A stretch of DNA of 59,477 nt, filler included, from Sphacelaria rigidula (Eukaryota), in assembly GCA_964200075.2 (NCBI GenBank). It is 5 parts of 5 records of this genome, joined end to end, with 100 filler letters (N's around TTAATTAATTAA, not from the genome) between each part and the next. Parts side by side here need not be neighbours in the genome. Positions count along the whole stretch, not along the records: positions 35,750 to 47,564 come from CAXNAA020004468.1; 4 more parts are not named here. The stretch is one strand, 5' to 3'. Below, piece by piece: positions 1-59,477 of the stretch. The translations under genes and the position numbers were made by a program. The notes under the pieces are model-generated. The model had not been told where the DNA came from. It saw only the letters and a list, made by a program, of their open reading frames with translations, and searched no databases. How positions within the stretch are numbered: the stretch's first letter is position 1; the number at the start of each line of letters is the position of its first letter.

Positions 1-1518
1 CCCCCCCCCGACACGTCTCGAAAGGGATGCGTGGTCAATGGTCGAATGACTAAGGCAAGCAACAAATGAGTACGCCCCCCCCCGACACGTAAGTGCAGAC
101 TTGTAATAATGTATATAAAAGAAATGGACTAGAAGGAGAAACGACCAACACATCAAATAATAAGGAAAACCTGCGAAGAAAAAAACAGAAAATAATGATC
201 AGTACAAATAGTAAATACGTGGAAAAGTGGTTCCTTGACGGACACTTGTGGGATTTTCCCCCTTGCATGTGGCGGTTTCCACATTAACTCCTTATACGAG
301 CGTCTTTTCCGTTCTTTGAACGAAAATAGGTTTTGTAGCAGTAACGTTTTTCGCTGGCTAGCGGTGAGGAAGTGAAGCATTTTGCACATATCTTTTACGT
401 GTTTTGGGTCCCCAAGTCAACAATCTTCACACAAGGCTTTCCCGTTAATCTTTGAACCCTGCTTCGAAGCCATACACCAGTTACGTGGTCCCCCACCATT
501 TCTACCACTCTTTTGCCCCGAGTTAACTTCAAGTCGTTTTTTGGGTGGGAGCCGGGATTCGGACCCGGGATGTTCAGTTTATGAAGCGTACGAGCTATCT
601 CACTATTGTCGCCAATGTGAAAATGTGCTTCCTCTACGGACACCTGTGAGAATTTTCCCCTTGTATGTGGTGGTTACCACATATACCATAAATAAGTAAA
701 ATAAAACCAAGACTCACTGCAGTATGCTTTGTTGAGCTTTGAGTGACGTTCACCACGGTATCCAGACATCACGGTGATGCACGGCAATTTTTTTTATGGT
801 GAGTAATCACCCTGCTACTTATTGTTGAAGGGACTGGCGACCTTGAGCAGAATTTTGTCGAAACAGAGTCAGTCCACTCTATCCCATGCTAAATCCCAAA
901 TAACATTACCTTGTTTCGAGAACCTATCTCATACTTGAATATTTTGATCAGTAAGCACGCTGCCACCGTTGTAGGCTCATCGTGAGTCCCTTCCGCTCGT
1001 ATCGGTTTGCGTAAGCTTGGGTGTAAGTTGCGTTTTCTTTTGTAACTCTTGTCAAATGTCACGGCCGCGGGGGATGGTCTAGGTCGGGAATCGTCTCCAA
1101 CTACGACAATCAAATGAACTCAAGCTAACCCGCGGCGCATGCAGATATTTCTCTCCAACAAGTAGGTATTTAGCACGTGTTTGAAGGGGTAACGTGCATT
1201 GAGTGTACACACACATTTGAGAGGGGAAAGGCAGAAGGAAGATAATGTAAACTGAAGAAAAATGCTTTTTTTCTTTGGCCCTCCGGGGGGGGGGCGTAGA
1301 TTTGCGGGATGGTTTTCCCGTGCACCTCTGGATACACTGTTTTTCCGTGCAGTGGCTGCGGCGATTGTGAACAGATTGCAATTGCGTGATTGCACACGCA
1401 CTAGAAGTTCCACTTTTGAAAAATCAGGTCTGTTGTCCGAGGCGATGCAACTCTCAATATCTGCCGTTCGATGTGAAATTGGCATGAGAAATGGCCAAAG
1501 TGAAAAATGAGTCACTTG

Positions 1519-1726
1519 CAAGGGCAGTCCGGGTAGGCAGGGCATACCCGATATTTTGGTATTCTGATATGTCGCACATCATGTGCCTAAGTAAGTCACG
1601 ATGACTCGTATGGGCTTTAGATGGGGGACCGAATAGCACTGGGCTGGCTGCTGCTGTGGGCATGGGTCGGTTCTCCATTTTTCAAAATATCGAAATATCG
1701 GGTATGCCTTACCCTACCTGCCCTTA
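1519..1726. mobile_element. MITE with ~35-bp terminal inverted repeats
   Basis: Left end AAGGGCAGTCCGGGTAGGCAGGGCATACCCGATATTTT; right end reverse-complemented TAAGGGCAGGTAGGGTAAGGCATACCCGATATTTCG. A similar terminus recurs at ~49377. Confidence 0.7.
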
Positions 1727-2162
1727 GTCACTTGTTTGAGACAAAAACAAGCGGCAGAGCATCTTGTCTTGTACGGTGGTTTTCGTTTGACATGAGAAGC
1801 GGCCGCATTGGCTGATACATTTGCTTCGAATCCCTCCTCCTTCACACATGTACGAGTTATTGTCCACTGAAAACCACGAAAGCTGACGTGCTCACGGTGT
1901 TGACAGGCCCACGCTGGAGCTTCGCCGCTCGCAGGATGGCCGCTGGACGCGAAAATTGCACACGGGATCGAAGACTTCTCGGCCAGGCACTGTCGCCCCG
2001 GAAACAACAGTAAACCTCGGCAGCGAAGTGTGCGTATGGAAGAACTGCGAAACGCATACAAGTACACGTTTGGTGCATTTATTGAGCCACGGGAAGTGAA
2101 ATCACAGCGCTCTGTACTTGAGTTTCAAACTAGCAGTCATCAATAATAAACACCAAAAGCAT

Positions 2163-2228
2163 GTGTATTCTAGCGCCGGTCTACACCTCTCGGTATATGT
2201 GAGCGCATGAGCCGGGTTCACACAGGAA
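2163..2228 (-). mobile_element. 3' fragment of the tRNA-derived SINE family also at 5430-5786 and 38258-38601
   Basis: TATTCTAGCGCCGGTCTACACCTCTCGGTATATGTGAGCGC..GCCGGGTTCACACAGG matches ~38275-38335. Confidence 0.7.
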
Positions 2229-4355
2229 AAAGGCCAACACAGGATTTTGTTTTGTTCGAACTAAAAGCATGTGCTTCATATGATGCATTTGGAATATGCA
2301 TAAGGCGCAATCCAGAGCTGCTTCCGCACACCTTAGAGCTCGGAAACAAGTAACAGGTGGCGACTGGGGGCATGTGAAGAACCTCGAGCAATATCTACCC
2401 AAACGCGTTGTTGAAATGTTTCCTCATTTGACAAGTGAGCCCTCTACATTTCCTATATTTCGTGGTCATTACAATTCAAATGCTCGCGTACTCAGGAATG
2501 ATAATGTAGCTTTCAAACATTCTTTGGCGTGTACAGTAAACGGAATCGAATACGTTGCTTTATCTTTGCTCGTATGATCTCTCATGAAGACAACTCATGT
2601 CAAGGGGATATATGTTCCACGCGTTGCATCACCTACAGCAGGCCGCGGTAATTCACAAGGCCAACACAGCGGCAACATCAGCGAGCGAGGGAGCGACATT
2701 CTGAAGCACGCGGAAAAGAGGAGAAGGGCATTGTTTGTACGCAGTGAAAATGCGTGATTGTCTGCTTTGCGACGTGTCATCTGTTGCTTCCTTCTCACGA
2801 GAGGGTGTCGTGGTGAAATTTCGATGCCACCACGCCCAACAGCAACTCCACACTTCTCGCTTCGGTCGGTTCAGGGGTGCGAACAGGATTGGTTGTAGTG
2901 CAGTGAGGGATCACGATGGTGCTATCGGTAGCGCCTGTCACAATTCCGACCGGCTACATGAACATGGATCATCGGCTTGTTTTCGTTATACTGCCACAGT
3001 GTAAGGTCGCACTATAGTGCGGTCATGCTCAACTGGCAGCCCATCGCACATTGGTGGGAGTACCACTTTAGTAAAAGCTCGGGCGAGGCGTGAGCGCTCG
3101 GCACGAAAGAGGTGGGGGTATGGGATTGGCGCGAGACGGACTGGTGGTGTCTTGAGGGGCGGCGTAGTCAGCGACGATTGTGCAAGGAGCCAACGACCGC
3201 TCGCCCACAAGAATATATTTTTGATCTTCAAGAGTTCCTCGTAGAAGATTTTCCCCTTGTGTTGTGATGAGTCGCGATTGATTGGCATGTCCGGGCCCTG
3301 TTCAGGGTGAATAATTTAAGGCCGCAAGATCGTACCTCGCACATGGCCTGGAGGCTGGTGCACGGGTGTGGATGGTGCAATCAAGCCGGGACTGCTGGGC
3401 AGGTCGACGCGATTGAATCGAGCCATGCTGACACTGTAGCCGGTGGCGACTGGGCTCTAAGTGTGTTAAACGCGCGACCCTAGACAATTTTGGGCACTGT
3501 TTGCTGACTCATGGCACAAGTGGATCGAGCTTGCTGGTGCATTCATTCTCGCCGGGGACGGACGGTGTAGCATGTTGTAAATATAATTTTTTGGCGGATG
3601 TTGATTCGCCCTCCAACCCTTTCGCGTAGCTGTGTTATGCGGTACTTGAGTCTGATCTTGGTTCCTCTTGTGATTTCAGCAGGGGCTCCCGCTTATCTTC
3701 GAGGATGCGTCTTCACGGGAAAAAAAATGGAAACCGGAATCGAGTGCGAGTTCAGAGTCTCGATGTTGCAGTTAGGTTCGGTACCGTCGACGGAAATGCT
3801 TCCCAGATGTCTGAGATTTGGACCCACAACGGCCGAGTCCTCCCGGGTACTGATAACCGTGTAAGCTTTTTGCGTCGATGTTTCGATCGAAATGTCGAAA
3901 CAGTCGATCATAGGCAAGGTGGGTGAGTGTTGGGATGTTGCTACGGCTCGAAAATTCGAACGCACTTTGACAGCGTTCAGGGCGCCGTGGTAACTACAGC
4001 ACCTTTTTTATTTTCGATTTCAATGGTCGACTGAAGGTCAGATACACCCTCTCTGAGCGACGATGGTGTGGTGATCACGGTTGGAGAGACTCCTACATAC
4101 CGCTCGGGAGTCACTATATAGTATTGGTCTCGGTAGATGACTGCGTTGTACTCAAAACCGGACAACAAATTTCAGTATATCCAGAGCTCAGAAACCTGTG
4201 GCACTATGACACTCCCAGAAAAGTCAGGAGGGGGGGAGGCGTGATGCACGTGTTTGCTTTCACCGCATTGTTGCCCGTCCTCGAGAGGAGAAGCGTCTTC
4301 TGTGCTCGAAGGCGGGCGGACGGGTCGTGTACGTTGCGGACACGCTGGTTGAGCG

Positions 4356-4602
4356 ATGCTACGGTAGGGGTACACAAATATTTTCTGAGGTTAGAATTGT
4401 TAGGAGCCCTTTACCTCATCCAAAATACGACTTATGAAAATATGCGAGAGTACGCCAGGATTACTATTTCAATGTGCTGCAGATATCCCGAATTAATCTG
4501 CAAACGGGGATGCCCTGACCCATGTTATTGTGCGTCTAGAATCGTTAGGAGCCCCAGAACCATACGAAATTTCGCGAAAAAAGTTCACCCCTACCGTAGC
4601 AT
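4356..4602. mobile_element. MITE with 16-bp perfect TIR (ATGCTACGGTAGGGGT)
   Basis: 4356-4371 and 4587-4602 are exact reverse complements. The left ~100 bp recurs inverted at ~42510-42609. Confidence 0.75.
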
Positions 4603-5429
4603 TGCTCGGTTGACGTGTATATTTTTTGTTTTGGAAGATTGGCGCGTTTGTGTAATACTTGACTGGCCTTCTGTTGACTTGTGCCTGGTTTCAAGTGTGC
4701 ACATTGGTCATTGGCGCGGGTGAGACCTCCCGCTGCGCCGCCAACAACATCCATTCCGGAGGTTGCGCATCTTGAGGCGTGCTCCACTCGCATTTCATGA
4801 TCATTCTTCACGCGATGCTGATAGATGTGAACCCTGAGCATGCGTGCGGGGCCTGAGTTGTCGTGACTTTGGTGCTGATCCGGCGGTATGCTCCGCGTCT
4901 CATGTTATTGCGGGAACTCGGGCGGGAGGACCGGCGGGGCACGGCGCCGGTACTAGAGCTTACTCTACTGCCATGACTAAGGTCTCCGCGCTGCCTTTGG
5001 GGCTCATGGAGGAAACATTGCCGGGCGTTCACCTCAAATGGCACAATCCTTGGTATTGATACGAATTTATGGCTAACGATCTCGCATTTGTTACTTGGTT
5101 GAGCGTAATTGAAGTGGGCGAAAACACACGCGTCAAAGGGGACTCGAGAAGGAGAGAACGCGAGAGACTTGATCGGAGCAGAGAGAGGGAAAATAAAAAA
5201 AACTGACGAATGTACCAGATGACGATCGGTCCAGGGAACCGCCCGACGAAGCCCCAAAAGAGCTTCAGAAAGTAGAAACAAACGCCAGGCCGTCGGAGAG
5301 GGTCGCGACTCAGCTACTCAGGAAGTCGAAGTAGTAGGTGCACCACAGTGACAACGGCATGTACATGTCTGAAGGGCGTATTTCCTGACGGCGAACAACG
5401 CAAATGTTGTCATGATGGTTGATTGCATA

Positions 5430-5786
5430 CTCCGTTTAATAGTTGTTATCGTCGAAACCTTCTACTTCAGACGGTTGGGTCGTGGGTTCAAATATCGGAG
5501 CGATCTGGGATTTTTTCTCACACAGTGCCCAACAGTGGAGAGCGGCTATGTCGTGAGTACACGAAATTCGGCTTCATGGTCGACGAGGGAAAGGTACTGC
5601 TGAACCCCTCTCGCGATAAAAATAGAGGCAAGCACCGCCGCAAAATGAAGACGGTGGAGAACTAAAACAAACTAGAGAGCAAAAAGAAAAACTGTGCTGG
5701 CCTTCCTGTGTGACTGCCCCGGCCGGCGCGCCCACATATGCCAGAAGGTGTAGACCGGCGTCCAGAATAGAGTGGACGACAACACA
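5430..5786 (+). mobile_element. tRNA-derived SINE, ~350 bp, 5' head degraded
   Basis: B-box-like GGTTCAAAT. The body aligns along its length to the reverse complement of 38258-38601 (e.g. CGGAGCGATCTGGGATTTTTTCTCACACAGT; GGTGTAGACCGGCGTCCAGAATAG). Confidence 0.8.
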
Positions 5787-8700
5787 TTGTCAGTAATTTT
5801 CGACTGGTCAAGAGTCGCTGTCACACTGTTCACGGTCCAATCGCATACCAGACGCGCATCATGGAAACTGACATACGGGCTTGTACAAAGAGTACGGGTA
5901 TCCGTCGCTGGCTTGTGCGCCTTACAGGGTAAAATTGAGCCGTATATTGTTGAGGGCATGGGATCAGAGACACACTGCAGCTGTGTACCAGGATAACTGT
6001 TTCTTTATGACCTTCACCCTGGTTTGACTCCACCGCGTCTTGTTTCTCGGGTGGTGGTGAAGATCGTGACGCTAAATTGGGTGTGACCAACACGCTCATG
6101 ACATCATTTTGGAAAACGATATTTCATGGCGTGGCAATCGCGCTCTCCCAGCTGGAGTTTATCCATTCTCACGAACGGTCGATATCTCTGTGAGTGGATA
6201 GACAGGCGAAGCTCTTCCATTCGCCGGGCAAAATATGCACCCGCCATTGCTGCGCCCGCATCCTGATTGCCAAGAGGTGGAGTACTACACTCATTCAGAC
6301 TAGTCGTTGTCCCACTTGTCGGCCCGTGAAATGATGGTGTACAACACCCCCCTGACGAGGCCTTCAACGTCGATTTGCTCGAGAACCGCGTCGTTATTGC
6401 TGCTCAAATCTATCTTATCATAGAGATCTTGTCGGATTCCTCCAGTTTCAAGGATTCGGGGGTTGGGATGAGGCCCCGACTTTCAAGAAGATGGAGGTTG
6501 AGAAACTTATCAAAACGGCGTGATGTACTCTGCACCCTGTATTTGTACCGGTACTGACCCAGAGACCTATGAACCGCCCCCCTTCCTGAGTCACACCAAT
6601 ACGGTGCTTCGGGGCCGACGATACTGTACTGTCACTCTGCAGTCTTACACTAATAACTGTAGCCACTCCCGTTACAGGAAGATCTCATGAACTGGCCCCC
6701 TTGCCGAGTCATACCATTAATTGTCCGCAGTCCGCCGCGCCCCTGTACTGTAAAGATGCGACTGACACCATTAGGGTGGAGAGAACGCGTGCTTGACTTC
6801 CGCCCGAAGCATCTGGCTTCTTGCCGTGCTGACCGTACTACTGTAGCCAATTGCGTCTCCATCGTCATACCGTGGCTATGCGCTACCCGGGCAAGACTAG
6901 GACTACGCTAAAATTCGTGTGTATTGGTGTATCTCCGAAGGAGAGCTACTCCCCGCTTCGCGAATTGGGCGCTACTTTCTAATGAACTGGTGGCAACATG
7001 GGCACGTTTCCAATGAAGTTTGCTGTGGGGTTGAGACAATGATCAAACGCGACTAGCGGGTCTACATGATTAAGCTAGATCGGCCTATGTTGATGTGTGC
7101 TGTTGCCTTCCCGCAGAAGCCTACGCGTCACCAAAATTCGATACCAAACGAATTCAAGTAACTGCTGGACCTGTTGATAATCCTCTCTGGAACTGTCCCT
7201 TCCCATCCCCTGGGCGTGCGCCTCATCCGACCGACCGCTGAGACCCGATGATCGGACATCCGACCCCGGAATTTTTGGATGGCGCGATCACTTGAACTCT
7301 CAACTATCTTCTGCAAGCTGATATAGTAAGAGGATAGTCTGATGGGTTCACCTGAGCTCAGATCACCTTGCTCACTGTCGTTGGATTGTTTTTGGCAACC
7401 TAGACGTCTGATTAAACGCTACTTCCTGGGGTCGTCGATCTGATATATGCTCCTCAGAAAGGCGGGTGATCTCTCAGCGGTGACATATTTCGTAGATCAG
7501 CCGTTTTTCGTCCCAGCTTGCGTTGTCGTTTGCGTGCACACCTCTCTACAGAGCGACAAAGGGCCGTTTCACGAGAGAAGCACGATCAGGAGTGCCGAAA
7601 AACCTTTTCTCGCCCTGAACGGCGTCGCGGTTGTCGAGCTCTGAAGAGACATGTGAGACGTGTCATGCGTGACAGTTGTGGAGTGTCAAAATCGAACAGT
7701 GTGTCTCTCTACTGTTCCGAGTGTCTCTGGAAATACCTTATGGTAAAGTCGGATGTAATGTAGGCTTTAGGTGTAGACATGGCAAGGAGTGAGTCCGGTG
7801 AAGCCATCCTGGCACTGGCCAGAGGAGTGCTGGCCACACTCTCAAACTCCGTGAGGTAACGTTTTCATCATCAAAACATTTTTGTGCAACTACCAACGTG
7901 TAACGGTGGAAAATTCCAGAATTATGTGATTCAGATTACGGAAGTCCGGCAAAATGAGGCCGAAGTATTCAGCAACGTCGACACTGCAATTCTCATATCC
8001 AAATCACTGGCAGTAAAAGTCGGCCTTACATACAGGTCCAGGACAAAAAAGAAACCCGTGAAAGAACACGTCGAGCGCAAACAACTCGCGCGGAAATAAA
8101 CACACCATTCGAATACAAGAGGCTTGTCAGGAGACGAACGGCCTATCTTTGGATCCTCGGGATGACTATAACTTATCAATTTCTTTCCATCACTCGGTCA
8201 TCAGCCTAAGCCCTCTCTTGCGAAATTGGTCAGCGTCCCCGTGCTCAATCCCAAGTGAATTGCGCTGTATGATGCCTCACACGGTGCCGCATCACTCCGC
8301 GAACTGTGACCCATGAACGGCGCACCCAGGCACGATACACACGAGCACTGATTCAGCGCCCCATCGTCGGAACCGCAAAGTGGCCACACATCTTGTGTTG
8401 CGCAGCCACTGCTCTTTTGTTAATATAAAACAATGGGTGAGCCATGTTATCGACGCCCACATGCTATCAACCGGAAAGTTCTTCGCAAGTCATTTCTGGC
8501 TAATATTTTTGAGTGTCTGTTTCGTGTATTAAAGCGATGCTACAGTGTTGAGTTTGTCTGCATGTCGATTCTCTTGTTCGAAGTGAAGTATTTTTTTTAT
8601 CGTAAGTAGTACACCGTGCGTATCTTGTGCCCCCGCATGCTGTTCTATTGCATCGTATATGCGAGATGAAGAGCGTATCGAAGACTCAGGAGATGGCGGA

Positions 8701-9400
8701 AATACATTCATGTTCGCCATGCAATGATTTGACCCATCTCAGATCGTACACCGCTTATCCTACAGCAGTGTCAACGCGTAGTCATGGCCTTTACGACTCG
8801 CACATTTTCTTTCTTTTTGAGTGTCCAATGTGTGTAACGTTATAGCCCCCGCTTCAACCACGCGGTGCTATCCGCTGATCCTTGATACGTGCGCGGGCAA
8901 GAGGTCTCAGAGCAGGTTGCCTCGGGAGCCATCGTCCGAGCAGATCAACAATCGCGCAGGGGGCGAGGGGGGTGCTACGCATGCTACCGTTATTTTTTCC
9001 CACCACACCGCAGTTGTACCAACGTATTATCCGAAAACAGAGAAAATCGCAAAATATCCGCATTCTGCCCTGAAGAACCAGGGGTGGCATGGCTCCTAGG
9101 AGAAGCGTTACGATGTCCCTTGGCGCGAGTCTGAGAATTCCGCGATTCTGTATGTGCGTTTGGTAAAGCCTGTGAAAAACATCAGTCATGTTCAAATAAA
9201 AGCCATCGGTGCCTTTACTTCATTGTAGAGATATCTAGGTTCCTAGAGGAGAACCCCTGGCAATACCGGAATTGCCGATTGACCTGTATCGTTGGCCCAG
9301 GTTTTGCATGGCGTACCATTTCCTTTGCCATATGCTTCACGTACTTGACACATGTTGTCAATATGTAGCGCTGCCTTTGATCGGTCGTACACGCTGACAG

Positions 9401-9499
9401 GAGGTGAAGGAGTTGATCGCTTGCCACGAGCGTAACCCGTACAAGAGGTTCTTCGGAGAATGCAATGATGTCAAAACCATCCTGGATAATTGTTTTGCG
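9401..9499 (+). CDS. CMC2: Internal exon of a CMC2/Cmc1-like twin-CX9C mitochondrial COX assembly protein; other exons not located
   Basis: Acceptor gctgacag, donor gtgagt, 99 nt in phase 0: EVKELIACHERNPYKRFFGECNDVKTILDNCFA. This matches the family pattern L..CH..N...KFFG.CND....L..C with CX9C spacing. Confidence 0.7.
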
Positions 9500-11189
9500 G
9501 TGAGTCGGTGGTTGACAACAGCTCTAACTGTATTGACCCTTGAAGATCTGGCCCATGTTTATTGTTGGATTGGGTCACACACGCGGTCTGATTCCTGCAG
9601 TGGCTTGTTGTCGATATGTGTTACGAAGTGTGAGATGAAACCACGTCATATTTAGCATCCACTGTACTCTTTTTTGTAGATAAAAGAGTACCAACCTCTG
9701 AATCCGTTGCAGAATTGCTCTGGTGCGGGTTGGTCGCAAAAGCGTCAAGACCTGAACGTGGTTGCACGTGCAATACTTGAAAGCGCAAGACGGTTTTAAT
9801 CATGACGTGACCTCCTGTGCATTTGTCGGTCAGATGGCCTGACCTTGCGCTGAGATACGTCTTCTCAGTGTACTCCATGCATGGATATTGTCTTTATCAC
9901 ACCCCTCCATCCGGTCCCACCAGAGATAATGTTGCTACATTTGCTCGTCTCGGCACCTAACGTGTGAGTGGCGGTGACAAATGTGTCCGCCAGAAATATT
10001 TAGTCGCGATCTTTTTGCGTACGGACTGCTTCGGTATCGCGGGATCTACGCTTGCAAGTGTTTTGAGATCAAGTGGGGAATAGTCATCGCAAGGGGTGAA
10101 AAAGCATGATTTTTTTTACACCGTTGAAAGCGGCAGCAATTTTCTCTCGGCGACTTTACTTTTGAGGATATGCACTTTCGGAATCATGGAGGAAGTGGTC
10201 TCGATAATTGGCCTCATGCTGTGGCGGTCATGTCGACAACGTTTTTACTTGTCTGGCGTGTGCGCTGTAGTTCGAGGCGAGTCGAAACCTGCGAGGACGA
10301 ACACAGAACCGCCCATCGTGCAATTTTCCTTCAGCCCACTCGTGCATACAATATAACAAAGCTACAGATGGTCCACATGATTGACGTCGTCCCTACTTGG
10401 GGGAAATCATGGATGGGAAGATTTCCCCGTCTTGAAATCTTTTTCCCACAGGTTCAGGCTCATGGTGGTAAGATGTAAGATGCAGGGAAATGCCGCCTGG
10501 TTTACACGAAAGCGCATGAGCACCATGCACATTGGCAACGAGAGTACTGCTACGTTGAATTTCGCGGTCTGGTTGACAGTGAGGGCTGAACACAGCCTAG
10601 ATGGTATCTTCTGTGGTATGTTCTGGTGGATCAACCGCGAACATCACGAAACGATGCTTGGAATTGGCATGCACGGCAAAATTTAGTCAGAGGGATCTAC
10701 TGGGTGTCCTTACGATTGATTAATATGCGCCTTATGCGGAAACCGCTGGGCGAAGACAGCTGCGAACAGCATTGCCAGTGCAGCAAAGGCAGGGTGGCGG
10801 GGGTGAAGCAGCAAGCGGAGGAGGGAGATTTGCATCACTCATGGAGATAGAGAGTAGCAGTGTGTAGGGCGTATTCCAGTAGAATGGGCGTCGTGCTGAG
10901 TATGCTCTTCATGCAGCGCTGCGACCGCAGTATTATTCTACTAGTTTGCCGTATTTGCGTGTGCGTCCATGTACATGGTATCAACCCGATGTAGGTCGTT
11001 GCATACAACTGTGCATGCATGCAGATCGATCGATTGATTAGTTGATGATGATTTGCGTATACTACCGATCCGCTACGAATCCAGCCGTGTTAACAAGATA
11101 GACATACCTCAAGGAAAGGGGGGGGAAATTAACTCGAGAAAAGGGGAGAAACGCATCGAAATATGAAAAATCACAGTCAACCGGGAAAG

Positions 11190-11660
11190 TACGAGATGGG
11201 CCAGCCTAGAGGCGGATGTGAAGTTTGCAGGCCCATACTCTTTTATACATTTAGAGTTGGACCCTGAAATTTGGTATGGACAATGAATAGGGCATTAAAA
11301 AACAAAATTACCTCGGTACCAAAAGTTTTTTTTCATGAGTTGAAGGCATTTTACTGGTACCTGAAAACTGATTGTTGCCCTTAACTCATGGAAGAAAAAA
11401 CTTTTGGTACCGAAGTATTTTTTTTTCATGCCCTATTCATTGTCCATACCAAATTTCAGGGTCCAACTCTGAATGTATAAAAGAGCATGGGTCTATAAAA
11501 AATGGGTTTGTAGAAATTCGGAACAGTATTTCGCAGGCCACTCACCGGCCCACGTTTGGTTTTCGTGTATTGAAATTTTGTGTGGGCGCTCTCGAAGGCA
11601 TAATCAACAAAAAAAGTGGGTCAGGTTGATTTTTTTTTTGTTTGCGCTGGTTTAGGGCGT
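11190..11660. mobile_element. Non-autonomous element with a large internal hairpin (arms ~11224-11349 and ~11376-11499)
   Basis: Near-perfect ~125-bp inverted arms around a ~25-bp loop. A diverged homologue lies inverted at ~16320-16786. Confidence 0.7.
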
Positions 11661-11817
11661 TCTACTTTGGTAGACCTTTTCCTCACGAGAACGCCCTAAC
11701 CTCTATGAAAAGAAGAAACATGAAGGCTCATTTTTTTTTCTTCGGCACTCTTCTGTGGTTCTCCACACCAAAATTCGTCGCCATCCGCTAAATGCATCGA
11801 TCGCGAGTTTCATAGTG

Positions 11818-11917
11818 NNNNNNNNNNNNNNNNNNNNNNNNNNNNNNNNNNNNNNNNNNNNTTAATTAATTAANNNNNNNNNNNNNNNNNNNNNNNNNNN
11901 NNNNNNNNNNNNNNNNN
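11818..11917. other. Artificial contig linker N44-TTAATTAATTAA-N44
   Basis: Identical 100-nt structure occurs four times at ~11.9-kb spacing; the 12-mer gives stops in all six frames. Confidence 0.97.
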
Positions 11918-12739
11918 TTCGTATTTAGAGCTATTCATTATTTTTTCTTCATGTATGGGATTTGGTAACCCCCCTTCCACTCTCCCCCCTTCCACTCTCC
12001 CCCCACCCCCCCCACCCCTGAAGAACTCCAGGATTCAAAAAAGGGGCATAGCGTCTCTGATTTTGTTTTTTGGGCACTCTTGTATGATGTAAGGTGTAAG
12101 CCTGGACCTTGCAGCTGATGGAGTTTTGTTTGAATTGGTGGAGATTGACTATCAGTGTAATCCTGTAGAGTTGGTTATCTTCGAGACGTAACAGCGGCAT
12201 GCATCTCTGGCACATCTAACAAGTGGACCTACCGATGGTCGCCTCGGCGAGGTGCCACACGATGACGTGCTACTGTGAAAATCTCCACCGTTATCTTGCG
12301 TGCGTGTTCTTTGCCCTGGCCTTCGTGTGATACTCTAGTAGCGATTACTCTATCAATGTCTCCTGATCATGTACCCTATACTGCAGTCCGATGATTCCGC
12401 CAGCTGCCATTTACCTCGAAATACCGATGTTTCTCGCACACCCCGCGCTACACGTGTCTTCTTCACGTGCTCATGTTCCTGAACCGTTCAGATGTGGCCA
12501 TGCAACCTTTTCACTGTTGTTGTCAGGTCTACGGGTGGTACAGTGACGGCCCCCTCATAAAAATACCTATTATTGTGAGCGAGCCCTAAAACCTTAATTT
12601 GGTGGCCGATAAGACCGTTATCTCTGATGTCACCATCTTGTATGTCTAGCAAAAAAGTTGCATTTATTTCTTATTCTGGTCATTTCTTATTCCCAATCCA
12701 GCGATTCTTTCCTGTTTCGTAGGCCGCTTCATATAGACT

Positions 12740-13183
12740 GAAGAAAAAAGCATCTCCTAGAACTATCCTTTTGAACCTTCCATCACGAATTATTGGCGGA
12801 ATACGGACCTTGGCGGATTGGGCCTCCTCGAAAAAAGAGTTGCTATATTTTTCACGAGGATGACTCTAGCGCACTTTTCCGATTGCTCGTATGCCCTTTT
12901 GATCGGATTCTGAATTTTTTCAGTCGCCCCCAAAATCGTCCAGTTGTCGGGAAAAATACAGCCTTTCCCCTGACAACTCGAAGATTTTTTGGGCGACTGA
13001 AAAAAGCCAGGATCCGGCCAAAAGTAAAACTGGGCGTACGAAAGATCGGACAAGCGCGCTAGAACCCTCGTAAAAAATATTGCAAATATTTCCGAGGAGG
13101 CGCAATCCGCCAAGGCCCGTATTCCGCCAATAATCCGTGATGAAAAGTTCGAAAGAGCAGTTCTCAGAGAGACTCTTTTTCAC
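12740..13183. repeat. ~440-bp imperfect palindrome (foldback/MITE-like), centre ~12960
   Basis: CATCACGAATTATTGGCGGAATACGGACCTTGGCGGATTG pairs with CAATCCGCCAAGGCCCGTATTCCGCCAATAATCCGTGATG; TTTTTTCAGTCGCCC pairs with GGGCGACTGAAAAAA; CAGTTGTCGGGAAAA pairs with TTTCCCCTGACAACT. Confidence 0.85.
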
Positions 13184-13249
13184 ACTCTGGACAATGGACA
13201 CGACAGTAGTTCATTGCTTCAGCAATAGACACGGGGAAAAATATATCGA

Positions 13250-15130
13250 TATATATTATCGAACACGATAGATGGTGCAACACATCTATTGGTATGTATT
13301 GCAAGGGTCAGTAGATGTTGCAGTAGTCGATCGATAGCCTTTGGCAATTGCAATAGATAAAGATCATTCGCCATCGATGGACATCGTGTACCGCAATAGA
13401 TTCTGGGTTGTATACATCGATAGCCATTGCCGTAATCGATAGCTTTGGTGAGTCATCCATCGATAGTCATTGCCGTCATCAATAGGTTAAGTGAGTTAAC
13501 CATCTATACCTATTACCGCCATGAATAGATTTGGTGAGCCGTCTATCGGTAGCCTCTGCCGCCAACAGTGCATTTTTTGGTATCTACCAATATGGGCATT
13601 GCCGTCAACAATCGATTGCTCTCGGGAGCACCTATTGACAGCCAGTGACGCTAACAATAGGTTTTGAAAAATAGATTGCTCACTGCGGTTGTCTCATGAT
13701 ATCAACGGCAATACTCCTTACACATGAACACGCAACGACCTAAGGCGATAGCTGGCCATAGCTTCTGTGGAATAGGGCGGAAACATACATCGAAAAGTGT
13801 GCATACATATAGCGCTAGTGATCGACGCCATTCAGCTACCTTTGTGGTCAGCAATAGATATTGGTGGCCGCGATTCAAGTTGCATTGTGACCAGCGGTAG
13901 ACATTGGTGGCCGCGATTCAAATTGCATTGTGACCAGCGGTAGACATTGGTGGCCGCGATTCAGATTCTATTGTGACCCTAAATAGACATTGGTGCGCGC
14001 AATTGGTATCCTATTGTTACCAACAATATGTATTGGTGGCCGCGTGGTAGATCCTATTTTGATTGGCAATACACATTGGTGGCCACAATTCAGAGCCTGT
14101 TGAAACAAATAAAATGTACCGATAGACAACTGAGCCCCTCCATTGTCACGGCAATGATACATCATGTTCCTTGTCCTGAGTCTATTGTCGCCTACAATAG
14201 CTATCGATAGACTTTGATGCCAGTCGATTATGACTGACAATGAACATTGACAGTCAAATTTCTGGGGCTATTGCAGCGCCAATGTTCTATTACACAGTCT
14301 ATTGTCCAGGGTATAAGCACATCTCATCCATACACGAAAGTACTGTAAGCGATCATGTCCATCAGAGGGGCAACCACAAGTACTTACACCACACCAATGA
14401 CAAAAAGTTGTAAACTTTTGTCCGTACATGTTGCGGATTCCTACAAAATACAAGCGTTCCAAAATTGTGGAAACGTGATGTCATATGTCCACAAGTAGTA
14501 TCATTATATACCCACTGCATGTCCACCTGCGGCTTCTCTACCGTACGGAGTACAATATGCTCTATACGTAGTATGTTGCGATGTAGGTGTGGCAATAGAC
14601 GACAGAGAAAAACTGTCGGTAGGCATTATATACCACAGTCGATTCTGGTATGTATCTATCGATATTCATGGCCACTGTGCATAGATTTATACGCAATCTA
14701 TCAATAGCTATTGCCGTCATCAATAGATTTGGCATACAATCTGTCAAAAGCAATCGTCGACATCAATAGGTTTGGCACGCGGTCTATCGATAGCCATTGC
14801 CGTCATCAATAGATTTGGAAAGCTATCGATCGATGCATTTGGTCGGCCGCAATAGATTTCGGTGTAGGGCCATGGCAGACTGCCTCCCAGACAAAAGTAT
14901 TGGAAACTTGTCTATCGATAAGCATTGCCAACGACAATAGAAAGATGAACTTACCGATCGATGGCCATTACGGACGACAATTTTGACATCTACTGCAGCA
15001 GATTCTATTGCTATCGCAATAGATGCCGTCCATTGTCCAGGGTGTGCTCTTTTTCATTCTATGAGAAGCGGCCTTACGCCAGTTATTTTCATATGTACGA
15101 ACTATTGTTGCACGATGTTGATCGATTTCC
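13250..15130. repeat. Degenerate tandem array with 43-bp period, two sequence subtypes, interrupted at ~14330-14600
   Basis: Units like ATCGATAGCCATTGCCGTCATCAATAGATTTGG+~10 nt at ~13416-13545 and ~14700-14830. TTGGTGGCCGCGATTC starts at 13861, 13904 and 13947 (spacing 43). Confidence 0.85.
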
Positions 15131-16319
15131 TGCCGCTCCATTTCTTATTATACATTTCCCGTGGTTTGAGCTCAATTTCTTTCGGCAAGTATCTTCATTT
15201 TTCGAACATCCAAAGCTCAATTTCTTTCGAAGATATTTCTTCTGAGCGGGCCGGCACTGTATGTGAGATTACACTTGGCCGTTTGGCTCACAGGTAGTCA
15301 TCTGGGACTTGTGCCAGATCAAAAATGGTCAAGTGAGATATTTCGATTCCACCGTCCGGTCCAGATATCATGATATGATACTTTTGCCCGGTTGGGAGAG
15401 ATTCATGTGAGATTATTCTTGGCGCAGCCGATCACGTGTAGTTCGAGCAATCATGTTTGTCCCCGTGCCGACCAGGTCGGCCGTATCCGATTTTAAAAAT
15501 ATTATAATATCGAATTATCGGTGCAATATCCGTCCTTAAAACACTCTCTCACGTACAACGATCCCTGTTATGGATCAACACGAGCTAGGCCGGCCTAGAC
15601 GCGGATTTGACCTCTCAAAACAATATCCCATCGATACAGATGAGCTGGGCCGTGATCTGCATATCGTATGAGTCGTCTGACTAAGAGGAAGGTGCCTATG
15701 TGCCTGAAAGTCTGGGGCAACATTTTCTCGTTGGTTAAATTCTATGTCTAGTGATTCCTCTACCGTACGCAGATGGCGTCCATACCAAAGTCTGTATAAA
15801 ACTCCGAACAGCACATACAGTGGATGATGACGATTTTTGATGCGGACATCCCCTGGAGCACGGGGAAATGATCGATACCCCCACTTTCCCCTAACTCATT
15901 ATATATCTCGAGATATGGAGTATATAATTTTACATACTAAAAAAAAATTATTTCTAGCAGAGGCACTAAATGCACTAAATCAGGATATTGCGTCTCAGTT
16001 TTTCAGAGTTGTGCTTTGAAATTTCATATGGAGAATCGCTAGTGCATAATGAAAGACAGAATCAGCAGTTGTCGTTTTTTTTGTTTTTCTTCATTTTTTT
16101 CGTTTTTTCAGGGGAGTTTCAAGGGAAAATGGGCAATGCTCTCGGACCTCATCTCAGTTGTTCAGATCTGTTTTGAGAATTCAGATTTGAAACCTATCAT
16201 GGAGAATCGCAAAGGCATGCCGAAGAAAAACAATTGGCCTTCAGTTTTCTGTTGTTGTTCGAGAGGTACTGTCGTTCTCGTGAAAATATGGTATTTACTA
16301 CACTCAAACATCCTATACA

Positions 16320-16786
16320 AGTGAAAACAATAATGAAGATCAACAATTCACACTTTTTTTGGTTAGTTATATGGCCTAGCGAGCTCCCACACTAAGACTC
16401 GAAACATAAGTGCTAAACCTTGGCCGATGAATGGCCTGGAAAATGTTGTTCCGCATTTTGCCCGGCCTGGTTTCTAACTCACCCCGCCTCACCTCATTTT
16501 TGAGAGTTGGACTTCCAAATTTGGTACAGAGAAAAGTAGGGTGTGCTAAACATATGTCAAGCGTGACACTAAGTTTTCTTCCTCGTGAGTTAACAGCATG
16601 TTTCTGATAGCTAGGTACTGATTATTGCCACGAAAAGAAAGAAAAAAAAACTTGGTGTCCCGCTTGACATTTTTTTAGCGTTGCCTATTCTCTCTATACC
16701 AAATTTGAGAGTCCAACTCTCAATATTCAGATGAGACGGGGTCTGCAAACCACAATTTCGCGTCTAGGCCGGCCCAGCTCGTACTC
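16320..16786. mobile_element. Diverged inverted homologue of the 11190-11660 hairpin element (hairpin 16481-16742)
   Basis: Shared GAGTTGGAC....AAATTTGGTA in both arms and shared terminus GTACGAG.TGGGCC.GCCTAGA. That terminus also occurs at ~15580. Confidence 0.7.
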
Positions 16787-17127
16787 TCGAGCCAAGATGT
16801 TCTCGAGAAGTGCTTCTTTGCGCCAAGAGTAAAACGGCTGAAGAAAACACTGTTCGTGGCCTCAGATGTATGGAACCACGCCATCGGATCATCTTTCAGG
16901 GATCACACGCGGCCACCTGTCTCGCCCAGAAAATGCGCTGCTTTGGTCTGGTAACGCTACCCTGTCGAAGTAGCTCGAGCGCACCGCAAACCACTCGTGC
17001 AGACTTTTCACTCAACGGCGGTTGTCTGAGTAAGAAGTGTGCAGGTTGCACCGTGAGTGTTGGGCTCGTTTGAGGGTCTGCCCGCTCGTCCGCTCTGCCA
17101 CCCCGCCAGAAGTACAACATCATCCCT

Positions 17128-17237
17128 TTAACCCTTTGACCGCGAGGGTAGGTCACATACTGAATCGGTATCAATATTTACGTGAAAAAATTACGCATGA
17201 TCCAGATGGACTACCCGCACCGCGGTCTAAGGGTTAA
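17128..17237. mobile_element. piggyBac-like mini-MITE (~105 bp) with TTAA target duplication
   Basis: TTAA-CCCTTTGACCGCG ... CGCGGTCTAAGGG-TTAA. CCC termini plus TTAA are piggyBac hallmarks. Confidence 0.8.
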
Positions 17238-18218
17238 CAGCTTAGATATGTCTGACACAAAGGGGCGCATGAAAAGACCCGTCAGCCAGTCAGGAATGAG
17301 GTAATCCTAGATGTGGACCGCGGAAGTAGCGGATTCTCTTGAACTTTCAAAAGCCAGTATTCGAGTCGGTTGTGGATCGGAAGACATTAACTTTACTTTA
17401 CCTACATAACCGCACACTGAATCGGACCGAGTGGAGATAAGTTTTCACAAGCATCAACACATGGTACGCTGTACAAGAATGCAGTCCGTGTGCGCGGTAA
17501 ACGTGGTTTTACACCGTGCACAGGCCTTTCCCTCTTTATCGGTACATGCACAGGTGATGGACAATTCTTTGTAAGCGTTCTACACTGGCCATGTCATCGT
17601 CACCCAAATGGCTGTGAAAATATGATCGTTGGTTTTCATCCATGATTAACTGCTTTCCGCGTATCCATCTTGCTGAAGCCGTGCAAAGATGGCCATACGG
17701 ATTTTTCACTTTTTGCTATCCGGTTCAAGGATCGCCATATGAGACTTGCACCCGATTCAGAGATGGTATTGTGACAGCTTTCCCCGAACGTCAAAGCTCT
17801 TGCAAACTGCATCCCAACGAGAGCAATGTTCACGTACAAAAACTAGAGAGCAATGGCGCATTAGTACACGCGCACACGTGCAGTGCGAGAGCTTTTGCTC
17901 CGAAGGAGGTCGCACGCACTGACGTAGACGTCGCCCACTCGGTTTGGTCACTGAATGACGTTGATGTGCTACTTGCAGGGCAACGACAGACGGAGCTACA
18001 GCGTCGAACGAAGCACGTGTTCAAATACGCATACGTTTCGGGTGCTACAGTGGCTGGATGGTTGTCATGAACCTAAGACGTGCATGAAATGCTGATACCA
18101 ATTCCCAGAGCCATCCCATGACCCTCGCTACGGCTTGAGATGTGCCCCCCCCCCCCGTCCCCGCTGGTCCTGAACCTCACCGACCTTCAAACGCGCAAAC
18201 TGCGTCACCCAAAACCAG

Positions 18219-21200
18219 GCTGTTTGCGGAACGCTACTCTGGAAAGTTGCCACGCAGGACAGGTCACATCAAGCGTCCATGACAAGGGCGTATCAAAAAA
18301 TGCCAGACGAAGCGGGCACGGCTGCGGCTCTCACTCTCTCAAGTGGGGAGGGGCAAGTGAAGGCAGTCCGTATTTCGGACGATGAATGGGCATCAGAACC
18401 TTCGAAGGTGGCGCCGGGGGTGGCGCCGGCTAACGTGGGGGCGTCCACGAGTGGGGAGGGGGGTAGGAGAGGATCAGGGCGGAGTAGCAGTCGACGACGG
18501 ATCACCGGCAGTGGTGCTGACAACGTAGACGCCGTCTACAGGTGATGATGGAATGCGAGAGACGTGAACAATATCGGAGGATGTGTGGAGGGGGGTGCAT
18601 TGAGCAATGTAGCATTTTCATGGAAGTACACGAGTACTACGTATTCAAGGCATCATATTCAACCGTGCCGACGTATACTCATGATACTTTGGATAGATTG
18701 AATTGCTCAGATTTTACCAATCGTGTCCCGACAGATTTAGCAGTAATTACACGTTGTGGGATTCAGCCGGGACGCCTATGTCTTAGAAGCGTTTGTGGGC
18801 CCTCGACCACGAAGGGGCAGCGGAGGTGGAGCAGGTTGTATGGGTCCTTAGTGCAGCCACACTGTGACGTTAAGTGGCAGAACATGATGGTATTCCAAAC
18901 TGTAGTTGTGCAAATATTTCAAGACAATATGCGTATCAGAAGTCAGTAGGCCCTTGCCCATCTCCGAAACTATAAGGGGGGTCGGTTGTGGCCTGAAGCT
19001 GTAATATAGAAATGTTTGTTTCAAGTTTGAGCACTTGCGCAGCAAAACGGTTGGGCCTAGGTATGTCCTACAGCGCAGTGTCATCTCCTGGGAACAAACA
19101 CCAGTAAGAACTCGGACGTACGTTCGAGTGATTGAATGGGCTGCACACGTCGCTTAACAATACGAAGCTCGAAAGTCTCAAGTGCTACGTATCATCCTTT
19201 TTTTTCTTCTTCAGCTTTTAGAGTTAGAGGCTCACGTCATTCCATCAATCGCTTTGGCGCAGTAAAGACTCCTGGACATGAAAGGACGGGTACTGTCGCA
19301 CTCGAGATGTGCTATTGAAACTCCACTCTTTGAACGCCCCATGTAGTTTGTTCCGAGCAACTGTCCGCTGATAGTCCGGTGATCTTTTAAAATATGTTTT
19401 TTGTAGGCGTGGATGAACGCTAGTTCGATGTATGCGGGTGGCAGAGCTGATGAAAATAGAACATGCTAGTCAACCGACATCCAGAAAAATCGTTCCGCGG
19501 TCAAGCGAGGTGTGGGTGTGCTTTTTTTGCCCTCGGTGTGTCACTCAGATGTGAGCACTGTCCGCGTCAGTGCTAGGGTGATGACTACCCCGGCCACACC
19601 TTTGCTCCCCGCCATGATTGCTGGCGGAGTCACTCAACGACGGAGAACCAAATGCTACCGTGGCGCAGTACTGGCAGCAAGGATCTGTGAAGAGGACAAC
19701 CTCACCCACGCGGCTCAATGCATGCTTGTGTGTGTGTGTGTGTGCCAATTTGTGCTCGTCCTGCCCAGTCGGCTGCGGGAGGTGGTAGAAACCTTCCATT
19801 TACCTGCTTGGGTCAAATATCAGAACCCAACCCGATCACACCCCCACGCGCCGCCTACGGCGCGTACAAGCCCCAGGAAATATGGGGCGCGCTTCAGCTA
19901 TTCAGCCACCGGCGCGTGTGTCGACCACATGCATTCATTATTGCAACCTTGGTGATGTTTCTGTCGTCCTATGAGGGGAAGGACCGACTGATCGTGGCTC
20001 ATTCACAGAGGACTGAGGATTTTTTCTTCGGAGACGTTGTCTCTTCACCAGCAATAATCATTGCAACCCCCCGAGTCGGCTGCCTGCTCAGCGTTCAGCT
20101 AGATAGAGGCCGAGGGGTTCAAAGCTCGAACCGTCCGGACGAGTCGGACTACTGCCAAGGCTAATCGAGCATTTGACTATGGATATTTTGGTATCCTGAC
20201 CGTCTGAACATTTGAATGTCACATTCAAGGAGTCCCACACACATTGGCACTGGCATATACTGATTCACAATGACTGCACACTCCTCAGCTGAAAGTTTAG
20301 CGACAACCAAAGCTGGGTTTACTGCCACCAACCTTATTCTGTAATGTGGTGTCAGAGGTGTGATACGGTCCGTGAAGGCATGCCTGCAACGTCAAACCAG
20401 CCATTTAACCCAAAACCATTCCACTGTAGGTCATCTATAAATGAGTATAAATTGCTGTCGTTTTGGCCTCTCAAGGCATATCGCACAATACCCCTACTTC
20501 GAGACTGCTTGGGTGTGCGAAACACGCAGGCGTGTCGTCTTCGGTCGATCTACTGTAGCGGCTTTTGCAGCAAATATATCGAGACAATTTCTACCGCGGG
20601 CTCAGTGTGCATAATTCGGTGAGGATGTGTTTCCGGTCGAACGACTCCCTTCAGGATCGCTGCACACACGCGCCGCTGAATCATCCCCCTTGCTTCTATG
20701 CCCATACGAACAACGACAGGAGCGACAAACACCGATAACCACAATTGATCACACAAACAAAAGCGTAGACTACATGACACGACACCGTCGTGCTCTCACG
20801 TTGTCTTCCAGCTCCTTCCTCTTCCAGCGGTGGGTCACAGCACAGTGCTGATCCCAAAACGACTTGGTGAAGGTCTCCAAGCTTCGTGTGTACAAGAGCT
20901 GAGCACGTGTCTCAAAGCGCTGCCTCTCGTCCAATGTCTGCGATGTCCATTCAAGGCTGTAAAGCACGTACATTCCCACGTTCGTGTGATACAATACAGT
21001 AGTAGCCCCGGACACAACGAGTAAGATCTTCATGGTTTTCATGGGGTGACTTGTCCATTTCCTTGGGTTGTTCTTCCCGGCGGCTCTGTCTACCCCGCGC
21101 TCGAGTCCCAACTGAGGGTAAATGGTTGGGTTTTTGTGTCCCAGTTGAGCGAGCGTGCACGTGCCGTCTGAACAGGACTGGCATATTCGAGGGAAATATT

Positions 21201-21726
21201 CCACTAGTCATGAATATATTTAACGCTATTGAGGGAATCCATTCCCAGCTGAAAGTACCAGAGTATCGAAATTGCCAGGTACCCTGAAAGACGTGTGTCT
21301 ACACGGTCACACACGGAGAATAGGTAGTGGCCAGCATGTGTATCATGGTGTAGCCGTCCCCTTCCCTCTCACACCGTTACCATGACGCGCTTGCTCATCC
21401 CAATCAGATTATCCCCAAGCGGGCAGATCGCAAATATGGAGCAGGGAGACGCGCGACGGGGAGATTCCAACAACGGCGACCGCGGCAACGTCAACATAAC
21501 CCCTACCACTAACAACACCAACAATATCAGCCCGCAGCCTGCTGCAGACGCAATGGTGACTACTGCAATCGCGAGTACTGTGGCGACCACTCAACCAGCA
21601 AAACCAAAGCCTGCTGGGCTGACGTTGGCCCGGTCGTGTCGGAAGGTCGCGGTGGGAAACGGGGGGGCGGAGGAGGAAGATGACGGGTTTGTGAGGAACC
21701 TGCCGCTTGAGACTCCCCTTCAGCAG
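18219..21726 (+). CDS. Two candidate exons (18219-18541, 21408-21726) of an unidentified protein with low-complexity loops; partial
   Basis: Both are open and bounded by cag/GT, and they join in phase (TAC AG|A TTA): AVCGTLLWKVATQDRSHQASMTRAYQKMPDEAG...VDAVYR|LSPSGQIANMEQGD...EEEDDGFVRNLPLETPLQQ. No family recognised. Confidence 0.45.
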
Positions 21727-22434
21727 GTGAGGGGGAAAAAGAGGCGAGGAATGCATAACGAAAACACATACATACACACACACGCACACGCACATATTCG
21801 CACGCGCGCACACACATACAAAAAGTGGGTATGCAGGAAACATCCCGCGGGAGAAAGACTTAATGTATTTCAATTTCGTTTTTTTGCGGCACATGAACAA
21901 ATGCGGTCAACGCTCATCGTATTCATCGTACTCGTTCCGGTGAGTGATGCACGGCACCGGGTTTTGTTTTTTTTGTGGCTCAGTACGAGTACTGCGTGTC
22001 AGACATATCTGTGTACGGTTGGGGTCTCAGCATCGTGCGATGAGTCGCTTGCTCGGCTTGACCGCACTATGGGTTTCGACCTTTCAGCCTGTCGAAGCTA
22101 AGACGCAGCATGACTGGTCTAGTACCACGACTTGACGTTACTATAGCGGATCGGATCTACGGGTATGACAGGTGATTTTTACAGCGCTGTGGTGAGATCC
22201 TCACTGTACTCCATGAGAAACGCATGACTCCCAGCAGGATACTCCATAGAGCACACGGTACTCTACTGCACGCACTATGCGCTGCAATAATCTCGCCATA
22301 CGATGGCTGTTGTACTTTGGATAATGACGCAGTATATATGGTGCACATACACGTATCTGGTATATGGTTCGCAGTGCGTATGAACAGCAATAGTAGATTG
22401 TATAATGCCCATGGAACAGGGGTCGTACTTTTCT

Positions 22435-22510
22435 TGTTCTCATTTCCAACCCCTCCCATCACTCGGGACGGGTCGGTGGTCTCAAGAGATCAACCCATTT
22501 CTCCCCCAAT
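22435..22510 (-). repeat. Short interspersed repeat (retroposon 3' end); copies at 23670-23734 and 40323-40420
   Basis: Shared core C.CTCGGGA.G.GT..GTGGTCTCAAG.GATCAACCCAT; the 23670 copy is cut by the linker after GTGGTCTCAAGG. Two copies are preceded by poly-T (poly-A on the minus strand). Confidence 0.6.
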
Positions 22511-22594
22511 AACACTCCGTCTCGAAAAAAATGTGTAGTCAATGCCAAACAAACTAAGTCAAGCAACAAATGAGTACCCCCCCCTCTCAATACA

Positions 22595-23150
22595 CAAAAA
22601 GACTGTTCTTGGGATGCTGGGATGCACACATAAACAAAGCAATAGAAAAGGGAAAGACACAAACAGTAAGGATGGACGTGATCCTCAGAGACTCGCACCT
22701 AGACACTAGAGTTAAGACATGTGTCCTGATGAACGTGATCGTACCAAAGCTGGAATATGCAGGAGAAGTATAGAAGGGGAGCGCGAAGTTGGTGGAGAAG
22801 TTGGAAACAGTACAGATGACAGCAGCTGAGACCATACTTGGGGGCTCGAAAACGACAATAGAGCTTCGAGAGCAGAGTTGGGAATGTACTCGCTTGAAAC
22901 AGAGACGTGAGGAAATTGCGATGAGAATATAATGTAAAGAGCATGCAGATGAAGATATCGCCAGCTATAGTCGATAGGGCTGCATGGAAATGAAGTACGA
23001 AATGCTGGAGTAAGGTGGGATAAAGAAGTCGAGAAAGTATGGAAGGAGATGGGAGGAAACCAAGACGAGATACTGTCCATGGGTGACTGCGGCGGGTGCA
23101 AGACAAAAGTAAGAGACATGATAAAATAAGGGGAAAAACTAACATTGAGC
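22595..23150 (+). mobile_element. Decayed non-LTR retrotransposon (LINE) ORF2 fragment, post-RT region
   Basis: WDAHINKAIEKGK...VKTCVLMNVIVPKLEYAGEV*...KLETVQMTAAETILG...RAELGMYSLET resembles the LINE W..HI / P.LEY..EVW / LE.VQ / R.ELG motifs. Stops and frameshifts are present. Confidence 0.75.
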
Positions 23151-23734
23151 CTGGTCTGCGAAAACCTGGTGTGCTCAACCGTGGCTTTGCAGATATATGA
23201 AGGCAATAGTCATATAGCTACGGCATGCAAGGGCATGGGTACCCCCCCCCCCCCACCTATCGTAAGATCAACCCCGCGTTTTTTCTTCTCTGATGGTGTA
23301 AGTTGTATCGTTCGACCACCGGGACGTGCTACGACCACAATGTCGCAACACGTACTCTACGTTGGTACAGCATGAAATTGTGACCCCATGCAACACAAAT
23401 TTAGGGTGGACCATGTTGTTTACAGCACGAAACTGTACAATACTTTGTCCACACGATGCAACGCATAACGCTCAAGATCCATGTGATTTATTGTCGTATG
23501 CAAGGTGAGCCAAACTGCTTTCTCGAATCGGTCAGGAAGCAGTTGGAAGTTACCGGGTAGTTCTGCTACTTTGGTTACAGACGGTAACCGAATGGTATTA
23601 TTTGTTACATTTCGAGTATATTAACCGCGATTCATTTTTCACATGAGACGACTCTGCAAAAACTACTGTCTTTTTTTTTTCCCCTCACACTTTGAACCCC
23701 TCCCCTTCCTCGGGATGAGTCCGTGGTCTCAAGG

Positions 23735-23834
23735 NNNNNNNNNNNNNNNNNNNNNNNNNNNNNNNNNNNNNNNNNNNNTTAATTAATTAANNNNNNNNNN
23801 NNNNNNNNNNNNNNNNNNNNNNNNNNNNNNNNNN
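23735..23834. other. Artificial contig linker
   Basis: N44-TTAATTAATTAA-N44. Confidence 0.97.
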
Positions 23835-24928
23835 CACGGCCCAATTCGACTAGTCTTGAGCTGAAACTTCAGAAAGATCTTCTGCATCCAAGGAACTGAC
23901 ACTTTACGAGTCCAGCTGCAGATTGTCTCTTTTTTTCTGGACTTGAGACATCATCTAGTTCTTTTTCTCTGAAATTTTGAATCCCCATAACTCCCTTATC
24001 TATTACTCTTTTCTGTGCTGCTCCCGTGATCTTCTGCATTCCGATCATGAAGAGCTGCCGTCAACCTTTTAGCGTCCAACTCCTAATATCTCGCCGTGCG
24101 TCGCCTGAGCGAGGTTCGCGTCTACTCTTGGCTGGCCCAGCTTGTACTTGATCTCAATCTTTCGAATCCGTTGGACTGTTGCTTCCCCTTTCTCACAATC
24201 CCCTGTTGACAAGAGATTGACCCCATAACGACCAGTCCCGAGTCCCACTTCGTATCGTGTACTGGATCGTGGAGTAGTTTTGAACAGATTGGACCCCAGA
24301 TCTGCTCGCAGGTTCAGAAATGCGGCGGGTCTGGAAGGGGTCGTTAGTCCAAGGTCTGTGTTATGCTGCAGACAAGACGCAACAAGGCAACATAGCACCT
24401 ACACACGCAGCCCCGGAAGAAGACGCAGACACCCACTGCTCACGCGCATTATTTTCACGGTTGGCCCTTGCTAATCTACACACGGAAGTTTTTGGAAATC
24501 CATTTTGTACTGGACGAATGGCGGCCGCGTGCGTGTCAACAACCACCGAGCGTGTCGTTGCTAACCTTTCCGTAAGTGTGCGCTGTGCGCGTGTCTCACA
24601 CAAATCATTATTTTTCAACGAATTATGAACAGATTTGAGCAAGGTCACGCACAACGTGCACCGCTGATGAGCAGCTACGGCTTGAGCTGTGTGATTTTGG
24701 TTTGCGGGGCCATCAACTTCCTCAGGTTCAGCTCTGATTGTGTTGGGTTGTGTGATGAGCCTTTGCATGGGCCCCTGTCAACAGGACATGTATGTTCCCC
24801 TTCGAGGTGCACAGGAATCCACTTTTTTCAGAAGAGGATTTATGTGCACGTTGAGAAGATTATTTTGGGGGGTGATATCGTAGCGACCAATCAGCTGTGG
24901 TTTTTTAGAAAGGGGACATTTCCCTTCG

Positions 24929-25147
24929 TTAACCCTTAGACCGCGAGATTAGTCTTCCTGGATCATGCATACTTTTTTCAATTGAAATTGATGCCGATTC
25001 AACAGAAGACTAACCTCGCGGTATAGGGGTTAACCCTTAGACCGCGATGCGGGTAGTCCGCCAGAATCACGCATACTTATTTCAAGTGAACTAGATGCCG
25101 ATTCAATACATCATCACCTACTCTCGCAGTCCGAGAAGGGCTCTAAC
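24929..25147. mobile_element. Two tandem piggyBac-like mini-MITEs sharing one TTAA (25030-25033)
   Basis: TTAACCCTTAGACCGCG begins both copies (24929, 25030). Both contain GATGCCGATTCAA. Confidence 0.8.
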
Positions 25148-28100
25148 CGACCTTTTTACGAGTATAGTACAGCGCTTTTCTGTGCAGGTGTACAGACAGT
25201 AGGTTGAACGAGCTGGGTCAGCAGTAAATCCCGCATTCGTTTTCCACACCACGGCTTCCCAAGTTTTTCAGATCAGCGCAACGTGAGCATATCGCCGTGA
25301 AGTGCAGACCAACCTGGTAACACACGGCACCGCCGCTGAGTGAAGGGGAAAATAAAATGTACTGCATAATATAATACGGACGAAAAAAAGAGAGAATATG
25401 TCGGGATTCGAACTCATGACCTCCATAATTGGAGTCTCCTGTATCACTTGAATTGAAGGGGCGCGGTCGTGTCACACGAGAAGTGTGATGCCGCACCCAT
25501 TTTGACGTTGGCCGAAACTTTGCCAGGATGTCTTTGATGCGAGTGCTCGTATGTGTTGGAGAGTTGTCATTGATTTTCATCAATTTCAAAGGAAGTTATG
25601 AAGCAGTTTTCCTGTTTTTGCTGTAACTTTAACTCGCATGAAGTTCCTCTCTTTCTTCTTCCTCTGTACCCTCAATAGGGTTTCGCGGGTTGGTGATGAA
25701 AATGCCGTGTCAAAATTTCAGCGCCAACGCCTGGACTTGATGAAATACCAATGGCATCTCCACTCTTTCTTCAAAAATCACGGTCAGCTGGCCAAGCTCG
25801 TGTGAAGTAGTAGGTTGGTACATTGCGCAGGAAGAATCCTACCCATTATTGCTTTTGTCAAATACCCAAGTACTGTCTCCAGTCTTGTTACAAAAATCCA
25901 ATATTGAAGGTTCGAGGCTTGTGCGCAGGAGGTGTAGATATCAGATGTTACCCTCATCTGCCGCTGGCTTTCCGCAACACCTGAGTCAGGTGAGAAAAAA
26001 AACTAACAACTCGACTGTCAATTTTTATGAAGCAATCGACGGGTGTTCGCTAACCCGCCTCTCCCCAATATTCTGGTCGTATGAGGGGCTCATCTTGACA
26101 AGTGTTGTTATTGCACTGTCGTCTCTGTACAAGATGTACTCTCCACGACATGAATTTGTTCCAGACTACGGTACCAGTTTCGCACTCTTTCAATTGTGCT
26201 TGTAACCACAACTGAGTTCTCGACGCATTTCACTATACAAAAGAAGCATGAAATTTCACCTCGCACATTGAACTTCTGGTGTGATTGCGCGGGGGAGGGG
26301 GGTACAATTACATCTTTACTCTTCCAACGGGGGGGAGCAGCCTACACTTGGGTGATTAACTACACTTGGGTGATTAACTGTGTTGTGTGATGCAGGGTGT
26401 CGAGCATCCGTTTGGCCCAAACCTTGTACTGCTGTGTGCGCCGATTGTGTACGGTATAGCAGACCGTCGTTGCAGTTCGATAGCCTACACTTCCCGACAC
26501 ATTGAACCGAGGACGAAGTAGAATTTACGATTTCACCTCCCTTTTGCAGGCTAAAATCATCATTGCAAATGCAAGGACCGTGTGTGCATTACTTGCTCAC
26601 ACTTTATTTGGCCCGTGCTCCTCGACAGACAGCATAGTATTGGCATCGTACCCCTTGTCTGTCCACTTTCCAACGATCGCACCGTTATATCACTCACAAT
26701 ATTGAATGTATTCGATCGTTTCAGTATTCATGAACGAACACACTTCATCCATTGTCCCGTTCAACACCTGCGGTCAGTATTTCGCGCAACCACACCGCAG
26801 CAAAACTGTGTGCTTCAAATCGAGGGTACGAGCGTCACTCCTGAATACACTGTCTGTGTCGTATCTACAAAAGACCGCAAGAGTGCAGTGGATTTGAGAT
26901 GAAGCGACTGATGCTGCGTTCTGCGCTATAAAATTAAACGATCAGAAGGATTTCTTATTGAGGCTTGGGTGGGGGGGGCGGTGTAACAGCGGGGTGGACA
27001 CTTTCGATCACGCGTGCTGGGGAGGGCAACGGCAGAATGCCCTGCAGCTGTAAAGCAGTAGAGGACACAGATGGGGCAGTTGCAGTAGTCGACGTCTGTA
27101 AACGTGGGTGGAGGTTGACACGATGGTGAACGTCAAGAGCGGAAATAGTTGTGGTGTGTTGTCTGTACTGCCGAAGTGTCTACTACTGTCGTACCGCAGA
27201 GGTGACCCATACCGCACTTGCAGATGGACCGAATGAAAAATCTCGGATGGCCACCACATGAGATATGATAGTCGTACTGTTTGTATTCGAGAATCTTCTC
27301 AACGGTTGCGACGAGCAGCTTTGGAAGTGGGACCACTAATCTAACTGTTTACAGAAGCAGGCACACATGAAAACAAAATCCAGCACTCCCACTGACGATG
27401 AGACAGACATTAATCTTCACGCATGCACTGTAGCTTTCTGTATCGCTTCTCCGAGGAGACATGTGTTTCGCACTCATCTACCGTCGTCACTACTTTCAAA
27501 AATGGGAAACCGCTTCCATCTCGCACCGCGGGCAAGCGACAGGATTTGTGTCGTATGTGCGTAATATCAGAGACGGAACTTTGGCACATTTTCTTGTCCG
27601 CTCTTGATGGCATTTCTCCCTCAGCTAAACGTGGCCGTTCTCATCAGGGGAACATGGCTTGTCATTCCCCGTGAAGAAGGTTGCCTTTGACAGTCTGGGT
27701 ATCTCACTTTGCATAATTAACGACCTGAAATTTGACAGTTAGCATTGCTGTGCATTTCGAGCACAAGATTTTTGCACAAAGTTTGTGCTGACTCCGGGCG
27801 GAACGAGACACACACGATAATTTTCACACGAAATATTGCTCAAGCCCGAAGGCTCACGTCCGGTGTGTGTGCGGTCAAATACTTCCACGACGTGGCCGAG
27901 CTTGTCATACGGAACCCCACGATACCTCCTTGAGGCTTGTTGTGACCACAGCGTTTTGAGAGCATAGTGTCATAGACCTTCGCGTGCGACCAATAGATTG
28001 ACATGCAGTTCTTCCTAACCGCGCATGCCACTCGCTTGAACTAGCTTGCTGATTATGGCTTTGGTGGGCGAGAAGCAACTCGGACTGTCTACATAGAGGT

Positions 28101-30597
28101 TGGTCAGTAAGAACACTACTTCCGAAACCAAACTTAGAAAAACATACAACCCATGAGACGCGGCAACTGTTGTTTTGTATTTTGTACTGTCATTTGGCTA
28201 CACCGTCAGATAATCGAACAGAGATGGTAACGACATCAAGAGGCCATGCAGTACGGAGCTCTGATCCGGTGCACTGTAGGAGCAATCGTCAAGGTCTTGC
28301 CGCGAGACGTCTTCGCGTCGTGTTCTAACTTGATACACATTGCACGGAGCCGTATCGATATACTTAGAAGAAGACGTGTTTCGTACACGTGATCCGACCT
28401 GCTTCTACTCTAGTACAACCATCAACGAACAACCTTGCAACCACAGGTCACGATTGTGCAAACGGCAACGAACATGCAATGCGAGAGCGAGAGAGAGAGA
28501 TAGAGAGTCAAACTTCCTGATACTCGCCCTCGTAGGCTAGCTCGAAACCGCTTCGGTCAGTCATGACAGGTTACGATCAGAAAACGGCCTACACCACCGC
28601 ATATTCTAATCCAGTGCCACTCACCATCTGCGCATCGTTGGCCAAAGCAGTACAGTCAGCATCACTTGTGCAGCAAGACTGGACGGTCGCAGTGAACAAG
28701 CACCAGGAGGTACAGGAAAGCACCACCGACAAGAAGCGAGATGTCCACATCGCGAGTATGCAACGTTTGCAAGAAGTCCTGAATAGCTGGTGTGTGGCTG
28801 TGATGCTGCCTTGTCTTCCTCCCCGAATTCGGTCACCCCCGGAGTGCTGTATCACCGAGAAATGCTCGTTGTTTAGGTGTTCTCTGATTTCAACTCGCTC
28901 AGTGATGTGGTTCGCACAGCAGTCCCAAAGAAGGGAAACTCGTGAAATGTAGACCAGAACCGAACACAGCTCAATCAATCAGCAAATCGCTGTGGTGTGT
29001 GTGGAAAATCACCCCTGGATTATTTCTAACGATGATTTTGACGCTCCCAACCGACGAAGAGAGCCCCCTTCTTCCGTCCAGCTTGCTTGACCTGCGACAA
29101 TGTGGTGGTGCTACCGTATCGCACAGCCTAACCGTTCTCTCACGCCAACAGGCTCAGGCCGGCTCTTTTGTCCGCGGATAATGACGGTGAGGCTGCTACT
29201 AAAACCAGTACAGATCGGGCATAGAGATTAAACTGGCAAGCGGACAGAAAAGTGACGACGGTATTGTCATGTCAGATTAAAATTGTCCAGCGGGGCTAGG
29301 TGCTGACATCGGTAGTAACACAACCGAAATATGGGAAAGGGGTCCCGGCACGGTCGAGAAATTCCAAGATGCCAAAGATCATCCGTTATGAAATGTCAAA
29401 TCAAATGGTTGAAAAGTTCAATATTTCGATCTGTCCGCTCTGCTTTCTGGGATCGGTAGTGTCGGTTCGGTGTAATAATGCGCCCCCCTTCGTGTTAAAC
29501 AACAACGGGACGGGACGGGGTAGGTTCGCGGAGCACCGGATGATAAACCGGCGATGCAGGAAAATGATGGGCGGTAAGAGGAAGCTCCAAACGCCACCAC
29601 CCTGAAAAACTTTACCGGGCATGGTGGAGCAGGAAACGCTGCTCTCTCCCCTTGTACTGTCCCGGGGGGTGTTCGTCCCACCACACCCGAACGATTGTGA
29701 CTCTTCACTGTTCATTGTTCGTGTTCATTCTCCTTCAGATATTCCTAGATTTTCAAAACAGTACGACTATTTGCTTGGTAGGCATCGGACTTCCCGACTT
29801 GGTTTTAGTGCGGACTCCGAAATCCAGAGTTTTGGTGCGGACTGTGCTCCTAGCGCGCGGAGAACGCATTTTCGTGGCGGCGATTTCAGATCTCGCAACG
29901 CACACTTTGCCTAGGGAACACTTAGCACCCCCCTTTCCCGAGGGTTCTCGGTATGCCTGCGTTGGGATGAGGGTAAGAGTAAGGGTGAGGGTAAGAGTTA
30001 CTCGAAATCATGAACTTCGGGGGAATTTCCATACCGTTCAAGGCAACGTTCGACGAGACAACACACAATAGTCGACCAGAAATGATGGCTAAAAACATTA
30101 TCGGAATATATTCGGTCCGAAATATCAAAAATAATAAGGTCGCGTCTATTGTGGCTCTTGGTGGGCAACAAAATCGATAGTGAGAAAATATGGATCGAGT
30201 TTTGCACCTGCTCAACATTGCACAGCGCTTCCTTTACTCCTGCCCGAGTTCTGTGCAGACGGGATCACAGTAGCAGTGTACAGCTCAGGCATTCTCGCTC
30301 GCATAGATCAACCAAACCGCATTCGTAAGGTTCAAATGCACCACAGCACAGCGACGCTACTACTACTACAGCATGGAAATGATACAGCCAACGTCATGAC
30401 GTTCTCAGCAGCGTACACATGTTTGCCCCCATAACCCAAAATTCAAAATTCAGTCATGCGCAAAACTTGACCCGGTTTTTTGGAGTGTTAGTAGACCTTT
30501 GGTTGGCATTTGGTCGTGTATACCACAGAGAGACTCGGCAATTCGGCAAACAAGATCGTGACCGAAATCTATCCATATATTAAATTAAATATTGAAA

Positions 30598-31152
30598 TGA
30601 CCGACATCGTCGAAGGTAGTCCATGTGGATCGCGAGAACAAATTCAAGTGAAATTGATGCCGATTCAATACATGACCTGCGCATGCTCCCGCTGTATAGA
30701 GCCCGCAGACCGCGAGGATGGTTTATCTTGATCATGGATTCTTTTTTCAAGTGAAAGTGATGCCGATTCAACGGATGGCCTACTCTTCTCGGGAAGGGTT
30801 CAACCCGACCCAAGCGATACCGAGAACCCTCGGGCACTATAATAACGAGGGGCGCTCCAAGCTATAGTGTGTATTGGAGACGTGGAGACGGCGCCAATTC
30901 GGACAAAAACCGTCGTGTTTTTCGGGCAGGTTAGCATGTATTCTTGCGTCTTAACCCTTAGACAACGAGAAGAGTACGTTATGTGTGGAATCAGCATCCA
31001 TCTGACTACCCTCGCGATCTAAGGGTTCCACTAACTAACGCTTGGACCGCGGTGCGGGTAGTCCATCTAGATCATGCATACTTTCCTCAAGTGAACATTG
31101 AAGCCGATTCAGCGGGTGACCTAGCTACCCTCGCGGTCTATAAAAAGGTCAA
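30598..31152. mobile_element. Cluster of ~4 decayed piggyBac-like mini-MITE copies (two pairs)
   Basis: TTCAAGTGAAA.TGATGCCGATTCAA at ~30643 and ~30746; TTAACCCTTAGAC at 30951; GACCGCGGTGCGGGTAGTCCATCT...CCCTCGCGGTCTA at ~31045-31140. Confidence 0.7.
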
Positions 31153-31296
31153 GGCAAATGAAAAACAGGAAAATATTTCGCGAAATCTTTCAAGAGCTGC
31201 AAAAATAGGATTGTCGAAAAAACGATCAACAGTAAAAAACTGTCTTCCTGCCCGCCGCCCTCCCACAAAAACCAGACTGTCTTGCCGAAACTATTT

Positions 31297-31357
31297 CTAC
31301 ATTATTATTATGATGATTATTATTATGATTATTATGATTATTATGATTATTATGATT

Positions 31358-31388
<31 letters not shown>

Positions 31389-31991
31389 TTATAATGATTA
31401 TTATGACTCTTATTCTTATTCTTATTCTTATTCTTATTATTATTAGTATTATTATTCTTATTATGATTATTCTTATTATTCTTATTCTTCTTCTTATTAT
31501 TATTATTATGATGATGATTATTATTATTATCATTATTATTATCGATTATGATTATTATTATTATTATTATTATTATTATGATTTTTATTTATATTATTTT
31601 TATTATTATGATTATTATCGATTATGATTATGATTATGATTATGATTATGATTATGATTATGATTATAATTATTATGATTATTATTATAATTATTATTAT
31701 AATTATGATTATGATTATTATGATTATGATTATTATTATGATTATTATTATGATTATTATTATGATTATTATGATTATGATTATGATTATGATTATGATT
31801 ATGATTATGATTATTATTATTATGATTATTATGATTATTATGATTATTATGATTATTATGATTATTATGATTATGATTATCATGATTATTAGTATTATTA
31901 GTGTTATTATTATGATTATGATTATGATTATGATTATGATTATGATTATTATGATTATGATTATTATGATTATTATGATATTATTATGATT
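31297..31991. repeat. Compound microsatellite (ATT/ATG/CTT, GATTAT)n, ~700 bp
   Basis: Directly visible; it generates the poly-Ile/Met/Asp-Tyr pseudo-ORFs. Confidence 0.97.
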
Positions 31992-32648
31992 ACTAGAAGC
32001 TGTCGCTGATCGATCTCCCGATCAGAGGGGTATGTTTACTTCGTGGTACGTCGCCGAGGTTTTCTCGAAATATGTTCGGTGACAGATCGTCAGGTTGTTG
32101 GTCGGCCAAGTTCGAAGTTCACCCGGAAAGTCGTTTCTTTCTGGCAAGATATAACAGACAAGTTTAGTTGCTTATGTCACCTCATGTGGTTCGATTGCGG
32201 GTCACAACGTCAATGAAGTAGTCTACGGACAATATACATAAAAGACAATCAATACAACCGCCGGTTGATTGATTGATTGATTGATTGTCGCACTTCAACT
32301 GCCGGTAGTGGTGGTATTGCTCGAGTAAAAGAAAGATGAAATGCTATTATTAAACATGAACTAGGTTTATGAAATATCCGGTGATGAACAGTATCACGGT
32401 ATCGTTTGGATTCGTCGAGTGCATGTTTTGTCGGGTTCTACATGATCAACGGGGACATTCAAATAAATACCCATTTTATTAATGTGACGATGAAAATAAA
32501 GGAAAATTGTCGCCGCCATGGATACTCTGCGTGGTAGGCAACACATATAAGACCCCGTAGGCGTGTGAACCGGCCCGGCTTGGTTGTCTCGCAAAGGAAC
32601 CAGTCTCCAGCCATGCAAGCTCATCCTCTGGCCATTATTCCATTGCAG

Positions 32649-32735
32649 AAGGACCTCCTGGTGTCCTCGGAAACATCCAGCAATAGTAGCAGCAGAGCAA
32701 GCAGCCCAGAAAGCAATGGTAGCACGAACTCGACG
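32649..32735 (+). CDS. Possible isolated Ser-rich exon of an unknown gene
   Basis: Acceptor ccattgcag, donor gtaagg, 87 nt in phase 0: KDLLVSSETSSNSSSRASSPESNGSTNST. No homology recognised. Confidence 0.25.
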
Positions 32736-33535
32736 GTAAGGGTGCGGGCTCTCGTTCCAGTAAATGGCAGACACACAGCGACGCAGCAGGATAGCAGCAA
32801 GCCCACAGATCTGGTGCGATCGGAAGATGATACTGCGCTCATGAGGAGTCTCATCAGTCTTCTGCCGTACGAGCAGGCTGACAGTCAGGTAGGGCCAGTG
32901 CCCATGCGTTTGTTGCAGTAGTTCCTCCGTCACTGCTGTGGAGGTGACGGGACGTAGTTTAGCTCTGTACTATGGCCGAACGCTCTCGCGTTCACGTGGT
33001 CCTTTACGCCAGAAGACGTGCTTAGTGCAACCTAGTCCGAGCCTGCTCTAAGTCACACTCCACTAGAGATAGTCCGGGAGTAACGGCATACTGAAATATC
33101 TTTGGTTATACAGTTGATGCCATCGCAGCAGTTACCATACACAGTACTCGTATGGACTTCTAGAGCTGCTTGTGAAATACTGTCTCTGTTGAAGTTGAAC
33201 ACGGCCACCGCACTGGTGAATCTGTTACTAAGCCGCTCCTTGTGTAACAGACAAAAATTAGACTCTAGAAAAGTGTCTTTCTAGAGCTTTCACGTCGTTC
33301 GACGCCCTAAAATAGAGCTAGGCGGAGTTTGACAACTGGAATAAGTTGCTCTACTGGTGAAGGCGGTTCCAGAACATCTTCCCCTTTTCCGATGGCTGCA
33401 GTTTTTATATCGACCAAACAAGAATGTTCGTCCAAAAACCGTAAAAAACAGTCGAATCTAGAAAAAAATCGCCACTTTTCTCTGGACCTGACTATTTTTC
33501 CACCGTTCTTGGACGAAAATTCCAGTGTAGTGTTC

Positions 33536-33680
33536 TGTAAGGTACGGGTACGTTCTGTGGAGTATGGGATTCCTTACACAACTTACAAAACTGTCGGGTA
33601 CCGGTATGAAAGTCTCACAGAAAATACACAACTTGTCGGGTACGGTACGGGAGGCTCACAGAAAACCGGTACAGGCTGGT
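33536..33680. repeat. Short degenerate tandem repeat (ACAGAA..TGTCGGGTAC(C)GGTA units), probably transposon subterminal
   Basis: TGTCGGGTACCGGTA at ~33592 and TGTCGGGTACGGTA at ~33633; CTCACAGAAAA occurs twice. Confidence 0.55.
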
Positions 33681-34429
33681 TCACGGTGATCACCCAAAAT
33701 TGTGTCATCAGCAAAATAATGCCTTCCGCAATACGCACCCAAGAGTCGCATATATGGTGTCATACTGACCGCAATGAAGAGACGAAGGGGGTGACATAGC
33801 CGGATTTTTGTTTAAGGCCGTAGCGGTGGCGCTATTGGCGAAAATGTGTCTCACTCAGCCAATTAGCGCCCTTCAAACTGTTCCGAGATCTAAATTACGA
33901 ATACCAAGCACAATGTTCACCCAATCTCTACATGCTTCAAATCTAGTAACCGTCATCGACACGGGAATCTAACGGGAAACTCATTATTTTTCAAACGGTT
34001 GTTACGGGGGTCGAATTATACCCGAAACCGTGATGTTTCGGTGATGTCGGGTGTCGGCGTCGTCTAATGTCCACTAGTGATACGCGCGAAAGACCCAGCA
34101 AGCCTCGTGACGGTGTCCCCTATATTTGTTGTAGAAAAGCTCAGATCGCCCTCAAACTCGGCAGTTCCGTAGGTATTGATGCTCCAAATGGAAAAATTGT
34201 ATCCTTGACAATATATCATGGCTTCTCCGTTCTCTACCGGCTTCCGCGGGTCCCAGCATGAAGACCTCCGTAAGGCGCTACAGAATGCTCTAGAAGACAA
34301 ATAATGAAATGATGCGTCTCGGGAGAGTCCACGGAACACATGTACAAAGTTTGGTGGAGAAACTCGAAAACCTCATACAGTTTTTCTTGCCTTGACGTGG
34401 AATTCGCCCCAAAATACGTTACCATCCTT

Positions 34430-35170
34430 AAACCAAGTAGTTAAGAGTTGCACGTTTCAAGCCCACGTCCTCCACAAACGCGCACACTTTCACGCTGTCA
34501 TTAGGAGTTAGATCCTGAAACTTTGCATATATATGCTTTGTATTATCACGCAACTTTGTACGGACGATGTTTTTCGTACTTGTTGAGTTTTTCACCGTTT
34601 TTCGGGGGTCCGACAGGATCGAAGTCGTTTTTCGAAGTAGCCTCAATTCTGGGACCCCAGAAAAACGCCACCACGACTTTCTTTTTTTTTTTCGCAAAGG
34701 ATCTGCCTCCGCATAACCCAAGGATGGGCTCCACAAATTTTCGACGCAAAACTCTATCAGCTGATGCTTGAATTTCCATGCTCACGTCAAAGAAGGCCCA
34801 AAAACGCCGTTTTGGTACTAAATTCAAGTACTTTGCGGTTTCACCGCGGCACAGCAAAGCTCATCGCACAAAAGCGAAAAACCTCACGCCGTTTTGAGGA
34901 GTTCGATCCTGAAATTTTGTACAACTGTGCTTTGGGTCACTACGTAACTTTGGATAGAAGGCTTGTTTGTTTTTGTTACCGTTTTTTGCGGGTCCGATTG
35001 GGTCGAGGTTTCCCCCAAAAAACTGGGACCCCCGAAAAATGGTGAAAAAAAAGTTTAAAGTTAGAAAAATTTTGAAAAAAAAAAATTAAAATCGGAAGTT
35101 GCGTAATTATCCGTGGAACATTCGTGCAAAATTTCAGGGTCTACCTCCTTAAAACGGCGTGAGGTTTTGC
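34430..35170. mobile_element. MITE-like repeats (direct and inverted copies of a ~45-bp motif)
   Basis: AAAACCTCACGCCGTTTTGAGGAGTTCGATCCTGAAATTTTG (~34877) is inverted at ~35126-35169, with a degenerate direct copy at ~34490. Confidence 0.65.
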
Positions 35171-35649
35171 CGATGAGTGTTTTTTGGGTGATCAACGTGA
35201 ACCAGCCTATCAATGTATTAATAAAGCTATAATTCTTCGCATACCTTCGGAGCCAAGGCCAAGTTATATTCATGAGTTTCGGCAATACATTGCACATCAC
35301 GTTTCCACGACAAGAACAGGACCAGACAAATACCACAATGCTCTGCAATGCATGCTCAATCAAGCTAAACGCATCTATCTGCACCGCCAATTTTCGTCCA
35401 ATGTGCGTCGCATCTTGTGGCAGATAGAGCCAACAATCATGGGCGCTACCTCACCCAAGTTGCCCCAAAATGGCTATTTGTCGCGTGTTTCTTCATGTGA
35501 AAAAAAAATCGTAGGATCGTTGGAGGGGGGGGGGGGCGTACATAGGGTCTCGGTCAACTTTTGTGGGGCACTCTCGTAGGGTCTCGCATTGGTTTTTTGG
35601 GCATTCCTGTGTTCACGAGTAATTTTTGTTATTATGCCCTAGTTATTAT

Positions 35650-35749
35650 NNNNNNNNNNNNNNNNNNNNNNNNNNNNNNNNNNNNNNNNNNNNTTAATTA
35701 ATTAANNNNNNNNNNNNNNNNNNNNNNNNNNNNNNNNNNNNNNNNNNNN
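35650..35749. other. Artificial contig linker
   Basis: N44-TTAATTAATTAA-N44. Confidence 0.97.
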
Positions 35750-36676
35750 CGAGGCGGAGCGCTCGGGGGGGGGGGGGGGGCGCGCGGGGGGGGGGGGGGG
35801 GGGTCGGGGGGGGGCGTACTCATTTGTTGATTGCCTTAGTTGTTTGGCCATTGACCACGAATCCCATTCGAGACGGAGCATGGAGGGTTAGGGGAGGTAT
35901 GGATATAGGTAATACAACCCTCGCCAAATTCGATCGAGCCGATGACATTTCTTGGGTCCAGCGGATCAGCGGAGTGGAGGCTGTCCCACGAATGATGAGC
36001 TTGAGGGGGGACGCGCGGAGATATGTCCCTGGAATTTGCAGCTGAAACGTTGTGAAACTTGCCTGCCTGCATGCAGTTCGCTGAGAAAATTATCAGTAGC
36101 TTGCTACCGGTTTCTACTGCGAACTCGCAGCAATGCTTGCTCGTCTGATGCTCATAGAGCACCGCGCAAAATGAAGTTAGGGGCGGCCGCCACTATCGGG
36201 AACTCAGCCAAAGGCTCAAGCTGAAAGTCGAACGCATGTGAACATGTAAGTTACATGGCCAAGAACTATGCTGGTTGGTATGTCAAGCCCGTAATCTACT
36301 TCGATCCAAAAGGTGTGACTCCCTTGGACCAGAGCCAGACGATAAAAGAGTAAAATTCACGACGAGTTTTCCCCGCGGCTCACCCTTGCCCTACGAAATT
36401 CTACCGTTATCCCCGTCTGCTGGCCTGATGAAAGAGCTGGTGGCACACAGATCTGAGTAAGTTATCCCCGGTGTTACGTTTGGGTCGATACTATTATTAT
36501 CTCTAGTAGGGGACACGCACAAGACAAGGGGGAAGGGGGGGGGGGGGGGGGGGGGGGGTGGGAAAAAGGGCGGCAAACCTCTAACCGGAGGGGGAAAGAA
36601 AGAGGGGGGCGCCCGTCATTTTAGGAGNNNNNNNNNNGTGTGTCGTAGGGCGCGGGGGGGCGGGGCGGGCGGGGGG

Positions 36677-36722
<46 letters not shown>

Positions 36723-36752
36723 CTGTTGGTCAATAAGCGGACACACTCTTAC

Positions 36753-39700
36753 CACTGCCGTGAATACAAGAGGCCGCGCCCTGCTCCATTTGACGTCCAT
36801 AACGTTTGCGTTGGAGGGCTCGAAGGTGAAAACGGGCCTGAACAACAATGACCAGAGGCACAGGACCCCTCGTGCGATAAATGCCAGATAGAAGAAGAGG
36901 CCTCTCCGGTAAAGTGCACGCACGGAAACGTTCACGTCCGTCGTCGGTTCAGACGGCGGGGGGAAGCGAGGGTATTTCCCCTCTCTGCCGTGAGTCATAC
37001 GGTCTCTCGCAAGGTCCCTGTTCGTCAGGTTTAAAGACTGTCGTTCTTCTTCTCTAGGTAACTCAACGTTCCAGTACCCTGCTCTCGACATAGGACATTT
37101 AGGATCAGCATGGATGATGATCACATCGCTGAGGTGTATTATCAACGGGTCTGTTTTCCTTCCCCTCCCCGGAAATTTCCAGATGTTTTGGAGAAAAATA
37201 GTTCTTCGAAAAATATGAGAGCAGGTTTCTTCACCAGGTCAGGCAATGCATCATTTTGAGACTGGCTACGATACGATTTCTCCGAAAATCTGTCATCGGA
37301 CATTTCCCAGCAGATATCTCTTGAAAAAAGAGCCTGAAACAAAAAAACTCTCGGCAAAAGCCGAAAAATCTCAGGAAAACGCACCGTTACTAGGACCTCC
37401 AACACTCGGGTCAACTTCAACATGCACACCTTGGAAGTACTTTCATTTTCACATCACCTGCTCTGGAGAGTATTGTACAATCGAGCGCAACCGTCCGCGC
37501 CACACGAGAGGAGCAACGCCCTGTTGGCAACATCACCAGCAAGGACACGGGGCGGAGATATCGTCCGTGGATTTCATCATTAGCTGAAGTCGGTGTGGCT
37601 TTCGAAATCGGTCCCGTGAAAGTCGTGCTACAAAGCCCGGTGCGACTCAAATCGTGACTTGAGTGTCCAGATAATGCGTCTTGTCCACTCCAGACGAAAT
37701 GGATCGAACGCGCTCAGCTATATTATACACTCCCACAATATATCTCGTACTTTCCGCATAGCCCACTTGTTGTGCACGCCCAAAGCAATCCGATGGAAGG
37801 TACTCGAAGTCAGTGCCTGCTCGATTCTCGGGATGCCAGGTAATATTGCGCTAGGCAAATCATCGTGAAATTTCTACTGCGGGTGGTTCGCTCGCTAGCT
37901 TACCTGTGAAACGGAGAGCAGTCGATGGCGTGCACGGGGCCGTGATGATTCTCCATCCTGAATAATCCCGGCGACGGGTACAACCCGGAAGCCTCCAAGC
38001 GTGATCGGTAAATCGCGGAAGAGCGTGATTGGAAGATCGCGGACACGTCGACCTGCGGTAGGGGCGTTTAGGCAGTGGTGTGTTGCGATTGAAAATAACA
38101 AGAGCGCAGCGTGTTCAACCATAGATTTGGGGCGCCGGATTGGGGAGAACCTACCTCATCGGAAGTGTGACGCGTGAATTCTGCTGACAGTGCATGTACT
38201 ATGTGCAGGGGTGATGAACTCGCTCTGCAATTCATGTTCAGATTATGTGTGTGTTGTGTGTTGTCATTCCACCTATTCTGGACGCCGGTCTACACCTTTC
38301 GGTATATGTGGGCGCGCCAGCCGGGGTCACACAGGAGGAAGGACAACCTATCGTTTTTTGTCTCTTGTTTGTTTTGGTACTCCACCTTCCTTCTGCGATG
38401 CTTGCTCTTATTTTTTATCGCGAGGGGGGTTCAGCGATCCCTTTCCATCGTCGACCATTATGTCGAATTTTGTGCATCCACGACATAGTCGCTCTCCACT
38501 GTTGGGTACTGTGTGAGAAAAAATCCCAGATCGCTCCGAGATCCGAACCCGCAACCCTACCGTCAGAAGGTTTCGAGGCTACCAACTGAGCCACCGGGGC
38601 GGCAGGCCACGTATGTGCAAGCTTTTCAGGAGCTGGAATGTATACCTCTGTTCCCCGGGAATCCTTGACCGCACTCTCCACTTCTCGTACAAGCTGCCGT
38701 CTCCCTTTGATGGGAACCCGACTCAGCAACTCTTCCGCCTCGGGCGTCCATCGGAGGTCCTTCCATTCGTCCGCTTCTTTCTGTAAGGGGGACATTATGA
38801 CAGAGCCGGAACCACAACTGCGCATAATTTGTATCATCCTCCTTTCCCGTGGACGTCTCTTAGGTTCAAGGTTACGAAACTGTAAGACCAACCCTCATGG
38901 AACCAGGATCAGATGGCACTGAATGCCTTCAGCACTTTGAATGCGATCTTTTCTCGAGATCAGGGTTACCAGAGCAAATCTTTTGGAAGCGTTTTCCCGG
39001 GTTGGCTGAGGCGAAGCTAATGGTGAGGAGACGCACCCAAGCCAATTTTTCGTCTTGCTAATATTGGGTGATTGCACCTTCTCTTTTTCTCATTATTTCT
39101 TCTTGAAACGACCATTTTCACTACAAAAATCAGCTGTGAATATGAGAGTTTTATGCAGATGACGCGAAACAGCCACTATTTCCCTCTGCACGAACAGAAA
39201 ATTGGGCACACGATATCGACAGATAGCCGATAAAGAAACGAAGTTTCCCCTCATTTCGTCTGTGGAAAAAGGCGAACAACGCCTCCCGGACATATGGTGA
39301 TCCAGGAACCCCGATCCCAGGGAGGAAAACGCCCTCAAAGTACCGAAAATATCCTATTTCATGTGTTTATTTTTCGGCTCAACCATATTTCATCTCCTCT
39401 GCCTCCGACATGCATCAAACCTGTTCCCGCTCCTTGGCCATCTCCTCGTGATATGCATTTTCTACAAGGCAGAAACATGAATCAATCGGAATATCATTGA
39501 AAAAATCCTCCCACAAACACTTGTTCGGCAGAGGGAATGTCCATCGACATGAGGTCATCTCGTCAGCAGCAGCAGAAACGTTCGCTCTCAGTGAAACAGG
39601 TTTCTGTAACATGCGCACATCCCGGGGCCAAGCCCAAAAATCTTTCGTACTTTGTTGGCTCCTACTTTGAAGAGTTGAACACGGTGAACGAAGTAACACG

Positions 39701-42700
39701 TGGCTGGCGCAGTACTGCCATGCTTACGTCGAAGTTGTGTCATATCTCGGTCATCGCAGCTTTCACGCAGGGAAGTCGTCGAAGGTACATCAAGTCCAAC
39801 AGTTTGAACGCCCGACAGATCGCGTTACACGGGTCGATGAAACCGCGGTCATGACCAAAACGCCGCTACTCGTGTAATACGGGTAATTTTCTTCATTTTA
39901 TTTCATGATCCTACGCACAGAAAACCGTACCTCGGTCTATCCTACTGACTACCGCGCTCACCCATCCATATACAAAAACGCGACTACCCTGCTGTGTTGC
40001 CTTAAACATGTGTACCAACGAAAACGGAGAAAAAACAAGCGGTAACATCATTCGGCCACCAAAACGGCAAAATCTCTATTCCATCGACTCGCTATACTCC
40101 TGACACAAAGACGCACATACCTTAGTGGATGACACTAATCTGCACTTGACCACTGCTCCCCCTTCTGTGCCAACGACTGCGGAGGTCACGTGTCGTCCCT
40201 CCCTCAGGAACGACACCGAAGTGCAGCCAGCCTGGTTCATGCACGAGGTGTGGTGTTTTATACAACTAAGGGAGACTCCGTCAGAATATCACAACCATGA
40301 TTTGATTCTGAGATGTGTGTCCTTTTTTTTTTTTTTTTTTTGCACTTTGAACTCTTCCCCTTCCTCGGGACGAGTTCGTGGTCTCAAGGGATCAACCCAT
40401 CTATCCCCGGTAGTATACACAAGTCCTTATGTAGATACACTTTTGAATTGCACTTGAGGAATATGTAGTGTTAACCGCATCGAGGTTAATAGTTTCTGGC
40501 TTCTAGCTGTCTACCCTCTGAACAGTGACGGCAATCACCGGCAAACGGTGCAATGGAATGACTTTCCAACGCATAACCACAGATGCACGGGATTATTAGT
40601 ATGGGCCGGGAGATGGGCGCATACCTACGGAAAACGGACTTCACCGCTACATGAGAGCTTTTTTTAATCAAGAGAGTAGTGAGGAGTGTGTGCGCTGTCC
40701 AATATATCTCGGTGTGTTTTGAAGAGAAGCGAAAACACACAGAGTACTTGTGCAGATACCCTGTTGCAGGACGCTGTACCCGTTGTAATCGCTGATATCG
40801 GGCGGGTGCTTTTTCATGGGGCTTGAGGCGGTGACTATGTCCCCGCGGTGTCGGGTACAAGGTGGACATTACCCAGGACGGCTTCCAGAACGTTGCGAAA
40901 GCGATATTTGGTGTTTGGAATCCTCTCAAATGGGGGTGGCGCAGTGTGTGTGCGGGATCTTGCATGCTTGTGGTCCTCTCTTGAACGTTTTGCGTAGCGC
41001 TCGACTGACCATCCTGTAAACCATGACAGTAGCAACTGTTGATAATCTGTGCAAAGCCTCACGGATTCGGCGGACTTACCGCATCCCTGGACATTTCCAT
41101 TTTCACGTCCCACTGACGACGAACCCTTACTCGAGTACACAGAGAGTGGTGCAGTAGAACAACAAGTGCCAACAGTGTTACAGGGCTTGAACCCCTGCCG
41201 GTTGCTACCGCTGCATCCTTAGAGTGGAGCACAGTTTGTACAAAAAACGATCGTCAGGCAAGAAGTACGAGCTCCTTTCGTGTCCCACCTTTATTGACAG
41301 AAATGCCCTACCCTCTACGTTGTGTCTGTTTCCATCGTCAACTCCTCTTTGGGAATTCTCCACGTTGCTGGGCATAGTCCTGCTGTACGCACGCTCCCAC
41401 TTACCGCACGGGCACTTGCTGACGCAGACCTTGACCTAGCGCCCTCGTGCGGTCCTGACTTTCTCGCCGCCCCCGGCAGCCAGTACCCTTCCACAGGCCA
41501 TTGCAGATCGTTCTTCAGAGACCAGAACAGCAGCTAAATCCGTTGATATCGGTTGCACACACGATCACGGCGGCAGCGTAAAGCAGAACGCAAAGAATCT
41601 TCCCGTGGCGTCTTTATCGTACCATCCGTTTCGAGTACTATACGTGACGTGAGAAGAGCGAAACGGCGAACAAACTATTTGAGGGTTGGAACAAACAACG
41701 AGCATTAGAGGGAAGTGTTTCCAACCTTGGTCTGCGGCGAATCACCGGCCGACGTTTGTTGTTTCACAGCAGTTATTGGTACATGCTGCATACAGTACGT
41801 ACGTGCAAGACACGAGGTCAAGTGACAAAAGGTTATTTTGCTCCCGATCCCGCGAGACTGGAGATGGCTACCGGCACAACCATGGTTGCTGTGATCGTCC
41901 CGCTTGAATCCCCCCGCTCTATTTTGTAGTGCCACTTATTCTGCATCCGATTGGTTCGCAACATGAGGCCATTCGAGTTCCGCCGAAAAATACACGAGGT
42001 GATGGAAATGACAGTCCGGCAAGCATGCTGTAGTATGTATTTGTTTACCTTCCCGTCCCCAGATACAGCGGCTAATCGATAGTCACCGTCCTTCGCGCTG
42101 TACACCCAGGAGAGCTGCACAGAAAAAAATCGCAACGGGTAGGCGGTATGTGACGTGACCCTTTCATCGCAAAGCATGTGGGAATTATTCTCCCAGACAC
42201 ACTCGTATTGTCACAAATTTCATGAAACAATTTTTTCGCGAGATTGAGAGTAGAGGATATGATCGAGAGTGAAAATCGGTCAATTAGTGGATGTATCGTT
42301 TCAGTTCCGAAATGTCCCTCCCCGAGGCCGAATATGCTTTCTGTAGTAGCTTGCCACTGAGGCCCTTCATATCCCTGAGTAGGATATCGATGTGTAGCTG
42401 TAAACACACGCAAGTGGTGGAGGCAAAGAAAAGCACACACGGAATAAAAAAATACCCGCGTCAAAGCGAATGATCAAAGCCACTCTCAATCAGCACTCTA
42501 CTCTCAATCTCACGAAAACGTTGTTATAAGTCGTGTTTTGGATGAGATGAAGGGCTCCTAACTAACAATTCCAACCTCGGAAAATATTTGTACACCCCTA
42601 CCGTAGCATCCCTCATTCGGGGATTCAAAAATGGACCAGTTTCGCCGTCAAGGGTCTAGTTGCATCCAGGTGCCATGCATGCCACGCACCGTACCGCTGG

Positions 42701-45700
42701 AACATGTTCTGGCATTCAACACGTTAGGCCTGGCTCAGCTTGTGCCGTCACTCCCGTGCAGGTATGAGACCGCTCAGATGTATGTACATATATATATAGT
42801 GCCGTTAACACGCACCGCGGTGACTGGCTCTCGATGAAAAAGATCATCGATCTTGGTTGTTGCCAACAACGGCTCATCCTTTGCAATATCCCACACGATA
42901 ATCTGTCGACGCACAGCAGCAGCAATCACGACACGAACGAAGCATGGCCGAAGCATGGCCGAAGCATGGCCAATACGGGTGTGCATTTCGGTGAGCGACA
43001 CGGGAAGACGTACTCGCGCAGGAGACTCTCAGCATGTACCATAGTACCAACCGTGTCGGAGTCGGGAGGAAGCGATAGCGCTTGCGCTGCACCACCCACC
43101 GTTGAGCCACACAAAGCAACACTAGCACTTCGGGGCCGCTTGGCTCGCATCGAGTCACGACGGCACAGTCGTCTGTTCCTTGGGAATGCCGACGTGATAC
43201 AAACCATTGTCGCCCTTCGGTAACCGCTTGTTGTGTATCAAGGCCAGGGGGTCAACATTTTGTGCATGATCCTTACCTCGCCGTTGAAAGATCCAGCGGC
43301 CACAACAGCAGGCCTGACCGGGTGACAGCTGACGCACATAAGACAACTGGTACGAGAACCACATTGGCGTCGCCACGTGCGTGTGAAAAGAAAGAAGCGG
43401 GGGGGGGGAGGGGCATCGGGCGAGCGTAGGACCGAGGGGCGAAGAAACTAGCTTTATCGTGCTGGCAGCGTGGCTGAAATGAACGCAGGTATCGGACGGT
43501 CGCCGTTTCGGATTGTTCAAGGTTGAACGGTACCATTCTGGACGCATCCTCGTTCGCTTTTCAGCTGCTACAAAAGGGAAAATCTCGTGGTGGTATAATT
43601 GTTTTGGTGCCCTGCTATAATAAGAGCCGTTTCCTTCAGCCACACCGTCATCTTTTGGAAGAAGTCAAGACGTGAGTGACACATGTCATCACTCGCCCAG
43701 TTCAAACCGCATGCGCGTCACGCATGATGCACGACCACTGAACCGACACAGAATGCACCAGAAAATACACTCATCACGTGTGTGCTCATCAGTTGTCAGG
43801 CCAAGCCGTGATATGCGTGCTCTCATTGCTTCATTATGCGTCACATTTCGGGGAACACTTGCGACAATATCGCTGTCTTCATTCTCCGCCGTGGGACACC
43901 TGCTATGATCCAGCACCAAGTCTGGGGCGTGTTCCTGCTCCTCGCCGAACCCCCTTCGGAAGATATTCCACGTAGCAAGCGCTCCCGGCAACTCGCACCA
44001 CCCGACAATGTCGATTCTGTCCGGAGAAACAGAGCACACAAAGTCAGAGTCAAAGCAGCGAGCACATCAAAAGCCCTTCACAAAGCTTGATGTGGTAGCG
44101 ACATGGAGCTCGTGTACCGTCCCGTCACATCGAGAATACAAACCAAGTCATATCATAAGGATAAACGACGTTGCCGGGGCACGCCCGCTTCCGTACGATG
44201 AGCTCGATTCGAGAGAGCGGTTATACTCACTGCTCACACTTGTCGTGCCAATATCCACATTAGGGTCTGGGGGTGCCGGAAGCATGAATTAATTGTACCA
44301 GCTTACAGTCACGGCTTATCATGTCCTGCATTTAAACACAACTTCCAACACTGAGTCTAGCAGTCCTGATTGCTTGCTGCTCACGACCCAGACATACCGC
44401 ACCTAAACAGTCACGCGTTCTGCGCCTACTGCTGTCTTCTCATATCGTTTCATTTCGCCGCCAACACGGTTTGGATATAGCTGCACACCTGCCGAAGGAT
44501 GCCATCACAACGGAACCGGTCGGACTCCAGTCCACACCGGTTACTTGCAACGCCTGTCATCGGGGACATCGGACATCGGGAGACCTACGTGATGATGGCC
44601 GTTCAGTTGTTCCTAGCATATGCGTGTTGCACACCCCTCTGAATATCCACGTATAATCTACCAGCAGCACTACCCTTCTGGCACTCCCTACCGCACATAG
44701 CACTTCCGCGTTGCGGCCAAACAGCGGGAAGCATACCACATCGAGGGTCCAAGTAAAACATGTTGGATTGCAGTTGCCCTGAGCGATTGGTCTGATTAAT
44801 TACTGTACTGCTCCAGTGAAGGAAATATCACTGCGCAGCTCTGCGGAGCGCTGTGCGGGGCACTTGTGCCACATTCATTATTTCAACGAACATCTTATGG
44901 AATCCAATCTCAGAGCGGCTTCTCTTTTCGCAAATAAACACGATAGTCCGCAGCTCCGCTCACCTTGACATGCTTCGAGGAACTTTTTCCAATTCTGCTT
45001 GCCATGAGATTCGAGAGGTCGCACGACAGCGTCAAGTGCAGCGCGATGTTGTTACCCCCGCCTTCCTCTAAAGGGGTGTATCCAAGGAAGGCCTGAGAAT
45101 GCACCGAAACAACGCCGATCTCGACACATGTAGGGTGGGCCACGCTAGCGTGTTGTCAGATAGACACCCGTCTGTTTTCTGGCTCTGGGGTGGTTTCTAT
45201 GGCCAGCACTCAAACTGAGACCGCCGTGTACAACGTGTAACACTAGGTTCGATTTGCCCGCTTGTTGCGGTGTAGACCATGGCCTAAATCCGACGCCTGG
45301 GGCATTTAGTTTGTTGTGGATTCAGATCTGTTCCTTCAGTTTCTATCTGCAACACGCTAGCATGGCCTACCCTACATGTGTTGAGGTCGTATTGTAGCAG
45401 CGGTGTTACATGGGTCCACTGTTTTACCGGCGATGAACAGCGCCGTTCATCATCTGTGCCAGTAATCGCGAATCGAATCGCCCTTTAATCCATATAAAAA
45501 TACCAATATAGATACTAATACGATACATTAGGCTACACATTTTTCTGCAATTGCTGTGGCGTCAGCAAAACAATGTGTGAAAAAAATTCTCCTTCCGCGG
45601 AGTTTCTCAAAAGTCGCCCTTGCATGTTTTTCTCCGGAACGTTCACCCCCCATCAAAAGGTTAATACCAAGACATTGTCATGCATAAGGCAAAAAAAATG

Positions 45701-45898
45701 GGTAGCAAACGTCTAGAGATGGACGTGCTGGCTCTACACCCGCACCTGACTAGCGTCCGACCTGTCAAGCTCTTCGACCATCAGAGGGCCCGCTTGGATC
45801 AAAAACCGCTCGACACCTGCAGGCATGTTTTTCCAGTCGTCAAATCCCGAGAACGCCTCGGGGTCTGCCCTACCCTGGCTATCTCGATCTGTCTGTGT
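36753..45898 (-). CDS. WDR34: Cytoplasmic dynein-2 (IFT dynein) intermediate chain WDR34/DYNC2I2/FAP133, WD40 propeller; 13 exons, first and last exons not found
   Basis: Exons 45746-45898, 44964-45092, 44489-44553, 43900-44016, 43277-43346, 42816-42902, 42049-42114, 41405-41533, 40121-40231, 38646-38780, 37904-38052, 37458-37520, 36753-36837. All are AG/GT-bounded and phase-compatible: 1359 nt without a stop. Motifs: TQT; RFLIQAGPLMVEELDRSDASQAF; VTGVDWSPTGSVVMASFGR; ALATWNIFRR; CLMCVSCHPVRPAVVAAGSFNGEIIVWD; HREPVTALSW; VSGDGKLLFW; VGTEGGAVVKC; HHGPVHAIDCSPFHRALLLSCGADG; VKWSRARPLVF. These follow the order I recall for WDR34. Confidence 0.92.
38258..38601 (-). mobile_element. tRNA-derived SINE in a WDR34 intron
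   Basis: Minus-strand head GCCCCGGTGGCTCAGTTGGTAG (A box) ... GGGTTCGGATC (B box), followed by a ~270-bp body homologous to ~5500-5786. Confidence 0.85.
42510..42609. mobile_element. End of a MITE of the 4356-4602 family, intronic
   Basis: ATAAGTCGTGTTTTGGATGAG..AAGGGCTCCTAAC...GAAAATATTTGTACACCCCTACCGTAGCAT is the reverse complement of ~4356-4435. Confidence 0.7.
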
Positions 45899-47564
45899 CT
45901 GCGATACATCCCGGTGGAGGAGATTGGAAGAGGCGAGCATGTACGGGCACGAGTCCAAATGTCAGCAGCTGACCAAAACCCACAAGGGCACCCTGCATTG
46001 AGTCGGTTTTACAAAGTCCAGTGCCCGGATGTGTCGATTTTGGCGTGTAGACCTCCGATAAAGTAACTCAAAAAGAGAAAAAGTGCAAACTCCGCCATGA
46101 TGCGCGGACGTTCCCGCGATTTCAACACAATAACTACCATCGCATAGTCGCTGGAAATCCGGATCTATGTGTCCCATAGTAAAACTTTGTCCTAACCTTA
46201 CAAATTCTGGGCCGAGGAAAACATCAGAGTATTGTTGGCGAACGTTTGCTTCGTGCACACACAGAGCACCTCCAGAAAAATTGATGAAAAATGCCCCTCT
46301 GTATGGGGAAAGACGTGACGTGGATTTTCGTTCAGTACCGGCCTGTGGTAGGATCCTAAGAGCGTCCAAAAAAAAGGATGTCAAAGTGTGAAGGATCTGG
46401 CGGGATGAAATCTCCGAAGAAACAATCATGCCGGTGTTTTGGGGCCGTGTTCTTGCAGATACGCCGCATGATTTCGCACAAGTCTTGGTGTGTACTGCTA
46501 TCAGTTGTGTTCATCCGGTGAAGAGCTGAACAGCCACGGCAAGGGCGGAGCGTGGGTCGCAGGCGCTAGCCCTTGCCCATCAACACGCAACAGTCTCTGT
46601 TTGACGGAGAAATGTTCTGTATTGGAGGAAGGGCGGCCGCGTTCGTGTGTCATTTTACAGCCAAAAACCTGCCGTTTCTCACCCTTTGCGAGCGTGTGTT
46701 GTGCACGCTTCTCGCACAAATCATCCTCTATCATTGAATTCTGAACGGGGCTGTGTAACATCACGCACGATATGCTCAGCTGATGAGCAGCAGCTATGGC
46801 TCGAGCTGCGTGTTCCTCTTCGACCTGAAAACCGGATCGCTCCTTTAACAAAAGATCTTGGCGCACTTCTATGACGGTGGTATCGAAGCGACCGGTCACA
46901 GGCCGTTGGAGAGAAGCGACGAGTCTGGGAAAATTCTCCGTGATTTCTCTTCTCGCAATTGTATTGGTCGTAGTGAAACATCAGTGGTCAGCGACCACAA
47001 GGCGGCACATGGCGAGATCTGGCATGGACCTACCTGCACAACAACCACACAATCAGTTCTGGCGTCCACTGCCCACGACCAGATAAATCGTGGCCGGCTC
47101 GAGTGGTAGCTTTTGATCAGTTGAGTACGATGCGCTTCCATTGTGTGAATCTCGATCACGGCCTATACAAGAGATAAATATGTAGTTGGCACGTCCCATA
47201 CACGAGATAAATAAGCAGCGGAATTTGTTGCTACTAGAGATCTAGTTGCACAGGTTTCCTATACGAGCGTTGTTCGGAAATGGGTCGCGCGATTTTTCCG
47301 GCCAAGGGCTGTCTACAGGTTCTCATCCTGTACAACACTTTTTTACAGGTAACTACTGTACTTGAAAAGGTTTCCCATCCAGTAATTGCAGTAGTCTACC
47401 GGGAGCTTTAACCCTTTTTGGACCGGACCCCCACTAACACAGGGTCATGTGTTCGTGGAATAAAAAAAATAAGTCTTCGAGCGACCCACCCAATCACAGC
47501 GAGGCGAAATGTTTAGACCAGACCCGAACGACCAGCGCGGGGATTGTTGTCGGATGTGATGCCA

Positions 47565-47664
47565 NNNNNNNNNNNNNNNNNNNNNNNNNNNNNNNNNNNN
47601 NNNNNNNNTTAATTAATTAANNNNNNNNNNNNNNNNNNNNNNNNNNNNNNNNNNNNNNNNNNNN
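47565..47664. other. Artificial contig linker
   Basis: N44-TTAATTAATTAA-N44. Confidence 0.97.
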
Positions 47665-48004
47665 AACCTCATTTTTTTTTTCAACCCCACTTTAGAAAAT
47701 CGGCTGTTATGTTGTAAACGTTTTTTTTGTGTTGCACCCCTAACTCGAACAAACGTGTACACGATCGAGCGCACCGCGCACCAATCCGCGCTCCCTTCTT
47801 GTCTTTTCATTATTGATAATCATTATCCAAATATTCGTTTGTCTGGCCCTTCACCGTGCATAACGTTATTTAATTCCGAACGTTTGGTCGAAAATTCGTG
47901 TACAGGGTAATAGCTACTGCACACAATTTTGCATCAGAATCATGTACACGAGCACAGATCTACCACCGCCTTCCCCCTCCCCCGCCCGACCCTTTCTACG
48001 ACAG

Positions 48005-48228
48005 CCCCTCCCAAACAAGTGCCCGATTCGAGGAGGTCAAATATTAACGCAAATTGAAATGGACGAAGCCGAGCACAAAGAGCAGCTGGGGGTTCCCACG
48101 CTTGGGTTCGTTTTCGTCAATGTCGCCCATATGAGGCGCTTCATGCAGCCTGAACCCAAACATCGGGGGCTGTGTGACCATTTTCTTCGTGATACTTCTG
48201 GGCTGGTTTTCGGGAGGGGGGCTATCGT
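48005..48228 (+). pseudogene. Coding-derived fragment of an unknown protein, copy 1
   Basis: PLPNKCPIRGGQILTQIEMDEAEHKEQLGVPTLGFVFVNVAHMRRFMQPEPKHRGLCDHFLRDTSGLV follows a pyrimidine tract+cag. A paralogous copy lies at 51944-52150 (-). Confidence 0.45.
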
Positions 48229-49376
48229 AGAATGTGTCGCCTACAGTATCAGGGATAGGTCCAGTACGAGAGTCTTGAAACGAGAAACGAATCAGGGCTC
48301 ACACCAGTCTTGTGGGGGAGGTGGTTGGCGAAGTTACGATAGTGCGCGTGCGAGAAGCTGGCGTACATGCGTGCAGAATGCCAAGACGTTCCGCCACGGA
48401 TTATTCACGCACTTGGGGTTTGTGTCAAATACAAATTGTTGTGCAACGTACGTGACCGATTTTTTCTCGAGACCTGCACTCAATGCTTTTTCTCAGTCAC
48501 ACCGTACGGTTATACAGAGGAACAAGCACCACGTGACTGAACTGCAAGGAATTGCAGTCATGACTATATTGCCCTGTCGTAGTGCATCAGCACCGTAGCC
48601 GCATCGTCCGTCTCCTCCTCCTCTACAGGGCACCGGTCCAGCAGGTGATCTAATATCACTTGGTGGTTTATGGACTCGATGTAAGGTATTACGAACCTTG
48701 CGCCGTAGGGCAACGATATCCCCCCTTACACACCTCCCTTCATCCCCGCTCGCGCCGTCATGACCACGCGCTGTCGAAGGTATACGATTTCTCCTCGGGT
48801 TGGCAGGGGCTAGCAAACGATTCAATGGCGGTAGCTACATCTCGTACGAGGAGAATTCTCGCTATCCTTGGGGCTTACAGCAGTTGATTGGCCCCTATTG
48901 TTGAAGCTGTTGTATTGAAGTGCTTCCTAGGGCATCAGCGTTTCTCGCGGTCGAAACTATTGTGTTTGTTTATTGTCGCGGAGTGGTTTTGTCTCCTGTT
49001 TTCAAAGGCATAATCGGCCAAAGATGTTGGTACTATGGTCTTTGTCCATAGAACAACTCACTGTCAGCAGTGCTGGCTATTTCATCCGCCGCGTTTACTC
49101 ACCTGGTTCAAGGGGGAAAATGCTTCCGGAAAAAAACACGAAAAATCTATTTTAATATTCATCGATTGTTGCCACAAGCTACCGAAGCAAGTATGCTATG
49201 GTAGATGCAGCCTCCGGCTCTGCTGCCGCAGCATTTCATTATCCGTGTTGGGATTGGCTAGCTTTCCTTTCCTTTCCTTTTTCTCCCCTTCCTTTGCGTG
49301 GCTTTGTTTTATTTCCTGTCCACCAGTACATCTATTTTCTCGTGATTTCCACTTTCCTTTTTCTTGGAGAGAATTC

Positions 49377-49860
49377 AAGGGCAGGTCGGGTAGGGCATGT
49401 ACTTTTGAATACTCGGGTAATATACCCGGGTATTTACTCTACCCAACGTTCGGGTAGATTGGGTACGGCCTCACATCCCCGGCCCAAATTTTGGGTAGAT
49501 TGGGTACGACATCGAACACTCCATCCAATATTGGGTAAGCACTCCTAGTTATACCTGAGTATGAAATATTACTTGGATATGACTCCATTACTCTCCCAAA
49601 AATTTGGGTAGATTGTGTACGACCTCAAATACTCTACCCGATGTTGGGTAAGTACTCTCAGTAATACTCTCAGTAATACTTTAATATAGAGTATCACCTG
49701 GGTATGACCTCAATATTCTACCCAAATCTTGGGTAGATTGAGTATGACCTCAAATATTCTACCCAAAATTGGGGTAGATTAGGTACGACCTCCAATACTC
49801 TCCCCAATATTGGATAAGTCATCTCAGTAATACTCAAATATAGAGTATCACTTGGGTGTG
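49377..49860. repeat. Array of ~41-bp units with mini-hairpins TACCCAA-N3-TTGGGTA; probable DNA-transposon subterminal repeats
   Basis: GGGTAGATT.GGTACGACCTC-like units recur about five times. The array starts with AAGGGCAGGTCGGGTAGGGCAT, like the TIR at 1519. Confidence 0.7.
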
Positions 49861-49964
49861 ATCAGTAACCGTGACCGTTGGCGACTTCGTGACGTCATTT
49901 CACAGACTATGTCGAATATACGGGCGAACGGTGGCCATCAGTGATGGGTGACGTCACGTCACAA

Positions 49965-50233
49965 CAGTAGTGAATATCGAACAAACAAAAAATAAAGCGA
50001 TACGATATTTTCAAAATATCGACGTCAAGACGCCGATATCGATATTTTTTCGATACGCGGAAAATGACTCGATACGTAACAGTATTCGATACTGATACTC
50101 GATACAATACGATACGGCTGTATTGATAGAGACGCAGCTTGCAAGACCTCACGGTACTACATTGATACACCAGCAACCTCACCCGGAGTGGGTGCACGCC
50201 TGATTGCATGAAGGTACAGCAGCGCAAGTATCG

Positions 50234-50266
<33 letters not shown>

Positions 50267-51530
50267 CTTCACATTAAAACCGTTCCGATATTTGCGCGGT
50301 ACATTCGTACTCGGCATTTGATGCAGACGCCTTCCGTGGTCACAGGCAGTAGTGTGTGATTTGTAATCTGACATCATGGAAGTGGCGGTACAACACGCAG
50401 CGTGATGCTTCGGTGGCACAATAACGGTTCTTAATCGCGCAAGAGGCAAGAAGCAAAAGAGGTACATAGTTGATCACAACGCGAGGTGTGATGCGTGATA
50501 CAGAGTGTGTTATTCAAGCCGGTGATATACCAAAGTATATTTCGCGGCCTCTATTGCATCATGTTTCGCTCGAAATTGAGCATTTTCCCCGACTCTGCGC
50601 ACTGCGCGCTACAAACGCACTCCTCATTGTTCAAGAACAAACGCGCCAAACCTCGAAACTGCGCGATAAATAATGAATGAAAATGCGTGCTCGCTTTTTC
50701 TGTTCTTCATGCCACACAACGGAAAACGTCGGCAGCATACGTCCACTTTCTTCATTGTTGGATGCACAGCGAAATATAAACTCCAGGCACTCAAACGCCA
50801 GAGCAATATAATTCAAAAGCTTGTAGAAAACAAATGGATATGATGATAAAGGGAAATGACCATAATCTACCCTTACACGCGAAGCACTGCCGCCGACTTA
50901 AAACATTCACGAGGCATCCGCGGTACTTTTTCGCCCCCTTTTTGATGTCTGCTGTCTGCACACGAGTTAAGTCCAAAGTACCAACTGAAACTTGCAAGCA
51001 CTGTAGAAACGCCGGACACATTAAAACAAGTTGGCCCCACTGCGGCGATCGCTCATGAGCGCTTTTCGTTTTTGGCCCTCGGGTTTGCCCATCTTCCACC
51101 CGACTCCGTGGCACCCATGAAGAAATACCAAGTTGTTGACCGCTTTAGTGGCCAACCTGTTGCGCAGCTCTGCGCTACCGCCGTTCAAAAAGCCGAAAAT
51201 CTGAAGGCAGCTCATGTTGCAGACCGGTGTGTTTCGCAGCAAGTGGGTGTGCCGTGCGCGGATTATGCGTGTGTGGCTTGTGTGTGGTGGGTCGTGGGCG
51301 GTTGGGTGGTGGGCAGTGGGCGGAGACGTGTGAAAAAGGGGCGACGATATACCGCCTAGCACCTCTCCGGATAAATAATACATGAATATTTCGACGATAT
51401 CAAAATCCGATATCGATATTGATATTGATACATATCGACAATATAGGCTTGGAAACCGGCGATATCGATGAGCTGTATCGACCATATTCATCGAAATCGT
51501 ATAGAGTATCGATATCCGCTTTTCAACACT
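49965..51530 (-). mobile_element. Decayed hAT-like DNA transposon
   Basis: Both ends (49965-50120, 51385-51530) are packed with CGATA/TATCG motifs. Internal minus-strand LRNRLATKAVNNLVFLH (~51115-51170) resembles the hAT C-terminal dimerisation domain. TIRs are only approximate. Confidence 0.6.
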
Positions 51531-51943
51531 TCGTCGCAGGCGACAATGAGTATGAGCGAACGGTGGACATAAAAAAACAAAAAAACCCGTGCAGGTGCAT
51601 GTACCTACCTACCCCACCCCCGGCAGTACATCCCCATACCTACACTTCATACTTCGCATGCTCTTCGATATCAGTTTCAGTGCAAAGCGCCACTCGTCAT
51701 CAGTGGGTATTCGAGTAGATGAGTAGTCGGGTAGGTATCGTAAAAATAGGAGACGCTATGGGCCACACATCTGACTCCTCTGTGGGAGACCCAGCGGTGG
51801 AAACGGTGGAAGATGTGGGAACACCTCAACCTTCGGGAGGGGAAACAATAGAAAAAGGCGCGACGGGATCAGGAGTGATATACTTGACCCCGAAACAGGC
51901 CCCGGTGATCCGTGTTGTATAGGCGGTTTGGGTATCCTGGGAA

Positions 51944-52150
51944 CGATAGCCCCCTCCAACCAGCCCAATAGTGTCACGAATGAAATGGTCGTACAGCGCC
52001 TGATGTTTGGGTTCAGGCTGCATGAAGCGCCTCATAAGGTCGACATTGGCGAGAACGAAGCCAAGCGTGTGAATTCCTAGTTGGTAGTTGTGCTCGGCGT
52101 TTTCAATTTCGAATTACGTGAAAAGTTTGCCTCCCCAAACCAGGCACTTT
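51944..52150 (-). pseudogene. Coding-derived fragment of an unknown protein, copy 2, truncated at the copia LTR
   Basis: KCLVWGGKLFT*FEIENAEHNYQLGIHTLGFVLANVDLMRRFMQPEPKHQALYDHFIRDTIGLV; aligns to copy 1. Confidence 0.45.
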
Positions 52151-52622
52151 TGTTTTGGATGTGTTGCTGTACACCCACATATGGCTGCAGTCTAGACTGA
52201 CGCTGGTGGGTGTTCAGCTACCGTGCGAGCTGTGACTCAACTGTTCAAGGAGAAAGATTTGATGTTGAATGGGCGCTTACGGCCAACACAGACCTGTAGC
52301 GTACAATGGGCTGTCGAAGTCCAGTCGAGAAGTTCGAGAAGTGAAGAGTGAAAGAGTAGGCCTCGCGATGTGCTCGTGAGTTCTCTTGTGCTCCTCTTCT
52401 CAAGAGTTCGTATCTTAATCCTATCACAGATTCTTGATCGTACTGGACCGTAACTCAGATCGATCTGCAGTGTACTTGTTCTAGACGTACTCTAGAGAGT
52501 TCCTGTATTCGACGTTTTCAACCGACAGCGGTTGCTCAACATAAACACCAAACGACACATGCTACCTGCGCTGTGTTGCTGAGCATTGTCTAGATGGTCT
52601 ATACCAAAGTCTATCCCTAACA
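52151..52622 (-). repeat. 3' LTR (472 bp, TGTT...AACA)
   Basis: The first ~222 bp match 59205-59426; the copy is bordered by the PPT. Confidence 0.9.
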
Positions 52623-52632
52623 CCCCCCTCAA
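52623..52632 (-). promoter_or_regulatory. Polypurine tract
   Basis: Minus-strand TTGAGGGGGG lies immediately before the LTR's TG. Confidence 0.8.
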
Positions 52633-53588
52633 TGGAAGTTGCCTGCGCACAAAATACCCCGTGTTACCTGGTTGTCAATTGCACCTAATCAACTCCAATG
52701 ACTACCTCACCTACCCCCCCTCAAGTGCCAACTTGATATGATCCTTCTTACCATCGAGCTTACATTGGCACGATACCTGAGGAGAAATCAATGCCAATGT
52801 ACCGAGCAAGTTTTCAATTGATTGATTGATTGATTGATTGTCGCACTTTAAGTGACCCCCCAGGGATCCAGCCGTGGTCTCATGATAGACGTACTCAAGA
52901 AAAACGGAATTCAAACACCCTCTAAGGGGAAAAAAATAAAATGAACAGAAAACATCAGGAACACATTTGCTTTAAGAATTTCCACCTGCTTGCCATGAAC
53001 CAAACCAATTCCATTTCTACTTCAACAGCAATGAATGCTGGTTGTTGAACAATTCTCATCCTATGCATGAGTTACATTTGCCTTGTGAAGATTACAAACT
53101 ACACGCGGATGTTGTTGTACCTTTAAAACGACTACTTATACTCTCTGTGCAATACCGGTACTGCAAGAAAATCTCACGGGATTATTGAAAACCAAAACAA
53201 GAAGACGAGCATGCAATAGATCTGGCAGCACTTGCAATGCCTTTCATGACACAAACTCGATAACGACTAATGAAACCGCCATTTACATATTCCAGCCCAG
53301 ATTGATGCGCTCAGAGTACTTCTAAGTACCGTCAATCGTTGACACAGATGCTCAGCCCCCCCACCCCCCCCCCCCCCCCCCCCCCCCCTCCCGCGGTGCG
53401 TTTTTTGTGGGTGGCGTGCATTGCGGGTTCTTNNNNNNNNNNTCAATATCCAGTTCACGGGGGTGCGCTTCGACGACTTCTTATGTACGCTCATTGGGGA
53501 CGGACAGTGGCCGCCCCCCCCCCCCCCCCCCTCGTTCATTTCCTGTGATGATGATGTGATCGACGTCGAAGATTCTTGACCAAGATTT

Positions 53589-56500
53589 TTATCGCTGTTC
53601 AGGCTCCGAGTTCTTGATATCCTTGACGAGGTACCGGTGACGCTTCTTGTTGAGGTGTTTCGTTCCGATATGAGCAAGTTGATTCTCCGTTGATACGTAG
53701 TGGATCTTGATCTTGCCCTCCTTAAACATTTCGCGGATGTAGAAGAAACGTAAGGCTACGTGCGTCGTGCGAGCGCTGAAAGTCCGATTGCCGAATAGAT
53801 GGAGCGTAGCTGTGTTGTCGACATATAGTGGCACGTTGTCAAACTCCGCCTCGAATCTCAACTCCGTCATCATATTCGAGCAGACCACCGCCTCCTTTAT
53901 CGCTAGTGCTGCAGCCACCGTCTCGGCTTCCATCGTCGACATGGCCGTGAGACTCTGCAGCCCTCACTTGAAGCTCACCGGGGCCTTTGCCATCATCATG
54001 AAGTACGATGACATTGGCTTGCCGTTGTCGGGGTTGCTGACCCAGTTAGAATCCGAAAATCCTGTGCGGGCAAATCCTCCCTTCTTGTAGGTGATACTGA
54101 AATCCGTCGTGCCGGCGAGGTAGCGAAGAAGATGCTTTGCCCCAGCCATGTGAATCTTTGGAGGTTTCGACATGGCCCCAGAGCTGGCTGGTGGCGTGCA
54201 TGCAGTCGTAACGAGTGACCTGAGTAAGATACATCACTGAGCCAGTGATGGCCTGGTAGCGCTGTTTATACCCCGCGTTGAGAAGCTTCTCCTCCGGTTG
54301 TTCCAGCGACATCTCCGCACCGAACCCGGGTGTGCTCAGAGGACTGCAGTTTCCCGTGCCGAACCTCTCCAGCACAAACTTCGTGTAGTTCTACTGGCTG
54401 ATGATAAGTGTACCATTCTCGCGGTGCCGCGTGACCTGATAACGAGAACGAGTGACACGTTCCCCATGTCAGTCATCTTGAAGCGTCTTATCAGCTTCTT
54501 CTTGATGACCTCGAGCACCGGGATGTTTCCTCCAAGTGAAAAAACGTCGTCAACGTAGAGCGTAAGGAACGCATGTTTCAGACTTGAGAGGCACGAATCC
54601 AATTCCCATAAAATACGAGTCGATGGTGCCCCACCAGCTATGTGGACTTTGAGCCAACCCGTAGAGACTCTTGTGCGATTTTATCACGAGCGGAATTCCC
54701 GCCTTCTCTGTGGTCTCGTAGCCAAGCGCCATCTTGACATACACCTCCTCCTCGACGTCCGCGTTAAGAAACGCCGTTTGCATGTCCAGCTTGTAGCCTC
54801 AGTCCATCTCCGTCGCTATGGCGAGCACCATGCGGATACTCTGCAGTCTGGATACCGAAGCGAAAGTGCCACCCCAGTCCCTGCCTGGCAACTGACTCCA
54901 ACCCTGGGCTACCAAGCGCTTCTTGTGAGTTCCGTCGGCCTTAGTCTTATACATCCATCTCGACCCGATCGTCTTAATTCTCGGAGGAATCTTGGAGGAA
55001 GGTACCAGGGAGTAAACCCCGAGTTCCTGCACACTCTTTATCTCCTTGTCGGACGCAGCTTTCCAGTGTTGTGTTTCCGATAGCTCCATAGCCTCCATAA
55101 AGGTGTTCGAAATTGTTGTCACCTTTTCCCCCTCCGAACGACATTGCAGTTGGGTATTGGTGGCGGCGAGGGCGTACTCTACAAAATGTAGCGCGTTCTC
55201 GTGGTGGGCAACGTCCGCCACCACCTCCTTGGTGTAGTATGCTAACGAATTGAGTTCACGCAAAGTTGCCGCGCTAACTCCATCGTCGGGCGTGTTGGGA
55301 TTAGCGAGAGGTTGACCGCTGGACCGTGTCGCCGGGTATCCCGGCGCACTCGATGTTCGGGCGGAAGGGATGCTCCGCGTCTTGAACGAGAGGAACCTGC
55401 TGTAGTGGACGAAGAGGCCTCTTCTGAGGCATTTGAAGATGCTCCTCCTGATTCTTCACTCGGCATAGCTTTCGCCGGTGAACTCTTCCCAGGCGATGTA
55501 GGCCCTGACCCGGCGCGTAAGCACAGATTACGAGCGGTAATTTCGTGGATTTCCTCCACAATGTTCCGAAGTCCGTCGTTATCCGATCCCGATAGATCGA
55601 TCCCCGCAGTGTGGTTGAGCGGCGAATTGAGGTCAAGGCGTGAAGTGCAGTTCCTCACGTCTCTCGCAAGTTGGTCATGGTTCTGGTACGTGAAATCAGT
55701 GTCGTTGAAATCGCCCGTCAGTTCCGGAGCCCGCGGGGTAAACGGCGTCTCGACAAAAATGACGTTCCTGCTCTCCCTCACGTTTTTCTTTGCTGGATTG
55801 TAGATCCGCAACGACTTGATGTTCATGCTGTACCCACACAGCCGTATTTCCCAAGCCTGAGGGTCGAGCTTCTTGGTGTGCGTTTCAACGTGAACAAACA
55901 CCCTGCCCCCGATGACCCCAAGATGTCCAAGGTTTGCTTCCTTGCCGTAAAAGCTTTTGTACGGCGTGACATCCGCCAGTGCTGTATGCGGCGCCCGGTT
56001 CGCTAGGTATACCGTGGTTTGCATGAGTTCTCCCCACAGAAAATTCTGCAGGCCGAAGTTCGTAAGAAGGCAGCGCACCATCCCGGCGAGAGTCCTCCGG
56101 TCACGCTCGCAGGCACCAATCTGCTATGGTGTGTTTGTTCAGGCGAACTTGTGTCGAATGTCAGTCTGAAGACAGGAGTCCTTGAACGTATCACCGGTGT
56201 ACTCTCCGTCTCTATCCGTGCGGAGGCGCTCAAATTGCAACTCACTAGGAACTACGAGCGCTTGTACGAACATTTTGATAGAGTCAAGAGAGTCGATCTT
56301 GTCCTTGGCGAGGAATATCTCCTTCCACTTGGTCACCTGGTCGGTGAACTTGCTGACGTAGTTGTAGCCCCCCAACGCAGGAGTGATGGGCCCCATAAGG
56401 TCGGTGTAGACTAGTTGAAAGGGACATATGACGTTGTAGGTAGCTTCTTTGGGGTGAGATTGCTGTGTGCGTTCCCCGATGGAACAGACATCGCAAGCTG

Positions 56501-58236
56501 ACACGTCCCCATCGTAGTTGACGCCGTTGTCGTCCACCTTCTTTAAGACATCCAGACTCCTGCGGTTGACGTGTCCCACGCGCCGGTGCCACAGGTTCGC
56601 CGACTCTGCTCGCATGGCCGTTCCCGTTGTTACACCCGTCAGGTCCAACGAGAAGAAGTACAACAATTCGTCGCCCTCAAACCGTTTCAACGGCAGAGTG
56701 ATGCTTCCCATCTCCACGCGCGATTGAACAGAGTCGAAAATGTTAACAGTCTCCATGTTTGATGCCGCAGCTACTGAAAACAGGCGCCGTCCCACACCAG
56801 GCACGATGATGACCGAGAGTGAAACCGGGTGCTCCCCCCGTCTTGGTCGGTGACCGTATCAGAAATGGTGCCCGCCGTGACGCCTTCCACAATGTGTGTA
56901 CCAGCGGCAACAATCCTGTGAGACCGCTTCAGCTTCGCTAGATTTATCATCCGGCGTTGAATTCCGGGAGCGAGGTCGCTGTCCAGGTAGTGTCCAGATG
57001 CACCGCTATTCACCAGCATGATCAGGGATGTGCTGTTGATGCCGTCCCCGATGTGCCCCACCGAGCCCAAAGCCGTTGGCGTAGCCACGTATGACCCCCC
57101 ATCCGGAACTTCGCCAAACGCCCCCAAAGAATCCCCGAGTATCTGCAGTCCGTTGCTCAAGTGTTTTGTCAGGCGTTGGTCCAAGAACGAAGACTGACTT
57201 GTCGGTCTCTTCTGCCTTCTTGAACTTCTCCACCTCGTTCACGAGCGTAGTCCCGACAGATATGAAGGAAAATCCAAACGCTGGCTGTTCGGGTTCTGCT
57301 GTCTGGCCAATTCGCGCGCTGCCGACGTTGGCAAAGTTGAATCTGTTAGCTTGTTCCTTCTTTGTAGCCTCCTGCTTGAAGCACTGCTCGTCGCTGTAAC
57401 GTTTTGTCTTGTGTAAAGAACACCACTTACTTGGAATTTCCGTCTCCTCCTTTCTTCCAGTGCTTCTTGTTTTGCCTCTGCTGTTGTTGGTAGTTGAAGC
57501 ACTGGATGCTGCTGAGGTCGCCGTGCACCGCCTGCATGGCTACGCCACGGCCCACAACAGATTTTGTGGACACGCGAGAAAGGTTGTCGATAAACATGTT
57601 CCACATGCCGAACTTTATCTCCTCCGATCCGTAGTTGCGGTCGTGGAAGCTTGTCTGTAGTACAAAGTCGTAGTCGTTTGTGATGGAGTGCAGAATGATG
57701 TCCTCGTAACCCTCGTCAGAGACCACCTCTCCCATGTCATGCAGCCGGGCCCGAACGTCGTCCATTTTGTAAAAAAAGTCCTCCGGATCCTGTTCATGCT
57801 GCATCTTCGTATTGCACGGCTCATCGTAGCATGCTCGTCGCGTCTTTCGTGTAGCCGTCAGATTTGCCCGCAAGGGCTTTTCAGGTAGCAATCTCATCGC
57901 TGACTTCCTCCCCCTGCCTCCGGCCCTCGTTCTGTCGCGCGAGGATGTTCGCTGACCCGGTGGTGGTGAGGTACTAATAAAAAAGACGTCTTGATTACCA
58001 CGCTGCCATTTTTCAATGGCTTGCGCGATCGGTGGAGGCGCTCCTACAGTTTCGCCCAGCAGCTGCCCTTCTGCTGGCTCCGGGCATTCCTTTCCCTCCA
58101 AAATATCGAAGAGGAACTTGTTTGAACAATTGATTACTGCCCGAACTTTTGACCGCCATTCGCGAAACAGTGTTCTCGTTCCGTCGAACTTGGGGATTGA
58201 CTTCAGAGTTGTTTGTACGTTGAATGCTTGTTCCAT
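53589..58236 (-). pseudogene. Frameshifted copia gag-pol polyprotein
   Basis: gag (IPKFDG; KMQHEQDPEDFFYKMDDVRARL); protease LVNSGASGH (catalytic D to N); LWHRRVGH..CDVC; integrase LVYTDLMGP and LRTDRDGEY; KKLDP; RT KKRLVAQGWSQ, TAFLNA, LYGLAQSP, LYVDD; RNase H GFSDSNW, STMEAE, VDNTA, NQLAHIGTK. The sequence is split over ~10 ORFs. Confidence 0.95.
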
Positions 58237-58269
58237 GATGTCGCAGCTGCTTCAACTGAAGAACTCTCG

Positions 58270-58855
58270 AAGTACCAGGCCGGACCCTAGGCACGATTCC
58301 AACGCCCCGAGAACGTAAGCACTCGACGCGCAAATGTGGTGCTGTCCGGATCTCGTTGCTACACGTCGTGCGTGCAGACTTCAAACGGCTGTACCGTAGC
58401 TGCTCCAGCTGGTGCAGTCGTATCTAGGTCTAAGCAAATCCTGCTGGAGACCAAATCCTAAGCACGATTCCAACGCCCCGAGATTGTGAAAATGGTCGAC
58501 GCGCAAATGTGGTGCTGTCCGGATCTCGTTGCTACACGTCGTGCGTGCAGATTTCAAATGGCTGCACCGTAGCTACTCCAGCTGGTGCAGCCATGTACAG
58601 GTCTAAGCAAACGCTGCTAGAAACCAAATCCTAAGCACGATTCCAACGCCCCAGGATTGTGAAAATTCTCGACGCGCGAATGTGGTGCTATCCAGATTTC
58701 GTTGCTGCACGTCGTGCGTATACGCGCTCACGACTGCAGCCAGCTACGCTGCAGTCGTTTCCCAGCTCGAAGCAAACTCTGCTGAACGAGCTAGATCGTA
58801 GGCACAGCTAAAGGTGCTGTCCAGATCTCGTTGCTGTGCGTCGTGGCGTGCAGGC
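58270..58855. repeat. ~172-bp tandem repeat, ~3.3 copies, in the copia 5' leader
   Basis: GCACGATTCCAACGCCCC at 58291, 58462 and 58635; partial fourth copy GGTGCTGTCCAGATCTCGTTGCT at ~58813. Confidence 0.9.
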
Positions 58856-59190
58856 TAAAATGGACAATATCCGACTGTATGCTACAAATTCTAACGCCCC
58901 GACGGCTGTACTCATCGCCGCGCAGAAACTGCAGATGCAAAACTCTATTCCTCGACAAAAGGCCGAAATGAAATGCCCCCGAACACGATGCACCAACCAG
59001 TTTGCTCGTCCCACTTGTTGTGCAGTATCTTGAATCTCAGCTGAGCAGACCAATATCCAGCCGCAGACGGATTGACTCAAAACTTCTCACGGTCTGTAGA
59101 ATTCTCGACACAGATCTTCGAAGCTCGCTTGTGCTGGATGCTCGAAGACGTCGCTCCTCGATATACCCCGCACTAGCGCCGCGCTGAAAC

Positions 59191-59204
59191 GATGGCTCAA
59201 AACC
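59191..59204 (-). promoter_or_regulatory. Primer-binding site, degenerate copia type
   Basis: Minus-strand GGTTTTGAGCCATC directly follows the LTR end AACA. It resembles the GGTTATGGGCCCAG half-tRNAiMet PBS of copia. Confidence 0.6.
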
Positions 59205-59426
59205 TGTTATGGATGTGTTGCTGTACACCCACAAGTGGCTGCAGTCTAGACTGACGCTGATAGATGTTCAGCTACCGCGCGAGCTGTGGCTCAACTGTGC
59301 AAGGAGAAAGATTTGATGTTGAATGGGCGCTTACGGCCGACATAGACTTGTAGAGTACAATTGGCTGTCGAAGTCCAGTGATGTAGTCGGAGAAGTGAAG
59401 AGTGAAAGAGTAGGGCTCGCGATGTG
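59205..59426 (-). repeat. 5' LTR, partial; homology stops at 59426
   Basis: Aligns to ~52151-52372 with about 21 mismatches by manual count. Confidence 0.9.
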
Positions 59427-59477
59427 TAATAGAAAGCCTCATGCACCGGGTACATTGTCGCGGGAAGTTGTAGGCCT

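Follow-up and report, generated by a model that had tools for sequence, protein, structure and literature searches.

A probable divergent homologue of the PCP_red domain nested in the WD40 propeller of the dynein-2 intermediate chain WDR34

Retrograde IFT is driven, to our knowledge, by dynein-2 alone, and the intermediate chains of this motor are commonly regarded as uniform among eukaryotes. In the alignment with human WDR34, the loop between ...VVKC and HGPV was 88 residues long in the protein from Sphacelaria rigidula (GCA_964200075.2) and 28 residues long in the human one (~85 and ~25, respectively, in the preliminary description of this locus). What is the additional segment, how old is it, and what would it do? 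The window analyzed was a stretch of 59,477 nucleotides, filler included, joined from five parts of this genome, of which positions 35,750 to 47,564 come from CAXNAA020004468.1.

The gene was located by tblastn with the Ectocarpus orthologue (P0010), residues 50-501 of which gave colinear exon matches in the window; residues ~500-611 had no match there. Several of the exons were covered by intron-less contigs.

36747 to 45907, minus strand: WDR34/DYNC2I2 (dynein-2 intermediate chain 2) orthologue, the part inside the window (tblastn, contigs).

Runs of N are found near the locus at 36628-36637 and 35650-35749. Against PDB sequences, P0010 matched human WDR34 best (E 1.7e-56), the next family being IC78 (7.8e-22), and WDR60 was matched at 2.8e-11; against PDB folds, the P0010 model matched 8rgg_D (WDR34) best (E 5.7e-38; next 4.5e-30). 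The names of the orthologues retrieved included "cytoplasmic dynein 2 intermediate chain 2-like" and "WD repeat-containing protein 34". The window gene is the orthologue of the IFT dynein (dynein-2) intermediate chain WDR34/DYNC2I2, as had been proposed.

The AF2 model of P0010 (pTM 0.77) contains 28 strands, four in each of seven groups (DSSP string, read by eye), and the C-terminal WD40 propeller is predicted to be seven-bladed, with an N-terminal strand (119-126) closing blade 7 and the first 70 residues disordered. The GTEGG turn is present in the window protein ~10 residues upstream of the insert, aligned to human WDR34 353-357. According to PMC10987677, human E355, the E of this turn, touches heavy-chain R587.

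The insert and its surroundings were assigned to the following exons.

40121 to 40231, minus strand: exon of 37 codons (AGCTSV...GTEGGAVVKCRLVSSTK), with AG/GT borders, in intron-less contigs of runs X2 and X3.
38646 to 38780, minus strand: exon of 45 codons (135 bases, phase 0-0), with AG/GT borders and a PF08369 match, in contigs of runs X1, X2, and X3.
37903 to 38052, minus strand: exon with the last helix of the module (VDVSAIFQSR), from sequence and contigs, 3' border +/-1 base.
38023 to 38750, minus strand: 45-residue PCP_red-like core, split by the intron 38053-38645 (Pfam, hhalign).

In propeller blade 4, the exon at 40121-40231 accounts for strands A-C, with the conserved GTEGG turn (strands predicted at 326-334, 337-345, and 350-354 in the P0010 model), and ends at 40121 with ...VVKCRLVSSTK, followed by the intron start gtatgt; contig pieces at 40121-40230/40232 were found in intron-less contigs of X2 and X3. 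The open frame at 38646-38780, flanked by ...ttacag before and gtatac after, reads KEADEWKDLRWTPEAEELLSRVPIKGRRQLVREVESAVKDSRGTE and encodes a linker, a W-bearing beta bridge, helix 1, a VP turn, helix 2, and an EV bridge. From 38052, ccgcag is followed by VDVSAIFQSR..., and the frame continues through to ...HGPVHAIDCSPFHR, so that this exon also covers a tandem duplication of 8 residues and strand D of blade 4 and extends into blade 5; over part of it, the P0010 model has predicted helices at 408-413 and 418-421 and predicted strands at 426-430 and 437-442. The core is limited by a W codon (38748-38750) and an R codon (38023-38025).

Contigs of X1, X2, and X3, RNA-like runs that come from one study and are labelled RNA by guess, join 41404-41533, 40121-4023x, 38644-38780, and 37903-38050 without introns. 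The 2-base offset at 38644/38050 arises because the intron and the exon after it both begin with GT. The contig pieces listed for the DNA run X5 read straight through the introns. A deposited protein (P0103, Sphacelaria rigidula by its NCBI name) matches three window exons and crosses the same junctions. In the intron-less contigs seen, inclusion of the exon that bears most of the module is constitutive. The preliminary description had proposed a phase-0 exon at 38646-38780, the junctions 40121/38780 and 38646/38052, and a domain span of 38023-38750; the exon was recovered with 45 codons and AG/GT borders, both junctions are real and occur in intron-less contigs of all three runs, and the span is bounded exactly by the W and R codons of the 45-residue domain, intron included.

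An annotation artefact, or a rare cassette exon with an intronic frame resembling PCP_red, is hardly credible as the source of the segment. Skipping of this symmetric exon (phase 0-0, 135 bases) would keep the frame, and minor isoforms are invisible to contigs; however, three runs include it in their intron-less contigs, intron-poor oomycetes and 43 of the 50 aligned orthologues conserve the segment in a colinear position, and it is modelled with pLDDT 93-97. No exon-skipping contig (40121 to 38052) was found among the contigs listed, which lose rare variants.

Two further elements lie in or beside the module.

37998 to 38043, minus strand: tandem duplication of 24 bases, in frame (SAIFQSRS / SAIYRSRL), where the module ends (TRF).
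38273 to 38601, unstranded: high-copy repeat within the intron that splits the module, outside the coding feature (contig depth).

The duplication (TRF period 24, 1.9 copies, 86% matches; 19 of 24 bases identical) is contained in intron-less contigs, the listed pieces of which show 0 other letters, and is also present in P0103; it was absent from all 14 orthologue segments of alignment A2. For the repeat, summed contig depth in the DNA run X5 was ~1.3e5 to 8.4e5, the neighbouring bins having 65-72, and many loose contig ends were seen at 38273-38276 and 38601. A direct-repeat search (seed 12, minimum 40) returned no family in 36700-46000, though the depth shows high-copy elements, and no Rfam family was found at E <= 1 in 36000-42000. 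A tRNA-like stretch in the intron (~38540-38600) was rejected, as ARAGORN gave no gene.

PCP_red is the C-terminus of DPOR subunit B (BchB/ChlB; 3aek_B, 2xdq_B, 2ynm_D, 8vqi_B) and is also found as small stand-alone or tandem bacterial proteins (2l09 Asr4154, 2kru). The domain (PF08369) has ~45 residues and shares with the insert W, A, L, V/I-P, E, A, and an E-V/I bridge in the same register. When the exon alone was searched against Pfam, PF08369 was the sole family at E <= 10 (E 4.2e-05, 23.9 bits, profile 1-30/45), and P0103 was matched at residues 163-202 (26.6 bits, E 6.3e-06, profile 1-40/45). Orthologues mostly scored 21-28.5 bits over profile 1-44 or 1-45 (full range 12.8-28.5 bits); the match covered profile 1-45/45 in P0010, P0024, P0065, and P0077 and was gapless in several orthologues. 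Alignment A4 comprised 50 aligned orthologues, 43 with the insert, and PF08369 was found at E <= 0.01 in 38 of the 50 (best 3.2e-07). At E <= 1, there was no PF08369 match in the insert-bearing P0025 (Saprolegnia) and P0043, and P0099 reached just 12.8 bits. The Pfam gathering cut-off for this family, 32.5 bits, was not reached (best individual protein score printed, 28.5 bits); with the scores seen, the insert is thus a divergent relative and not a PCP_red member by Pfam's rule.

A profile of 14 insert regions (A2) was searched against 177,635 PDB sequences. Ten PCP_red-bearing matches were obtained (E 5.5e-05 to 2.3e-03, 21.9-27.1 bits), namely eight DPOR subunit B entries and the stand-alone 2l09_A and 2kru_A (NMR structures), and all ten aligned at their C-terminal ~55 residues. 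The other matches below E 0.01 were two WDR34 entries, matched via the flank. The 43 inserts were also compared with 11 PCP_red units by hhalign, with a probability of 97.9% and P 3.5e-13 over 46 gapless columns (controls: reversed 0.7%; 20 column shuffles <= 1.3%), a test that is not independent because the 11 units came from proteins that had matched the exon beforehand. The PDB and Pfam tests are independent of that selection. Five positions of the module (W371, A375, P383, E395, and Y/F412 in P0010 numbering) are kept in 41-43 of the 43 insert sequences.

In the P0010 model, the module is predicted to consist of a beta bridge, a helix, a VP turn, a long helix, a beta bridge, and a short helix, and to be placed in the C-D loop of blade 4; pLDDT is 93-97 over residues 371-420 of the full-length model. 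The secondary structure predicted for the insert appears to resemble that of PCP_red structures. The isolated 105-residue model was compared by Foldseek with 350,542 chains, none of which gave E <= 0.001: 2l09 ranked first, 2kru second, and ChlB 2ynm_D fourth, all with weak E-values of 0.02-0.09. At these E-values, TM was 0.69-0.70 (normalised to target) for 2l09 and 2kru, and 2ynm_D superposed with an rmsd of 1.1 A over 46 columns (30% identity). The ESM Atlas search with the insert (P0010 365-420) gave no usable match, and the VIA-align comparison did not separate PCP_red from AAA+ lids. The gapless fit of 45 residues to the PCP_red register, claimed earlier, was borne out by PF08369 and by the 46 hhalign columns, and the profile search suggested with it returned PF08369 as the sole Pfam family and ten PCP_red sequences of the PDB. 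The structural comparison suggested at the same time agreed in ranking, PCP_red structures being on top, but not in significance.

A module of this shape may also be a mere analogue, that is, a converged helical hairpin-plus-helix or another fold such as an AAA+ lid, with no ancestry in DPOR subunit B. Pfam scores below the gathering cut-off throughout would fit such an origin, and so would the W-[ST]-P-E start, a word through which phmmer with the exon also drew unrelated repeat proteins (P0002, P0005, P0009, P0016). Convergence is nevertheless very unlikely, given ten PCP_red sequences of the PDB at E <= 2.3e-03 with no RuvB/AAA+ among the 22 matches at E <= 10, PF08369 as the sole Pfam match for the exon, a gapless full-length match with the shared residues in register, and an hhalign probability of 97.9% vs <= 1.3% in 21 controls. 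The AAA+ lid of RuvB / RuvBL1-2 has no sequence-profile similarity to the insert, and we take its likeness to be a fold resemblance only. A Myb/SANT reading, prompted by P0009, was dropped, as the exon had no Pfam Myb match at E <= 10. The inserted ~50 residues are probably a divergent PCP_red homologue nested in the dynein-2 WDR34 propeller, and an old shared feature.

The module was found in brown algae, oomycetes, the rhizarian Bigelowiella natans, and a haptophyte, and in a reduced form in a chrysophyte-like clade. It was absent from the sampled animals (Tubulanus, two fishes, corals, camel, and human) and, among the sampled orthologues, from the green alga Raphidocelis and its neighbour P0038. 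One carrier, P0043/P0049, comes from a transcriptome set labelled as ciliate. The homologue searches, which were word-limited, returned no excavate, amoebozoan, cryptophyte, dinoflagellate, apicomplexan, or other alveolate orthologue, and a search with the 27-sequence alignment A3 added just partial fragments from brown algae and relatives and no new lineage. Judged from these sequences, the insertion is apparently ancient and common to brown algae, oomycetes, Bigelowiella natans, and the haptophyte; the earlier, tentative reading of it as lineage-specific needs correction, since it is not confined to brown algae. In a tree built without the insert columns, the chrysophyte-like clade nests with brown algae (SH-aLRT 95), within a group that is sister to oomycetes (SH-aLRT 88). 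Nested among carriers, the chrysophyte-like clade has probably had its module cut down secondarily. The donor type (ChlB, BchB, or stand-alone) is too close to call because the PDB member scores all fall within 21.9-27.1 bits.

The last eukaryotic common ancestor may already have had the module in its WDR34, with loss in opisthokonts and green algae and no single later gain, a history that is possible but rather unlikely. Carriers cover at least three deep lineages, the one loss or reduction inferred within stramenopiles indicates that losses do occur, the deep forks of the WDR34 tree are open, and a carrier (P0043/P0049) is filed as a ciliate transcriptome; set against this are the sampled animals, Raphidocelis, and P0038, from which the module is missing, and with sampling this thin either history is tentative. 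Still less probable is a single ancient event in which a stramenopile-rhizarian-haptophyte ancestor captured a C-terminal domain of DPOR chlB/bchB type, e.g. by plastid/cyanobacterial transfer; the domain would then adjust how the WDR34-bound heavy chain is shaped or docks onto the train, like the blade-3 insert of WDR60. Were this capture true, SAR and Haptista would be united by the module as a rare genomic change, and plastid-less oomycetes would retain in it a photosynthesis-derived relic.

The module would most likely serve as a docking surface, a rigid addition to blade 4 at its rim or underside that would touch a further dynein-2 subunit or the IFT train, by analogy with the blade-3 insert of the sister chain WDR60, which binds the heavy chain in human dynein-2. 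A pigment role is unlikely, since the module is without the DPOR catalytic parts and is present in non-photosynthetic oomycetes. The heavy chain is touched, in the human structure, by the B-C turn, and the C-D loop lies on the opposite face, so that the position itself implies no heavy-chain contact.

Literature searches returned no description of a PCP_red-like module in WDR34. The case is a known protein with a domain insertion, not a new kind of system. It nevertheless gives PCP_red a new context, and a foreign, well-folded domain in the WDR34 propeller would mean that the dynein-2 tail has an extra surface lineage-wide, in organisms whose zoospores or gametes rely on flagella, plant-pathogenic oomycetes among them. 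The module is a defined, deletable element for probing the contacts of the WDR34 propeller with the heavy chain or the train, and its presence or absence may serve as a discrete character where the deep branching order of SAR, Haptista, and neighbouring groups is disputed.

Among known systems, human WDR34/DYNC2I2 (6rlb_D, 8rgg_D) is the closest, an orthologous seven-bladed propeller by sequence and by fold. It likewise conserves the GTEGG turn and the H-GPV-DCSPFHR motif, one on each side of the insertion point, and its match to P0010 is split into two stretches with the insert between. In DPOR, the C-terminal helices of BchB extend across the partner half's substrate pocket. Whereas PCP_red is usually placed at the BchB/ChlB C-terminus or occurs as a stand-alone or tandem protein, the insert is nested in a WD40 blade, and, unlike the DPOR domain, it is present in plastid-less oomycetes, without a link to tetrapyrrole chemistry. 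The insert of WDR60/DYNC2I1 (8rgh_C) in blade 3 is likewise conserved and lies within a single blade of the propeller of a dynein-2 intermediate chain; according to PMC10987677, it contacts heavy-chain bundle 4 and keeps the chain straight. That heavy-chain contact is reported, whereas a contact of the WDR34 insert would be drawn by analogy. The two inserts differ in chain, blade (3 in WDR60, 4 in WDR34), and loop, and the one in WDR34 is probably a recognisable imported domain.

The gene carrying the insert is an orthologue of dynein-2 intermediate chain 2 (WDR34/DYNC2I2). In a tblastn search with the Ectocarpus orthologue P0010 (611 aa), residues 50-501 mapped colinearly to 45907-36747 (minus strand). 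By sequence, the solved structure most similar to P0010 was human WDR34 (E 1.7e-56), followed by flagellar IC78 (7.8e-22) and WDR60 (2.8e-11). The AlphaFold2 model of P0010 (50-sequence alignment, mean pLDDT 81.7, pTM 0.77) had its best fold match in 8rgg_D, where human DYNC2I2 is in complex with the heavy chain (E 5.7e-38; runner-up 4.5e-30). Sequence and fold both placed human WDR34 first, in line with the WDR34 identity given in the preliminary description, and among the named orthologues retrieved are 'cytoplasmic dynein 2 intermediate chain 2-like' and 'WD repeat-containing protein 34'. A search of the window yielded no exons for the final ~110 residues, probably because of sequence breaks. 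Runs of N are located at 11818-11917, 23735-23834, 35650-35749, and 47565-47664, as well as 36628-36637 and 53433-53442; 44-base N runs occur in pairs every ~11.9 kb, and the piece 35750-47564 is 11,815 bases long.

Exons encoding the insert and its borders
40121-40231, minus strand: upstream exon, ending in ...GTEGGAVVKCRLVSSTK, followed by gtatgt
38646-38780, minus strand: PCP_red-like exon, frame reading KEADEWKDLRWTPEAEELLSRVPIKGRRQLVREVESAVKDSRGTE
start at 38052, minus strand: downstream exon, preceded by ccgcag and reading VDVSAIFQSRSSAIYRSRLEASGLYPSPGLFRMENHHGPVHAIDCSPFHR

The PCP_red-like exon is 135 bases long and in phase 0 at both ends, with AG at 38782-38781 in front and GT at 38645-38644 behind. 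The span 38023-38750, originally assigned to the domain, covers the 45-residue core from its W codon to its R codon and includes the intron. Directly after the last helix of the module, an in-frame 24-base tandem duplication (37998-38043, in the minus-strand exon 37903-38052) gives SAIFQSRS / SAIYRSRL. It was detected by TRF (period 24, 1.9 copies, 86% matches), and the two units agree at 19 of 24 bases. Both the intron-less contigs and P0103, the deposited partial protein, contain it, and it is missing from the 14 orthologue segments of the insert-region alignment.

None of the runs listed for the window was on record as RNA, and four runs of one study were taken as RNA by guess; these contained 9-20% of the sampled words, approximately the exon share of the stretch. 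Contigs of three of them (X1, X2, X3) and of one DNA run (X5) were compared with 36745-46000. The predicted junctions 40121/38780 and 38646/38052 were both seen in contigs of three runs of the one study. Record 12 of X3 (636 letters) was colinear with 41404-41533, 40121-40230, 38644-38780, and 37903-38050, with 0 letters between the pieces and 0 other letters, and record 6 of X2 joined the last three of these. In record 2 of X1 (1511 letters), 38644-38780 adjoined 37903-38050, and the upstream exons 45745-45900, 44963-45091, and 41404-41533 were included. The 2-base offset (38644/38050) arises because the intron and the next exon both start with GT. Among the pieces listed for X5, introns were read through (36745-38296, 38572-40309). 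The contigs are also compatible with minor exon-skipping isoforms, which may occur. Evidence independent of the run contigs was provided by P0103 (named Sphacelaria rigidula at NCBI), which reads ...VSSTKKEADEW...RGTEVDVSAIFQSRSSAIYRSRLE and agrees with the product obtained by splicing the three exons of the window. Elsewhere in the gene, at 36811-37486, RNA-like contigs were unbroken over a predicted intron (between protein-alignment exons 37457-37519 and 36747-36914), which could reflect intron retention, a different transcript, or carried-over DNA.

Pfam, a PDB profile search, and hhalign all matched the insert to PF08369-type sequences, the Pfam scores lying below the curated cut-off; the observation is confirmed and its interpretation as a PCP_red relative is supported. 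PF08369 was the sole Pfam family for the exon at E ≤ 10 (E 4.2e-05, 23.9 bits, profile positions 1-30 of 45). The spliced product P0103 scored 26.6 bits (E 6.3e-06, profile 1-40). Other orthologues, most of them matched across profile positions 1-44 or 1-45, scored 19.3 (P0010), 24.7, 27.0, 27.2, 28.5, 27.5, and 21.2 bits. In the 50-member alignment, the insert was present in 43 proteins, and 38 members matched PF08369 at E ≤ 0.01 (best 3.2e-07). All scores seen were below the cut-off of 32.5 bits; P0099 reached just 12.8 bits, and the Pfam search gave no PF08369 match at E ≤ 1 for P0025 (Saprolegnia) and P0043.

Of 177,635 distinct PDB sequences, 22 matched a 105-position profile built from 14 insert regions and their flanks at E ≤ 10. 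Ten were PCP_red-bearing entries, in each of which the alignment covered the final ~55 residues: two stand-alone NMR structures, 2l09_A and 2kru_A, and eight DPOR subunit B sequences, 8vqh_B (5.5e-05), 8vqi_B, 3aek_B, 3aeu_B, 3aet_B, 2xdq_B, 9buo_B, and 2ynm_D (2.3e-03). Two matches were human WDR34, through the C-terminal flank only, and the remaining ten (E ≥ 0.024) were mostly WD40 proteins caught by the flank. A phmmer search of the exon against 1.84 billion representatives yielded 18 matches at E ≤ 0.001: 11 with a brown-alga-type segment (P0010 and ten short fragments), three bacterial tandem PCP_red proteins, and four unrelated repeat proteins drawn in by the word W-[ST]-P-E, which are a warning on short motifs. 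Using hhalign, 43 insert slices were aligned to 11 PCP_red units of P0006, P0014, and P0018 (125-167 bits on PF08369) with a probability of 97.9% (P 3.5e-13, 46 gapless columns), a test tied to the phmmer search because these proteins were picked as matches of the exon there. The reversed target gave 0.7%, and twenty column-shuffled targets gave ≤ 1.3%.

In the full-length P0010 model, the insert lies between strands 350-354 and 426-430, which by our count from the DSSP string correspond to C and D in blade 4; the conserved GTEGG turn from strand B to C is directly ahead of it. The insert was modelled with a beta bridge (370-371), helices 373-380 and 384-400, a second bridge (405-406), and helices 408-413 and 418-421; pLDDT block means over residues 371-420 were 94, 93, 97, 97, and 96. 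Modelled alone, the 105-residue segment had a mean pLDDT of 68 (76-90 in the helical part). In a Foldseek search of this isolated model against 350,542 chains, 2l09 was the top match (TM 0.70, normalised to the target), 2kru the next (0.69), and ChlB 2ynm_D the fourth (rmsd 1.1 Å over 46 columns, 30% identity), with weak E-values for the PCP_red structures (0.02-0.09). AAA+ lid domains of RuvBL filled the other ranks. The predicted fold agrees with PCP_red and by itself would not single it out. Unlike the fold, the profiles do single out PCP_red at the sequence level.

Homologues were searched by shared 5-residue words with up to 8000 candidates, and the segment was present in 14 of 25 aligned orthologues.

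Carriers of the module
Brown algae: Ectocarpus, Pylaiella, Undaria, Ascophyllum, Laminaria; plus Hapterophycus, Sphacelaria
Oomycetes: Saprolegnia, Aphanomyces, Pythium, Nothophytophthora; plus Globisporangium, Lagenidium, Phytophthora, Plasmopara, Albugo
Environmental: several proteins
Haptophyte: Chrysotila carterae (P0100)
P0099: 90% cluster includes Bigelowiella natans P0109, with the same insert
P0043: cluster-identical to a protein catalogued in a transcriptome set of Nyctotherus ovalis; origin unsure, long branch

The module was missing in the sampled animals (Tubulanus, two fishes, corals, camel, human), in Raphidocelis, a green alga, and its neighbour P0038, and in a five-protein clade including 'ChrysophyteH1' and an MMETSP transcript. 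By our reading of the alignment, these five chrysophyte-like proteins retain ~10 extra residues resembling the first helix and proline. When the insert columns were left out of the tree, they grouped with brown algae and P0023 (SH-aLRT 95), inside a larger group sister to oomycetes (88). The best reading is that these proteins lost the module by secondary deletion. The module is an ancient WDR34 feature common to stramenopiles, a rhizarian, and a haptophyte. Of the proposed graft onto a flagellar motor subunit, the PCP_red-related insert in WDR34 stands, and a brown-algal graft does not, as oomycetes, Bigelowiella, and a haptophyte also carry it.

Between brown algae and oomycetes, identity was 27% in the insert vs 43% in the propeller. 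Among the 43 carriers, near-fixed positions (P0010 numbering) were Y/F412 (43/43), W371 and A375 (42 each), P383 and E395 (41), A398 (39), and V394, E405, L408, and V411 (38 each); the near-fixed positions are those kept in the PCP_red consensus too.

No description of a PCP_red module in WDR34 was found in the open full texts searched; in PMC13676742, the PF08369 label is just one entry in a list of macroalgal families. In the precomputed Pfam lists of the protein collection, many of these proteins already have PF08369 among their matches, and it would be visible to anyone inspecting sub-threshold matches, while unannotated at Pfam's own cut-off.

Three stretches in introns of the gene (38273-38601, 42234-42614, and ~40310-40412) are high-copy interspersed repeats. 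In the DNA run, their summed contig depth is ~1e5 to 8e5 vs ~65-72 around them; loose ends are numerous, and the first two stretches are linked by cross-joints (e.g., 38601 to 42234, 38339 to 42500). A tRNA-derived reading of 38273-38601 had no match with ARAGORN or Rfam, and a direct-repeat search of 36700-46000 found no family. A long AT-rich microsatellite tract is located at 31200-32000, where all frames are I, N, Y, D, and H runs for hundreds of bases.

The DPOR cluster and substrate residues sit elsewhere in BchB. A pigment or redox role is unlikely because the WDR34 module, compared with DPOR subunit B, is without these residues and is kept in plastid-less oomycetes. The most likely of the functions considered, proposed tentatively and by analogy, is that the module would add a rigid surface on which the IFT train or another dynein-2 subunit docks. 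It begins ~10 residues past the GTEGG turn and exits the blade through the C-D loop, on the face away from that turn or at the rim. According to PMC10987677, the WDR60 and WDR34 propellers of human dynein-2 both bind heavy-chain bundles 3-4, and E355 of WDR34 (E of GTEGG) contacts heavy-chain R587. There, a conserved blade 3 insert of WDR60 touches bundle 4 and keeps its heavy chain straight, whereas human WDR34 is without an insert of this type and its heavy chain can bend; the WDR60 insert offers the best analogy for the WDR34 module.
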